DNA from: Paramoeba atlantica
Lineage: Eukaryota; Protista; Discosea
Direction of reading: 5' to 3'
NCBI GenBank assembly: GCA_977017575.1
Contig: CDRNVI010000012.1
Span: 186,001 to 250,000, forward strand
DNA length: 64,000 nt
In this document: positions 1-64,000 of the stretch, piece by piece
Layout of the letters: each line of letters opens with the position of its first letter
How positions within the stretch are numbered: position 1 is the first letter of the stretch
The notes under the pieces: model-generated
Seen by the model: the letters and a program-made list of their open reading frames with translations, nothing else
What the model was told of the DNA's origin: nothing
The model's database searches: none
Program-made: the position numbers and the translations under genes

Positions 1-700
1 GCCGTATATTATGAGCTCGACATACTTCAATCTGTTGTGCATTTAGTGTAGGCAATCGAAATCCAGCATAGAGGTTAACAGTCTTTTGTGGTGCAAAGAA
101 ACCTTGCCAAAATTTCGACGTCTGTCCTTGATCCTGCGAATTTTTTTGATAGTAGTGTGCGAACATGCATTGATGGTAAAATTTTCTTATTGCGGCAATA
201 TCAAAAACGGGAAAAGATGTAAAAATTGCACTGTGCGTGTTATTAGTAAGGATACCGTCGTATTCGGTGTTGCCCCAAATGTGTTGCCCGATACTACATT
301 TCATAGCATCGTTGAAGGCGTAAATCAGAGGTTTTTCAATACACACTATTTTACATGGTTTCGAGTACACAAGTTCATTCTTTATGTCGTTAAAGGGCTC
401 GTTTGATCTACCGAGTTCCAATGCAACTGCGTAACTTAAAATGAGAAAGGTTTTACGTGTGCGCACAGTATATGTGTAGGATGGCTTATGATATCTAGCT
501 AAGGATATTGACTTTGGGTTATACCAACTGTTTCGCTCATCAAAGAATTCCACAACTACATCTGTCGTGTCATGTACGATGGCTTGTCCGAAATTACGAA
601 TCTTATCAAAAAAGCGAAAGTCTACCATGGTCGGTGTCCCGGGATCGTGCGCAGACTCGCGCATGATAAGTTGCACAGGATCACGTATAAGGGAGGCCAT
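1..700 (-). CDS. Hypothetical protein, 5' part (runs off window start)
   Basis: Manual translation from ATG at 700 (MASLIRDPVQLIMRESAHDP...) is open for 233 codons to the window edge. Same strand as the cluster; no motif recognised. Confidence 0.7.
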   Translation of the reverse strand, partial: MASLIRDPVQLIMRESAHDPGTPTMVDFRFFDKIRNFGQAIVHDTTDVVVEFFDERNSWYNPKSISLARYHKPSYTYTVRTRKTFLILSYAVALELGRSNEPFNDIKNELVYSKPCKIVCIEKPLIYAFNDAMKCSIGQHIWGNTEYDGILTNNTHSAIFTSFPVFDIAAIRKFYHQCMFAHYYQKNSQDQGQTSKFWQGFFAPQKTVNLYAGFRLPTLNAQQIEVCRAHNIR

Positions 701-1022
701 ATTTTATAAAAATATTTTGAAATAGTAATAAAGCAACCTAGAATATCACCAATGGCCTGTGCATAATAAGAAGACAAACAATGATCAAGGACATGATGTA
801 ACCCCCATCCCCACAGTCACAATACTTACATGTGTATGTGTACACCTTGTAAAAACAACTTATGTACAAAACAACTTATGTATAAGACACAGCGCAATAC
901 AATGTGTGATAAAATAGATGAAACTCACTCACTGACAATAACGAAAAATTTCATTGTCAAGAATACCCCCCCAGCAGAAATTTCACACCCACTCTACAAT
1001 CCCAACTTCTAAATTCCAAAAA

Positions 1023-2246
1023 TCATGCATTCGCGGTCATCGTTTCACCTCGTGCAAGGAGAGTGCTGATGGCAGCAAGAACACGATGTGGAGTGTCGAC
1101 CTCATCGGAGGGTTGCGGCTCCACAGACCCTTCAGTGAGATTTGTGGGGTCCGAAGTACCCACCGCCCCCGCTATGGGTTCCACAGTTGAGGCGGTGCTG
1201 GTGCGTGGGATTGTGGTGGCAGGAACAATTCCCACCTCAGAGTCCAACTTGAGGACCACCGCGAAGCGTTGCCTGGTGGCACTCCCACATGGGATAATGC
1301 GAATCACTCTGTCTTGCTTGCGAAACGTAACGGTCTTCTCCTCCATGTCCAGATCAATGGTGACGCAATCCAGCGGCCCGAATTTCTCCAGCCCCTCTTC
1401 TTTTTTGTGATGAGGGTAGTTGGAATAGAACACCCCTGTCATGTAGTACACACAACAGTGGGTAGTCTTGTGAAATTCCTGATCTAGCGAGACGCAGTAA
1501 TCGCTGATGACCCCTAACCCAACATATTCACAACGACGTATCTCAAAAGTCACGCTGTGTTTTCCTTGCATGTAGAAATGTTCCCCCAGGAGACTCACGC
1601 TGTAGTGTGAACGAAATCGGTTTCGTTCCAAATTAGTCCCTCCGCCGTACTGGAACGCATTGGCTGGGGGTGACGTTTGTGAACGCACGACATCTGCAAG
1701 CGCATCGAGCCCGTAATAGTCCAAATCGTACAGAACCATGCCAAGTTCAGAGGAGGAGAGCTGTGACTTGTATCCTCGAAGGTAGTTTAGAATGTGCCGA
1801 AAGACATGACTGTCTCGATCCAATTCGATTCGTCCTGCCCCATCGCGCTGTACATTATCACAAGTTACTAAGCGACAGAGCATGGATTGCGGTTGCTTCA
1901 TAATGAATGACTTCGATATGCTATGATGTACTCCTCCAACGTTAAACGTGACTATATCGCCTGCAAGAAGTTTGCGCTCTTGAACAAGACGTTCTTGCTC
2001 TTCAAAGAAGCGCGTTTCTTCTTCCAATTCAAGAGCGGATCTACTCAGAGCTGCGTCCTCATCCTCTAGCTCTGCTTTTAAACGTGATAATGATTCTTTC
2101 CAGGCAGAGGAAGCGTGTGTACTTTCCACTTGATATTCGGCGGGAGAATTATGACGTAGTGTCTCTTCTTCCTCTGACAACATATTTTCGCGTGCGTGTG
2201 CCACTTGTGTCTCTACCTTTCTACGCTTTGTTTCTGTGTCCGACAT
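1023..2246 (-). CDS. BTB/POZ (KCTD/T1-type) domain protein with coiled coil and C-terminal SPRY-like domain
   Basis: VTFNVGG...IELDRDSHVFRHILNYLRG is the KCTD-type BTB signature. The beta-rich C-terminus (VGLGV...VTIDLDME..TVTF) resembles SPRY. Confidence 0.8.
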   Translation of the reverse strand: MSDTETKRRKVETQVAHARENMLSEEEETLRHNSPAEYQVESTHASSAWKESLSRLKAELEDEDAALSRSALELEEETRFFEEQERLVQERKLLAGDIVTFNVGGVHHSISKSFIMKQPQSMLCRLVTCDNVQRDGAGRIELDRDSHVFRHILNYLRGYKSQLSSSELGMVLYDLDYYGLDALADVVRSQTSPPANAFQYGGGTNLERNRFRSHYSVSLLGEHFYMQGKHSVTFEIRRCEYVGLGVISDYCVSLDQEFHKTTHCCVYYMTGVFYSNYPHHKKEEGLEKFGPLDCVTIDLDMEEKTVTFRKQDRVIRIIPCGSATRQRFAVVLKLDSEVGIVPATTIPRTSTASTVEPIAGAVGTSDPTNLTEGSVEPQPSDEVDTPHRVLAAISTLLARGETMTANA

Positions 2247-2422
2247 AAAAAGTAAAAGTGAAGACGAACTATTTATAGTTAATATCGCGACCGGGGGGTC
2301 TCTACTGATGCGGCATTGCCTCTATATACTCAGTACATGAAAGCAAAAAAATATTTACTTTCCTCTTTCATATTCTGCTCTGCTTTCAATTATCGAAAAG
2401 GTGAACAAAGGCAGCGAAAAAT

Positions 2423-3034
2423 CTACATGATGCTACACGTCTTTTCATGACAAGTATCTTCGCATGGAAAATTTGATAGTGTAATCCTCGTCTTTTTACA
2501 AAATAAGGTATTTCTTTCTAGTAGTCCTGGCGGCAGTTGAGTTGAAGAAAGCTCTCCACATAGTCTCGGATTGTTACTTACGTCCAAGAGGCAAAGGATT
2601 CTGGGCACTAACCCAATTTCAAGTGTGCCACTGAAATTATTGCTACTGAGGTATAGTTTTCGCATTTCAAGTGGTATCTCTTCCCAACGAAGTGTACCGA
2701 AAAAGTGGTTATCAGCAACACCGAAGGCCTTCAGACCTCGAGGCAAAGCCTCAAATTGCAACGACCCACTAAGTTGATTGTATGAAAGATATACTTCTAC
2801 AAGCATTTTAGGGATTAATTCCCATTCGGGATTGCCGCGAAGGTTTCGGTCGCCCCAGAGAACTCTTGTCAAAGTCGGTCCGTTGCATTCTACTCCGCTC
2901 CACTGACATATAGGAGTGTCTGTTGTCCAGGACGGGTGCGTGTTCTCAATGTCTTGCAAAAATCGGGCCAATGCATACTCCTGCGGCAAGGAAGCCGTTC
3001 TGACTCTTCCTAAGCGACACGATGTGTCGTACAT
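2423..3034 (-). CDS. Leucine-rich repeat protein (LRRNT_2 cap plus plant-type LRRs)
   Basis: HPSW...PICQWSGVEC cap and LSYNQLSGSL / LSSNNFSGTL repeats. Likely ATG at 3034 (ORF track extends to 3202). Confidence 0.85.
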   Translation of the reverse strand: MYDTSCRLGRVRTASLPQEYALARFLQDIENTHPSWTTDTPICQWSGVECNGPTLTRVLWGDRNLRGNPEWELIPKMLVEVYLSYNQLSGSLQFEALPRGLKAFGVADNHFFGTLRWEEIPLEMRKLYLSSNNFSGTLEIGLVPRILCLLDVSNNPRLCGELSSTQLPPGLLERNTLFCKKTRITLSNFPCEDTCHEKTCSIM

Positions 3035-3285
3035 GTCCGCAGCAAAACAACAGCATATTCCTTGAATAAATATTTGTCTGGTCATCAAAAACAAAAATAC
3101 AACGTTTTCAAAAACGTTTTTAACAAGACAGGTAAGATTTTGATTTCTATAAATACGAACCTTATTTAGTAGCGCTGAGGATTTCTTAATAAGAAAGAAC
3201 ACTTCTTAAAACGAAACACTTATTGCTCTGAAATAGTATTCTTTGAATAATAGCTGTCGCTACTAACTTGACTTGTTAAAAACAT

Positions 3286-3975
3286 TCACTTGTGAGATAA
3301 AATTGCACGTCGATAGTCATATGTTGCAGAAATGTCTGTATCGCTAAAGGAGATGCGGGTACCAGAACTCTGAAATAATTCGACCTTTCCACCGAGTTCC
3401 CGATTTCCATCCAATGAGAGTTGCTTGAGTTTTCCAGAAAGAACACCCACGGTTGTATTGCCCGAAAAAAGGTTCTTTGAAAGTAGTAGGTGCTCTAATT
3501 CCTCCGGCAGACATTCGAGCTCAAGAGGGCCGATAAGATGGTTGCTATTCAAGTTAAGATAGCGTACCACAGAAGGTAACGAATCAAAGCGTAGTGGGGA
3601 TGAATTTTTGAAGCGATTGCAACTTAAATCAAGGTGAGACAATTTTTCGGGCAAAGTTTCGAACACCAGATCACCGGAAAGATCGCCCTCCACAACGGAA
3701 AAATACTCCACGGATCGCGGCAGTGCTGATAGGACAAGAGAGCCTCTTAGCAAAGGAATTATATTACTCGAATCGATTCTACGTATCTCTTGCCCCACAT
3801 CTACACGATACCATCGGTACGCGGGTGTAGTTACGTTCCATGATGGATGTGGATTCCACACGTTTGCAACAAGACGCGCAAGTCGGAATTCTGGAGGCAG
3901 CTCTGTATTTTTTACCTTGGATGGGCGAAGAGGCAAATTTTCGGCGGCCTTAAATTTCAATGTAGAACAAATCAT
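3286..3975 (-). CDS. Leucine-rich repeat protein, tandem paralogue
   Basis: PEFRLARLV..NPHPSW cap and repeats LDLSCNRF, LNLNSNHLIG, LLLSKNLFSG. Confidence 0.85.
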   Translation of the reverse strand: MICSTLKFKAAENLPLRPSKVKNTELPPEFRLARLVANVWNPHPSWNVTTPAYRWYRVDVGQEIRRIDSSNIIPLLRGSLVLSALPRSVEYFSVVEGDLSGDLVFETLPEKLSHLDLSCNRFKNSSPLRFDSLPSVVRYLNLNSNHLIGPLELECLPEELEHLLLSKNLFSGNTTVGVLSGKLKQLSLDGNRELGGKVELFQSSGTRISFSDTDISATYDYRRAILSHK

Positions 3976-4337
3976 AGTTCTGGTGTCGATATCGTTTCAA
4001 GAATATGTAGGATTTATTCTAATAAATGTAACACGGGGAATGGTAGATTATATAAAATCGGAATTCGAATGGAAAAGTGTCGCGAAAACCTGTGTCACTG
4101 CAGTTAAATTTTTTATGCTTGTATACTTGTAACTGAAAAGAGCAATATCAAAGTCAGCGGATTGAAGTAAAAACCAAAATACTCGGCAGACCCTATAAAA
4201 GCACAATCCCGCGCTAAAATCCGTGCGAGGTCGCGCAAGACCCTACCCACAGATCATACATGTATCACATATCATAAGCAAATACATGTGTGTACATGCA
4301 TATACATGTATGTACATGAGGAGCCTATTAATAAACT

Positions 4338-5015
4338 TCACGAACGTTTGATCCGGCTCTTAGTCACGTACCTCACATAAAAATATAGTGCTTCGCTATT
4401 AGCAGGGTCTATAACTAAATTCTTCTTCCCAAAGAAAGTTTGTTTCGTCCGCGGTTCAACAATTTTGTGAGTGAAATCGTGTATCGGGTTCGGTTCCAAG
4501 GAGAAATTAGGTATTTCGTATGTATTTAATGAGGCTGTTTTACCCTGCTTCGCTAAATAGCCGTAGTAGGCATCCTGAACAGTCATTGACTTACAGTAAT
4601 AAACTTTTAGTGTATGCGGAGAGGATGGCGGAGTCGCACTTAAAGAAATATATATCAAAAAGAGAAACCACATTGGTAAAACCATCCAATCACGATGCGC
4701 ATTTCGCCTAGGCCCCAAGGCGCTCAAAAAAGCATGGAACACCATGTCTGCAAGCTCTGTGGAACCTGCATCATCTGTGTTACTGGGAAGAACGGTCTCG
4801 CCGTGCCAGTCATACGCTCTTCTTAATCTTGTATTTATTAGTACATCTCGTGCATAACTTACACGGAGAAAGCTCGAATGACTTTCAGTACCAGCTTTAT
4901 CAGGGTGAACGAACCGAGACACTCTACGATATGCCTTCCGAACTTCATCTGTCGTGCAATCAGACGAAAGTCCTAATACTTCATAGAGAGATTTAGACTT
5001 GCCGATCTGTTCCAT
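4338..5015 (-). CDS. DnaJ (J-domain) membrane protein, DNAJB12/14-like
   Basis: SLYEVLGL...VHPDK...LRRAYD J-domain, one hydrophobic segment, and a C-terminal PNFSLEP..F..K segment resembling DUF1977. Likely ATG at 5015. Confidence 0.75.
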   Translation of the reverse strand: MEQIGKSKSLYEVLGLSSDCTTDEVRKAYRRVSRFVHPDKAGTESHSSFLRVSYARDVLINTRLRRAYDWHGETVLPSNTDDAGSTELADMVFHAFLSALGPRRNAHRDWMVLPMWFLFLIYISLSATPPSSPHTLKVYYCKSMTVQDAYYGYLAKQGKTASLNTYEIPNFSLEPNPIHDFTHKIVEPRTKQTFFGKKNLVIDPANSEALYFYVRYVTKSRIKRS

Positions 5016-5621
5016 ATCATGTAGAACAATACAAACAAATACAAGAGGGGAATTCAAATCAAAGCAAGAGGAAATTATTTTTCGCGAAACCATCAAAGCA
5101 AAAAACTATTGTAAATCGTTGATAAAAGCTTTGTCTGTCAAAAAACTATTGTAACCAAAATTATTATGGATACAAATCTATTATTACCAAGCCGTAACAC
5201 AATGAACTAATGAAAAATCACAATTACTTTCGTATGACGACAATTATAAATAGAGAAGCAAATAAAGATTTTTTTTCCGTAAGCCCCCCATCCAGCTAAC
5301 CTCGTACCTCGCGGCGGTACCAGTCTTGTGCCGCCGCCTGTACAATCTGGGCGTTAAAAAATAAAGATAGTCTTTTGGTACAGAAGAAAGAACCTACTAG
5401 AGACTCATAGCATCAAAAAAATTGAAGACGAATAAGTTTTGTAGCATCCGACAGTCAAATTTGTCGTTGCGAAAAGTAAAATAGTTGCTATATTGCATGC
5501 AATCTCTAAAAAACCAAGAACTGCTTTCATAGAAGATAATTCAAACATGTAGATGCATATGGGTGGATTGTGAAAAATCTTGGGAATATACTGTACCTCA
5601 TCTCTAGTACTCCGCATAAAT

Positions 5622-7505
5622 TTAATGGCGCCGTCGGTGGGATCCATGATTTCGGTAGGTTGATTTTACTCTTTGCTGGGTAGCCCTCATAACAATATCC
5701 GGTAGCCATTCTGGGACTGTCTGATTGTGTTCTTTCAATATTTCCAAAAGTTCATTCGCTAGAGGGGTGTCACTTGATTGAAAAAAGGCAGTGGCAAGCC
5801 CAACATTTCCTGCTCGACCTGTACGCCCGATGCGATGGATGTAGTCATCCATGGCACTTGGCATATCGTACTGAATAACGTGAGACACGTTGGGAATATC
5901 CAATCCGCGACTTGCGACGTCTGTCGCAACGAGTACTGAAATCTCACCCGATCGGAAGAGTCGCAGCGCTTCTTCTCTTTCACGCTGGGAGCGATCCCCA
6001 TGAAGTGTTGCGACAGATATCCCGTCATTGGAGAGAGATATCATTAGCTCATCTGCGGCTCGCTTGGTTTCGACAAAAATCAGGGTCAGTGCCTCGGGAT
6101 CTTTCTGCAGCAATCGTCGTGTCAGAGTAAGTTTTCTGTCACCTTCGACCAATTCGACGCGCTGCGTGATTCCTTCCGTGGTACTTCCGACTCTGCCTAC
6201 CGTAACGAAATAGTAGTTAGCGAGGTAGTTCTTGGCAAGCGTCTGAATCATTAGTGGAAAGGTAGCACTAAACATTAAAGTTTGCCGATCTCCGGTGCTT
6301 GGCATGTCTGAATCCTTTAGAATTTGGTCAATTTGCTCCCCGAATCCAAGATCCAGCATGCGGTCGGCCTCATCCAAGACAACAAATCGCGTACAGGCAA
6401 AGTGTACGGTTTGTCTGTTGTACAGATCCCACAGTCGCCCAGGTGTTGCGACGACAAGATCTGCCCCTCGACGTAATTCCGCCATTTGTGGAGGAAGCTC
6501 AACACCCCCGTAGCATATCACAGAGCGCAGTTCCGTGCGGAAACAGAACTTACGCGCCTCATCGTGGATTTGCAAAACAAGCTCTCGTGTGGGACCTAGA
6601 ACAAGAGCTACCGGAAGGGCCCCACGGTAATGTGGATCCTGGCGAAGATGCATCGGCAAACGCCCTTTTCCATTCTCTAAAATGTCCGCTATGATGGGAA
6701 CAAGAAACGCGGCAGTCTTGCCTGAGCCCGTTTGAGCACACGCCATTAAATCTTTTCCACGGAGAACAATGGGGAGCGCGTATTGCTGAATAGGAGTGGG
6801 AGTGATGTATCCTGCGCGGTCAATATTTTCCAGGAGGCTTGGAGGCAGCTGAGCATTGTTGAAACCAGTCCAAGGCTGAATATTATTTGGAACGCAGTTG
6901 ACCGGAATTTTGCTGTAATGCGCAAAATTAATTCCCGTACTCATTTTCGTTTTTTGAAACAATTCCAAAACGGCCTCTTCTTCTGTATTGCCTCTTAGCG
7001 ATGTTGTGTGATGCATTGTTTCACCAGCTTCGGCAATGTTTCGATTTTCTCGAAAGCTGTTCGGGCGCCCAATACGGTTTTTTTCACTTCGGTACGCAAA
7101 GTTTCGAAAATTCTCCGGTGCTGCATACTGAGAGAAGCCTGCAGACTTTTGAAATCGAGATCCTAGACTCTTCTCTTCTTCAGACCTGGTTTCCATTTGT
7201 AAAGCGTCGGTTTCATCGTGCTGTTGTCTTGTTCTTATGGAATGATCATAGCGTCCCCAGACTCCACTACGATCATATTCTTTATCCTTGACAGTTGGTC
7301 TAGGTTTCTCGCCAGTGTCTCGAGCGTCGTGGACTGCGCCGTAATCGTGAGGGGAAGCTCTTCCTCTTCCTCTCCCACTTTCTCTACCACGTGAGACTCC
7401 ACGCCTCGGACGATCTCCCACTTTTGCTTCATCTTTGAAAGATACTATTCCGCGAGACAGCTCAGAAGTCCCTAGAGCTCTATGGGAAGCACCACCCTTC
7501 CACAC
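5622..7505 (-). CDS. DED1: DEAD-box RNA helicase, DED1/DDX3 family
   Basis: Q motif GYITPTPIQ, AQTGSGKT, PTRELVLQI, TPGRL, DEAD, SAT, HRIGRTGRAG, with an RGG-rich N-terminus. Start is uncertain because the first in-frame ATG is at 7196. Confidence 0.9.
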   Translation of the reverse strand: MWKGGASHRALGTSELSRGIVSFKDEAKVGDRPRRGVSRGRESGRGRGRASPHDYGAVHDARDTGEKPRPTVKDKEYDRSGVWGRYDHSIRTRQQHDETDALQMETRSEEEKSLGSRFQKSAGFSQYAAPENFRNFAYRSEKNRIGRPNSFRENRNIAEAGETMHHTTSLRGNTEEEAVLELFQKTKMSTGINFAHYSKIPVNCVPNNIQPWTGFNNAQLPPSLLENIDRAGYITPTPIQQYALPIVLRGKDLMACAQTGSGKTAAFLVPIIADILENGKGRLPMHLRQDPHYRGALPVALVLGPTRELVLQIHDEARKFCFRTELRSVICYGGVELPPQMAELRRGADLVVATPGRLWDLYNRQTVHFACTRFVVLDEADRMLDLGFGEQIDQILKDSDMPSTGDRQTLMFSATFPLMIQTLAKNYLANYYFVTVGRVGSTTEGITQRVELVEGDRKLTLTRRLLQKDPEALTLIFVETKRAADELMISLSNDGISVATLHGDRSQREREEALRLFRSGEISVLVATDVASRGLDIPNVSHVIQYDMPSAMDDYIHRIGRTGRAGNVGLATAFFQSSDTPLANELLEILKEHNQTVPEWLPDIVMRATQQRVKSTYRNHGSHRRRH

Positions 7506-7857
7506 GTTACCCGTAGAGCACTTATTTTGCGAGCTGTTCGAGGTAGAATCTGCAGAGCTGGACAGTTTGAAAAGTTAACAAATAAAAGCTTGCTAAAGTA
7601 AAAATATAAATATTACGTAGAAAAAATATTACACTTTTCTAGATGCACTCTATGTTAAAATAATTGTTGTGTATTCAAGTACCAAATATATTAAAAAAAC
7701 ACCAAGTGTGACGTGTTTTAGCTTCCTAGTTGCACATTGGTAACTTGACCTCGTTATACCTTGTTGAGAATGACTAGAAAGGAATACGCAGTTCGTACAC
7801 AGTAGCATAAAAAAACATAGACCAAGGAAAAAAACAATAAAGATCGAAGAGGTTAAC

Positions 7858-10233
7858 TCAGACAGCGTCGTCAACCGGAGCATGCCCAGCTCTTCTGAGA
7901 TCAAGCAGATAACTGTAGTAATCGGGACGGTCAGTTACTATTTCGCGACTATCAAGATTTCGTGTTCGCGAATACTGACAACGCTCATTGCGCAAAATAC
8001 CCTGAACTTTTTCATCGACAAAGTTTCCATAATGTTGCATATTTCTGTCATATGTTTTGGAATTCGGTCGGACAACCTTGATGATTCGTTTTTGAACCGG
8101 ATTTTTTGCGAAATTCGTCATTGCTATTTCATTGTAACCACCTGCTCTAGATACCGGATTTTCATTAAAAAGCGGAAACTCGTCTGGAACAATATGGGAA
8201 GGATTCAAGGAAACGATTACAGGTTGTACCAGGGGTATGGTCTCTACCATAAATCGGACTGCATATATGGGCATCATGGCATCTGTGCCGTAGCTATGAG
8301 TACATAGATTCAGTTCATCACTTGGCAGGAGTGGAGTAATGGTCCCCTTCTCAATTTCCTCGCGTACTAACACCAAAGTCCACCGAAGGTCTTGCGGAAG
8401 TGTGCACAAATGTTTCGAACGAGTTTGTATGGCGCGGAGTACACTGTATGGCACCACGGGACGGTATGCGCCGGTTTGCTGCAAATCCATTTCCGCTGTA
8501 ATAAAATCACGAGTGCAAATAGGCCAGAAACAGCTTGTGTCCAGAAATCTTACCGCATTGGCAGTTCGACGCAAGAAATCTATCGTAGGAGATGACGTGA
8601 ATCCTTGTACGGCTCTCATATCAAGTGCTTCGAAATGTGGTAAACACTGCATTAGAATACGGTCAAGTGTATGTACGTCTCCAACGGTTCTGGCTATCAG
8701 GGTCTCACGCTGAGCTGTATCGGATACTCTCATGAGCAAATCAAAAAGATGTAAGTAGTCTTCTATCACACGGTTTTCGTCTCCCATGATGTTCCATAAA
8801 TTTTCTACCATGTCAGTGTCAATAGGATACATTGACCCTAGAGCCAAGAATAGTTGTGGAGCGAAACGAGTATGCTCCAGTCGAGACCTTACTTGATTCG
8901 CTGACCATGGAAGCGGACGTGTGTCGTTTAGAACAGATTGAGGAATGCGCGACGATAAAAACGTGTTACTACTCATTGAAACACCCTTTTCTCGTGTTAT
9001 TCTTAGTACACAGCTCCGTATTGCTGCAATAATATCATCTCTCCAGAAACCTCCGAGGGTCATGTACAAGAATATTTCGGTAGAGAGATGGAAGGTTGCA
9101 TTAAATTCTGTGAGAGTTGAGGATAAAAGGCGAATAGCCATGTTTCCTGTTGCTTGAACAAAAGTTCCATTGGCCCATTGACGTAAAGATAGAGCAGCTC
9201 CTAGAATAGTCACAATATTTTCTAGTGGCCATTCATCAATGTTTTGCAACGCTAATTCTTGACCCAAAGTAAACAGCACTTTGCCACAACCCGGGTGCCA
9301 TTCAGTAATCGCATCTCCTATTCGGAGAAAAGCACGAGCAGTATCGCGGACAGCGTCTTTTTGACGTGTGACAAGTCTTTCGTAATTTGTTGTTGCGTCA
9401 TCACATCGAACGTGGGAGAAGCAACGAAGAACGGTTGCTAAAAACTTCGGATCTGTAATAATGCGCTGATTCCCAGGTGAGGTAGTAAGATGCTCCTCAA
9501 TCTTGCTCAAAAAATTAAAGTGAGATTGATGTTGAAGTGGATCCGGCAATCGTATATGTGAGTGTACTGATATAGGTCTTGAAATTACTTTCTGGGAAAG
9601 AAATGGAGCTCCAATTTCGTGATTTTTAGCAAGTTCAATTAATACGGCTGCAAGATCTTGATTTGAAAATTTGGGGAGTATCGATAGAATATCTTCCCTT
9701 ATGTACACGCACTGTATGTTTTGGAAGTTAAAAGAGGAACATTTTTTCCATTCGTACAGAAGTTCACTAGGACTACGCGCAGAACGGTAACGTGAAATTT
9801 GGGACGTAAGTTCAGGATCAATACGTTCGATTAGAGGATTTCGTGCGTCTGGAGCATTCAATGCATGGCCCAAACCGGTGTATCCCGCCGAATAAAAATG
9901 TGAACTCTCGTCAACATACTGTATATTCGATTGGTTTTCCGACGTTTCGTTAGCGTCCAATGATTCTAATAATTTCTTATCGCTTTCCTCAAGACTGGAT
10001 ACATGAGTTGATGGTGAAATTGATAAGGGTATGTCTGGAAGGGTATCAGTTGGGATGAAAGTTGGTCCGTAGCCGAATTCTTCATCATACTTGGGGAGAG
10101 GGTAAGGTGTATACGTAGGGGGAAGCGATTTCGGTTCCTGATGTTCTACAGTGGAGTGTAGTGCGAAATTTGGTACCGAAGGGGGAACTAATCCAGGAAT
10201 TAACATACGGCATAGTGACGTAGGTCGTGGCAT
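7858..10233 (-). CDS. Hypothetical 791-aa protein, possible helical-repeat (OPR/FASTK/RAP-like) mitochondrial RNA-binding protein
   Basis: Long intact ORF on the cluster strand. Weak repeat-like segments (LPKFSNQDLAAVLIELAK, WPLENIVTILGAAL). The function call is low confidence. Confidence 0.6.
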   Translation of the reverse strand: MPRPTSLCRMLIPGLVPPSVPNFALHSTVEHQEPKSLPPTYTPYPLPKYDEEFGYGPTFIPTDTLPDIPLSISPSTHVSSLEESDKKLLESLDANETSENQSNIQYVDESSHFYSAGYTGLGHALNAPDARNPLIERIDPELTSQISRYRSARSPSELLYEWKKCSSFNFQNIQCVYIREDILSILPKFSNQDLAAVLIELAKNHEIGAPFLSQKVISRPISVHSHIRLPDPLQHQSHFNFLSKIEEHLTTSPGNQRIITDPKFLATVLRCFSHVRCDDATTNYERLVTRQKDAVRDTARAFLRIGDAITEWHPGCGKVLFTLGQELALQNIDEWPLENIVTILGAALSLRQWANGTFVQATGNMAIRLLSSTLTEFNATFHLSTEIFLYMTLGGFWRDDIIAAIRSCVLRITREKGVSMSSNTFLSSRIPQSVLNDTRPLPWSANQVRSRLEHTRFAPQLFLALGSMYPIDTDMVENLWNIMGDENRVIEDYLHLFDLLMRVSDTAQRETLIARTVGDVHTLDRILMQCLPHFEALDMRAVQGFTSSPTIDFLRRTANAVRFLDTSCFWPICTRDFITAEMDLQQTGAYRPVVPYSVLRAIQTRSKHLCTLPQDLRWTLVLVREEIEKGTITPLLPSDELNLCTHSYGTDAMMPIYAVRFMVETIPLVQPVIVSLNPSHIVPDEFPLFNENPVSRAGGYNEIAMTNFAKNPVQKRIIKVVRPNSKTYDRNMQHYGNFVDEKVQGILRNERCQYSRTRNLDSREIVTDRPDYYSYLLDLRRAGHAPVDDAV

Positions 10234-10720
10234 TTCATGAGGAATACGAACAAGAAGCGTGTAGAAATAGGACAGGAAGGAAAATCTTGATGTAAACCAA
10301 AAACGGACGCTACATCGGTTCTATTATTATAAAGCTATTTAAGGTTATTCTCAACTTGATAGTTCGAATCTAGGCGCATGCAAATAGTCACAGTACGGAA
10401 AGTCAAGTTTCAATAAAAAGATAAACTTGATAGAGCATCGAAATATTGTGATCGGTCCGTAACAATAAGTATTTTGCTATCCGTATTGGTCTAATGATCA
10501 CCACAAACACTATTGTAGGATATGATATATAAATGAGCAAAAACGAAGTAGACATTCTATTTAGTATATTTTTTGGCTAATATTTGAGATTCTGCGCATT
10601 CGAAAAGGAGAGTAAAAATCTACATCTTAAAAGCGTAATAGTGAACATAGGATTTTTCATAGCGCAGAAACAATACAGTGAAATATTAAAATGCGTTCTG
10701 AATTATAAGCAATTCTCATA

Positions 10721-10999
10721 CTATTTTCCTGGGTACTGAGCTTTTTGCTGTTGCTCCAGTAAATCAGCAAACTTCTGCTTGAAAGTTGCGGAGTGCTCGC
10801 GCATTTTTCGATTAAACTTCTCGGTATGCTCTTTAATCATTTGCCCAAACTTTTCGTAGTGGTCCTTCATCTCAGGTGACAGTGTAGAATCCTCCGGCTT
10901 CCCCTCAAAAAACTTTTTATTTTGATCATCCATTTTCTTGCTGAACTCGTCATCAAGACGATCTAATTTGTCACTGAATTCCTGAAGGGTAGTGCACAT
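10721..10999 (-). CDS. KMP-11: Kinetoplastid membrane protein 11
   Basis: 92 aa. KLDRLDDEF.KKM..QNKKFF..KP..STLSPEMKDHYEKF..MI.EHT.KFN.KMREHS..FK.KFA.LLEQQ..AQYPGK matches KMP-11 throughout. Confidence 0.97.
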   Translation of the reverse strand: MCTTLQEFSDKLDRLDDEFSKKMDDQNKKFFEGKPEDSTLSPEMKDHYEKFGQMIKEHTEKFNRKMREHSATFKQKFADLLEQQQKAQYPGK

Positions 11000-11385
11000 G
11001 ATGCTAAGAGGTACAAGGTAAGAAAGCGTTCTTATAAATTTAGTCCAAACACTGTCAAATTGATTGGGTACGAATAATGATTGGTTACGAATGTAAATTC
11101 AATTACGATCTGAGAGGGTTTTTAACTTGTTTTACTTACAATGTATATACAATGTTCAATACCAGTCAACATTCCGTTGAGCTATACATAAAAGACATTT
11201 CGTGTATGCAAATCTTTCCAATCGACAAAATGTCCGTCTAAAAAATGAATCGAATTCTTATTGCAAGTTCTATCACTCGTTTCGAGTCGCAATAGCAACT
11301 ACGTAAAATATCCTCAAATCTTTAAATAAGTGCGTCCAGAAAAACGAGATATTAGTTTTGAATATTCTAATGCATACTAGCTATG

Positions 11386-11829
11386 TTACTCGCTAGTAGA
11401 AGCAAATTTTCTTTGTTTTGACTCCTTCCACCTCTGAACTCTCCATCCCCGCTGAAGTAAGTATTTTTGCATTAGCAGGCTATCTTGAAGCAAAGATAGC
11501 CACGTTGACATGGTAATAATACAAGCAAGGATGAGGACGTTGACAGCAGTAATGTCAAGTTTCGCTCTCGTTGCCATTTGAAAGCTACGTACAATCTCCA
11601 TATACCATGGTGATTGGAAAAAAGATGAACATAAGAGATTACGAGCTTCGTTCATCCATTGCGGGAGAACAAGAAGGATTATAAAAGCAAGCGGAATGGA
11701 ACCTAACGTTACCGACACACACTCAAGAACATGAAAAATGTGCATGATAAACAAAAGAATTATACGTGAAAGAAAAACGAATAGAAAACAAAACATTTTG
11801 ATAACCGTTTTTTCCGTAAAGTGTACCAT
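11386..11829 (-). CDS. Small membrane protein (possibly BAP31 N-terminal-like)
   Basis: Two to three hydrophobic segments and a basic C-terminal tail; cluster strand. Family call is weak. Confidence 0.5.
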   Translation of the reverse strand: MVHFTEKTVIKMFCFLFVFLSRIILLFIMHIFHVLECVSVTLGSIPLAFIILLVLPQWMNEARNLLCSSFFQSPWYMEIVRSFQMATRAKLDITAVNVLILACIITMSTWLSLLQDSLLMQKYLLQRGWRVQRWKESKQRKFASTSE

Positions 11830-12187
11830 ACCTGAACTTCAACCGAAATGGGCTAAAAAAGAATCATTGCTAAGCTCATTGTGAAAAAACGATGTACATC
11901 TGAGGGGCTGCGGGTGTGCATCACCGAACCCGCACCGAACCCGCGCTTTGCATTTGAGGTCGAACGAGGTCTATTTTAGCCCAAAAAAATGGATTGTACA
12001 TGTACAAAGTAGCTTAAAGTGTAGTTTTTTTAGTTTGTTACCGTACATAGCCGCCTTACTGTGAAAATACGGTGTACGCTGTATACGGTGTTGTATACGA
12101 ATGGTGTATGCATTACACAAATCAAATGTACAATTAATATACCCTCCACATACATGCATAATTCTTTTACATTATCCTCCTTTTTAT

Positions 12188-12853
12188 ATGATGAGCCCTG
12201 TTGAGAGCAACGAAGATTTCACTTCACGTATGAAGGTAACATCTGCGAGGGATGATGACGTATACGACGTCATTGTCGCATCGCTTATGCGCACCTTCAC
12301 GAAGCGCAAAACTCCTTTCGCCCCCCCAGCGCTCGTTGTCATTGAGGAGGAGTTGGGAGCCAAGGTGGAAGAATGCATGAGGCGCGTATCGCGCACGATG
12401 GACAGCTACTTACATGCCACACGCTCTGTGTGTGGCGTGGAGGTTAGCTCCCAAGTGCTGCAGCGTGTCATCTTTCACCTTGTGGAGCGCCGAGGACACC
12501 TTCTTCTGCATTGTCTGCCACGAGGGGTCTACTTCCTTGCAGAGGCGACGCGTGATCTGGAAGCTTTCTTGGAACAGAACCCTCTCTACGCCCCTCCTCA
12601 TGATGGAGCTGTGGGGGAGTTCGTGGAGAACGTGTGGCGTTCTGTTTCAGGAAAGCGTTCCAGATCATGCACTCTGTGGCGCAAACGGAAGAGTGGCCAG
12701 GGTAAAGAAAACGCCGCAGAGGAATCCCTTTCTTCTACGGTGATCTCTTCACCCAACTTGCGCACTCAACCTTCCTCGCTCCCTCAACCTTCGCTTGGGG
12801 AAGCCTCTTTGAAGCCACGTTCCTCTCGCGTGATGCGCTTTCCTTCCCTGTAG
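12188..12853 (+). CDS. Transposon-borne orphan ORF1 (221 aa)
   Basis: Intact ORF starting MMSPVES inside the TIR element, with a near-identical copy at 22260-22922. No recognisable domain. Confidence 0.65.
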   Translation: MMSPVESNEDFTSRMKVTSARDDDVYDVIVASLMRTFTKRKTPFAPPALVVIEEELGAKVEECMRRVSRTMDSYLHATRSVCGVEVSSQVLQRVIFHLVERRGHLLLHCLPRGVYFLAEATRDLEAFLEQNPLYAPPHDGAVGEFVENVWRSVSGKRSRSCTLWRKRKSGQGKENAAEESLSSTVISSPNLRTQPSSLPQPSLGEASLKPRSSRVMRFPSL

Positions 12854-13000
12854 TTTTCCCTCTCAGAAGCGTACGTTTCCAGCACAAAGCGTACGTAAGA
12901 GAAAAAGAGTTGTAATTCAAGAGAAGTGATAAGCTCGTTTTTTTTGAAGTTTGAAGTGCTAACCTTGATATATCATTCTTTTTTTAGATATCATGCATCT

Positions 13001-13092
13001 TGTATCATGAATAAGTTAGGTATCTTACCCATGAATGTCATCTTATATGTATCATGAATAAGTTAGGTATCCTACCCATGAATGTCATCTTA
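13001..13092. repeat. 47-bp-period tandem duplication inside the transposon
   Basis: TGTATCATGAATAAGTTAGGTATC(T/C)TACCCATGAATGTCATCTTA at 13001-13045 and 13048-13092, one mismatch. Confidence 0.95.
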
Positions 13093-13137
13093 CTTTTTGT
13101 TTTCTCTCTAGGCGTTATTTTATCCTGCAATTCTATC

Positions 13138-14158
13138 ATGTACGCCATTACCAGAGAGCAACTCACAGATTTTTTTCTTGAGCTACAGAGAGCAAGTCCT
13201 CTTGTCGCCACGGACACTGATCTCAGACGCCTTAGCTCTTCCTTAGCTACACTGTATGTGCGCTTTGAACTGCACATGGGAGCAACTGTATGATTTACAG
13301 CCCATGTGGATTGCTCCCGAAACTCCTCCTCTATCCATCAGGACTCTCCGCGATGACTTTAGCCGCATCGCTGATCTTTGCCGCTCTCCTGCTTTAATGA
13401 ATCCGAAACTTCGTTTCAAGCATGGGGTATCTTGGATGTCTGACGTGACATGTATGATGGACGTCACGACAATCCCATGTCGTGCAAGGAAACCGCGGGA
13501 CGTATGGGACGAAGCCTCTCAGTAAATGAGAAAAAAAGATGCGACTTACTCCGGCAAGCACAGGGAACACTGTTTTAGAGTGGAGTTCTGGCTTACGCTT
13601 GCCGGAGTCCCTATTTTTTTTCGCGGACCCGTTCCGGGCAGTGTACATGATGCGAAAATTTATAAAGAAAGAACCACGCACGGAACATTTCTTTTTGACC
13701 ATCATGAAGATGAAATGTTTTTGGCGGATCTAGGATACGTGGGTTGCAACCACTGTTTTGTTCCATTCAAGGCACCACGCAAAGGTTGCCTTGATGAACA
13801 CCAGGATCGGTTCAACCGCATGCATTCTTGGATTCGTTCAAGAATCGAGCGTTGTTTCGCTCATTTCGATAAATTTCGTTTTTTTCATGGAACGGACCAC
13901 GATATTACGTGGGTAAAGGATGCCGTTCAGATTGTATCTGTTGCAGTGTATGGTTTGCTTGCATCAGAACCCCAATACAACTTTGATAGTGAAATAAATG
14001 TACACTTACAAAATATCGATGACTCATCTTTTTGTTGGTGTAGCAAAGGGTGTGGTTTAGTCAAACCGATTGATAAACGGAGGTATTGGCTCAAAGAACA
14101 CATATACGATGTGGGATATGTTCCCAAGAAACCACAGCATGGATCAAAAACTAAATAA
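13138..14158 (+). pseudogene. DDE_Tnp_4 (IS5/ISL2/Harbinger-type) transposase pseudogene
   Basis: Motifs MMDVTTIPC, YSGKH, GSVHDAKI, FLADLGY and RSRIERCFAHF. In-frame TAA at 13523-13525 and an apparent frameshift near 13265. Confidence 0.88.
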
Positions 14159-14810
14159 AATTAAGTATCTAGTCGTTTTCGATGAATTGCGAAATGTAAA
14201 CTACGTAGTCATATCGTATACATGGCTAATAAATTTTTGTTATTATCGTATATTATGTACACTATGTATGTCGCACATTATGATTTCTGCTTCGATCTAA
14301 CTATTTTTCTCCTTCAATGTCTGCAGCTCCGACTAATTTCGCATGCTTTCAGAGGATTTTTTTCAACCCGCGCCGAACCCGCACCGAACCCGCGCCGAAC
14401 CCGCACCGAACCCGCGACCCGCAGCCCCTCATGTAATACTTTGAGTAAAGCTTTGGGCCTTTAAAATTTCTCAAAAAGGATTACAAAAAATCAGGCAAGG
14501 TGTTTTGTGATTAACTATCATTATTATCTAATCTTATTTCCCACCTACACGTAAAAAAGCAAATCTAACTCTGATCTGAGAAAAACACTTTGTTTCAAGA
14601 CATTAAAGTACTAGGATATTACTAGGGATTCTCCCCGAAAACGATATTGCAAGATATCAAAACAAATCGATAGATCTCATCAATAAATTCGAGAGGTCAT
14701 CATACAATAATATTTCAAGAACGTTTTATTTTGACAGAATAGAAAGATTTCATAAATCTAGTTGATAAACGTAAAGATGCACTAGCAAGAAAGTAAATAT
14801 AAACACTCAC

Positions 14811-17800
14811 CTACATGGGAGCTTTAAATTCACAGACACTTGACTTTTTAAATTTACGACGTTTTGCCGCGAACCTTTTCCACCTTTCAACGGCTGCTTC
14901 CTCTGAGTATCCGTGATCTAGATCATTTTCCAATCTTTCAATGCTGATTTCGGGTTCATATGTGTATTCTACACAAAGTCTTTTGCCGCGCCCATACTCT
15001 GTAGAAAGGACTTTATTAGCTGCATGTTCCCAATTGTAAACAGCTCTTTCAACAATAAAACGAGTTTTAGCGCAGACCTCTTCCCAGTTCTTTATAAGAG
15101 GAAGATCCTGAAAGGATGTCAACTTTAAAGTGTTCTGATCATGTTCATTGAGAGCCAAAAGAGAATTCAACCGTTCACTGTCACGTATCGGGATATTTTC
15201 GACTTCATTTAATGCAGCGACCCGTTTTTTCATGAGAAGCAACACGTTCTTTTGCTTCATGTCCGCAATATTAAGTCGCCGTTGCTCGATCCGAACTCCG
15301 CAAACTAAAAACAAAACACGAACATGATTCCTTTGACCGAATCTACATAATCTGTGTTGTGCCTGTTCGTCGTTTGCAGGCGTATAATCGACGTCAAAAA
15401 AGATACAAATATTCGAAACCTGCAAGCCGTCTATCCCGTGCGCAGCACTTTTCATACTAGCAAGAAAAACATTAACATTTTCTGATTGAAACATTTCAAC
15501 AAGTCGGCGTCTTTCACTCCTTGCAGTATTTCCATGAAGAGTGACGAAGTCATATCCACGGAAAGTGAAGTATTCCTGAAGCAAATCGATGATTCTTATG
15601 CGTTGCGCAAAAATAACAGTCTTTCTCTTTAATTGCTTCATGCGACTCAGAATGATGTCCAACGCTAAAAATTTGCCACTCGATCGCATCAGCCATTCTT
15701 CCTGTTTGCTAAGATACTTTAACAAGGAGTTCCTTTGTTGTTCAATCGCGGCGTCATAGAGGTCTGAAACACCTTCCACGGCCGCTGGATGAGAGCATAA
15801 AAGGGTTTCTATACTAGATTGTCGAAAGGTTCTACGAAAAGCAAACTCCTTTGTGCAGTCCGTGTAAGACTCCAAACCTCTTGCGGATAATTCCAAAAGT
15901 TTTTCTTGCAAGGCGGAGATTCCACATTGTATGTAATGAGTGCTTTTGGTTGGAAGCTTTATTCCGACGTCATCTCCCGTTCGACGTAACATAAACGGCC
16001 TGATCACTTGATGTAGTCGAAGTATTAATATTTCACGTTCTTCGTCCGTCAAGTCGGTAGCGGTCATTTCCCAGTATTCTTGTGAAACTATGACTTTATC
16101 TTTGTTAACTCCTATTGATTTTTGTAAACTAGAATTCTGAAGAGGGTCGCTGAAACTCTCTAAAAATCCAGATATATTACCGAACACCTTTGGGTTAATG
16201 TAGTTAAGCAATGACCAGAGTTCACGTACCTTGTTTTTCATAGGTGTCCCTGTTAAAAGAAGTTTATGAGAACAGCGAATATCGCGCAAGGCAGCTGTGG
16301 TCTTACTATCTAAATTACTTGCAATATGACCTTCGTCCAAGACAACGTACCCCCAATGGATACGGTAAAATTGTGCAGTGCTCAAGCCATAAGTCAATTC
16401 GATACGAGCTGCAATGACAATGTCTGCAAAGCCAACGAAACTGATGGTGCACAAGAGAAACAGAGCCTCATTCGCGTTTTTAGAATTCGGACAAAGAGTT
16501 GCTCGAAGACACGTGCTATTTCCGCGGCGAAACAGAGTTGTGAGAGGTAATTGGTCCGTATCACATACTTCGGAGATAAATTGTAGAGCGGGATAAGGAC
16601 TGCGCCCTGATGACAATGTTGATAATAGTCCATTTCTATCCTTGGTCCCCATTATACGAACACGAATCTTTGGAGCCCACCGAGCGAACTCATCCGCCCA
16701 CTGCTGTACTAAACTCACTGGACATATTACTATGTGAGGCCCCGGATATTTTTCAACGCAAAGTAGATGACAGAAAAGTGCTATGGTCTGTACTGTTTTC
16801 CCCAGACCCATCAAGTCAGCAAGGATACCGTTCAGGTTATTACGGTAAAGGGAAATCAACCATTCTACACCCGTTATTTGAAAAGGCTTGAGTTGACCGC
16901 CTGAGAGCCAGCTTGGCTGTTTTCCTTCCAACTTTACCTCTTTCATGTGCGTCAGTTTGTAGGTACGATGAAGATTATTCACATATTGAGTAAGCTCGGC
17001 AAAATCTTCTGTTTCTTCGTTCCCGCAGAAGCGGCTGCCGACGTTGTCTAGAAGAGTCGTCGTACTACGCTGCATTACATGATCTGAAAAGCGAGCACCA
17101 ATATCCTTTAAAAAATCGTCTGTTTTCCGCAAGATGATCAAAAAGTTAGACAACTTTTGGGTGCTTAACACTCTGGCATGAGCCGCAGGATCGTTCTCGC
17201 GCAAATATTTTAGCCTTCGAGCAAAAATACCTTGTGAAAGTTCTAGTGCCTTTGACTCCATTTCCTTAGATAGATTCTTTGCGTTCTTCAAATTTGTCTC
17301 CCTTTTAAGCTGTTGAGCTCTTTGGAAATTGACAGCATCTTCGCAAATCTGTAACTGTGAATGGGTCAACTCTTTACTTTCACACTCTGTGTAATTGTAA
17401 TCCCGACTCAAATCTTCACGATAAGAATTGCATGCTTGATTCTTCTCTCGCTTCCTAAAGTTGAACGCATGACCGGCTGAAAGCAAACTGCGACAAAGAA
17501 TGGACGACGTCGACCTATATGAATAGTCTTTCCGTATTGGAAAAATATTTTGCAATTGAATACGGTGTCGCACTGAATCCTCAGAGAAATTGAAGCTTGG
17601 AGAAAGCAAGTCAAGTACATTTTCACCATCGCTGAATTCGTAAAGAATTTGCGGCAGGCTACCTTCCGAACTGGCGTACTGTTCAAGGGAGTTGTACACT
17701 GCTCGTTGAAAGGATCGTTCTTCCAGACAAAAAGCATTTATAGAAGACTCATCATCTTCAGTTTTGACGAAGGCAGCTCCAACGAACTTAACTGGGGTAC

Positions 17801-17909
17801 GCTCTTTATTTTTTTTCATAGAAAGGCGTAGAGAAGCCATTCGAATATGTCTGCGCACTTCCACACACGCAGCAAGGCTCAAATTCAGAGAGTGGTCAGA
17901 AAACTGCAT
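14811..17909 (-). CDS. SWI2/SNF2 chromatin-remodelling ATPase, Snf2/Brahma-like, divergent
   Basis: LKPFQITGVEWLISLYRNNLNGILADLMGLGKT, DEGH, LLLTGTP, LHQVIRPFMLRR, QAQHRLCRFGQ. HSA/post-HSA-like RLKYLRENDPAAHARVL; no bromodomain seen. Confidence 0.88.
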   Translation of the reverse strand: MQFSDHSLNLSLAACVEVRRHIRMASLRLSMKKNKERTPVKFVGAAFVKTEDDESSINAFCLEERSFQRAVYNSLEQYASSEGSLPQILYEFSDGENVLDLLSPSFNFSEDSVRHRIQLQNIFPIRKDYSYRSTSSILCRSLLSAGHAFNFRKREKNQACNSYREDLSRDYNYTECESKELTHSQLQICEDAVNFQRAQQLKRETNLKNAKNLSKEMESKALELSQGIFARRLKYLRENDPAAHARVLSTQKLSNFLIILRKTDDFLKDIGARFSDHVMQRSTTTLLDNVGSRFCGNEETEDFAELTQYVNNLHRTYKLTHMKEVKLEGKQPSWLSGGQLKPFQITGVEWLISLYRNNLNGILADLMGLGKTVQTIALFCHLLCVEKYPGPHIVICPVSLVQQWADEFARWAPKIRVRIMGTKDRNGLLSTLSSGRSPYPALQFISEVCDTDQLPLTTLFRRGNSTCLRATLCPNSKNANEALFLLCTISFVGFADIVIAARIELTYGLSTAQFYRIHWGYVVLDEGHIASNLDSKTTAALRDIRCSHKLLLTGTPMKNKVRELWSLLNYINPKVFGNISGFLESFSDPLQNSSLQKSIGVNKDKVIVSQEYWEMTATDLTDEEREILILRLHQVIRPFMLRRTGDDVGIKLPTKSTHYIQCGISALQEKLLELSARGLESYTDCTKEFAFRRTFRQSSIETLLCSHPAAVEGVSDLYDAAIEQQRNSLLKYLSKQEEWLMRSSGKFLALDIILSRMKQLKRKTVIFAQRIRIIDLLQEYFTFRGYDFVTLHGNTARSERRRLVEMFQSENVNVFLASMKSAAHGIDGLQVSNICIFFDVDYTPANDEQAQHRLCRFGQRNHVRVLFLVCGVRIEQRRLNIADMKQKNVLLLMKKRVAALNEVENIPIRDSERLNSLLALNEHDQNTLKLTSFQDLPLIKNWEEVCAKTRFIVERAVYNWEHAANKVLSTEYGRGKRLCVEYTYEPEISIERLENDLDHGYSEEAAVERWKRFAAKRRKFKKSSVCEFKAPM

Positions 17910-18217
17910 CAATTCATTAAATTCGCTTTAACAAGCTCACAAAGCGCGCAGAAACATTTTTCTTCGAGAAATAAAGAATTTTAGATGAATACTTGCAATG
18001 TGAATGTCAATTCACATGTATTGTACCGTGTGTATTGTACTTACAAGTAGATTGTATGGTTATAAATCAAAGGAATGGGTGGAGAAACATTAAGGAATCT
18101 CGTTCCATATCGGAATGATTTCAAAGCCCGCGAAAGTAAAGTTCTTGATTGTCTTGATATCACATCAGTGGTCAGTATTTGCTAGCGGAATTTGCAAAAT
18201 AAAATACCGACTCCGAT

Positions 18218-19255
18218 TCATGCAATAAATTTTCGTATTTTTCTCTGCTTGGGCTTACCCTCACGATTATCATAGCACGATAGTACATGAGAACGATGAG
18301 AACTCTTTACCACTTTTAAACAGAGAGGACATTTTTCATCTATTACGCATTGCCCAATAAGCAAAGTCAGTTGCTCATCTTTTTTTGACGTCGATTTAGA
18401 TTTTCTCTTACGTGCGCGTTCTTCTCGTCGGGAACGGTGTTCCTCAGCAGCCTCCTCTTGCCGTTTTCTCCGACACATTTGGTCATATGCATCACGTGAA
18501 ACATTAGTATAGAGATAACCAAACACTTGACGGCACCCTGGACAACGGACCCGTTTCTCATAAAATGACGGATCATATGAGACCACCTTGTCGCAAAGCG
18601 GACAGTAGTGCAACGCACTATATGAACCAAACTCAAGCAGACAACCCTCACAGTGAACCTTGTGACCTCGAGACATGAACAATGTATACAAGTCCTTATT
18701 ATCGAAACAGCAGGGTCGGGACTTGGGCCCACAGCGAGGACAACGGATGGGGGTTCGGTAGCAATGTCGGTTTCGCTTCTCCAGTTCGTCCCTCGTCAGT
18801 ACTGCAATGGGAGGCTCCTCACTGTCTCCCATACCTTCAGAAAACTCCCCTTTTTCTTCTTCGGACGAAATTTCCTCTTCTTTAATTGGACGTCTCCGTT
18901 TTGCTCCGGAAGAACTTCTTTGTCGAGACTCGTTTTGCGCTGTTTCTTCAGTTTCCGTCGCAGTGAGTTTAGCTGCCCCTTTATTGCCAGTGGAAGGCTT
19001 CCCTTTTCTTAGAGTCTGCTTTCTTCGCACTTCACTCATAACGGAATCGTAAGCGCGAACCAGCACTTGAAACGCTTCCGTGGCTTCTGCAATATTTTTG
19101 TTCTTATCTGGGTGAAGAGCTTTTACCAAACCGAGGTAAGCACCGCGTAGAACATCGTTAGAACTTGATGAATCAAGAGGTGAACCAGGGCTTAGCGAAG
19201 CAAGAACGGCAAAAGGACTTTCTCGGCGCTCAAGTACCCGTGAGACGAGCTCCAT
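18218..19255 (-). CDS. DnaJ-domain protein with Cys-rich (CxxC) region
   Basis: AYLGLVKALHPDK...ATEAFQVL..AY J-domain and CPRC, CEGC, CPLC, CPGC pairs. Likely ATG at 19255. Confidence 0.8.
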   Translation of the reverse strand: MELVSRVLERRESPFAVLASLSPGSPLDSSSSNDVLRGAYLGLVKALHPDKNKNIAEATEAFQVLVRAYDSVMSEVRRKQTLRKGKPSTGNKGAAKLTATETEETAQNESRQRSSSGAKRRRPIKEEEISSEEEKGEFSEGMGDSEEPPIAVLTRDELEKRNRHCYRTPIRCPRCGPKSRPCCFDNKDLYTLFMSRGHKVHCEGCLLEFGSYSALHYCPLCDKVVSYDPSFYEKRVRCPGCRQVFGYLYTNVSRDAYDQMCRRKRQEEAAEEHRSRREERARKRKSKSTSKKDEQLTLLIGQCVIDEKCPLCLKVVKSSHRSHVLSCYDNREGKPKQRKIRKFIA

Positions 19256-19403
19256 TTCATTCAATATCAATAACTGAAACTTGTAAAAAAGCTGAAATGT
19301 GCGAAAAATAGAAAAAAAATTACATCTTAAAAATAAGTCCACGTCTTTTAAAATCCTGTGGGCTCACTATGTGAAGGAACTGACCCGGTCTAGTTCGTGC
19401 GAA

Positions 19404-20498
19404 CTACGCATACGACGAGAAACGTATCCCCAGCCCCTGACAGCATTGCTCCACTAACTCGGGAGGGAGGGAGGTGCGGTACTTTGCATGAGCCTCGGCG
19501 TGGGGCAACACATCACTGTCTGGTCCCACACCGACACACCCTCTGTGGTGAGACACCAGTCGCACATACTCCCCGTGGCAAATCTGTGCCACATCGGATA
19601 GCTCCGGATACTGTGGCAGCGAAGTGAGAGGGGTGTAGCCCAGACCATCACAGTCGGGTAGCGTCGCCTCCCCCGCAATGCGCCGCGATCCACCATTTTT
19701 TCGTATCGCGTCCTCTTCGGCGTGAAGTGTCCCGAATACGTCACGATGGACAAAGCGGAATGCTTTCTCCAAGGTTCCTTTCGTGACCAATCTGGTGTTG
19801 TAGTCATCCGTGAGCGTGTTGGAGGCTCTCCGATGGTGCCGTTTTCGGGAGCGGACATAGTCCTCGGTGATATCTTTTTCTCGAGCCGCGACGAAAAAGC
19901 TGACCAATGTGATTGCCTGATTGGGAGTGAGCTGTGCCGCGTACTGATCCATGCAGGGGTAGCGGAAAGTTTGATAGCTCCGATCCATGAGTGGCATCGT
20001 TGCCTCGGACGAAGCCTCGTCGGAGACGTCCAGAAAGGTGAGATGGGGGAAATAGAACATGGGCCCCGGTCCCACAACCCACACAAAACTGTGAGATGCT
20101 AGAAGTGTACATAGGCTTAAAATGGATCGGGTTATGGATCCGTGAAAAACGACGTGGCGTTGACTGGAAATTGCACGAACCCACTGTGACTCAGTGGGGA
20201 GTGACTTCTTAAGCTCCGCCGTGCTGAACCAGGATACCTCGTCGAAGTAGGAGCCTGAGGTCTGAGGCACCACGTCGGATTTGTCACTCTTTCCGGATTT
20301 TCGAGACTGCGTCGAATTTGACGGAAGTTTCTTGCCAGCGTATAATAGAAGCAAGGCTTCCCGGAGAAACTGCGAGGCCATGTACATCCCAGCCGTAGAG
20401 GGAGAGCGCACCACGGTGATACACCCTTTGTTCTTCTTATTGGCACTGTTTATGATCTCTGTAAAGATACGATACTCCGTGGCAAAAGTTGTCTCCAT
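19404..20498 (-). CDS. Hypothetical protein, possible divergent ORC5-like subunit
   Basis: Intact 364-aa ORF. C-terminal KYRTSLPPELVEQCCQGLGIRFSSYA resembles ORC5 C-termini, and the N-terminus has a degenerate P-loop position (VVRSPSTAG). Confidence 0.45.
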   Translation of the reverse strand: METTFATEYRIFTEIINSANKKNKGCITVVRSPSTAGMYMASQFLREALLLLYAGKKLPSNSTQSRKSGKSDKSDVVPQTSGSYFDEVSWFSTAELKKSLPTESQWVRAISSQRHVVFHGSITRSILSLCTLLASHSFVWVVGPGPMFYFPHLTFLDVSDEASSEATMPLMDRSYQTFRYPCMDQYAAQLTPNQAITLVSFFVAAREKDITEDYVRSRKRHHRRASNTLTDDYNTRLVTKGTLEKAFRFVHRDVFGTLHAEEDAIRKNGGSRRIAGEATLPDCDGLGYTPLTSLPQYPELSDVAQICHGEYVRLVSHHRGCVGVGPDSDVLPHAEAHAKYRTSLPPELVEQCCQGLGIRFSSYA

Positions 20499-20794
20499 GT
20501 GATGACGAAAAAAGTGACTAGGCCGGGTTGAACGGAGTCATGTGAACATCAACTGCAATGTCTGGAAAACTCTGTACAGTCACGTGTATCAGAAGTAACA
20601 GAAGAGAAAAAATGTTTTAAACGACACATTTATTTCATACATTTCGTTTCGTACATTTCGTCTGACATTAATGGGTTTATTGTAAATAAATTGTCGTACT
20701 TACATGAAAAAGAATACGTTTTTTTTCAACGATGTTCTCTTAATAGCAGAAAAGTATATTACATGTACTATACCTTAGTACGTTACACGGAGAT

Positions 20795-21592
20795 CTACTC
20801 ATTGTATAATGCATTGAAGTTTAGATCCTGGCTAGAATTACCGGAGTTATACCCAGAAATCGAAGAGTTCCCTTTATCTCTGTTCAAGCCCAGCCCAGAA
20901 ATAAAAGAGTCCCCTTTATCTTTGTTCATCAAATTTCGGGCAATAGCGTAGTACGCTAAAACCATGATCAGAAGCCGGCGTGCCCACTGCAGAGTTCCGG
21001 AACTCCGAAAGCGCGACCAAAATGACAGCAAAACCGACTTCACGGAGCGAGGACGCAAAGCGCTACTCAACTCCTCAACCTCCTCTCCCTGCGGCAACAA
21101 AAACTCCCCACACTCCGTCTTCCACCCCGAAAGACGCGTCGCAAAATGCAACAACGTACCCGCGGACGACTGCACCGTATGCGCCACCATCCCCAACATA
21201 TCCATCACACGTGTGAGCAACATAAACATGGCATGCCCCCGTTGCTCCAAATCCCCCCAAACCCCTCCTCCGGACATCCCCCCGTACCCCATTCCCCCGT
21301 ACCCCATTCCCCCATACCCCATTCCCCCGTACCCCATCCCCCCATAGCCCATCCCCCCGTAGCCCATCCCTCCCATCCCCCCTCGGGGTAGCCCGGTGCC
21401 GTAGCCATAGGGACGGTGCCCGGCGGGGGGGACACCGTACCCCGTGGTGTCGTAGGGCGCAGTCCCCGCTGTCGCGTTCAGGTCGTCGTGACTCCCCGAG
21501 AGGGGGGAGGAGGAGACGGGAGGGGTGGCATGGGGAGCACGGGGGTGGGAGGAGGAGCTTTGTGGGTGTGCGTTCCAAGGCTTGGGAGGCAT
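20795..21592 (-). CDS. PEX13: Peroxin 13-like peroxisome/glycosome docking protein (YG-rich, no SH3)
   Basis: N-terminal PPKPW motif, (YGGMG)x6 YG-rich tract, then hydrophobic helices. ATG at 21592. Confidence 0.75.
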   Translation of the reverse strand: MPPKPWNAHPQSSSSHPRAPHATPPVSSSPLSGSHDDLNATAGTAPYDTTGYGVPPAGHRPYGYGTGLPRGGMGGMGYGGMGYGGMGYGGMGYGGMGYGGMGYGGMSGGGVWGDLEQRGHAMFMLLTRVMDMLGMVAHTVQSSAGTLLHFATRLSGWKTECGEFLLPQGEEVEELSSALRPRSVKSVLLSFWSRFRSSGTLQWARRLLIMVLAYYAIARNLMNKDKGDSFISGLGLNRDKGNSSISGYNSGNSSQDLNFNALYNE

Positions 21593-21698
21593 GGAGGGGG
21601 TTGTTGTTGTAACCAATGAATAAAAATGGATGGGGTTGGGGAAATAAAAATTTGGTTTACTACAATAGTTTTGGTACAATTGCTTATACAATGTTGTT

Positions 21699-21779
21699 AA
21701 CCCGGGGGTCGGATTACCGTTTAAATTGCGCATTACCGTTTAAATATGAATTTAAACGGTAATGCGACAGACGGGTTAA
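21699..21779. repeat. Palindromic mini-element / hairpin
   Basis: Perfect 17-bp inverted repeat (21729-21745 / 21750-21766, 4-nt loop), an extra direct copy of ATTACCGTTTAAAT at 21713-21726, and outer TTAACCCG/CGGGTTAA ends. Confidence 0.8.
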
Positions 21780-21974
21780 TAGGGAATATACTTCCGTATA
21801 GAAGATGAATTTTTTTTATAGAGAAAAAACTAAAAAGAAGAGGTAAAGTGTAGTGTGTTCTGTGTGTGTGTGTGTGGTAAAGGTAGAATGCTAGTTGTGA
21901 ATGTTGTTAGCAATTTTGGGTGCATTGGTGATGATTGTGTTCCTACCTCTGCAATCAAAAGGTAAAATGAGATA

Positions 21975-23203
21975 CATGAGGGGCTGCGGGTCGCGGGTTC
22001 GGTGCGGGTATTACAACAATTTTCTCTCTCTTCAGGCATTCCAGGCACCGAAGTAGAAAATCAAAATTAGATAAATCAAAATAAGAATAAGAATGGAAAG
22101 ATCCCATCCTTTAATTAACCTACTAAATTTTCAGGATCCATTTACAAGGAACCATAAATAAGTTCACAATCTACAATATGATGACGTAGTTTACACTTCA
22201 CGATTCGAAAACGATGCGATAATCTCTTTTATTCTTACGTACGCTTCTGAGAGGGAAAACTACAGGGAAGGAAAGCGCATCACGCGAGAGGAACGTGGCT
22301 TCAAAGAAACTTCCCCAAGCGAAGGTTGAGGGAGCGAGGAAGGTTGAGTGCGCGAGCTGGGTGAAGAGATCACCATAGAAGAAAGGGATTCCTCTGCGGC
22401 ATTTTCTTTACGTTGGCCACTCTTCCGTTTGCGCCACAGAGTGCATGATCTGGAACGCTTTCCTGAAACAGAACGCCACACGTTCTCCACGAACTCTCCC
22501 ACAGCTTCATGAGGAGGGGCGTAGAGAGGGTTCTGTTCCAAGAAAGCTTCCAGATCACGCGTCGCCTCTGCAAGGAAGCAGACCCCTCGTGGCAGACAAT
22601 CCAAGAGAAGGTGTCCTCGGCGCTCCACAAGGTGAAAGATGACACGCTGCAGCACTTGGGAGCTAACCTCCACGCCACACACAGAGCGTGTGGCATGTAA
22701 GTAGCTGTCCATCGTGCGCGATACGCGCCTCATGCATTCTTCCACCCGGGCTCCCAACTCCTCCTCAGTGACAACGAGCGCTGGGGGGGCGAAAGGAGTT
22801 TTGCGCTTCGTGAAGGTGCGCATAAGCGATGCGACAATGACGTCGTATACGTCATCATCGCTCGGAGATGTGTCTTTCATACGCGAGATGAACGCTTCGT
22901 TGCTCTCAACAGGGCTCATCATATTAAAAAGAGGATAATGTAAAAGAATTGTGCATGTATTACGGGGGGTATAGTAATTGTACATTTGATTTGTGTAATG
23001 CATACACCGTTCGTATACAGCAACGTATACAGCATACACCGTATTTTCACAGTAAGGCGGCTATGTACGGTAACAAGCAAAACAAATTACACTTTAAACT
23101 ACTTTATACGTGTACAATCCATTTTTTTGGGCTAAAATAGACCTTGTTCGACCTCAAATGCAAAGCGCGGGTTCGGTGATGCATACCCGCAGCCGCTCAC
23201 ATG
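21975..23203 (-). mobile_element. Non-autonomous deletion derivative of the 11897-14433 transposon (inverted orientation)
   Basis: Same termini (CATGAGGGGCTGCGGGT at 21975; ACCCGCAGCCGCTCACATG ending 23203) with TA flanks. Retains ORF1 and lacks the ~1.25-kb transposase segment. Confidence 0.9.
22260..22922 (-). CDS. Second copy of transposon orphan ORF1 (220 aa)
   Basis: Intact and collinear with 12188-12853; differences are substitutions plus one in-frame codon indel. Confidence 0.65.
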   Translation of the reverse strand: MMSPVESNEAFISRMKDTSPSDDDVYDVIVASLMRTFTKRKTPFAPPALVVTEEELGARVEECMRRVSRTMDSYLHATRSVCGVEVSSQVLQRVIFHLVERRGHLLLDCLPRGVCFLAEATRDLEAFLEQNPLYAPPHEAVGEFVENVWRSVSGKRSRSCTLWRKRKSGQRKENAAEESLSSMVISSPSSRTQPSSLPQPSLGEVSLKPRSSRVMRFPSL

Positions 23204-23283
23204 TACAAAAGAAACTAAATAATTTACATGTGTAAATAACTACTATGTGATGATATTTTCATTAGGCAACTTCAATTTAATTA

Positions 23284-24307
23284 CTGTCCCCCCCTATTTA
23301 GTGTTGAGTGAAATTCGGAAAAATTCAACACTAAATAGGAGGGGTAAGAAATCTCCTCCCCTCAAAAAAAAAGCGCGCCGCTTCGCGGCGTATTGTTTTC
23401 AAAACCATGATTATAGTATTTTTTTCACTCGGTTGGGGATACATCTTTATGAACGCTGTGGGGCATTGCCCCACGCTGTGGGGGGATGTATTTCACAAAC
23501 TGAACAAAAACCTGCCTTGATTCTTCTCTTGGATTGCTGCTCTGTACATACCACGCGCTCTGTACTTATCACGCGCAACGAAGACACTTTTTCATGGTTG
23601 CGAATTGTGTACATTCCAGCAAAGTACACATGAAGACTTCAGCCTTGCGATGTGGGTCTTTTTAACCGTTTGAAGCCAAAACTATTAGACTGCCTAATCA
23701 TGACCTTACTGAAATACTGTCAGAGTCAATACACTGAGGGAAAGCGACACTCGGTCGATCGGAGCAAAAATAAGCAGAGCACGGCTTCTTGACAGTATTA
23801 TCAAAACGTACGCCCACCTTAATGATAATCGGAACAGGTATGCCAATGGTCAAGCGTGGAGTAAGGTCGGAATTTCGCCGGAAAGTCTAAATAAGCCAGA
23901 AAACATCCTTGAAGCGATTCGCCGGGCGAGCGAACTGTTTGCAGTGATACCGGTTCTTGATGCAGCAGAAAAAATGAAGAGGACATAATTTCCCCTGAAA
24001 GTGCTGATCACCCCTTTGTTTTGTAAAAGCCTTCGCAAATTTATTTACCACCAGTAGTTAATTTTTTAGATAAATTTGTTGTTAGGAAGAGCGCTTCTCT
24101 CGACGCATTCATTTTTGCTATAAATTATATTTATAAAAATCAATGAGAGGGAGAGTAAACAATCACAAATAACAAGCAAAGATAAGAAAAAAAACGTTAT
24201 GGGGAAAAAAAATTAAGCGCCGCTTCGCGGCGCCTATACGCACCGAACCCAAAATTCAACACTAAATAGGGGGGGTTGAGCACTCAATAGTAAATAGGGG
24301 GGGACAG
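23284..24307 (+). mobile_element. pogo/Tigger-like (Tc1-mariner superfamily) DNA transposon, internally deleted
   Basis: Perfect inverted repeat TTACTGTCCCCCCCTATTTA (23281-23300) / TAAATAGGGGGGGACAGTAA (24291-24310), i.e. TA-flanked CTGTCCCCCCC ends, around a DDE_1 remnant. Confidence 0.88.
23480..23990 (+). pseudogene. DDE_1 (pogo/CENP-B-like) transposase 3' remnant
   Basis: ALILLLDCCSVH...IVYIPAKYT*RLQPCDVGLFNRLK and, after frameshifts, QAWSKVGISPE. The N-terminal HTH and first catalytic Asp are absent. Confidence 0.85.
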
Positions 24308-24413
24308 TAATATAAAAAGAAAAATACTAATGGAATGGTACTTTGACGGGCGAGTGGAAAGTAATAAACAAAAATTATGAAAAAGAAAGCAAACCATAAA
24401 CAAGAAGATATTT

Positions 24414-27400
24414 TTAATGGGCAAGAGATACCAATGCCTTTTGTGCATGAGGTGTTAAAAAGTTAAACAAGTCAATTGATGTGCTCTTTTCTAAACGTTT
24501 TCGCAGTAAAAGCAGAAACAATGCAACGCTTATGTCTTGATGCAGTGAGAGTACTTCGTCGCCAAAGACAGTAAAGCATACAAGCATCGCTGTTCCCAAA
24601 TGGAAAGAAGGAAGGCACGCCAAAAAAGTGACACATTCTGGGAGTAATGGGAGAGAGTGAATAAAATTATCGTGCGTGAAGTTCTGAAAGAAGACTCGGA
24701 CAGGCCGACGAATCATATCCTCGCATGCCATGTGAAATTTCAATACTGTATTGGTAACGTCAAAGAGTGTAGGTAAGGACAACACGCGTATCTCACTGGT
24801 AACGTTCAGAAACTGCAACCGAGACTCAACTTCGCGTTCCCTGATAGACAATAGAAGCACCGATACAATGAGAAATTGTCTGCATAGTGTAAGCACGTTA
24901 TTTTCGAGCGTTCCAGCCTCTTGACTATTCAGTATTCCACTGTCAAGCAAAAGCACTCCATGAGTAGGAGAAAGGATCAGATCAGCGGGATGATGTGAGT
25001 CGGCTGAATGGACCACACCATGAGAGATCGTATTTATGTTCATGTCTTCGCCCGTTGTCTTATCCCCTGGGGGTACAAGACGAAATACATGAGAAAGAGA
25101 CGGAAATCGTTCCATACACTTCGCACTAATGAAAATTATGTCTAAATGATCGCGGGATCCAAAATATGATGCTAGGCAAGAAGAGCTCTCTTCGGACAAA
25201 GATAGCTCATTCGTGGAATGTTCGAAATTCCGTGGGGAAAAAACTGGAGTTGGTGAACTTGTAGAGACCTCAGGGTGTTCGCTGTTGCGAGTACGGAAAG
25301 AGAAAGCCATATCGTATTCTAGAAGTGCCCGATGAATAGAACATCGTTCTGTGTACGACGGAATTATTGTTCGTGGATAGATAAACTGTGTATAGAGTAG
25401 ATTTTCGTTTTGTACTGCGGGATGAAAAGTTTTACCTTGCTCAAAAGCACAGTACGATGGTAAGTTTAAAAAGAAACCCAATGGATGATAGTCGCTCTCC
25501 AAGAAATCGTATATAACAACCAAAATATGGGTAGGATAAAGCGTGTTAGACTTCTGATTCCTCAGGGTTTCATCCAGACTATTAATACGGACCACTGCAA
25601 GACCATTAAAAATACGACGCACAGCGTGCAGATTGGCATCCCTACTTACAGCAATTAGAGTTAGATGTTCGTAAAATTGAGTTCGATAACCAAACGTTTT
25701 TAAAGATCTACTTGACGCGGTTTCAATCGAACTCAGAAAATGTGTTCTTGAAACCTCGGAAAAAAGGCAACGATCTCGAATCCAACGCCCTACTACCTCT
25801 TGCTTGACAAGCTTCTCATACCTTTTCTTAGAAAATAAATACTTGCGCAGACTTTCTAGCACCGAGGAAATTCCATAGCGCTCACAGTAATGGAACGCAG
25901 TAAAGCTTTTTACATTAAGTATTGATGACCAGTGATGGTGTTCCAGTTTTTCCCAGAGCACCACTCCTTCCTCTCGTCCAAGCGAGTAGATTGTCTCGTA
26001 AAACAATACAAAGACATGAAGATACAAAAGCAAGGTACGATTGACTGGTAATGTCAGATTTCGCGTGTTCGTGTCTTTTAACCACTGAATAGATATAGTC
26101 GAATCGATAGGTAGATGAGAAGAATTATGCACGTGTCTGGGTGCGTGTGCAGGAAATTCTCTGTAATCTTTGCAATCGTCGTATATGGTGTTTATACCTT
26201 TTTTTAATTTTGTTAGCGTATCAATGAAATCGATGTCCTCACTTTCCACGTCGCAATATAGCTTGTTGAATCCAGGTGCGCAATTATAGCTTCCTTCGCT
26301 GGACTTTGAGTGATTTTCAGGCTTTGGGCATCGGATACAGTACACCTTATCTGTATTTTCCAACATTTTTCTGCTCTCGAATAATGCAAAATGAAAAACC
26401 GGACAGCAAACGCTGTACTGAGTTGATAATTCTTGAGTAAACTTCCTGAAATACGCACCCCAATTGAATCCCGCGTACGGTCCGTACATTATAAGAGACA
26501 GAGACGTAATCCAATCCATTTCGCAGGAACACAATGCGTCAGCGGCGTCCTCTGGGGTAGCCAATATAATGGCCGGTGTCTTGATTGAGTTATACGCATG
26601 ACGACTGCTTTTGGATAGACGAGAAACATGATAGGTACTTTCTAAACTACTTCGAAGAACGTCAAACACAAATCGCGAGTTGCGCTCCCCGGGCACTATG
26701 AATAAAACGAGTTGACTACAAACTTTGCATAACAGGTGCAGAAATGTGGAGATAAACTGCCATACTCTGAAGCAAGGGGAGTAAACGATCGAGATTGACG
26801 TACACGTACCATCCGTTCTTTCAACGCAAGTGCATAGCTGCAATATTTGATTCAAAACATCGTCAAGCACTTTTACCCCAGTAAAGGACCTTTCCGTACA
26901 TACATCATCTAAATTTACCTTTGATTGTTCCTGAGTATCTATCTCGCGTTTGTTCACGTCTTCCAATCTAAGGAACAAGTCTTCTATCTCAGCTCCCATT
27001 GAGTCATTAGAGATATCCTCCTTCCTATGTGCGACAAAAATTGCGCTACGTATTCCCGCCATTAAATCTAATGTGCTCTCCAAAAAAGAGAAAATGTCTT
27101 TCAAGGAGTTTGCTTCAGTTCGAAGCGTCCTGTTCCAGAATTGAATAGCACCATATTCAAGGTTCTCGCTGTAAGTATCCTCATGAAAAAGAAAAGATGC
27201 GTTGCCTCCTGATCTATCTTGTGACAACATAGTGGATGCAGATACAGTATCGGTGACGTACTTGTGTACAAAAGGAGCACATAAAGTGTCAAGTTCTGAT
27301 GATTCCCACTTATGGAGGTACATCCATGATGTTGCTTCCTCCGGTAGTGAGTTAAATGACTTTGCGAAGTCAAGCAAACACGATGAAAAGCACTCCTGGA

Positions 27401-28748
27401 TACCGACTTTCTCGTGAGAGTACTCTTTTGTCTCTGTTGAACGAGAGAAATATACCCCGTCAAGCCATCTTTCAGGAATGTTGATATCGTTGAGAGGCAG
27501 TGTTGGAAGGGGCAACACCTTCATTTCACCACAAAGTTGTGCTTCGGCGCCTAGCAAGAGACACTCATTGTATATCGAAAGCGCCTCCCGTTTTTGAAGC
27601 AGAGGATAAAGTTGGTTTGAAATTTGAATGTAATTTATGTGCAAAAGACTGATTGCCCGACCGTATAAATCAGATTTTAAAATTTGTGATTCGAAAACCC
27701 ATGTATTTAGAATATCGTCTGAAACAAATCGAGGGAAAACGAAATCTCGTTCGAGAAAGGAATCAACAGTATCGCCGCCTTCGAAGACTATGGTTTCTAG
27801 CTGGCTACTAAGATTCATTTCGGATTCATCCAAACTATGCGGTGCCTCAGCAGTGCATGCTTTCGTTTCACTTAATTCAGACGCATTATCGAGCGGATAA
27901 CGAATTACAAAGACTGTTTTCTTCATAGACTCCGAAGTATCTGGTTGTATGGTAGGCTTGCTCATTTCGTTTAGCATTGTTAAGTATTTACCAGTATTAA
28001 ACTCACCACAGAAGGACAAATTATCACGTTCGTTGAAGGTAGAATATTTTATTCCGCCATCTAGCGGATACTTATGGCCGATGTACTGCAGCGCATTACT
28101 CGAGTTAGTATTTTCCACAAAACTAGAGATCGGCGAAATATCAATGCTCTCCAAAGAATCTTGAAGTGATTTGTCTATCAGATCATGACATTGTTCTTGC
28201 GCAGTGGAAACCTCCTTATTTTTGAAAGGAGACTCTATACCTTCGTATATGCAGTGTTGCAGTTGAAAGATCTCCGAAAAATTACCAAGTCTGTTGATTG
28301 CTGCATCTGCCTCTAAAATCCTATCGTATTTAATCTTAGTGCCAATACTATGAAAATATATCTCTGGTACGATCATACGAGGTGCGACTTGTTCGTTTGC
28401 CATTAACTCGAGGGTTGACTTTGGGGTATCGCGAGTATGTACTTGCATGGGTCGGATCGATTTCACATCCTCCAAAAAAGACTCGTTGTGGAAAACCAGA
28501 TTTTCTAGCGCCCGAATGTCAAACTCTGTAAACAACGCCCTGCCTTGGACCTGCGCTATTTTCTCGGATATTGAATGCTGAAGAATTATATGATATACAT
28601 TTCGGTAACATTCAGAACTCTGAAAACAAGGATAAGAGTTCTCCCACGGTATTGATCCGATAGATGCAGGATACAAAGGAAAAATAGAGAATGGTGGCGC
28701 ATAATGCACTGTACAAGCGTTCTCGTTTGTGTAATTCAAGCGAAACAT
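24414..28748 (-). CDS. Large hypothetical protein with C-terminal XPF/ERCC4-like plus HhH-like region (possible SHOC1/Zip2)
   Basis: 1444-aa intact ORF from ATG 28748. C-terminal ADLILSPTHGVLLL and ECVTFLACLPSFHLGTAMLV resemble SHOC1-type ERCC4/HhH segments. The CDS is secure; the family is tentative. Confidence 0.55.
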   Translation of the reverse strand: MFRLNYTNENACTVHYAPPFSIFPLYPASIGSIPWENSYPCFQSSECYRNVYHIILQHSISEKIAQVQGRALFTEFDIRALENLVFHNESFLEDVKSIRPMQVHTRDTPKSTLELMANEQVAPRMIVPEIYFHSIGTKIKYDRILEADAAINRLGNFSEIFQLQHCIYEGIESPFKNKEVSTAQEQCHDLIDKSLQDSLESIDISPISSFVENTNSSNALQYIGHKYPLDGGIKYSTFNERDNLSFCGEFNTGKYLTMLNEMSKPTIQPDTSESMKKTVFVIRYPLDNASELSETKACTAEAPHSLDESEMNLSSQLETIVFEGGDTVDSFLERDFVFPRFVSDDILNTWVFESQILKSDLYGRAISLLHINYIQISNQLYPLLQKREALSIYNECLLLGAEAQLCGEMKVLPLPTLPLNDINIPERWLDGVYFSRSTETKEYSHEKVGIQECFSSCLLDFAKSFNSLPEEATSWMYLHKWESSELDTLCAPFVHKYVTDTVSASTMLSQDRSGGNASFLFHEDTYSENLEYGAIQFWNRTLRTEANSLKDIFSFLESTLDLMAGIRSAIFVAHRKEDISNDSMGAEIEDLFLRLEDVNKREIDTQEQSKVNLDDVCTERSFTGVKVLDDVLNQILQLCTCVERTDGTCTSISIVYSPCFRVWQFISTFLHLLCKVCSQLVLFIVPGERNSRFVFDVLRSSLESTYHVSRLSKSSRHAYNSIKTPAIILATPEDAADALCSCEMDWITSLSLIMYGPYAGFNWGAYFRKFTQELSTQYSVCCPVFHFALFESRKMLENTDKVYCIRCPKPENHSKSSEGSYNCAPGFNKLYCDVESEDIDFIDTLTKLKKGINTIYDDCKDYREFPAHAPRHVHNSSHLPIDSTISIQWLKDTNTRNLTLPVNRTLLLYLHVFVLFYETIYSLGREEGVVLWEKLEHHHWSSILNVKSFTAFHYCERYGISSVLESLRKYLFSKKRYEKLVKQEVVGRWIRDRCLFSEVSRTHFLSSIETASSRSLKTFGYRTQFYEHLTLIAVSRDANLHAVRRIFNGLAVVRINSLDETLRNQKSNTLYPTHILVVIYDFLESDYHPLGFFLNLPSYCAFEQGKTFHPAVQNENLLYTQFIYPRTIIPSYTERCSIHRALLEYDMAFSFRTRNSEHPEVSTSSPTPVFSPRNFEHSTNELSLSEESSSCLASYFGSRDHLDIIFISAKCMERFPSLSHVFRLVPPGDKTTGEDMNINTISHGVVHSADSHHPADLILSPTHGVLLLDSGILNSQEAGTLENNVLTLCRQFLIVSVLLLSIREREVESRLQFLNVTSEIRVLSLPTLFDVTNTVLKFHMACEDMIRRPVRVFFQNFTHDNFIHSLPLLPECVTFLACLPSFHLGTAMLVCFTVFGDEVLSLHQDISVALFLLLLRKRLEKSTSIDLFNFLTPHAQKALVSLAH

Positions 28749-29324
28749 TGTTATAAAAGGGACATTTTCGCGAAAATATATATTCACGATGAGGTGTGGA
28801 TGAGTGCCTCCCACTCGACTTTCAAGTACGAAAAGTTGATGAAAAATAGTGAAGAAATAGAGGAATATTGCAATGCACAGTAAGTAGTGAGTTCAGCCAA
28901 GAGCGAAGACCCTGATTCTACAGGAAGTCTAGTGGAAATTTAGGATAAACACATAAAAAAACGCATACCAGTCTAGCAACGAGAATTGATTAGAGGGAAA
29001 AACACCCTCATTTGAAACTAATAATTACTTACTAATAATTACTTACTTAACTAATAATAACTACCTAATTTGAAAATCGCCTTTTCAAGCTCACTCAGTT
29101 AACAACTTCACTGATGTGCGCAGAAAATATTAAGCTCAAAACTTGTTGCAGATCAGTTGCGAACTTTAGCACCCGAAGTAACAAAATGTTATCGATCCTT
29201 GGCTGAGATTCCAGCTTCATGAAACACTCTCGCGGCTAGCAGCGCCCCGAGACGTTGTCTCTAATCCATGTTGACCGAGTTGAAGTTTTCATAGAGCAAG
29301 GATAATAATGATGTTGAACACCAC

Positions 29325-30254
29325 TTATGTTTTGAAATCTTTTACTTTTTCAAGCCAGCCCATAAACGCTGATCTGGACGTTAGTTTATGTTTGAATGGG
29401 AAGTACACCTCTTCCCATGTAGTAGCGGCTGTTTTAGTCATTAAGTACAAGCCACCGCTGTCAAGTGCAAATACGAAACCATCCAAATTATGTTGGCTGC
29501 GTTCGCTATTCATGTAATTTATTATACAGGAACGACATTTAAATAGCACACGCAATAATTCGGAACTGTACAGGGCCAATGGATCCATTGGCAGAGGGTG
29601 AGTATTCGGAATCTCATGTACTTTTGCTGCTGCATCGATAAATGAGGCATTGAGAGCATAAAGCTCGTATACGCACAATCCCATACTGTGAATAGCATCA
29701 GACCAGTCTTCAGTGTTCGTATTACCCTGGTCAATACAGGTCGGCGCACATTGCAGGCGATAAACACCTCGTATCGCACTAAAAAGGTTAGCTTCTTGTG
29801 ACGCACGTCCTGGTGCACTGAAAGGAACATGTGTTACTTTAACTGCTTTAACAGTGAGCAAACTCCTCGGAGGATAGGTTCCTATTTGACGAAACCAATG
29901 AAAAAGCTGCGGATCTGTATGACCGACCATTAGTCCACATGAATGAGTCGTTGCAATGTTATTGCAGTGCAAGCTTTCTCGTGGAAGACAAAGAAATAAG
30001 TGCTCCGGAGTGCTGATTTCACGAGACAGAAAGGAAAAACAGTGTAAGTCGCTAATCACATTTGCTGTGACACTTTTTAGATCATTTTTATTGGTATCTT
30101 GATTCGAGAGTGTAGGATCTGATGTGAGACCCGTAGTGACTTGGGCGACACTGTGAGTCCTCAGAGTGTGCCAAAAGCGGGAAAGCCAGAATCCAGTACT
30201 TAAAGATCCTGGTAGGGGCTTGAATTTGTATTCCATGTCTGCTACTGAGCACAT
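29325..30254 (-). CDS. Hypothetical protein
   Basis: 309-aa intact ORF on the cluster strand. One weak kinase-subdomain-IX-like segment (DAIHSMGLCVYELY) without other kinase motifs. Confidence 0.7.
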   Translation of the reverse strand: MCSVADMEYKFKPLPGSLSTGFWLSRFWHTLRTHSVAQVTTGLTSDPTLSNQDTNKNDLKSVTANVISDLHCFSFLSREISTPEHLFLCLPRESLHCNNIATTHSCGLMVGHTDPQLFHWFRQIGTYPPRSLLTVKAVKVTHVPFSAPGRASQEANLFSAIRGVYRLQCAPTCIDQGNTNTEDWSDAIHSMGLCVYELYALNASFIDAAAKVHEIPNTHPLPMDPLALYSSELLRVLFKCRSCIINYMNSERSQHNLDGFVFALDSGGLYLMTKTAATTWEEVYFPFKHKLTSRSAFMGWLEKVKDFKT

Positions 30255-30464
30255 ACATTTTTAGTGTTTTAAGACTGACTTTCAAAGAAAAATATGTATA
30301 ATTCATTCGCTTGCTAAAACGTCGGAAACATCGCTTAAAGATCCTTGCGGGTAAGTTACATTGCACACAAGAAGGAATGGTGCACTACTTAAAAAAAGAC
30401 ATTCTTGTACCTGCATGATACTCGTACTGTACCCTTACAAACTCTATATACTGCATAAAATTAT

Positions 30465-31868
30465 TCACTGAGGCATACGTCTTACCGGTCGGCCCACGGG
30501 GTGGCTCACATACCCATAACGTGAGTGCGAAGGCAAGGAGGGTTTGGACTCCCGCCGCACTGGCCCTCCGGGAGTCACCCGTGAGACCATTTCAGCAGGT
30601 CGCTTCGGTGCCGAGGCGCTCCCATACGTAGTGGTCTGACTTTGGTTTGCAGTGCGGTAACCCGCCGTTGAGCTGGAGCTCTGCACACTCCCCCGGTGCG
30701 GCCGCTGTACCGCAACCCGTTCCCCCACGGCGGCTTGATAGCCTACTGAATGACGTGAGGCCGCAGCGGTGACTCCGGGTCGACTCAGGAGCTTCGGGAT
30801 GTACCCCAGTTCAGTTTTCGCGACTCTCTCCTTCCTTTTGCGCTGCGCAATGTCCTCATAGAGGTAGTTGCGGTACTCTGCTACCGTGTAACGAGTGTCG
30901 TCACTGAGGGGTATGACAATCGGTGAGGAGCACGTGGGTTCCTCTGACGGGTTGTGAAAAGCCGCGACATAGGGATGTGCAATCGCTTCCTGGGCGTTGA
31001 GTCGCTTCTTTGGATGAAACCGTAGCAGTCGCCGCATGAAATCCACAGCGTCATGTGGGGCCTCCGGGAACACCTCCTCGAAGCTCCGGGGGGTAACCCG
31101 TCCCATATTCTCCAACATTGTGTTAACGTACGGACTGTGTATCCCGGAGCGGTCCCCTGCACTAGGGTATCCAATCAACCCGATAATGCGTTCAAGCTGG
31201 TTCATCGTAGAGGTCCCTGGGAACAATGGTTTTCCTAGAATCATTTCCCCTGCAATGCAGCCCACGCTCCACATGTCCACTCCAAAGGTGTAGGTGGTGG
31301 AGCCCAGCAGTATCTCCGGCGCTCGGTACCACCGCGTCGCTACATAGTCCGTTAACGCTGGACGGGCCACGTGCGGTTCCGAACTCACCACGGACCGGGC
31401 CAAACCAAAATCTGCCACCTTCATAAAGCACTCCGAGTTCAGCAGCAGGTTCGAGGGCTTCAGGTCGCGGTGCAGAAGCTTTCCTGAATGCAGGTAGAGC
31501 AACGTCTTGAGCAGTTGGTACGTCACGAACCGTTTGTGAATATCCTCGAGAATGCTCACCCGGATGACGCTGTGAAGGTCGGTGGCCATGTACTCGAATA
31601 CGAGGTAAAGATCTTTGTCATTTTCTGCGCGATGTACATTTAAAAGCTTTACCACATTGTCGTGCTTCAAACGATGTAGAAACATCACTTCGCGAAACGT
31701 GCGTTGAGCATCGGTAGAGTTTTGAAAAGCGTCGAAGATCTTCTTTACCGCGACCAAACGTCGCGTACGACGATCGACTGCCTTCCAAACCACACCATAC
31801 GCACCCTTGCCGAGTTGCTGCAGCAACTCGTACCTTCGGGAAATGTGGGGTTCTACTTCGGAGGACAT
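30465..31868 (-). CDS. Mitogen-activated protein kinase, ERK7/8 (MAPK15) family
   Basis: GKGAYGVVWKA, VAVKKIFDAFQNSTDAQRTFRE, HRDLKPSN, DFGLAR, and TDY activation loop (LTDYVATRWYRAPE). Confidence 0.95.
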   Translation of the reverse strand: MSSEVEPHISRRYELLQQLGKGAYGVVWKAVDRRTRRLVAVKKIFDAFQNSTDAQRTFREVMFLHRLKHDNVVKLLNVHRAENDKDLYLVFEYMATDLHSVIRVSILEDIHKRFVTYQLLKTLLYLHSGKLLHRDLKPSNLLLNSECFMKVADFGLARSVVSSEPHVARPALTDYVATRWYRAPEILLGSTTYTFGVDMWSVGCIAGEMILGKPLFPGTSTMNQLERIIGLIGYPSAGDRSGIHSPYVNTMLENMGRVTPRSFEEVFPEAPHDAVDFMRRLLRFHPKKRLNAQEAIAHPYVAAFHNPSEEPTCSSPIVIPLSDDTRYTVAEYRNYLYEDIAQRKRKERVAKTELGYIPKLLSRPGVTAAASRHSVGYQAAVGERVAVQRPHRGSVQSSSSTAGYRTANQSQTTTYGSASAPKRPAEMVSRVTPGGPVRRESKPSLPSHSRYGYVSHPVGRPVRRMPQ

Positions 31869-32076
31869 AGCATGCGCGTATACAAATACTAAGCACCAAT
31901 TTTATGTTCCAATTCGGTAAGACAAATAGTATGTATTTCAGGGGAAAAGTGGAAAAATTGAAACCTTTCTAACACATCAAAAACAGGGAAAAGATATTAA
32001 AAAAGCCAATACCTCGGTCAACACAAAATTTTGTCTATAGTACATACCGTCGCACTCGGAGCTCTATGACCGAAAT

Positions 32077-32654
32077 TGAAATTCTACCTTGTTGTTGTTG
32101 TTTTCTGTACCTTGTTGATCTACCCCATGTACCCCTTCACCCCCGTTCGCCGCGCCCTTCGCCGTCTCCCCGCCGTACTCCCCGCCGTGCTTCCCGCCGC
32201 GCTCCCGTCGCTTTCCCGCCGCTGTCCCGCTGCTCTCCCGTCGCTTTCCCGCCGTGTGCCTTCTATGGTTGAGGTACTCTCATGGCGGCACAGATGCGTC
32301 GAGCATCGGCATCCGCACAGCGCACCTAGGCTGAAACTAGGGAGCCATATCTCCTCGGAGACAAACGGCTCTGTGAACCAACCAACCAACCTCCTTCTTT
32401 GAAGGCGCGTGGAGGACTGGTTGCCCCTCTCGTAGGGACCGCTGATCAGTGTGGCCTATCCTCACTGCGTCTCCGACTACCGTCCTCGGTGAAGTGCCAG
32501 CCGTGGCTTGCTACGGCTGGCTCGCCCGCCGGTCCGCAAGGACCGGTCGTACGCATCGGAGTAACATCCGAGCCGTCGGGCCCCTCACGTGGACGGTAGA
32601 GGGCCCATAACCTGTCAAGGCCAAAAGGGTGCAAGAATTATCATCATCATCATC
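32077..32654 (+). mobile_element. Short non-coding retroposon E3 (SL-headed, (CAT)n-tailed)
   Basis: 11-bp direct repeat ATGACCGAAAT at 32066-32076 and 32655-32665. 5' SL fragments, a GC-rich hairpin body, and a (CAT)5-6 tail. Confidence 0.85.
32085..32117 (+). other. Spliced-leader exon relics (3' fragments)
   Basis: TTTCTGTACCTTGTTG at 32102-32117, preceded by TACCTTGTTG (32085-32094) and TTGTTG (32095-32100). Identical to the SL-like segment at 34070-34085. Confidence 0.75.
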
Positions 32655-33539
32655 ATGACCGAAATGTATACGATAAAAAAGATATAACATACGATAGCAT
32701 ACAAGATGTAAGAATACATGTAAGAATGTTTGACATGCTTTCGTTTTTAATTCCTTTAACTTTGCTCTCACACAGTAAATTTTTCCCAGTAACTGACGTC
32801 AAGAGATTCCCACCATCGATCACTCGACACCAATTTATCGGCTTGTTTTATTTTCTTGTTGCTTTCGAAAGGCGGTTGGTCGGAAACGTTTTTACGATAA
32901 GCGTACCACACATTTTTTTCTGTGTCCCACTTTGCAAACCGTGTCGGAAGGCTATCGATTTTTAAGTCTTTTTTCGGAGAATAATAGACGCAAATCTTTT
33001 TAAGGTCGTGCGGGGCCCGTTCTTTGTCAACGTAAAGCGTGACGCGATTATCAAAAATGGATACGAAGTTGGTCGAGTCTGGCAACTGAGAGATGTCAAC
33101 TTCGCCCTCAAATTTATTTCTTGCCAGGGCTAGCTGCTTGATTGATGAGGGAACACGTGATAAATCTAACCGTCCGGTAAAGGAGTTATTATGCAACGAT
33201 AACATGTTCAGTGAATCGGGAAGAACACTTAAATCAAGTTTGCCTTCGAGCATATTATGATCCAGAAACAGGTGTGATAAAGTCGAAGGCAAGGACTCAA
33301 AAAATACGACACCTGAAAATCTATTCCAGTCTAACAAAAGATCTAACATTGTGGGAGGTAAGGCGACCAAGTCGAGTTCCCCGTGACGCTGATTATATCT
33401 TCCCCATAGACTCTGTAAAGTGCGCGGAAGTTCTCTTAGAGCAAGTTCTCCATCTAACCGATTGTCATCTAGGTGTATGGTTTCAAGTTTTCCCGCTTCA
33501 CGCCCCAGCTTTATAGATCCGGTAAGAAGATTGTTATTT

Positions 33540-34097
33540 TGATGTTCATGCGCTCGTTGGCGCAGAGATACAGCCCTTGATGCGACAGCCGATATCATTG
33601 GCACAATCCGTATTGACGGATGTCGCACCAAGGGGGTTTAGCTCGGACTCTGTCGGTAGAGGGGGTCCAGGCAACTCGCCCTCTCTTTACGCAGCCGGAG
33701 GGGCGCACTGCAACCGACTCGGTCCCAGTCGGTAGAGGTGGTCCAGGCAACTCACCACCTCTTTACGCAGCCGGAGGGGCGCACTGCAACCGACCGCTGC
33801 CTCGCGATAATGCGAGGCAGAGCCACGCCCAGTGGTCCTCAAGGGAGGCCACCATGGCGCATGGCTCCCCGGGAAGAAAAGGGCGCGAAGGGAAGAAAGC
33901 CGGGGAGGGAAGAAAACCCACTCAAGGAGTGAGCCGGGGAGGGGTGATGGGGTGGAAGCGCGTCCCCTACTTCGCCGAGAAAGAGGGACAGTTTAGGCCT
34001 TAGTGCCGGCCGGCAACGGGCATATAAAACAGTAAGATTATGCCCGTTGCCGGGGAAAGAAAAGATGAACAACAAGGTACAGAAACTGTATCTTTAA
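33540..34097 (-). mobile_element. Short non-coding retroposon E1 (SL-headed)
   Basis: Begins with 26-28 nt of SL-like exon. Shares 150 bp (33824-33973 vs 49058-49207) and the 3' end (33542-33571 vs 48732-48760) with E2, and contains a 76-bp tandem duplication and several hairpins. Confidence 0.85.
34070..34097 (-). other. Spliced-leader exon relic
   Basis: Minus strand reads (TT)AAAGATACAGTTTCTGTACCTTGTTG. It contains the kinetoplastid SL core CAGTTTCTGTAC followed by 7 nt ending in TTG, as in Trypanosoma (TATATTG) and Leishmania (TTTATTG). No GT donor follows. Confidence 0.85.
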
Positions 34098-34799
34098 CTC
34101 TACCCTTCGTACTGTTTTAGGAAGATGCGCGAAATCCATACTTCCTTGCAGATCGCGGCCGTCCCATTCTATTTCGTCGATTTCCCCGCTTTCGAGTACA
34201 TTAATTCCATCCCACTTACAAGCAGGATTGTCTACTACCCAAGTTACATGAGGATTAGTTAGATTTGCCACGAGACGGGCCAAATGAAATTCCGGAGCAA
34301 GCACAGTCCTATGTATCTTAGAGGGTCGCTTCTGGTGTTCATACCCGTACACATGGACAACGCTCCGCATTAATACCATTCGAATAGTTTCATAAGTGCA
34401 TATTTCATAAGTATGTACATACAGTTGTATTGTAGGTAGCACATGTTACAAATAGTGGGCCCCCATTTATAGCGCCGCGGTGTACGTCCGCACGTATTGG
34501 GGCATTTTAAAAACAAATAGTTTTTTAGGCTCTTCGTTAAACGTGGTGGTTGTTTTCAACTTAGTCAAGTCACTCGTGCTGCGCGCTTCGCGTTGAAAAC
34601 TACCTCCGCATTTAACGAAGAGAGCAAAAAAGGACATTTGATCAGGAAAGCCGAAGAATATTTGAGCGAAAAATAGCCGATTTTTAGGTAAAAATGGGGG
34701 CATTCTTGCGTATTTTTGCCCTCAGAACACTAAATCTTAAAGTACATGTAGTAGCAGTAATATACACGCTGTTGAATCCTGTTTTACTTCCTACCGCTA

Positions 34800-37600
34800 C
34801 TCTTTCTCTCCCCTGGCGCAAGCCCATGACCCGACGTCGGCGTGACCATCGGGGATCCAAGGATTCCATTACTGGGCTTAACGCCCCACTATCCTCGACC
34901 TCAGGGGGACCTGCTACCACCCCTCTCAGGCGAGGCTCCAGCCCCCATCCCTCCCTAGGGGTCGAGGGGCTGCGCCAGCTCTCCATCGAGGAGCTGAAGA
35001 AGGCGAGGTCGGACTTGGTCGTCCGAGTCAAGGAGCAGCACAAGACATGTGCACGTGACTTCTGTGGCCTCCCTTTCGTGCCAATCAGGCGGTACAACCG
35101 CCTGTGTGATGAGTGCGTCTCTCTGCGCTCTCGGCACAGGAACGACATACGAGCGCGTGCTTTGACGCAAGCCTCTGGGACCCCTCCATCCCGTTCCACG
35201 TCTTCCTCCCGATCCTCCCGCGCCAAGTCCCCGGCCTGCAGGATCACACGCTCTTCTTCCTCTAGGGGCCGATCCCGGAGCGTAAACCGTACAGGTAGTA
35301 CGGTTGCCCCACCCCTATCCTCAGGAAATCGGCTAACGTCTCCTTTGCTCATCTCCCCACCTCCGACAGCCACCGCGCGTCCTACGCCCGCGTCTCGATG
35401 CCAGGCACGGAGACCGCCCCTCAGTCCGCGTCGGACATTATGGATAGTGACGCCCCCACCCAGGTGGAGCACCCGCTTAACCTGCCTACTCTAGGACAAC
35501 AGTTTAAGGCTATGGACGCCGTGCGTCTCAATCTCCTCCCCGCCCCCCTCTGTTCGGGGCGCCCTCTTGCGGAATCCGGCAGATGCTCCGCCTCTTTACG
35601 TCTTTACTCTGCCCTTCACTCGGAACAAGAGAGGGTTTCCCTAGAGGAAATGGAGGTCAGGGCCCGTCGCGAGCTCCTCCTAGAGGCCATCAGTGGCTTA
35701 CACGCCGCTCAGAAGGCCATCGAAGACCGCCTTTTCCTTATTAATCCGGGTCACCTAGTCTGCATCGAATGTCGACTACCCCAACCCCACCATGTTGCCC
35801 TACAAGCCCACCTCATCAAGGTGCACGGGACCAAGCGCCTTAGGAAAGCGTTTTTGGTCCTGCTTAAGGAACATGCCCCGGAAGCTCTACGGATCAAAAC
35901 CGAACGATACGCCACCCTGATGGCTTCGTACGCGGAGTTTTGCGCGGAGGAAGCCCGCTTGCGCTTGGCCCAGGTCTCCACCGAGCCCCACGGGCCCCCA
36001 TGGCCCCTGCCCCCCCAACACTCCCCCCCTTCCTCCTTCCGTACCTCCCCCCTCACCTTTCCCCCCATTTCTCCTGGCGGACGGGCCGGGCGTACAAAGG
36101 GCACCGGCGAGAGCATCTACAGGGGAGGCACCGAATAAACCATTCGAACCGGAAGGAAAGGATGTTTTTAAAATACTCCTAGACTTTGGCCCCGAGCGCT
36201 CGAGCTATATCATCATCCCTTGCCCGCCCGAACGCTCGTTCCAAGCGATCATAGGCATAGTGGGCAACACCCTAGGGGTCCCGGGAGAGAGCCTACTCTT
36301 GAAAGACATTTCAGGAGAAGTCACCTCCATCACCGACTGGAACGGGCTGGACCGTGCGCAACGAGTCGCGGTCAGTTTGTCCCTTCCCCTCCTTTCCCCA
36401 GGGCCTGGCGACAGGCCCACACTCAGGGTGTATGATGGGACCCGTCACGGCTTGGTTTCGACCCCAGGTCTGAACGCGGCTCATGACATCCCCGCGGGGC
36501 TCAATGAGAGCCTAGGAATACCTCGGATCATGACCGGGGCTTGGGAGCCCCGCCAATACGAGGAAGGGCTCCTGTGGTGTTTCCTCCCCACGGAGACCCT
36601 TGTGAGTGAAACGGGTTGGACTACCCGAGTACTCCAATGTAACCTCCGCAGAGGCTGCATTGAGGCGAATCCAGGCCCTCGATCTAAGTCGAGGCGAGCC
36701 TTAGGGGATACCCATAGTGCCCAAACCGCCGGGGCGGTAACCCCTGCCCCGGTTAGGGAAGGCACCATATTGGAAGGGATTGCGGCAGCGACCTCTCCCC
36801 ATAGCCCCTCCCGCCAGGATGGCAAACCCCCCACCCCTCCCCCGCCTCCATACCCCCATCTCATAGGGGCGGACCCTCCCGACAAGGCCCCCCACTTCAC
36901 GCCCCCTAATACCCAAGGCGCGGTAACCGAGTAGGGTGACATCACGCCCTCCCCGGACAGCCTGGCACAGCTCCTTGAAAGGGGCTCGCTGCGTACTCTT
37001 TACGCAGTCCAATGCCCCCCTTGGAAGGACTACGTCACGTCGGTGTGCAGCAACTTCTTGGGGAAGTCCATACGACGGAAAGCTCAAGATCGCCTGGGAT
37101 CTCCTTCTCGGGGTCAAACGGTTCTTGTTTTTCCCCGAAGACAAGCTATCCCAAAGGCAGCTCGCCCAGGGAGCTTCGCAAAAGGGCTCACCTAGAGGGG
37201 TCGGAAACCTTAGCCCCGACCCCTCCCCTCACCAACAGCTTCCCCCGCTCCGTTATCAAGCGGGGGGTAGAGCTGATTCGGGCAGGGGCCTTCTCCAGGG
37301 CGGCCAAGATCTTGGAAGCCCCCCTCGACCCGCCGGCAAACCCTGTTACGGCGGGGGAACAGGCGAAACGCCTCCGCCCAGCGGGGGGTCCCTATAACAC
37401 CCCTTTGTCTATGACAAAGACAGTCATGGACCCCTCCCGTCGGAGGCGGATGTTGCCCGGAAGGCAAGCCTGGCGCCGCTTAGAGCGCCAGGCCCGTCCA
37501 AGGAACTCCTGGTCCCCATCCTGCAGGAGGGTGAACCGAGGGACGTCGTCACTTGGATCATTCAAGGGATCCTCACCAACTCCCTGCCTCCCACGATGAG
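34800..37600 (+). mobile_element. Degenerate CRE/SLACS-like non-LTR retrotransposon, 5' portion (RT not present)
   Basis: GC-rich, antisense to the cluster, frameshifted ORF pieces. C-x2-C-x12-H-x4-H finger (35761-35826), 2A-like GCIEANPGP (36653-36679), AWDLLLGVKRFL, and RGVELIRAGAFSRAAKIL pre-RT-like motif (37261-37314). Confidence 0.65.
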
Positions 37601-37655
37601 GGATAGTGCCGTTTCGTCTAAAACTGCTGCAAAATGGGCGACATATTAGTGCGTA

Positions 37656-37892
37656 CTAATGAGGGGCTGCGGATGACGTAAAGCGCTGTTTCGCGTTGCT
37701 TCAAAACTGCGTACTCTCCCCCCTTCCCTTAAGAGCACCCGGCCAGACCCCCCCGTTTAAGCGCACATAAAGTTGAAGGGAAGAGCCCGGCGCCGCGAAG
37801 CGGCGCCAATTCTTTTTACGTAGTGATTCAGACCCCCCCCGTTTAAGCGCACTTTTCGCGGAAAACGAGGTGCGCTTAAACGGGGGGGACAG
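37656..37892. mobile_element. Juxtaposed DNA transposon termini (Harbinger-like end plus pogo-like end)
   Basis: TGAGGGGCTGCGG at 37660-37672. GGGGGGGACAG|TA ending 37892, with repeated CCCCCCCGTTTAAGCGCAC and the GCGCCGCTTCGCGGCG motif (reverse) also present at ~23375 and ~24217. Confidence 0.75.
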
Positions 37893-38191
37893 TAAGTCAA
37901 AAAGGAAATAAGTAGCTATTTTTCATTTTAGATAACCAATGAATAAAAGAAGAGTAGGCATAGCTCTAGCTCTAGGAATAGCTCTAGCTCGGGAACGTCT
38001 AAACTGCTACTCCCAGAGTAAATTACCAAAAAATACAATAGAACAGAATCTAAGGATTTTTCGTTGTTCTTACCTATTCTTAGTTTCTATACTGTCTCCT
38101 TCCTACTAAACAACAACAGCGGGTCGAAAGTTTCGACCCGAAATTCGCTATACATTACATATGCATCTTAGTAGGCGAAAGTATCCTGATT

Positions 38192-40546
38192 TTAAGAAAG
38201 CCAAGTGTGACCAAGAAGATGCAATGCAGATGTTCTAACGCTTGGATCATATTCCAAACAGCTCATTATGAAATCGGTACATTTTTCTGCCTCTGTCTTC
38301 GAGACAAATGCTTGCAACTCTTCAGTTAAATCACGAGAAAGCTTAACTTTGTGCGAGTATTTGAAGTCTCCGCATTTAAAAATCTTCGCAACAGGTGTTG
38401 TCTTGAGAGTAGTAAAAGAGGAAGGAAGCGGCCCAAGTAGTTCCATCATCATCGCAATGTGCTTAACATCGATACGAGTCTCACTATGAAGACCTTTCTT
38501 CGGGTCAAATAAATACCGCCCTGTAATGAGTTCGTACACCAGACAGCCAAGAGACCACACATCCATTCGTGTAGTAATTGGTCCTTGTAGAATTATCTCA
38601 GGGGAACGATATTCTCTTGTCTGGAGTGTAATGCCCGGATTTTCCGCTCGCCCTGGGGTCCGCACGCAAAGACTACGCGTACAGAACTTTCCGGGCTCGA
38701 GCAGAAGCGACAAGCCAAAATCCGCAAGTATTGCGGTATAAAAATCATTTTTTCTTTGCCCCCGCTCAGAATTACCCTTTCTCATGCTTGTCCACTTATT
38801 AGAACAGACTAACAGTAGATTTTCTGGCTTCAGGTCTGTATGTACAACATTGATTCTCTCCAAGTGCATCAAAGCAGTTACTACGGATCGTATGACAGAT
38901 TTTCGGTACCTTAATTGAGAAGAAGAAAGCCGAATTTGCCTTCGCAGATGGTCTTCAATGACTGTTAGAAGGCTCGACTGGTAAACTGGCATAACCATGC
39001 AAGAAAATGTTTCTCGATTCCTCTGATAATCGAAGGTGTCTAAAACACGTATAATAGGACAAGACCCCATGTATTCTTTTTCCATACTGAAGTCTACCTC
39101 TTCAGATCGATTTAACTTCTCGTGTATGTATTTTAGAAGATCCATTTCTATTTTGGCCAATTTCCGGACGGATACAGCGCACTTGCTTACTTTAATTGCA
39201 ACGTGTACGTTATTCACGTTTTCTTGGGCAAGATATACAGTTGAAAATCCCCCTTGCCCAAGCTTTTCCAGAACTTTATAGCGTTCATGTAACATGTCCC
39301 CCTTGCTAACGGCTAGGTGACCTTTGCCCTTCTTTTGCAAAGATATTCCAGCAGTTTGGTTCACAATACTTTGAAGAATAAATTTAGAAAGTTTACTACT
39401 CTTTTTATCGTCTTGCACGTGCTCAGCACCGTAACATGGAGGCAATAAATGGTTTGTTTCCTCGACCCACTTAGTTTCTACTCCGGTGAACTCCTTCTCT
39501 TCCGCTGCATATTCCGTGGCGTTATGGTAGGCCTCAGGAAATTCAGCATCAGAGAAGTCAAATTTTTGAGATTCTCTGGAAGAAATATGCACTGTTTGCT
39601 TTTCGAGATATGCGGCATCTGCCTTCGCATCTTCACAACACGCAGCATCATTTTTGACCGAATATGAAGGAGTTGAAGCAAATGTCTTCAAGAAACCATT
39701 CTCACCACTCACGCTTAAGACTGAAGAACCGCTTTTTAGCATTACAGCTATGTCAGCTGATGTGCTTTCGGAGCTACTCAACTCCGAGCAGCAGGATTTA
39801 GCTGAAATAATGGAGAAATTGCAACTCATTTTTGCTTCTTCCGGTTCTTTGCATGCAACGGAACTTTCGTTCACGTCCTCCGATTCGAATAATATCTTCT
39901 CTTCCGAATTTTCGACTGGAATATTTTCTCGATCATAAAAGTCTGGAGATCGATGAACTTTGGAAAGAGAATTGTAAGCCTGAATTTCAGAGCACGTACC
40001 TTCATTCGAATCGCTGGACGAACGAGATCTTTTGACATTGAATTTCTGTGCGGGAGTCGAGCATGAGCTTTCACGCGAAGAGCTACCACAGTACGATGTG
40101 AATCCATGGGAATGCGTCGAATCGGGCAATTGTTTGTTCACGCGAGCAGGATCGTGGGTGAAAGCGTTTGGAGTAGATTTCCCGAATCCACGAAAGTGAG
40201 AATTCCACAAGCTTGGTCGGCGAGCTGCTCTTGATAATATTCGGGTGCTTGTTATTCCGCATATGAATGGCCTTGCTTCAGGGGATAAATTAGTGGAATT
40301 CTTTTGATCATTTTCTGTTGACGGTTTCTGATCGTCTAAGTCAGTTCTTACGGTTCCTACACTGTTGAACGCCGACGAGATCTCACTTGTACGTGAAACA
40401 CACAATTTCTGGGTAAATTGACCCCATAATCGTTTTCTTTCCGTGCTATGCACCCCTAGTAAGGAAGAAAGACTTGGTAACTGAGTGGAACTAATCTGAT
40501 TCCAGGTTCTCGGCTCATAGTGGGCATGTGGTTCTGTATGACGCAT
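38192..40546 (-). CDS. SR-protein kinase (SRPK/Sky1-like, CMGC) with long disordered N-terminus
   Basis: KLGQGGFSTVYLA, HTDLKPEN, ADFG, LQTREYRSPE, DVWSLGCLVYELITG.YLFDP. Confidence 0.88.
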   Translation of the reverse strand: MRHTEPHAHYEPRTWNQISSTQLPSLSSLLGVHSTERKRLWGQFTQKLCVSRTSEISSAFNSVGTVRTDLDDQKPSTENDQKNSTNLSPEARPFICGITSTRILSRAARRPSLWNSHFRGFGKSTPNAFTHDPARVNKQLPDSTHSHGFTSYCGSSSRESSCSTPAQKFNVKRSRSSSDSNEGTCSEIQAYNSLSKVHRSPDFYDRENIPVENSEEKILFESEDVNESSVACKEPEEAKMSCNFSIISAKSCCSELSSSESTSADIAVMLKSGSSVLSVSGENGFLKTFASTPSYSVKNDAACCEDAKADAAYLEKQTVHISSRESQKFDFSDAEFPEAYHNATEYAAEEKEFTGVETKWVEETNHLLPPCYGAEHVQDDKKSSKLSKFILQSIVNQTAGISLQKKGKGHLAVSKGDMLHERYKVLEKLGQGGFSTVYLAQENVNNVHVAIKVSKCAVSVRKLAKIEMDLLKYIHEKLNRSEEVDFSMEKEYMGSCPIIRVLDTFDYQRNRETFSCMVMPVYQSSLLTVIEDHLRRQIRLSSSQLRYRKSVIRSVVTALMHLERINVVHTDLKPENLLLVCSNKWTSMRKGNSERGQRKNDFYTAILADFGLSLLLEPGKFCTRSLCVRTPGRAENPGITLQTREYRSPEIILQGPITTRMDVWSLGCLVYELITGRYLFDPKKGLHSETRIDVKHIAMMMELLGPLPSSFTTLKTTPVAKIFKCGDFKYSHKVKLSRDLTEELQAFVSKTEAEKCTDFIMSCLEYDPSVRTSALHLLGHTWLS

Positions 40547-40829
40547 TTTATAGAATATGGGAAAAAAGAAACGAATCCTCAAATACAAGTGGGTAGATAG
40601 GCTATTACTCCATAAACTTTCATTGTCAGAAACACAGAATGTAAAAACGTATGGAATGGAAACCGTTTTTCTTTTTCTATGTAAAAGTATTACTGAGGGG
40701 GTGTATTTTGTATAAAGTGCGTACTAATATTTGACCCCTCTTCCAAAAATGATTAAACAGCTAGAAAAAAATCAAATCTTTGGCACCACAGTAAATCCTG
40801 CTAACCTTTGCAGCCCTATTAGGTTCAGC

Positions 40830-43598
40830 CTACCTCTTTAAGTTTCGCGCAATCCCCATGCTACCAGTATGCATGGCATTTACTTTGTCAATGCTAACAC
40901 CATGTACTAAACAGAGCTGCTCAATTCGGCCTCGTACAGTTTTGTTGGCCAAGCAGGAAAACGAAAATTCCGATAGAAAATATTTAAGGATAGCCTCTAC
41001 AAAGTCTCGGTATAATTTGTTTTTAATGTGATAAGTAAAGAAATCAAGAAGTGCTAACAGATAAGATCTCGTAGTTCTGGTAGGGGTGAGTAATTGTTGG
41101 TCCAAATTTGTTGCATTTTGAAGATTTACAAGACCTCCAACGCTTTCTTCGATAGTAGTCATACTTTCAAGAGCAGCATCTTCGTTGTTATCGTCGCCCT
41201 CAATGCGCATACAGCCTTCTAACTCCAAGCAGATGGAAGACGCTGGTAGAGACATAAGATAATCCAGGGCCTTTTCATAGTTGGACTCAAGAAGAAACGA
41301 GGAAAAAAGTGAACTTCCTACATTCGTACTCAGATGATGCGTGAGTGATTTGTTGTCTTGGTTCGGAGCTTCGTCAATAGTTGATGGCACCGTAGGAGGT
41401 AGAAAAAAGGGAGCTGAAAACTTTTTCGGTGGCAATAGAGGTTTAGAACCCTGTGCGATACGATGTACGTATGGAATAGAACATACTTTATTCTTTGGCC
41501 ATGTACTCCAGCACATTTTGTCTTTTTCATTAGAAGCCTCCAGCTCGGAAAAATCGTTTACATTACCCTCTCCTGACGAACTAGGCTGCTCAACGTTCAT
41601 CGGACCTCCATCTGAAGGATATTCTAAGAGGGGAGGACAAGATCTCACACTTGATGAATCCGAACAGACACCGTATCGAATAGCACAAGTCCAAAGAAAA
41701 ATACCACGCTCACCAGCGTGAGTAGATAGTAGAAACCGTCCGTTGGAATCAAAGCTAATACTTGTGGCAGGGTGGTGAAATCGGTATTGTGCAACGAGAC
41801 TGGCATTTAGCAGATCCCATACACAGAGTGTTGAGTCGAGCGATGAGCTTATCAGATATCTCCTCGTAATAGGGTCAAGGACTAGATCTGTAATAGGCAT
41901 TCGATGATGCGAAAATATGCGGACCGACTCGTTAGAGACATCTTCACCAACAGAAACATCATATACTGAGATGCACGACGAGCCATCTGCAACACATAGC
42001 AAATTCGAATCATTATGTAGCACACTCGAGGATAGCAGCTTTTCACTCGAAGCCGGAAACGAGCGCTGTGCCTTACCCTCAAGCAAATCATAAATAAAAA
42101 TAGTTCCAGATTGCACGTAAGAGATCACTCGCGTATTACAACCGGATACGTGGAGAGCTTGCGGGGCGGAAGGCAGAGCCGGTTCCCACTCGCAGCGCTT
42201 CGTGTTGGTTTGTAAATAAAATGAATGTACTGTGCCATCTGTACACCCCACAATGCAGAAATGGCCGCATCGTGACAAGGTAATACATTCCGGCTGAACT
42301 TTCAGTTCCAACCCCTTTTTGGTGGCAGAAAGTTTATCGAGCCGCCACGTCTTCACTATATTTGAATTCTCATGCACGCTTGCAATACAGGCCCAGTCAT
42401 TCTTTCGTGGAAGGCAACATGCTATCTTGGTGATAGGGGGCATTCGCACCTCAGAAATAGAGCATTGAAACTTCTTTGCAATGCGGCGCAGATGACCTTG
42501 AGAAAATTCAACGGAGAACAGATCAGTTAAGGCATGATGAATGCGCAGTGTATTGTCCAATCCTACACTACACAACCGGCTTTCATCAATAAAGCGTGCA
42601 AAAGAACACTCGCGATAATGACCCTGGCGAGATCGCAAATGTTTCGCTGTTCCATTCAAGGCGTCAAACTTATACATGCGCAGAGCATTGTCTTCTCCGT
42701 TAGTAAGAAGAAGTTGAGTTCCGGGTAAAAAGGACACTCTTGCGCAACCACCGACATGACAAATTTCGTACCCACCATCCATAGAATCACACACTCCATT
42801 GGGTCCCATGACATACAAAAGAGCACCGGTGTCCAGATCCCATACGTTAACTGCCCCACCTTGTGATGCAGAGATTATCGTATGAAGCAATTCGGTGCTG
42901 AAGTCCACACTCCGAATCGGCTGACCATCGCTGTGAGATAACCGCAGCACCTCCGCAGATGTGACTCTGTCCAAAATAACAACGGTCCCATTTTCCGTTC
43001 CTGCGGCGAAGAGTCTTGGAGCATACGGGCAAACTCGAAGAGAGCGAATGGCCCCTGTTCCCCCATAAGGAGCATCGCTTTTCCACACATTTTCTCCTTT
43101 TTGATAGTTCCATAGCTCAACCATTCCAGCAAATGTGCCCAGAAGAATACTGTGGTTAGACACCTCGCAAAGACCCGCACACGTGTAGTCAACGTTTGAT
43201 TCCAGCATCACTCGACGTACCAGGGTACCCTCTCGTTGACTCCACACACATATGGTGTGATCCGTGCCAACGGAGAGTAGCTCTTCGGTAGTTAACGTTT
43301 CCAGAGACAGAATCCGTCCCACCTTGGTGTGTTGGGCTCGCCAAACCTCCCGGGTGCAGTAAAACCCTCGTATCTCACCCTCCTTCGTCGCGACGAACTC
43401 CATAGAGCCTTGTAAGGAAACACAGACGATGGGGAAGTCCAGCACGTCGCTGACGCGCAGCAGGCGTAGTTGTTCGGGGTTGTACAAGTGGTACCGGCGG
43501 CCCACGGAGGTCATCACCAGCGTGCGTCCGCGGTGGGTGGCGACGTCAAAAGGAATTCCGTCGGTCACGAGACCAATGCCACGGAAAGGACGAAACAT
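40830..43598 (-). CDS. UTP21: U3 snoRNP/SSU processome WD40 protein Utp21 (WDR36)
   Basis: N-terminal FRPFRGIGLVTDGIPF, multiple WD40 repeats, and the C-terminal Utp21 APFFLP motif. Confidence 0.9.
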   Translation of the reverse strand: MFRPFRGIGLVTDGIPFDVATHRGRTLVMTSVGRRYHLYNPEQLRLLRVSDVLDFPIVCVSLQGSMEFVATKEGEIRGFYCTREVWRAQHTKVGRILSLETLTTEELLSVGTDHTICVWSQREGTLVRRVMLESNVDYTCAGLCEVSNHSILLGTFAGMVELWNYQKGENVWKSDAPYGGTGAIRSLRVCPYAPRLFAAGTENGTVVILDRVTSAEVLRLSHSDGQPIRSVDFSTELLHTIISASQGGAVNVWDLDTGALLYVMGPNGVCDSMDGGYEICHVGGCARVSFLPGTQLLLTNGEDNALRMYKFDALNGTAKHLRSRQGHYRECSFARFIDESRLCSVGLDNTLRIHHALTDLFSVEFSQGHLRRIAKKFQCSISEVRMPPITKIACCLPRKNDWACIASVHENSNIVKTWRLDKLSATKKGLELKVQPECITLSRCGHFCIVGCTDGTVHSFYLQTNTKRCEWEPALPSAPQALHVSGCNTRVISYVQSGTIFIYDLLEGKAQRSFPASSEKLLSSSVLHNDSNLLCVADGSSCISVYDVSVGEDVSNESVRIFSHHRMPITDLVLDPITRRYLISSSLDSTLCVWDLLNASLVAQYRFHHPATSISFDSNGRFLLSTHAGERGIFLWTCAIRYGVCSDSSSVRSCPPLLEYPSDGGPMNVEQPSSSGEGNVNDFSELEASNEKDKMCWSTWPKNKVCSIPYVHRIAQGSKPLLPPKKFSAPFFLPPTVPSTIDEAPNQDNKSLTHHLSTNVGSSLFSSFLLESNYEKALDYLMSLPASSICLELEGCMRIEGDDNNEDAALESMTTIEESVGGLVNLQNATNLDQQLLTPTRTTRSYLLALLDFFTYHIKNKLYRDFVEAILKYFLSEFSFSCLANKTVRGRIEQLCLVHGVSIDKVNAMHTGSMGIARNLKR

Positions 43599-43917
43599 GA
43601 GGGGCCCTAGAAGAAAAAGAACAGAAGAAAGCTTGAGAAGTGCTGTGTCGATAGAGTCTGTATTTAGTGACAAGATGTCAGTATCGATTGAAAAAATAGT
43701 TTTTAAATAGAATGGGATTACTAGTTTTCTAGAGACTTTGGGTGGGCTTCACGTGTTTCGCATGTAAAAGTGTGAAAAAAAGCCGTGTAAGAGTGCTACC
43801 TTCTGGTAGAGGCGAGACAAGAAAAGAATCATGGAAGATGGAAAACGTGTGTAGGAGAAATAGTACTTCATAAGATAAAGTGCCAACGGAAATTGAAATA
43901 TTGGAGAAACGTTTGCA

Positions 43918-44223
43918 TCATTCGCACGCCAAGTACGGATTTTCAATTTGCTCCATCCCGTCTTTGGGAGCCACAGCTAGAACACTACTCCCCTTCGCCA
44001 AAACAGCACCCAGCGGGCGGGAAGGTCTGATACCAGCAGATTTTTCTTCGTCAGTTTGTGCAGAGTCAGACAGCATTTCTAGTGTGCATACCATGGAAAG
44101 ATTCATTGATGTATCAAATCCTTTTAGTACGCCGTGAGTTTCTCTACCACCCACATGGAACACAACTACTTCCTTGTCAATGTATTTTTCGAGATTCTGC
44201 AAAGCAGCTTTCTTGTATGGCAT
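43918..44223 (-). CDS. LSM7: U6 snRNA-associated Sm-like protein LSm7
   Basis: KKAALQNLEKYIDK.V.V...GGRE..GVLKGFD..MNL and Sm2 RPLGAVLAKGSSV. Confidence 0.82.
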   Translation of the reverse strand: MPYKKAALQNLEKYIDKEVVVFHVGGRETHGVLKGFDTSMNLSMVCTLEMLSDSAQTDEEKSAGIRPSRPLGAVLAKGSSVLAVAPKDGMEQIENPYLACE

Positions 44224-44460
44224 GGTATGGAGAGTGTACAGATAAACAAGCGTAAAGCAAAAATTATTATGACGCGCTACGGCTAGCACCCTACATGTAT
44301 ATTTTAGAATCTGCTATTCTGCACTATGGTTATAGGTATCAAAAGTACAGTAATTTGCTAGATCATTGTAAACGAATAAACGATATGCGTTATCATTTTT
44401 TATGATCAATACAGTGCATACGCGGAAAAAGCAGTCGTGTTTCAAGGATTCTACCAATCA

Positions 44461-45396
44461 TTAAGTTCCGGATGTATTGATAGCAGACATGTCGTTTACG
44501 ACCCTCTCCATTTCGGTTTTCACTTCTTCTTCTCTTTGCCGAAGCTTCCGAAGATGTATCGAAGCGAACTCTGCAAAATATTCAGCACGAGAGTCTAAAA
44601 TCGCTTTGAACAATTCTTCCATTCCTTGACCAGTAGCAGCAGAGAGGCTTACGCTGCCGATGGATTCATAAAACTCGCTGAGAAGTAACGACATATTTTG
44701 ATAGAGTACTGAAGCATAGGAATCGGAGTGTGCATTCAACGCGTCCTCCAGACTTTTGGGATCCCGCATCCATTCGTTTAAAAGATTTGTATCACATGCA
44801 TCTGCTTTGTTGTAAACCAGTAGCAGAGGAAGTTGTGATTTGTACATGATTGAAGTGGCATAAAGTACACTGCTCATAAAACACTGAGGATTGGACGTGC
44901 ACCGTATACCATCTAAAACATAGAGCAGTATTGTAGGAAAGCTTGTAGCAAGAAGTTGAGTGATAAGTGTACCAGAAGCCGACCACGTAAATACTTCAAT
45001 TTGTCCAGGCGTGTCAACAAAAACGTATTTGATTTTATCTTGATTCTCTTCCAAAAAGTGCATTACTTCATCGAACTGCGTCGCAAATAAATTGAGCGAA
45101 GTAAGTATAGCGCCGTTCGGGCCTAGCCCATGTGTTTTCATAACATCCTTATACGAGATGCTGTCGCGGATGTCGATATTAACGCCATAAGGCACATCAA
45201 TTACAGCGGGATCTAGGTTAATAAAATAAGTGGGCTCGCTTTCCGATATGCAATGTAGATTTAATCGATGAGTTAGAGTGGATTTCCCTGTTCCAGCCAT
45301 TCCAATGACTAAAGCTATTGTAGGCATATTAGGTGAGGAAGACTCATTGTTCACACCCTTTATCATTTCTTCGTTTCGATCCGGCGAACCAGTCAT
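44461..45396 (-). CDS. GPN1: GPN-loop GTPase 1 (Npa3/XAB1)
   Basis: GMAGTGKS, INLDPA, GLGPNGAILTSLNLF, DTPGQIEVFTWSASG, NKAD. Confidence 0.95.
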   Translation of the reverse strand: MTGSPDRNEEMIKGVNNESSSPNMPTIALVIGMAGTGKSTLTHRLNLHCISESEPTYFINLDPAVIDVPYGVNIDIRDSISYKDVMKTHGLGPNGAILTSLNLFATQFDEVMHFLEENQDKIKYVFVDTPGQIEVFTWSASGTLITQLLATSFPTILLYVLDGIRCTSNPQCFMSSVLYATSIMYKSQLPLLLVYNKADACDTNLLNEWMRDPKSLEDALNAHSDSYASVLYQNMSLLLSEFYESIGSVSLSAATGQGMEELFKAILDSRAEYFAEFASIHLRKLRQREEEVKTEMERVVNDMSAINTSGT

Positions 45397-45539
45397 TTAG
45401 TTAATAGGATTATAAGAATAAGCTACTCATACAAGCTTAAAAGAATAGTGAGATCTAATCTCGCTTCTACGAATGAGAAACCAGAAGACCTAAAGCTGTC
45501 TCCGCATAAATTCATGTTCTTATTCTTAAATTTATGATA

Positions 45540-45628
45540 CTGCACCCCACGTTTAAACGTACTCCATTTTTCGTGAAAAGTGTACTTAAATGGGGGGAGT
45601 TAAACGGACGGGCTTAAACGGAATACAG
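45540..45628. mobile_element. ~90-bp pogo-family mini-MITE / footprint
   Basis: TA|CTGCACCCCACGTTTAAACG ... TTAAACGGAATACAG|TA, a degenerate version of the CTGT(A/C)CCCCCC(C)GTTTA ends. Confidence 0.55.
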
Positions 45629-45789
45629 TAATATCAAGACAACATCACAAGGTACCCTTGCTATCGATCCTGGGTCACGATGCCATACGGCCCCCCGTGG
45701 TATGGTCCGAGGTCACAGATATGAAAAAATCTGACCCCCGTTTCAATTAAAAACCATTTTTTTAAGTTAGCAGCAACTACGATGCCAGC

Positions 45790-45890
45790 CCCGCGAGCCT
45801 CTGGTACTAAATCTCCCTTACTGGGGGTCAGCCCAAAAAGGGACAAATCTCTCTAAATGGGAGGGGTCTCTTACTGGGGGGTCTACGGTA
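45790..45890. mobile_element. Solo TIR-like transposon end
   Basis: Repeated CTTACTGGGGG(G)TC ending in TACGG|TA, resembling a pogo-type CCGTA terminus. No partner end found. Confidence 0.35.
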
Positions 45891-46196
45891 ATCGAACAAT
45901 GAACTCATCCAAGGATGGTATAATTCAGATAGCTGTCCGCACAATTTAAAATTGTTGGAAGCCCCCTAGAAAAGCGCTTAAGATACTTCAAGCACATTTT
46001 TCTGGTAAAAGAGCTTCGAGGAAGGGCTGGAAGTCACGAGCTTAAAGCCACTGATCTCAAGACCTCTTCTCTCGATAGCATGGATTTGACAATTCTACGT
46101 CAAAGCGTTCGTTAATTGTGGAGTCTTTAGTGCTCAAATATTCGCAGTGAGTTCAGAGTTAAGACGGGTTACGACATGAAAACCAAGAAAAAATGA

Positions 46197-47381
46197 CTAA
46201 TGATTTAGAGAATTTGTTTCTCCTCCTTTTCTATGACGCGTTTGACTCGGGTCGAACCCTTTTTCCTCAGCATTCACTAGTGACCATTTTGGGGTGACCG
46301 CCCAATATTCCTCTGGCCGTATACATTGTATTCCGGGATTGTTCGCCAAAATATGAAATTTATCATATTCAATCCAAGTGTGCCACTCACCGTTATGCAG
46401 AAACTTTTTATGTGCTAGCAGCACGCAGTTGCTGTGCTCGTGCCCACATACTACACTGTAGTTATCACACAACCATGCATGATTCGCTAATCTGTGAGCG
46501 AAGTGCAGAAGCTCTGAATATGAAGGAACATTATTCATGCGAAACGGCTTATGGGAACCGTCACCCTGAAAAGTCGGAGTCAATGCCTTCAGCTCAACGA
46601 AACATGGCCAGGCCTTTGATATACATTCCGCATAGCCCTCAAGTGGCTCGGTATCCTCTTTTTCTGAAAGCAAATTTACCCCTTTGATCATTGTCATGCG
46701 AAGAACTGTACGTCCTGCTTTGTCACGCATTACATCCAGTGAACGTTGAAAGCGTTGCCAATAGTCGGGAAATACTGGACGTCCGACTTCTTTCATAATT
46801 AGCGCGTTGTGCGCATCTACACTTAAGTACAGCTGAGTTACTTGCCGCAACGAGGCCAGCTGGTCGGGAAACTGTCCATTGTTTACTAAAAAAGTAGAGA
46901 CGTTTCTTCGATGAAGTTCACCAATAAGTTCATTTACTTTAGGATATAGAATAGGTTCACCGACCAAGGAAAGGGCGCAGTGACGTGGATTTAAGCCCTC
47001 GCAAAGGCGGTCTGGAGTAACTCCCGGAACCCCTCCTGAATTCTTAACTAAGGCTATATGAGCATCAATCATTTCTTTTACCAGACTTACAGGGTTATCC
47101 ATATCCCACTTCCACTCCTTTGCAGTTGGATTCGTATTGTGTCGCCAACAGAAAGTGCATTTATTTGCGCACGCCATCGAGGGTGTAGCTTCCATACATT
47201 GATGAGACTTTATACCGTAAAAAGTGGACTTATAACATCCTCCTCGCCCTCGCAACATAGACTTTTGCCAACGACACAGTTTCACAGCCGAGTGACTACC
47301 CACATATCTATACATGCCCCCCATGTTCTCTTTCCGTTGCTGTGTCAACATCGGGCGTGCGGCATTTCCAACGCAAGACAT
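46197..47381 (-). CDS. TYW1: Radical SAM tRNA wyosine synthase, short form without flavodoxin domain
   Basis: VGSHSAVKLCRW.KS.LRGRGGCYK..FYGI.SHQCME.TPS.ACANKCTFCWRH and HCALSLVGEP. Likely ATG at 47381. Confidence 0.92.
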   Translation of the reverse strand: MSCVGNAARPMLTQQRKENMGGMYRYVGSHSAVKLCRWQKSMLRGRGGCYKSTFYGIKSHQCMEATPSMACANKCTFCWRHNTNPTAKEWKWDMDNPVSLVKEMIDAHIALVKNSGGVPGVTPDRLCEGLNPRHCALSLVGEPILYPKVNELIGELHRRNVSTFLVNNGQFPDQLASLRQVTQLYLSVDAHNALIMKEVGRPVFPDYWQRFQRSLDVMRDKAGRTVLRMTMIKGVNLLSEKEDTEPLEGYAECISKAWPCFVELKALTPTFQGDGSHKPFRMNNVPSYSELLHFAHRLANHAWLCDNYSVVCGHEHSNCVLLAHKKFLHNGEWHTWIEYDKFHILANNPGIQCIRPEEYWAVTPKWSLVNAEEKGFDPSQTRHRKGGETNSLNH

Positions 47382-48650
47382 TGCTGATGGACTTAGTAGC
47401 AACAACTTATGTAATATTACGACAGAAGTACTGTAGCCAAAATGATAAAAAAGAGACCAAGTATACCTAAATTGCGCAAAAATCATTGTTTTGTACAAGT
47501 TGGAATTCCACGAATTTTTTACATTCATTTGTTAAACATTCATTTAAAACAGGCATCTTGTACCTTTCCTTCTCTTTTCTTTGTCACTTCTTGCTAACCC
47601 CTGATTGACTAAAATTTGTTTTTGCCTACAAAAACATGTTACTATTTGTCCTTCACCCAAATGGGTGAAAGAAAAATTTAGTTTTTTGCGCAATTTAGGT
47701 GCGCTTCCTCCTAAAAAAGTATAAAATAGTTTAGGTAACATAGCAAAAAAAAATGGGGCTGAGAGTTGCCCAAATGGAAATAAATTCACGTATCTCCCAC
47801 GCAAATGACTCTTCTAGTTATGATGACTGTGTCGCATGACTAGAGTTAAGGTGCGGGTTTAAGGCGCTTTGCCATAATTAAGGCCTTTGAAAACTTTACA
47901 ATTTTTGGTCAATGTTATCTCTCTCTATGAACGATGTTACGCGATCACTCTGTAGTGCAGTTTGGTGTTTTTGTGATCCTTCTGGTCATAAAGGCTTTAT
48001 GACGGTGCACTTTCCGATTTCGTTGAACGTTGTGTCATTTAAAACAGTGAGTGACAAGGTGTTTAAAGGGAGTGATAAGGTGTAAACTAAAAGGCTGAGC
48101 AATACCTGTGCAGAAGTACGCATTGTCACAGTAAAGACAACTCTTTCCATTCATATACAGTACAGGAAAAAGTACGTTTTTATAGACGCCTTTAAAAAGT
48201 AGTATCTCATGTTATACACCTGTGTGTGGTACATGAACCTGTGTATATACTAAATTCTAGTTAGACTATGTCACCCAGCCTTGCATCACTATATACAATT
48301 TTCGCCTTCGTGTACTTTAAAGTGAAGTGAAAATTCTATTTTTTCTCTTAAAAAAAGACTATGGATGAAAAAGAGAGCCCAGACGGTTCGCACCGCGCAT
48401 GCTACACTGATTTTCTGTACTGATATCTTTTCTGTAGGCACGGCTACTACAGACTGTACTGTTCTTCTGTAACAGTAGAATCTGGGCTCTCTAGAGTAAT
48501 ATGAAAAGACTTGCAGAGTAGGCACAGTAAAGGATAAATAGGAGGCACAGTAAAGAACAAAGTAAAGCATAAAACAATTTCATCAATGTCCAACTAATTC
48601 TACATCTTTATATTTCTTAATTCCATTCGCATCAATTGCTGAACGAGTGA

Positions 48651-49875
48651 CTATGTCGTAACCTTTAAGGTAGTCGAAACACTATTTAACCCGTGAATTT
48701 CTTCCCAATTGTTTCCTTGGAGGAAAATGTTATGATCATACGCTCGTGGCGCAGAGATACGTCTCTCTGTGTGACGGCCGATACCATCGGCGCATGACCC
48801 GCATACGACGGGTGTCACACAGAGAGTGGAGTGCGAGGTAGGAGACGAGTCGCCCATCGGTCATGCTACAGCACGTATAGCCATGGTTCATGCTGCAACA
48901 CGGTCAAGCCGTGGGTTCATGCTGTCAGATGGTCTATCGTGGATCATGATGCATCATGGGGAGGTCCGTTACCGCCGCACTCGCTACAGCATGTAGGGAG
49001 AGAGGGGTGCAAGTTCGCATCCCCTATACACGCATACAACGTGTCCTCCCGCTGTAGCACGCCCAGTGGTCCTCAAGGGAGGCCACCATGGCGCATAGCT
49101 CCCGGGAGAAGAAAGCACGAGAAGTAGAGAGCCGGGGAGGGAAGAAAGCTCACTCGAAGAGAGCGAGCCGGGGAGGGGTGAAGAGTGCGAAGTGCGTCCC
49201 CTACTTCAATAAACGAAGTCCTGGGGGTAAATCCCGAAGATCAATGCGACCCTCAAGCTTGTTGTAACTGAGTGTTAATTCTTGAAGAGTTCTAGGTAAA
49301 CAACTTAGTTCAACGGTTCCCTTAAATTGGTTATTTTGTAGACCCAGAAGTTGTAAGCTCGAGGGTAAGTAACGTAAATTTAATTTCCCCGAGAGAGTAT
49401 TCGTACAGAAGACTAGATGGGTTAAAGTGTGTGGGAGCGAAGTCAAATCTAGCCTGCCTTCCAGTCGATTTTGGTTTAGGATTACCACTTTTATAAACTG
49501 CGGCAGATGTGCTAAGTCGACATTCCCAGTGTGACGGTTACCACTCAAATCCATATGTTGTAATAATGCAGGCGACGCTTGAAAATTAATGAATCCAGAT
49601 AAGGCATTTGTTTGTCCCTCGAGGTGTACCAATGCTGCTGGAGCGTAGGAAAGAGTGAGCGAACCGCGTAAACCATAGAAGCTCCAATACACTCCAGCCA
49701 CCACGCGATCTTCGTTACATTTAACGTCTCTCCACTCACAAGCCGGTACACTAGAATTCCAGGAGGTGTGAGGATTATGTATTTTCTCAGTAAATCGCGA
49801 TAGTTCATACTCTTGCGGAAGTATCATACGCTGTACTTTCGCCGGTCGTATAACGTTCGAGGTCTCCGTGTTCAT
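48651..49875 (-). pseudogene. LRR-family gene interrupted by retroposon E2
   Basis: LRR ORF 49201-49875 stops at a TAG supplied by the insert. An LRR-like remainder (HNIFLQGNNWEEI...VTT*) resumes below ~48732. Confidence 0.78.
48732..49207 (-). mobile_element. Short non-coding retroposon E2 (5'-truncated relative of E1)
   Basis: 150-bp 5' block and ~30-bp 3' end shared with E1. Different hairpin-rich middle with a 13-bp stem (48763-48775 / 48814-48826) and three GCATGA(A)CC repeats. Confidence 0.82.
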
Positions 49876-50046
49876 TCGTAAATTATTAATTAAATGTAGA
49901 TCACCTTAGAAGAAACTTATGGCGTTCGACGCGGAATTCAAATTGAAGTGTCTGAACGCCAAAAACTCAATAGTTGTAAACTACTTGTACTAAACAAATG
50001 GGCTGCTAAAATAGCCTAGTTGTACGTTTCGTAACTCAAAAAAGAT

Positions 50047-51090
50047 TTACTGAGCAGAAAATTTTTCTTTTATTGGTGCACTTAGAACGACCGTCTTTAG
50101 GCGCCTACAGTGTTTGGCAAAATCGCGCAATGCGGTACGCACAATCTCTCTCGCCGACATATGACCCACACTTTCGACGGTAAACAAGATCTCGTCCTTT
50201 TTACGTGCTAAACGTACGAGTGGTTTTTCCTCCTCCCCCCGTACACACTCACGGCAGCTCGTGCACGCCGAGGCCCTGCCCACCCGTACACTCCCCGTCT
50301 CCTCTACCTCAAACACCCCCATGGGACAACGCTCCACGAACTCTTTCGCAGCGTTTCCCTCCAGCCTCTCTCCACGGGTTGTGAGTTCCACAACTGGTGC
50401 CAGTCGGTACGACGCACACGATACCGGACAAAATTTCGCATGAACCATTCCAATGCCTTTAATCGCGAACGCTGTGAGTTTCACTCGTTGTCCAATCGCC
50501 AGCTTAGTGAGCAGAATTTTTTGATTCACCACAGCGGCAGGATAAGCCTCTGCGTCCTGTCCCGGCAACGGTACCCATCGCAGATCACCACTGTACACAG
50601 GCGTGAGTCCCGGCTTCGTGGCCTCAACATGGAGCTCAAATTTCAGCATATATTTTGCAGAGGGTTGAGCCAAGTCGTATTCCTCCAGTGAAGAGAGAAA
50701 TGAAAATCGATCGGGGGCGCAATAAATCGGGACGAGACCGATACGGTGACTCAGGGCCTCATCAAACACCACCCCGGTGTTCTCCTCCACAATCACACGG
50801 TCAAAGGCCATGGTGGGAACCTCCGAGAGCATGAGACGACGGAGTAAGTTCGCAAAGGGGATGGAGCCGCCGTGCAGCGTGAACTCCAGGGTGTCTTGTT
50901 CACACCCACTGTCGCTCAGACGAGGGTGGGTGAGGTCCCGGTGAAGGTGGGTGATCTCGATGCGGGGCTGTGCGAGAGCGGGGGTGGGGCCTTGGAACCC
51001 AGGGCCGGTAACGGTGAAGGGGGAGGACATGACGTCCACCCCCGAGGCGTGCTGGGCGCCCAGATATACGTAGTTTAAGTTGGAACTCAT
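50047..51090 (-). CDS. RPC40: RNA polymerase I/III shared subunit AC40
   Basis: FANLLRRLMLSEVPTMAF, DEALSHRIGLVPI, KGIG..HAKF.PV..ASYRL.P, and a CPMGVF...CTSCREC motif. Confidence 0.9.
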   Translation of the reverse strand: MSSNLNYVYLGAQHASGVDVMSSPFTVTGPGFQGPTPALAQPRIEITHLHRDLTHPRLSDSGCEQDTLEFTLHGGSIPFANLLRRLMLSEVPTMAFDRVIVEENTGVVFDEALSHRIGLVPIYCAPDRFSFLSSLEEYDLAQPSAKYMLKFELHVEATKPGLTPVYSGDLRWVPLPGQDAEAYPAAVVNQKILLTKLAIGQRVKLTAFAIKGIGMVHAKFCPVSCASYRLAPVVELTTRGERLEGNAAKEFVERCPMGVFEVEETGSVRVGRASACTSCRECVRGEEEKPLVRLARKKDEILFTVESVGHMSAREIVRTALRDFAKHCRRLKTVVLSAPIKEKFSAQ

Positions 51091-51351
51091 GGAGGAGGGA
51101 GAGGTGGGGGATGAGGGAAGAAAGGAAGGAATGGGGCTGCTAAGAAGCATGTGTGCTAAACATGTGTTAAATAACACAGGTAAAAGATCTTAACAATGAG
51201 CACTGTACAACCGAACACAGTCCGAAAGCCGTCATTTTTTTCAGTAACAAAGGACCCATACTATCTGATCCACAGCGAATATTTGTACTAAATGTCAACG
51301 AAATACCAAATCTTTCCTCAGTGAAAGAGGCAAAAATGAGGCAAAAATTTC

Positions 51352-52296
51352 TTAGACCTTTGTCGACTCCTGCAAGGTCTCACACGGTTTTGTAGTAGCC
51401 TTGGCTGCTTCCACCTTTTTTCGCCTCTTTTGATTTGCAACAAGATCCCCCACGCTGAGAATGCATCGAGTAAGGGAACTTACATATGCCGTCAGCGCCG
51501 TGTCATTAGCCTCACGCCCCATTGCCTCGCTACGAGCGGCACGATATAAATCCGGAAGTGCATTAAAAATGTTTTGTATGTTATACAAGATGCCTGGATG
51601 ATTACGGAGCCGGCCTGCGGCTACGTCCTCTAGATACAATTTCATTTCCTGCACTTTACGAGCCAGTACGGTAAGAGAGTTTTGCTTTTCATTAATACGT
51701 CCCTCCATAGAGGTGATGGTGGTATCCGTCAGGTCGCGTATAAGTTGATCGACCCCAATTTCTTCAGCTTCCTTAGAGGCAAGCACGGTGTGCACGGGGG
51801 TAAAACTCTTTTTCGGGACACTGTCTTCACTTTCTTTTCTTTCGTGTATGCGGTAGCACGTCGCTGGCATCCCCTCTCGTGTCGGGTTTACGTTAATGAG
51901 CGCGTAGACGGGATCCTCACAGTAGGACTGAATACTCTCATGGATGGCAACATCGCTGGGACAGATCTCCGCGCCGGAGGAATACCAGCCTACGATACGA
52001 GTGCGAGCCCAAACTTTACGAAACATTGCAAACATATCCTCCAGGAAGTTCCCATCGAGATACCACAAAGATGGATTACTCGGGTCTTCCTCAAAAGGTA
52101 CAGCAAAGCTGTTTTCTATGTCGATTATCCCAGAGACACGAGAGCCGAGCAGAATGCCAACGACGCGACGGCCGCTAGTGATTTTGTGATTGATACGAGT
52201 GTAGTGGTCCACCGCGCTTAGCAGTACGAGGGGGTGAATCCGTACCTCATGAGGGGCTACAGAGACGGAAACCTTCTCTGAAGTTTTGAGATCCAT
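51352..52296 (-). CDS. RPN8: 26S proteasome lid subunit Rpn8 (PSMD7)
   Basis: V.IHPLVLLSAVDHY, RRVVGILLG, NSFAVPFEED, IVGWYSSG, EAEEIGV.QL.RD. Confidence 0.95.
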   Translation of the reverse strand: MDLKTSEKVSVSVAPHEVRIHPLVLLSAVDHYTRINHKITSGRRVVGILLGSRVSGIIDIENSFAVPFEEDPSNPSLWYLDGNFLEDMFAMFRKVWARTRIVGWYSSGAEICPSDVAIHESIQSYCEDPVYALINVNPTREGMPATCYRIHERKESEDSVPKKSFTPVHTVLASKEAEEIGVDQLIRDLTDTTITSMEGRINEKQNSLTVLARKVQEMKLYLEDVAAGRLRNHPGILYNIQNIFNALPDLYRAARSEAMGREANDTALTAYVSSLTRCILSVGDLVANQKRRKKVEAAKATTKPCETLQESTKV

Positions 52297-52730
52297 AGTA
52301 CGAACAAGAGTATTTAAAGAAAGACAAAAAAGATGCTCTGTATAACATACAGGAATCTGCGCTTCAGACAAAAATGAAGCAGAGAGTATGTGAAATATAT
52401 GAAGTATGGGTAGAGGTGTTTAAGAACAACGAAAGATTTCGGATCACGCGTTCACGGGTGACGAATTATAAAGAACCTTGGCTCTAGCAAAAACCAAACT
52501 TCAAGTTCGTTTCGTATGTTTACCCCTGATACATATTTCCATGGAGCGTTTAAGAGAATGAAATACTGACGTATACACATTGATGAATTCAGGACTTTAA
52601 TGTTTGAACTTGTAACTACGTTGGGAACTTCTTACAATTTTATTATTTTATAAATAAAATTTTAAATATTTAATGAAAACTATGCATCGATGAAAACAGA
52701 ATAAAAAATATCTCCATCACAGGATCACGT

Positions 52731-53348
52731 CTAGTACTCCACATCGGAACCCGCAAAGAATCCCCATTTTTCCTCCCACTCATCTGCCACCATAAGAATA
52801 TACGGCCCAAAGAACGGCACGTTATCCACGGGGTGTACCCATTTCTTTTGGTCATCATAAATGTACCGATCCCTAGCCCACCGCATACGTGTCACCCGGC
52901 GGTCGCCGTGCACAATCTGCTCCTGCGGGGCTCGTGTGCGCGCGGCTCGGCTCCACCAGCCCTTCATATTCACCATGTCATCCGCGAACACACCCCATTT
53001 GTGCCACTGGAAAGTGTCATAAATCGCATGGGTTTTCTTACGGTACCATTTCGTGTACGTGTTGAGCTCTCGAGGATCTGCAAGAACTGTTGTCAAACGC
53101 TCCCACGGATACTCCATCTTGTACGGATGTGCGTTATCGGTGACAGGAAGAGCTAACAGGTTTCTGATATCGACCTTATTCGCTTTGAGTGCGGATTGGA
53201 TACGCATCGCTCGCTCAACTTTACGTGCCTGCTGCAACGCGAAGTACTCACGGTACATGTTGGGGTAAAACATGTGCGCCAGGAAGTACCGACACCCGGC
53301 ATAGGCCCCCATCCAGGGCATGCAGGGGGTGGAGGATCGGCGGAGCAT
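52731..53348 (-). CDS. QCR7: Cytochrome bc1 subunit QCR7-like (14-kDa subunit) with kinetoplastid-type N-terminal extension
   Basis: KWGVFADD...RAPQEQ....RR..R...KWVHPVD.VPFFGPYI..V..EWEEK aligns by eye with the UQCRB/QCR7 pattern (G..RDD...RLP...W...E...YL.PY..EV..E). Confidence 0.65.
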   Translation of the reverse strand: MLRRSSTPCMPWMGAYAGCRYFLAHMFYPNMYREYFALQQARKVERAMRIQSALKANKVDIRNLLALPVTDNAHPYKMEYPWERLTTVLADPRELNTYTKWYRKKTHAIYDTFQWHKWGVFADDMVNMKGWWSRAARTRAPQEQIVHGDRRVTRMRWARDRYIYDDQKKWVHPVDNVPFFGPYILMVADEWEEKWGFFAGSDVEY

Positions 53349-53838
53349 GAGGGTTGTACCTTCACAAGGTGTGTATGATGAGGGATAGTGTAGTGTGTTC
53401 CTGAGAGGGAATAATAAATAAAAAAAGGGACTAGGGTTTTCGATACAGCACTTATCATACAGGTCGATTTTGCTTCGCCATGAAAGGTACTATCATGTAA
53501 AGTGACACAATAATGTAGAAAGAGGTTAGAAAGCATAGAGAGGGTCATTTTGTTTGTTTTGCACAGAATTTATTCAATTTGCGAGTCTATCTCCTGTTAT
53601 TGTCTCCCCTACTTGAGCGGACAAAACATATAGTTAACAGTATAAAGAACGATAAAAACGTTTATCCAAAAAAGGATTCAACACTGTTTTAACAACTATT
53701 GAACAAAATTCATTCATTTGGAATATAAAAAAGTATTGCTTTCCACTGTACCCGTTCACGATAGTAGAGTTATCTGCTACCTGCTTGCCACAGCCAATTT
53801 TAATTATACACAGTACTTATCCAAAATGCTTTTAGCAA

Positions 53839-54198
53839 TCAATGCTCAAGATCGATCCCGGTCTCACGATATTTCGGCTCGCCGTTAGCGTATCCCTCAC
53901 CGATTGCGAACTCAAAGTGCCAGGGAGGTGCTGCGTGTATCTGATCCTGTCCGTAGTCAAATTCTACGGGCCCTCCCCCAGCGATACTGTCGATCCACAC
54001 AAGCACTCTCATCTTGTTGTAGGTGTACATTCCCACCATGAACACAGCCATTCCGGCAAGTGTGTATAGCGTTTCACCGGCGACATCGTAGTTCGGTGCG
54101 GAGTAGTACCCGACCCCTTTTAACCCAAAGTTCGGCCGAGCCTTTGCTGCTTTATTGAAGGAAAGATACCAAAGACGAGCACCGGTTCTTGAAAGCAT
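53839..54198 (-). CDS. Small single-TM mitochondrial protein, probable kinetoplastid cytochrome c oxidase subunit (COX IX-like)
   Basis: MLSR targeting-like start and one TM. RPNFGLKGVGY and PPW.F.F.IGEGYA resemble trypanosomatid COX IX as recalled from memory. Confidence 0.5.
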   Translation of the reverse strand: MLSRTGARLWYLSFNKAAKARPNFGLKGVGYYSAPNYDVAGETLYTLAGMAVFMVGMYTYNKMRVLVWIDSIAGGGPVEFDYGQDQIHAAPPWHFEFAIGEGYANGEPKYRETGIDLEH

Positions 54199-54358
54199 CA
54201 AGGAACGAATTCAGACGAACCAAAGGTGATCGAATTGCTTAAATAATAAGAACAAAAGGGTTCTAATAAGTGTTACATCAATAAGTGATGAACAAAGGAA
54301 ACACACTAGAAAAAAACGGACCATTTTACACACCCAATTCAGAAACAACCACCATCCA

Positions 54359-55264
54359 TCAATCCTCCCTAAACGGATGATACTTTGGTCTTTGCGCAAA
54401 ATGTATCCTCCCCTCCGTTTCCCTCCCCCCCTCTCCCTCGGCCTCCACCTCCACCTCCACAATCCCCCTCCGCTCCCTCTCCCGCCTCGCCTCCCCGGGA
54501 TCCCTCATCCGCTCCCCCAACCCCCCCGGGTCCTCATACAGGTCCAGCAACAGCAGCTGCCGTCGCAGCGCCCGGAGGTTCACAAAGCAGTACAGCTCGA
54601 ACTGCTCCCCCTCCGGGCCCGTGTACGGGTACCGCTCCCGTAGCCTCCCCAGGGCCTCCTCCCACCGCGCGAGCTGGCGGTTCGTCAGCGCGCGAAGCTC
54701 CGAGATGTCGACATACCCATTCGGGAGGTCGCAGCCCCGCGGGGGGTACTGCACCACAGGCGCCTGCAGCTGCGGGACGTCCATCCCGAACCCCGGCTCG
54801 TACCCTTGGAGCGGCGGGGTGAGTCGCGGCCCGGGGGTGTTTAACGGGGGGGAGGCGCTCTCCAGGGCCGTGGCCTCGACCACAAACGCCTCAGGCATGG
54901 CTTCTAACGCCTCGTTTTGCCGGGAAATCAGTTGGGCGAGCCGGGCGTCGTGCGCGAGGTCCTCGGAGGCCAGGAGACGTTCCAGCGCCATGGTCATCTC
55001 ACGTTCGTATTGGATGTGGGTTGCTTTTTTTCGATGCCCGTCACTGGGCATGAAGGCGTACTCCGCGGCGTACTCCAGAAGGTGCTGGCCGTATTTCTCA
55101 TCCGCCCCGGCTTTGGGTTTGGCGAATGCGCTTTGCATCACGGAGGCGGAGACCTGGACGTGACCGCCGGATTTTTTACTGGCTTTGGTTTTTTTGGCTA
55201 GCGCATGGCCTCCGTGAGCGGGCTGAACAATGATTTGACGTATGGTAGGGGCAAGGCGAAACAT
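54359..55264 (-). CDS. Mitochondrial ribosomal protein mL40-like
   Basis: Mitochondrial-type N-terminus. RQNEALEAMPEAF..EA...P.LTPPLQGY matches the mL40 (MRPL40/MRPL28) pattern. Confidence 0.65.
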   Translation of the reverse strand: MFRLAPTIRQIIVQPAHGGHALAKKTKASKKSGGHVQVSASVMQSAFAKPKAGADEKYGQHLLEYAAEYAFMPSDGHRKKATHIQYEREMTMALERLLASEDLAHDARLAQLISRQNEALEAMPEAFVVEATALESASPPLNTPGPRLTPPLQGYEPGFGMDVPQLQAPVVQYPPRGCDLPNGYVDISELRALTNRQLARWEEALGRLRERYPYTGPEGEQFELYCFVNLRALRRQLLLLDLYEDPGGLGERMRDPGEARRERERRGIVEVEVEAEGEGGRETEGRIHFAQRPKYHPFRED

Positions 55265-55490
55265 GTATAGGGGTGACTGGGAAATATTGAAAATTTGGGG
55301 CTAAAAACAGAGAGTGAGTTTAGGATCATCCATAATGAAAAACACGCTTTCAATGAATGTTTCAAGCTTTTTCAAATAATGAACAAGGTCGAATAACATA
55401 AAAGCAGCACAATAGAACGAAGGCTAAATTAAAAACAAAGAGGTTCGTATTCAATGTTCAAAGGGGTTCAACGTATTCAATGTGGTAATG

Positions 55491-56684
55491 TTATCGCTTT
55501 GCAAGAAGACTTACTGCTAAAGATACCCCACAGCCTACAAATGCTCCTGCTTGTTCGGACGCACCCAGCTTAGAAGCCACTGGAGCTTCGGCTCGAAAAT
55601 ACAGCGCCGAGTTCAGTAACGCGAAAAGAATAGAATCCACAAAGCTGCACGGAACCGTCAGCCACTGACCCCATGCATCACGGCATAACACCACCAACAG
55701 AGTCGTCATAAACTGTATCACCGTCAGGGCAAGCAGTGGGCTCGTACCCCATCTCGCAATACGCTTTCGATACACGGCAGCGAGAATCCGCGACAGTGCG
55801 GCCCCACCACGGCCCGAAAACAAAAACACCAGCAACACATCTCGCCGTGTAACAATCCACGAAGACATTCCATGAAGAAAAAAATTCACCACCGAAATCG
55901 CAAACTGCAGCGCGAGCAACAGATTCACCGAAGAGCTCTTCGGCACCTCTCCCTCCCCCTCTACGCCCCCCCGTCTCGACGAACGCGTCGCCTTGCCGCT
56001 CCTCCCCGGCAGCAGCAGCAGCTGTCCCCCCGCCAGCGGGGTCCCCACCACCGCCGCGGCCGCGAGCACGCAAAACACGCTCATCACGTAGCACGCGACA
56101 TCGAGACTGAACCGGGGCCTGTCCCGGGACCCCGCCTGCTGGGCGGTCGCTACCCCATACGGGAGCAACGAGGTCCCGAGCGTGGCCACCGACAGCACCG
56201 AGACATGCGTCAGGCGCCCCGGCATCTCCCCCGCGTAGTGCCACATGGTGAGGTTCGACAGCGACCCCGCGGCCCCGGCGACCAGCGTGCAGAGCAGCAG
56301 CCCGAGCGAGAGCCCCGGGGTGCGGTGGTGGACCAGGTGGGGGGTGGAGAGGAAGGCGGCCAGGTAGAGCAGCAGCCAAACCAGCACCGCGTTGCGGAGC
56401 CCGGGGAGCGAGCGCACGGTGAGGCGCCACAGGGTCGCACGGAAGAGCAAAACGAGAAGGGAGCCGAGCTGGAGCGCCACCGCGAGGTAGGCGCCCAGGG
56501 CGTAGCCCTCGGGGGGGAGGGGGTGGAGCAGGAGGGGGAGCTCGGCGAAGATCAGGTTGATGTAGAGCCAGCAGCAGAAGCCGAGGAGAACCATGGTGAG
56601 GTGGGAAAGGTGAAGGGGGGGGAACCACCGCGGAGGGGGTTGTTCGTCGTGAACGGGGTGGGGAGGGGTCTTGTTACTTGTCAT
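55491..56684 (-). CDS. SLC52-family riboflavin transporter-like protein
   Basis: About 10-11 TM segments. W..IN.IFAELPLL...LP.EG..L..YL.V..QLG matches the SLC52 N-terminal signature. Confidence 0.72.
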   Translation of the reverse strand: MTSNKTPPHPVHDEQPPPRWFPPLHLSHLTMVLLGFCCWLYINLIFAELPLLLHPLPPEGYALGAYLAVALQLGSLLVLLFRATLWRLTVRSLPGLRNAVLVWLLLYLAAFLSTPHLVHHRTPGLSLGLLLCTLVAGAAGSLSNLTMWHYAGEMPGRLTHVSVLSVATLGTSLLPYGVATAQQAGSRDRPRFSLDVACYVMSVFCVLAAAAVVGTPLAGGQLLLLPGRSGKATRSSRRGGVEGEGEVPKSSSVNLLLALQFAISVVNFFLHGMSSWIVTRRDVLLVFLFSGRGGAALSRILAAVYRKRIARWGTSPLLALTVIQFMTTLLVVLCRDAWGQWLTVPCSFVDSILFALLNSALYFRAEAPVASKLGASEQAGAFVGCGVSLAVSLLAKR

Positions 56685-56920
56685 GCCTTTGGTATTAAAA
56701 CGTGCCGGTTATGGGTTTCATGGCGGTGTGAAGAATAGTGTATTCAAGATGTATTCTATGTGAGGTCGTGAGCTAAAAAAAGGAAAATCGATAGAGCTAA
56801 GGTAATAAAATATTGTAAATGTTGTATTCGGCACATTTCATTTTTGTATTCGGCACCTTTCATTTGCTTAGCTATTCTTTACGTACTACAAGTGTTTTAA
56901 ATAACATTACAATAAGAGAT

Positions 56921-58444
56921 TTAAATATTGCTTTCACGAGGTTCAGGAGGTTGAGGTGCAGGTCCGTCACGTAAAGGAATGTCAGGAAAGGGGTCGGCAC
57001 GGCTAAGTTTCAGCACATTGTAATCAAGGTAGATGCAACCATTAATGTATTGACCAAGCACTAGGGGGATCAAGTAGTGATCCCTGAAGTGCTCAACGGT
57101 GGGGAATATGGGAGATAGTGCAAGGTGAAACCTTTTCGATGATTCTGGTACTGCCGCCTCGTTTTCCGACGTTTCACTGGCTTTGAATGCGTAATCAAAC
57201 AGGTGCTCAGCGGAATGCCATAGCTCTTGCAAGTCGACTTGCGTTTCTGAAGGCGCAGATAAGGAAGCATAATATCTCAGAACAAGATTTCGAGCGACAA
57301 TCAATCTTACGGCCATGAGAGGGAACAATACGCCGTATCGTGCATACTCTTTCAAATGAGTTATCATACAGGCTTGATAAACATCGAGACGGCCACTCTG
57401 TACAGCGAGGGTAATTCCATGTAGACACGAGAGATCATGCTCAGCTATCGCCCTGGTGGAAAGCAAATAACCTCTTGCCAAGTTCAAGGATGCCCATAAA
57501 AGCAGGATCGTGCGTTTGTGATGCGGGAGATTGTATGAGATAGCTTTTACTAGGGTTAACTCCGCGGTAAGTAGATTTCCGTTATGTATGTGATACAGAG
57601 CAAAATAACAATAGAGAAGCGACGCCAGGTCATGTGAACAAGCAAGAGAGCATCTATCTACTTCTTCGCACGTTAAAACTATACTAACAGAAAATGGTGA
57701 TAGACGCCAAAGCTCAATAAGGAACACACTTATAGCCCTTTGAGCATTTTTGAAATGTTCCCCTACATGCATCTTTTCATGTGAAACAGTTGGAAGTTTT
57801 TGCAAGCTCCGTATTTTCCTTAGCAAAACCATGTAACCCTTGATCAGCTCCTTCTTCAAAATCGATATTGGGTCCATTTCTGTACCCCCAACAGCTGAAA
57901 GCAATCTAGCGCAAATTCGGGCTCTCTCGCAAAAAATTGGAACCAAGCATACGTCCGGATGACGGGTTACGTGCTGTAGGCTTGGACTTAACACTGAATC
58001 TACATAGAAATGAAGTGCAGTGCAAGCCCTCTCTACTGCAACTGTGAGACACTTCTCGAATAAATCATGCCCATTTCGGGCCTGATCTGTCAGATAATTT
58101 ACATTTGAAAGAAGGCTGCAAAGTATAACCCATTGAAACTTTCGCGGGAATCTCTTACTCACGAATTGAGGGGTACGTGAAGTAGAATGTAGTTTCTCCA
58201 GCACAGCCTTAATATTCTTTTCGTAACGAAAATCCTTACGCACTGGTTTTGCCGGAATGCCGGTCACAGGTTGTGTTTCTTCGGCGTCGCATACAAGAGC
58301 TTCCTCACAAATCCTTTTCGCCTCGTACAAATCGTCTGTACCACATCCAGAGTTAAAGGCTATACTACATAGAGACGTGACAGCTTCCTGCGACGAATTG
58401 TTCAGATAGGCTGTTCGGAATTGCTTCAAGGTGCTTTCGAGCAT
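56921..58444 (-). CDS. PCI-domain protein, PCID2/Thp1/CSN12-like
   Basis: Y..G....A...L..A...K..IL helical repeat and C-terminal YINGCI...VLKLSRADPFP. Confidence 0.7.
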   Translation of the reverse strand: MLESTLKQFRTAYLNNSSQEAVTSLCSIAFNSGCGTDDLYEAKRICEEALVCDAEETQPVTGIPAKPVRKDFRYEKNIKAVLEKLHSTSRTPQFVSKRFPRKFQWVILCSLLSNVNYLTDQARNGHDLFEKCLTVAVERACTALHFYVDSVLSPSLQHVTRHPDVCLVPIFCERARICARLLSAVGGTEMDPISILKKELIKGYMVLLRKIRSLQKLPTVSHEKMHVGEHFKNAQRAISVFLIELWRLSPFSVSIVLTCEEVDRCSLACSHDLASLLYCYFALYHIHNGNLLTAELTLVKAISYNLPHHKRTILLLWASLNLARGYLLSTRAIAEHDLSCLHGITLAVQSGRLDVYQACMITHLKEYARYGVLFPLMAVRLIVARNLVLRYYASLSAPSETQVDLQELWHSAEHLFDYAFKASETSENEAAVPESSKRFHLALSPIFPTVEHFRDHYLIPLVLGQYINGCIYLDYNVLKLSRADPFPDIPLRDGPAPQPPEPRESNI

Positions 58445-58994
58445 TTACATATCAGTTTTCGAAAGGTTGACAAACGAGAAGGGTAATGGGACGCTTTCGA
58501 TTTGTTTTAGAAAGCATACCGAACGAAATAATTTAAAGTTACAAATTGTTTTCATCATTACTGAACTTTATTATTTAGCGCACATTTACTTCCACTACAT
58601 ATTACGTTTTTACTACTACGTAGTACTTTCGCATTCCTGATGCAGAATTCAGCATCATTCAGATGAATTGCTCTAGAAATAATAGAATATTGTCGCTATA
58701 TGATGCAAGATAAAGGATTAAATTCACCCGAAAAACAGGAATTGAACAGCAAATGCATAGTCAGTCATTCACATTTCTCAAAAAAAAGCGTTAACCCAGC
58801 TAGAAAAAGGGCTAAAGTTTGGAGTCTAGGTTTTGTTTTCAATCGCTGAGTATAATCTTTTCCCGAATAGACGTTGCAAGGCTGGTCGCCAAAGTGCTCG
58901 TGAGTGGTTGCAACTTGAGAGTAGTGATTAAGATTGAAACAAAGTACAGGAGCTAGCCATTTAACGTTTGAGACAAATTTATAAATTTCTGGCA

Positions 58995-59549
58995 CTAACG
59001 TTTTTGTACTACAAAAGCAGTACTTGTGTGTACTTCTATTTTGAGGTTCAAAATGACATATGAGGTAAAAGCAGCTCCCGAATCTGAAGATTTTTCATGT
59101 CCAAAAGTGGAAGTATTAATCGACTTCTTTGTCACAATTTCCAGATTGTCCAAAGGAAAGGTTTCAATTTCGCAGAAAGAGCCGTTGTCTTGTGCTTTCT
59201 TCTTTGGAGGGGCTGTGCCTGTGTGAACTAACACATTAACGCTTGGTAATTCGATACAGTTCGGATATTTTGCGCGGTATGCGGGAGGAAGTCTACGGCA
59301 AACATGAGCAGCTGTACGCAACGCGATGGGAATTGTGCGCCCCACCGCTCGAATCTTCATGGATCGAACTCCCTTAATCAGCATAGAAATTATGTAGTCG
59401 GTGGCAGCATTGATACTAGTATTGGCACGAATATGCACCACACGAGGTCTTGGCACCGGAGCGACTGAAGATATAGAATAATTCCTATTTTCTTCGTTGT
59501 CAAACTGTTCGGACTGGACCTTGTTATCGAAGGATTGGAGCATTGACAT
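58995..59549 (-). CDS. Alba-domain RNA/DNA-binding protein
   Basis: VHIRA.TSI.....Y...L....MKIRAVGRTIPIAL..A....RR fits the Alba fold (LKAMGRAI pattern). Confidence 0.65.
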   Translation of the reverse strand: MSMLQSFDNKVQSEQFDNEENRNYSISSVAPVPRPRVVHIRANTSINAATDYIISMLIKGVRSMKIRAVGRTIPIALRTAAHVCRRLPPAYRAKYPNCIELPSVNVLVHTGTAPPKKKAQDNGSFCEIETFPLDNLEIVTKKSINTSTFGHEKSSDSGAAFTSYVILNLKIEVHTSTAFVVQKR

Positions 59550-59845
59550 ACATGTACTACCAAAATGTCATAGTTGATACACAATTGTAGTTTTAAACCG
59601 TGATTGAATGCCGAGTATAGAACAAAACAGCCTTTTAATTTTATTTTGAAAAAAGTTTTGAAAGGACACAACAGACATGAACTAACGAAAACAAAACGGG
59701 AGTGAATGCAGAAGAACACTTGTTTCATTAGTACTGAGATTTAGTATTTATTGACTTCACATGTATGAAAATAGAATTACAGCTCGTGCACATCGTATAC
59801 AATGCGTACGGAGCACAGCGCACTAGAGGCACACATCAGTACGCA

Positions 59846-60409
59846 TTAAGAATTACTCGAACGATCGTATAGCACTGTAAGCACATATGTAGAATTGTCT
59901 TTCCAATGCGTCTGTAAACTTTTTCTGTTTAAGCTGGAATTGTTGGGTAGTTTGATAGCGATAGTACGATACGGTTCACACGCTACGAGTAAATAAAGAA
60001 ATCGAGAATCCGGCGGTTGTTCTTTCTGCTGTTCGTACGCCGACATGACGCGATGTACGGGACGAGAAATAGGCTTAATCAAAGTAAAAGAAATCGTAAT
60101 GCAAACTGTACATTGCTCAGTCACCGGTTCAAAAAATTTCACAACTTTGCATTGCGGAGCAGGAGCATTGGAGTACTTAGGAGGCTTAGCGGCTTGACTC
60201 GACGTTCCTCGTTTAGCTGCTTGCATGCTTTGTAAAACGCGGCGTTGTTGTTCGGCAGTTTCTTCCATTTTTTTGGACCGATCAACGTTGGTCTTATGGC
60301 GCCGTCCTTCAACATGTATTAGGTAGTTTGCTTCAGAAGCATGCGTCGTGAGACACTTTTTACAGTGGTATGTCCCAGACGGACCCCTAGCCATGTATGG
60401 ATCAGTCAT
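59846..60409 (-). CDS. SF3A2: U2 snRNP splicing factor 3A subunit 2 (SF3a66/Prp11)
   Basis: DPY......CKKCLT.H..E.NYL.H..GRRH..N zinc finger and HRVMSAYEQ......D....YLLVACEPY.TIA.K.P. Confidence 0.93.
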   Translation of the reverse strand: MTDPYMARGPSGTYHCKKCLTTHASEANYLIHVEGRRHKTNVDRSKKMEETAEQQRRVLQSMQAAKRGTSSQAAKPPKYSNAPAPQCKVVKFFEPVTEQCTVCITISFTLIKPISRPVHRVMSAYEQQKEQPPDSRFLYLLVACEPYRTIAIKLPNNSSLNRKSLQTHWKDNSTYVLTVLYDRSSNS

Positions 60410-60790
60410 ATCAATTACATGTATATTAAACAAAATTTCCCTACAATAGCAGTAAAAAAATGTCGCTGGTTCCTAGCACTCGATGACAGACTGTGTAAGA
60501 AAAGAAAGCTTCAAACATATAAAAAACTTTTCTATACTGCCACTCATTAACAATTCTGGGAAAATATCAGATGAAGGTAAAAACCTAAGCATTCATAATT
60601 CTCAAGCATTCAATCGAAGCCAGCGATGCGATATTTCATCATAGAAGTACATGTTCAATATTGTTCCCTCATTATTTATCACATGCCAGTCCCGGGTTGT
60701 CATGTCAACATCTACATTTGTAGATCTATGTACAGTTGTGGATGTTGTTTTTCAATCGTTACCAAGTAATGTATCACTCTTTTCTTAATA

Positions 60791-61122
60791 CTGTACCCCC
60801 CCGTTTATAATAGCCTCGATTTTGCCCAAATGAACCTATAAAGGGGGGAGGGCGATGGAAGATTAAAAGTTGGCACCGAAATCGCCCTACATTTTATAGC
60901 GAGGATCAAATAATTATTCAATCGCTAAGTGTGCCCCGGCGATCTGCCAAAGTAAAATGTCCAGTACCACCCCGCGCCATACCTCGCAGAACTATGTGAA
61001 AATAAATATCAAAATCTTTAAGACGGTGCAAGAAAATTGAAAAAGTCTTCCTTGGTTTGCCAAAAAAAAGAACCTATAAAGGGGGGGAGGGGTCGAGGCT
61101 ATTATAAACAGAGGGGGTACAG
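60791..61122. mobile_element. 332-bp pogo-family MITE
   Basis: TA|CTGTACCCCCCCGTTTATAATAGCCTCGA ... TCGAGGCTATTATAAACAGAGGGGGTACAG|TA, with subterminal direct repeat AACCTATAAAGGGGGG. Confidence 0.88.
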
Positions 61123-62045
61123 TAATATTACGAAAAAATACATATTAAATACATGTTTCTTTCTTAAGTATTTTCCTCACCGTCTTTCGGCCAATTTTCG
61201 TGCGTCATGTCGGAATTACAGGGAAAAGGCCGTAGTTCATCATCTTAAGGTCATCCACTCTCTCGGGATACTTTTATGAAGAGGAAACGCATATTCACCG
61301 CCAATAAATCTTTTTCCAAATTTACACTACATGAAAGTCTTTCCGATAAGGGAAAAGGAGCGTAAAAAATGCGAAAAATGTTGGGGTGCAAAAAATACAA
61401 GAAACATCACACATGCCTCCGAGTACAATCGATGAAAGAATAGTATTCTTTAAGAATACAGTAATTGATGAATCAATAGTCTCAATATAGTTTAAGAAAC
61501 TATTTTCTGCGTACATTTTTTACGCAGCAATGTGCAACTGACCATTCTCTGAATTGTGACTTTTAATGTATCCAGACAACCAGCCTCTTGGGGAACAACA
61601 AGGAACTGCGAAACTATTCGCAGTAGCTTCGTAGCTTCGTCTGGCGCATCAGGAAGTCGCCCGAATGGAAAGGAGGCGGTTAGGTTAGAAATAACGTCTA
61701 TGCGAGTTCGTCGTATGCGACCGTCGCATATGATGTCATACTACACATACCTTATTGTACTTTATTTGTGTAGAATAAACTAATTCATCATTGTTTACTG
61801 CGCGCATGAAAATGTGTCATGAAGGAATTTAAAGGACTTCAATTGAGTACATTCTCAATCGACAGACTAGTTTCCCATGGAGTTGGAAGTATGAATTATC
61901 ACCAAAAACTTGATGTAGGGCTCTTTGTTCGCGCAGTGGGGGTGTATACAACAGTAGGTTGGACTCGTCATGTCAACTGGGATTGCAGAGCTAGCAAATT
62001 TTAAAGGGAAAATGAGATAGGAGTCCGTATGTAAGGATAAATCAC

Positions 62046-62666
62046 TTAACTCCTTTGAAACATAATTCTGTGCACAAGTGTATGAATCCATCTGTCTACA
62101 ATTTGTGTAGTACGATCAAGACATCGACGGGGCATGACGCAAAAATGAGAAAATGATCCGAAGCAGACTCCGAGCAGTGTACCTACGAATACTTGTGCGA
62201 CTGTGTGATGTGATGTATAAACCCTGGAAAATCCAAGCAAAGTTAGCACAAGTAAGCCACAGCAAGAAAAAATGTAAATAAATTCTTTTCGAAGCTGCAA
62301 TCTAGTTCGGTGGAGAGATATGTAAAGAAGAACACTAATTACAAAAGCACCCATAAATTGTGCGTGAGAACTCGGCATTCCATAACCTCTGTGTGTGCAG
62401 GTTGGGGCGTTCAAATCTGTCGGACGAATTTGAGCTAATGCCTGTTTGCAGATAATATTCAATAACTCGTTGAGTCCAAGTACTAGAATCAACCGCAAAC
62501 TCAGAAGTCGCATTTCATCAACTGAAGTCAGCGTCATGACACCAAGAGAGACGACAATAACCTGCGGAAGCAGGGAGAGCAGACCAAGAAAAAAACCTAG
62601 GGAATCATCCTCGTTGTACCACACGTGTGTGAAATAGAATGAACGAATTTTGATCGGTGCATTCAT
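62046..62666 (-). CDS. DOLPP1: Dolichyl pyrophosphate phosphatase (PAP2 family, Cax4/DOLPP1)
   Basis: THV.Y...D.LG..L.L.SL.P N-terminus, K....RP, GMPSSHAQF, SRVY...H...QV..G. Confidence 0.85.
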   Translation of the reverse strand: MNAPIKIRSFYFTHVWYNEDDSLGFFLGLLSLLPQVIVVSLGVMTLTSVDEMRLLSLRLILVLGLNELLNIICKQALAQIRPTDLNAPTCTHRGYGMPSSHAQFMGAFVISVLLYISLHRTRLQLRKEFIYIFSCCGLLVLTLLGFSRVYTSHHTVAQVFVGTLLGVCFGSFSHFCVMPRRCLDRTTQIVDRWIHTLVHRIMFQRS

Positions 62667-63019
62667 GAGAATTACTAAACTAATTCCGACTAAAAGGACT
62701 ATCGGCTAAACTAATTGTAGAACTAAGCAATGAGAATGTGTACACGAAAAAAATTGAAGAAGTATAAAAAACAAGATAACCAGGAGTTTGATCCGTAACT
62801 AGTGCGAAAACGCACAAAACCAACTTGAAAAGCGACAGCATACACGAAAACATGTTTAAGAAAATTTGGCATATTTATCGGCACGATTTCATTTCATAGC
62901 ATTGATTTTACTCCAAGACATATTTTTAAGAAAAAAGACCTGTTGCGTTGAATAAATATCTTCATATTGTAGAAACGGTCTTCCTGGCTTGCCTCCTCGC
63001 AGAGAAACACCTTTTACAA

Positions 63020-63973
63020 TCATTCATGTAGCGCCGTTGCGGCAAAGGAATTCCTAGCCATCTCCTTGGAGAATTCTATGAGGTGGTCACAATCTTCCTG
63101 CAATTGCCGCGAGAGCAACAAGCAGTTGTGTCTCGCCTCCCCTTCCTGCTCTTTTGTGAGCTCCCTAGATTTTCTACGCGACCACTTAAGATCCAAACAA
63201 TCGCCCAGACTGCGACTTAATTCCTCAATCGATCCCGTAAGATCGGTGTAACTACGTTTTAAATAAGCCGTTTGCTCACGCTCCGCTAACACTGAATTCC
63301 CGTCACAGCTCTCATACTGTATCGCATTCTCCCGCAGAAAAACCTGCGCCAGCAACGGCACATGCACACTATACGACACTTCCCGGTAAACCCCCTCCCC
63401 TTTCAACATCTCCTGCATCTCCGGACATTGCGGGGAAAAATCCCCCCGTCGACGCAACGCCTTATACGCCTTGCTCAGCTGCAACACCCGCAGCACACAC
63501 CCCCCTGCCATCGAGCGCCACGGGTCGTACACCACCAGCACGAAATTCGGACTCGAGAGCTCATACGCCCCCTGGGCGTCCAACACCTCCCGGGAGGTTG
63601 GGGCATCGGCTCCCCCGAGCCGGTACCACCCCACCACCTCACTGTCGTACTGGATCTTCCGCAACAGCTCCGCGAGAGTGGTCTGGTAACTTTGGCGCTC
63701 CTCTAGAAACTTCTTCGCCGCGAGCTCCCGCGCGGCCTCGCTGTCGAAATGGGAGCCGGTGTCTTTCTCCGGGGGCAGCCCGCTCTGGTGCGTCACCTCC
63801 AAGGTGTCCCCGAGCTGCAGGCCGAACAGGTAGCCCTCCTCGGAGACCCCCTCGTGGTCGGTTTGGATCAGGCTGGTGATGACTTTGAGGTCAAACACGA
63901 CGTGGGCGAGCGGGTCGGTGAGTACGGGGAGGGGGTAGGTGACTTCGGGCTTCGTGGTGGTGAGGTTGAACAT
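63020..63973 (-). CDS. eIF3h: Translation initiation factor 3 subunit h (MPN domain)
   Basis: GYLFGL..GDTLEVT...P, YQ......LR.I..D..VVGWY, LVVYDP......L..L.LS. Confidence 0.78.
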   Translation of the reverse strand: MFNLTTTKPEVTYPLPVLTDPLAHVVFDLKVITSLIQTDHEGVSEEGYLFGLQLGDTLEVTHQSGLPPEKDTGSHFDSEAARELAAKKFLEERQSYQTTLAELLRKIQYDSEVVGWYRLGGADAPTSREVLDAQGAYELSSPNFVLVVYDPWRSMAGGCVLRVLQLSKAYKALRRRGDFSPQCPEMQEMLKGEGVYREVSYSVHVPLLAQVFLRENAIQYESCDGNSVLAEREQTAYLKRSYTDLTGSIEELSRSLGDCLDLKWSRRKSRELTKEQEGEARHNCLLLSRQLQEDCDHLIEFSKEMARNSFAATALHE

Positions 63974-64000
63974 GGAGAAAAAAGGGAGGGGAGGGAAAGG

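What the first reader, a model, noticed from the sequence alone, without database searches (positions are those of the whole stretch)
32066..32665. Spliced-leader-headed short retroposon with target-site duplication and (CAT)n tail
This is the strongest signal in the window. A 578-bp non-coding insert is flanked by a perfect 11-bp direct repeat (ATGACCGAAAT), ends in (CAT)n and starts with TTTCTGTACCTTGTTG. The same 16-mer heads E1 at 34070-34085, and the two diverge immediately after TTG, where the 39-nt SL exon ends; neither is followed by GT. These are hallmarks of target-primed reverse transcription of a trans-spliced RNA. The inference is a SINE-like family that gains its cap and 5' end by SL trans-splicing rather than using an internal promoter, and is primed without poly(A). 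The SIDER/RIME/NARTc elements I know carry the ingi 77-79-nt signature instead, which is not seen here.
Basis: partly seen in the sequence, partly recalled or inferred. Interest (0 to 1): 0.9.

Follow-up and report, generated by a model that had tools for sequence, protein, structure and literature searches.

The report
Chimeric retrocopy carrying relict spliced leaders
The 578-base insert is a real but dead, one-off retrocopy stitched from a small spliced-leader-headed retroposon and the tail of a LINE jumping gene, and its leader fragment belongs to a genome-wide pattern in this kinetoplastid of trans-spliced RNAs being copied back into DNA.

Summary
Observation largely confirmed. The 11-bp direct repeat (32066-76, 32655-65), the (ATC)n tail and both copies of the 16-mer are exact and non-random. 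One correction: the 16-mer lies 25 nt inside the insert, behind an older, degenerate leader relic.

Interpretation partly supported. The species spliced leader (SL) does end in CCTTGTTG, followed by GT in tandem SL RNA gene arrays. About 850 SL cores are scattered through the genome.

The insert is not a SINE family. It is a single integration event, later copied with its flanks to contig C2. It has three modules:
- A: stacked SL relics plus CCG-rich repeats.
- B: a LINE-type tail module ending in (AACC)4.
- C: the terminal ~250-nt 3'UTR cassette of endonuclease-plus-RT (APE-type) LINEs, ending in (ATC)5.

A+B occurs without C at other loci. The best reading is that a LINE enzyme switched templates from the cassette RNA to an A+B RNA and integrated the product with one 11-bp target duplication.

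The 16-mer is the part of the SL downstream of its internal AG. The zero-gap junction SL-end|16-mer occurs 14 times in the genome, against 0 in the control, the same recycling signature known from dinoflagellates.

E1 belongs to a different system: more than 460 candidate copies, no target duplication, a fixed site in LRR genes, and GT after the SL in the family consensus.

This scan had already noted SL-headed retroposons on other pieces of this genome.

The parts
32066..32076 (+). 5' copy of the 11-bp target-site duplication ATGACCGAAAT
   Evidence: Exact and present only twice in the window. The C2 paralog has one mismatch here.
32077..32094 (+). Older, degenerate relic of the SL 3' part (about nt 20-39, with a GT deletion and 2-3 substitutions)
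   Evidence: Read against the SL deduced. The same relic is shared from insert position 5 onward by the C25/C69 copies.
32095..32101 (+). TTGTTGT spacer between the two relics, an unstable T/TTG run
   Evidence: The C2 paralog has TTTT here instead. Contigs of public runs show a 3-nt length difference at 32089.
32102..32117 (+). Exact 16-mer, SL nt 24-39: the part of the leader downstream of its internal AG
   Evidence: The genome holds 14 zero-gap junctions ACCTTGTTG|TTTCTGTACCTTGTTG against 0 in the control.
32118..32253 (+). Body of module A: unique start, then CCG-rich 11/12/33-nt tandem repeats (32160-32254)
   Evidence: Tandem Repeats Finder. Homologous stretches lie at C25/C69, C5, C18, C38, C19 and C27 at 70-88% identity.
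32254..32375 (+). Module B (M2): 3'-terminal module of another LINE/SINE-like group, ending in a small hairpin
   Evidence: At least 25 separate hits at 81-98% identity. It lies 67 nt downstream of RT-like ORF ends at C21 and C166. The same module follows other heads in L001 and L060. A similar terminal hairpin closes a LINE in L092.
32376..32391 (+). (AACC)4 microsatellite tail of module B. It overlaps the ACC-rich first bases of module C
   Evidence: Other M2 copies end in (AAAC)n or (TACC)n at the same point.
32389..32639 (+). Module C (M3): the terminal ~250-nt 3'UTR cassette of APE-type LINEs, starting at its canonical 5' boundary
   Evidence: 79 candidates, and the scored copies are 88-94% identical. 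All copies share the same 5' boundary. It lies directly downstream of RT ORFs (RVT_1, 6e-23). The 1178-aa ORF on C66 carries both the endonuclease and the RT. The predicted fold is strong but shows no covariation.
32640..32654 (+). (ATC)5 tail, the priming end
   Evidence: Other M3 copies end in (CAT)n, (CAA)n or (AATAG)n.
32655..32665 (+). 3' copy of the 11-bp target-site duplication
33540..34098 (-). E1: a copy of a separate, abundant, non-coding retroposon. It starts at about SL nt 12 and splits an LRR gene. It is not part of the insert but the finding cites it
   Evidence: 460 candidates, and the scored copies are 92-99% identical. Contigs of three DNA runs carry ACA in place of 33540-34098.

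Best explanation
The insert is one dead, LINE-mediated retrocopy of chimeric make-up.

Proposed sequence of events:
1. An APE-type LINE enzyme nicked the intergenic target and primed on the (AUC)n end of an RNA carrying the M3 3'UTR cassette. It copied that cassette to its 5' boundary.
2. It then switched template onto the (AACC)n tail of a second RNA. That RNA was a low-copy non-autonomous retroposon, 'A+B', whose tail is the 3' module of another LINE group and whose head is made of stacked spliced-leader relics.
3. It copied A+B to, or near, its 5' end and completed integration, leaving one 11-bp target duplication.
4. Later the whole locus was duplicated to contig C2.

The 16-mer is a relict SL. 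An ancestor RNA of A+B was trans-spliced and retroposed with its SL. The DNA-encoded SL was then re-spliced at its own internal AG (ACAG|TTTCTG...), and that product was retroposed again. The result is an older SL relic followed by SL nt 24-39.

Shown: the module structure, the LINE origin of module C, the single target duplication, the single-event status, the SL sequence, and the genome-wide recycling junctions.
Inferred: the template switch itself, the order of events, and the splicing history of this particular head.
For: - Target duplication and tail.
- Single event: the only other full copy has 99.3% identical flanks over 2.6 kb, and the junction SL-end+ATCTACCCCATG occurs only 4 times, as two duplicated pairs.
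- Modules: M3 is present alone at 25 or more loci with different upstream bodies and always the same 5' boundary.
- M3 sits after RT ORFs of ORFs that also carry an Exo_endo_phos endonuclease (C66, 1178 aa). Among solved structures the RT is nearest to L1 ORF2p.
- M2 occurs alone with its own microsatellite tails and just downstream of RT-like ORF ends.
- A+B without C lies at C25/C69 and in part at C5.
- Modules B and C have no flanking repeats of their own.
- ACC microhomology at the B|C joint.
- SL: arrays with the full SL followed by GT; 846 against 9 core hits; SL fused to many different 5'UTR+ATG sequences; 14 zero-gap SL|post-AG junctions and 2 using the other internal AG, with 0 in the control; one more example in an independent ENA assembly.
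- Precedent: a tripartite LINE chimera flanked by a 14-bp repeat in Magnaporthe (PMC2104539).
Against: - No empty-site allele of the insert was seen in three DNA runs, so the one-step origin is not shown directly.
- The two SL relics are separated by 7 nt (4 nt in C2) instead of joined directly. The recycling reading of this particular head therefore needs later slippage.
Their independence and their 5' ends are inferred from coordinates alone.
- M3 starts at its canonical boundary, which also fits a pre-existing A+B-M3 source transcript retroposed as one unit.
Confidence: 0.68

Rival explanations
1. The 578 bp is a member of an active SINE-like family whose RNA gains its cap and 5' end by SL trans-splicing in every generation and is primed on a (CAT)n tail.
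For: The target duplication, microsatellite tail and SL-derived head are real. Genome-wide, SL-headed retrocopies and re-spliced relics exist. A+B is a small family with an SL-relic head.
Against: There are only two full copies, and they are one event. The head is not a fresh SL: the copy starts in an old, degenerate relic, and the 16-mer is internal and also fixed, in degenerate form, in the C25/C69 relatives. The (CAT)n-tailed part is a LINE 3' cassette that the other A+B copies lack. This copy lies antisense to its polycistronic transcription unit.
Confidence: 0.1
2. Two successive insertions at one spot. A+B inserted first and made the 11-bp duplication. A 5'-truncated M3-tailed LINE fragment later landed exactly between the (AACC)n tail and the 3' duplication, without making a duplication of its own.
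For: Microsatellite tails can attract LINE insertions. A+B exists without C elsewhere. M3 copies are numerous.
Against: It requires an insertion exactly at the tail/duplication border with no target duplication or deletion. It also requires an M3 fragment that happens to begin at the cassette's canonical 5' boundary. No intermediate allele was seen.
Confidence: 0.15
3. The segment is a remnant of an SL RNA gene or array, or the flank of a CRE/SLACS-type element inserted in an SL gene.
For: It contains SL sequence. CRE-clade elements are reported from the bodonid Bodo saltans (PMC4728078).
Against: The SL pieces are not followed by GT or by intron sequence. The real arrays lie elsewhere, with a 2.56-kb period. 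The flanks are unique intergenic DNA between a kinase gene and an LRR gene. The insert is bounded by an 11-bp duplication and a LINE tail.
Confidence: 0.02

Closest known systems
LINE template-switch chimeras (U6/L1 chimeras in mammals; the WEIRD-Mg-SINE-MGL tripartite element of Magnaporthe, PMC2104539)
   Same: Pieces of different RNAs are joined head to tail in one orientation. The 3'-most piece is a LINE 3' end. One short direct repeat flanks the whole (14 bp there, 11 bp here). The switch happens at a defined place in the first template.
   Different: Here the tails are microsatellites, not poly(A), and the upstream partner carries relict spliced leaders. The host is a kinetoplastid, where I found no such chimeras described in the searches I ran.
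Relict spliced leaders of dinoflagellate retrogenes (PMC5585692, PMC6050394, PMC12014239)
   Same: The SL is DNA-encoded at the 5' end of retroposed sequences. Truncated SLs are stacked because a new SL is spliced onto the AG inside the old one. Here there are 14 zero-gap junctions after ACAG and 2 after AAAG.
   Different: The SL here is the kinetoplastid ~39-nt leader. Many carriers are retroelements or non-coding passengers rather than host retrogenes. In this insert the two relics are separated by a short unstable spacer.
RIME/ingi and NARTc/L1Tc of trypanosomatids
   Same: A short non-autonomous partner shares the ends of an APE-type LINE and makes ~11-12-bp target duplications in a polycistronic genome.
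   Different: Those elements carry the Pr77 promoter at the 5' end, give unspliced transcripts (PMC1874656, PMC8190864) and end in poly(A). Here the head is SL-derived and the tails are microsatellites. I did not test for Pr77 because I had no reference sequence.
CRE/SLACS/CZAR site-specific retrotransposons
   Same: They are associated with SL sequence in kinetoplastids. The neighbouring E1 family starts near SL nt 12, close to their insertion point, and integrates R2-style without a target duplication.
   Different: The 578-bp insert is not in an SL RNA gene, has an 11-bp duplication, and has an APE-LINE tail. It is not of this kind.

Membership tests
LINE-mediated chimeric retrocopy (template switch) | The 3'-most part is the 3' end of a LINE, with that LINE's own tail | tested here: met
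   M3 lies directly after RVT_1 ORFs. The same ORF on C66 carries an Exo_endo_phos endonuclease. Tails are (CAT)n or (CAA)n.
LINE-mediated chimeric retrocopy (template switch) | Parts come from different RNAs, are joined directly in the same orientation, and each occurs on its own elsewhere | tested here: met
   M3 occurs alone, M2 alone, and A+B without M3 at C25/C69.
LINE-mediated chimeric retrocopy (template switch) | One target-site duplication around the whole, and none around the parts | tested here: met
   The 11-bp repeat is at the outer borders only.
LINE-mediated chimeric retrocopy (template switch) | An empty pre-integration site showing a one-step gain | tested here: inconclusive
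   No joint skipping 32077-32654 appeared in contigs of three DNA runs. Both paralogs are filled.
SINE family | Many dispersed copies of the whole unit, each with its own target duplication | tested here: not met
   There are two full copies with 99.3% identical flanks, which is one event.
SINE family | A head derived from a small RNA gene with an internal promoter (tRNA, 7SL, 5S, snRNA) | tested here: not met
   No Rfam family matched. The head is only SL exon fragments, with no SL intron and no GT.
SINE family | A 3' tail shared with a partner LINE | tested here: met
   The M3 and M2 modules are shared with RT-encoding elements.
Relict-SL retrocopies (dinoflagellate type) | A DNA-encoded SL exon, without its intron, at the head of a retroposed sequence | tested here: met
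   The SL exon end is followed by ATCTACC rather than GT, whereas the SL in the arrays is followed by GT.
Relict-SL retrocopies (dinoflagellate type) | Stacked truncated SLs that begin right after an AG inside the SL | tested here: inconclusive
   Met genome-wide: 14 zero-gap and 2 alternative-AG junctions, with 0 in the control. In this insert the second relic starts exactly after the AG position but is separated from the first by 7 nt (4 nt in C2).
ingi/RIME/SIDER | The 77-79-nt Pr77 signature at the 5' end | not tested
   I had no reference sequence to hand. The first 41 nt are SL-derived, which leaves no room for it at the 5' end.
CRE/SLACS/CZAR | Insertion inside an SL RNA gene at a fixed position of the exon | tested here: not met
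   The flanks are unique intergenic DNA between a kinase gene and an LRR gene. The arrays lie on other contigs.

The most novel reading that the evidence does not exclude
In this free-living kinetoplastid a whole community of retroelements (APE-type and R2-like LINEs and their non-coding passengers) uses SL trans-splicing of polycistronic read-through RNA, rather than an internal promoter such as Pr77, to make capped 5' ends. The leader is copied back into DNA and then re-spliced at its own internal AGs in later rounds. The insert would be a fossil of that cycle, and also a case of a passenger acquiring a new LINE tail by template switching, which is one way new SINE/LINE partnerships could be born.
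Probability: 0.4. Interest if true: 0.75.

Novelty: new variant of a known kind. Interest (0 to 1): 0.55.

Why it matters
Trypanosomatid retroposons are thought to rely on the Pr77 internal promoter and to give unspliced transcripts. Relict spliced leaders in DNA are so far a hallmark of dinoflagellates.

This genome shows the dinoflagellate-type signature in a kinetoplastid. There are hundreds of DNA-encoded leaders, including leaders stacked at the internal AG. In this insert the leader relics are tied to LINE machinery by a clean target duplication.

That gives a built-in tag for dating and counting RNA-mediated duplication in a lineage with polycistronic transcription. It also makes testable how retroelement RNAs get their 5' ends where promoters are scarce. 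The insert itself is an inert fossil.

Tried and rejected
- Rfam over the whole window at gathering thresholds, and over 31900-34300 at E up to 10: nothing meaningful, no ribozyme and no SL RNA family.
- tRNA search on the M2-bearing loci L001 and L060: none.
- Pfam on the four long overlapping ORFs at 34684-36934, noted by the scan as a CRE/SLACS-like remnant: no hit. tblastn with the APE-LINE RTs and with long ORFs from the E1-flank loci L061-L090 and the ENA loci L091-L093 (these include the R2-like RT ORF of L075) found nothing there beyond the LRR gene. I could not confirm that note.
I did not work around this with N-padded patterns.
- Looking for a full-length M3 LINE with its 5' end in public assemblies, through RT representatives and three ENA contigs (L091-L093): these are related APE LINEs and SL-headed units of the same or a close organism, but none carries M3. 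Cluster look-up gave no names, so the LINE clade is unassigned.
- RNA evidence: the only possible RNA run holds almost none of the stretch, so expression and real 5' ends are untested.
- Covariation in M3: none, because the copies are too similar.
- The idea that E1 is an SL RNA gene copy: rejected. The arrays do not share E1's 20 nt after the exon within 3 mismatches.
- The idea that the E1 form lacking 17 nt carries a full, freshly spliced SL: rejected. All 4 copies start at about nt 12.

Full report
**Setting.** The window is G000:C12:186001-250000 of a 45.7-Mb genome in 248 contigs. Nearly all long ORFs lie on the minus strand, as in a kinetoplastid polycistronic unit. The conserved kinetoplastid SL core CAGTTTCTGTAC is present. 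The insert lies on the plus strand, antisense to the unit. It sits in the spacer between a protein kinase gene (30465-31868, Pkinase 1e-64) and an LRR-type gene (32768-33631).

**Check of the observation.**
- ATGACCGAAAT occurs exactly twice in 64 kb, at 32066-76 and 32655-65 (expected 0.04).
- The 578 bp between the repeats end in (ATC)5.7.
- The 16-mer occurs twice, at 32102-17 (+) and 34070-85 (-).
- The insert has only short, low-complexity ORFs.
- Correction: the 16-mer is not the first base of the insert. It is preceded by 32077-94, a degenerate copy of the same SL 3' part, and by a TTGTTGT spacer.

**The species' spliced leader.**
- The core has 846 genomic matches against 9 for the reversed control.
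- In 30 sampled loci the shared sequence reads (A/T)CTTTAACGATAAAGATACAGTTTCTGTACCTTGTTG and diverges right after TTG. What follows is many different short 5'UTRs and ATG-initiated ORFs.
- The full leader followed by GT occurs 56 times exactly. These include regular arrays with a period of about 2.56 kb on C97 and C107, and clusters on C11 and C74. These are the bona fide SL RNA genes.
- A further 155 matches differ only by one base, mostly in the two bases after the exon (AT, TT, CT). These are exon-only copies.

**The insert is one event, not a family.** Only one other full-length match exists (C2:37100-37674, 98%). Its flanks are 99.3% identical over 2.6 kb, so it is a segmental duplicate. 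The joint between the SL end and the body (SL-end+ATCTACCCCATG) occurs at 4 places only. These are the window and C2, plus a degenerate pair at C25/C69 with identical internal spacing.

**Anatomy.** Homology searches split the insert into three modules.

*Module C (M3; 32389-32639, plus the (ATC)5 tail).*
- It matches 25 or more loci at 88-94% identity, always from the same 5' boundary (CCACCTTCTTTGAAGG...). Upstream sequences and tails differ between loci: (CAT)n, (CAA)n, (AATAG)n.
- In L034 and L035 it follows ORFs with RVT_1 (6e-23; RVT_1 plus DUF6451).
- On C66 the same 1178-aa open frame carries an Exo_endo_phos endonuclease at 332028-332687 and the RT at 329646-330875, with M3 at 328815-329077.
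- Among solved structures the RT is closest to human L1 ORF2p, ahead of R2.
- The ORFs that carry M3 are only 41-55% identical in protein, while M3 is about 90% identical in DNA. M3 therefore behaves as a shared terminal cassette.
- Its predicted fold is strong (-103 kcal/mol) but has no compensatory changes.

*Module B (M2; 32254-32375, plus (AACC)4).*
- It has 25 or more separate matches.
- In L001 and L060 it ends other short elements, with (AAAC)n and (TACC)n tails at the same point.
- At C21 and C166 it lies 67 nt after RT-like ORF ends.
- A LINE in an independent ENA assembly ends in a similar hairpin plus (CAAT)n.

*Module A (32077-32253).*
- It holds the SL relics and CCG-rich tandem repeats.
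- It recurs together with B, but without C, at C25/C69 and in part at C5. More distant heads (70-76%) lie at C18, C38, C27 and C5.
- At C27 and C5 an A-like head and an M2 tail lie 3-4 kb apart on the same strand. This hints that A+B is an internally deleted LINE, as RIME is to ingi. It is inferred from coordinates only.

**How it formed.**
- One 11-bp duplication bounds the whole insert. Neither B nor C has a repeat of its own.
- C begins exactly at the cassette boundary, and that boundary (ACCACC) overlaps the (AACC)n tail of B.
- The simplest account is target-primed reverse transcription by an M3-recognising APE LINE enzyme, a switch from the 5' end of the cassette to the tail of an A+B RNA, and completion at the 5' end of that RNA.
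- This is the architecture described for LINE chimeras, including a tripartite one flanked by a 14-bp repeat in Magnaporthe (PMC2104539).
- Two alternatives are not excluded: two successive insertions, or a pre-formed A+B-M3 transcript. No empty or intermediate allele was seen.

**What the 16-mer is.**
- The leader contains two internal AGs (...ATAAAG|ATACAG|TTTCTG...), and the 16-mer is exactly what follows the second.
- A search for the SL end followed within 0-9 nt by the 16-mer gave 23 hits and 0 in the control.
- Fourteen hits are the zero-gap junction ACCTTGTTG|TTTCTGTACCTTGTTG. Two restart after the other AG (|ATACAG...). The window and C2 copies have 7- and 4-nt T/TTG spacers.
- A further zero-gap example, with a complete SL in front, lies in the ENA contig L092.
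- This product is expected if a DNA-encoded leader is transcribed, a new leader is spliced to its internal AG, and the RNA is retroposed again. The same logic explains relict leaders in dinoflagellates (PMC5585692, PMC6050394).
- The head of this insert fits that class, with later slippage in the spacer. The relics are old and fixed: the C25/C69 relatives carry them in degenerate form, and this copy has no fresh leader.

**E1 is a different system.**
- E1 spans 33540-34098 (-). It belongs to a family with 460 candidates, and the scored copies are 92-99% identical.
- Copies start at (A/C)TAAAGATACAG, about SL nt 12, and end in ...GCATGAACATCA.
- The family consensus has GTACATTTTCCCTTTAG after the SL part. 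The window copy and at least three others lack exactly these 17 nt, which are bounded by GT and AG, yet still start at nt 12.
- The SL gene arrays do not share the 20 nt after the exon, so E1 is not a copy of the SL RNA gene.
- The SL part pairs with an internal complement in the predicted fold (z = -3.5).
- In the sampled copies with LRR-gene flanks, E1 sits in the sense orientation at what appears to be the same position of the LRR coding repeat.
- Contigs of three DNA runs carry ACA in place of E1.
- The C2 paralog has a related element at window position about 33197, where the window is empty. That insertion made no duplication and lost 2 bp.
- An R2-like RT ORF exists in the genome (L075; best solved-structure match is Bombyx R2, 1e-25).
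- So the two 16-mers share the SL source but not the machinery.

**Literature.** In the searches I ran I found:
- relict leaders only in dinoflagellates and perkinsids;
- for trypanosomatids and Bodo saltans, only the INGI, CRE, VIPER and TATE clades (PMC12278014, PMC4728078);
- for L1Tc, Pr77-driven unspliced transcripts (PMC1874656);
- no paper containing this leader sequence.

Earlier notes of this scan on other pieces of the genome already describe the SL-headed E1-type retroposons and R2-like LINEs. The (CAT)n-tailed APE-LINE cassette and the chimeric structure of this insert were not among the notes I retrieved.

**Verdict.** The feature is real and the observation mostly right. The mechanism is partly right. 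The insert is an inert, one-off chimeric retrocopy rather than a new SINE class. Its value is as a clean specimen, with a target duplication and a LINE tail, of a genome-wide and apparently undescribed kinetoplastid version of spliced-leader recycling.

Noticed in passing
window 33540-34098 (-): This E1 copy is missing from contigs of three DNA runs of the same organism, which carry ACA in its place. The insertion therefore made no target duplication and replaced 3 bp. It is either polymorphic or absent from a near-identical paralog.
   Followed up: partly
window ~33197-33198 vs L032:2618-3231 (C2): The C2 paralog carries a ~610-bp E1-like element (about 80% identical to E1) where the window has the empty site. 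Comparing filled and empty sites shows no target duplication and loss of 2 bp (CG).
   Followed up: yes
window 34070 region; also C53:219032, C54:575692, C82:11796: A sub-group of E1 lacks exactly 17 nt (GTACATTTTCCCTTTAG), bounded by the SL exon end with GT on one side and a pyrimidine tract with AG on the other. This is as if the segment had been removed by splicing. All four copies still begin at about SL nt 12.
   Followed up: partly
L005, L007, L008, L015, L017, L010/12/14 (contig C1): Many complete leaders are directly preceded by a poly(A) run, and the sequences upstream of those runs are homologous to each other. This suggests head-to-tail units (3' end-poly(A)-SL-5' end), formed either by tandem insertion or by end-to-end template jumping.
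   Followed up: partly
G000:C97:349-28634 and C107:1831-22429: Tandem arrays with a period of about 2.56 kb carry the full leader followed by GT. These are the likely functional SL RNA genes. Their sequence could not be fetched.
   Followed up: no
L034, L035, L038, L040-L046: The M3 3'UTR cassette is about 90% identical between LINEs whose ORFs are only 41-55% identical in protein. This suggests cassette exchange between LINE lineages, or very strong constraint.
   Followed up: partly
L075:1-1491 (+): An R2-like reverse transcriptase ORF (best solved-structure match is Bombyx R2, 1e-25) ends 8 nt before an E1 copy.
   Followed up: partly
L049:401-1264 (+); L093:7928-9907: Tc1/mariner-type transposase ORFs (DDE_3, HTH_Tnp_Tc3_2) and a DDE_Tnp_4 gene lie next to retroposon copies. 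DNA transposons are also present in this genome.
   Followed up: no
window 34684-37600: A GC-rich stretch (54-59% GC) has long overlapping ORFs on both strands and no Pfam hit. The scan's note of a CRE/SLACS-like remnant here could not be confirmed with the tests I ran.
   Followed up: partly
L001-L004 (C1:8259-26548): A 5,093-bp tandem repeat. Each unit holds an SL-headed sequence on one strand and, 270 nt away on the other strand, an M2-tailed short element with an (AAAC)n tail.
   Followed up: no
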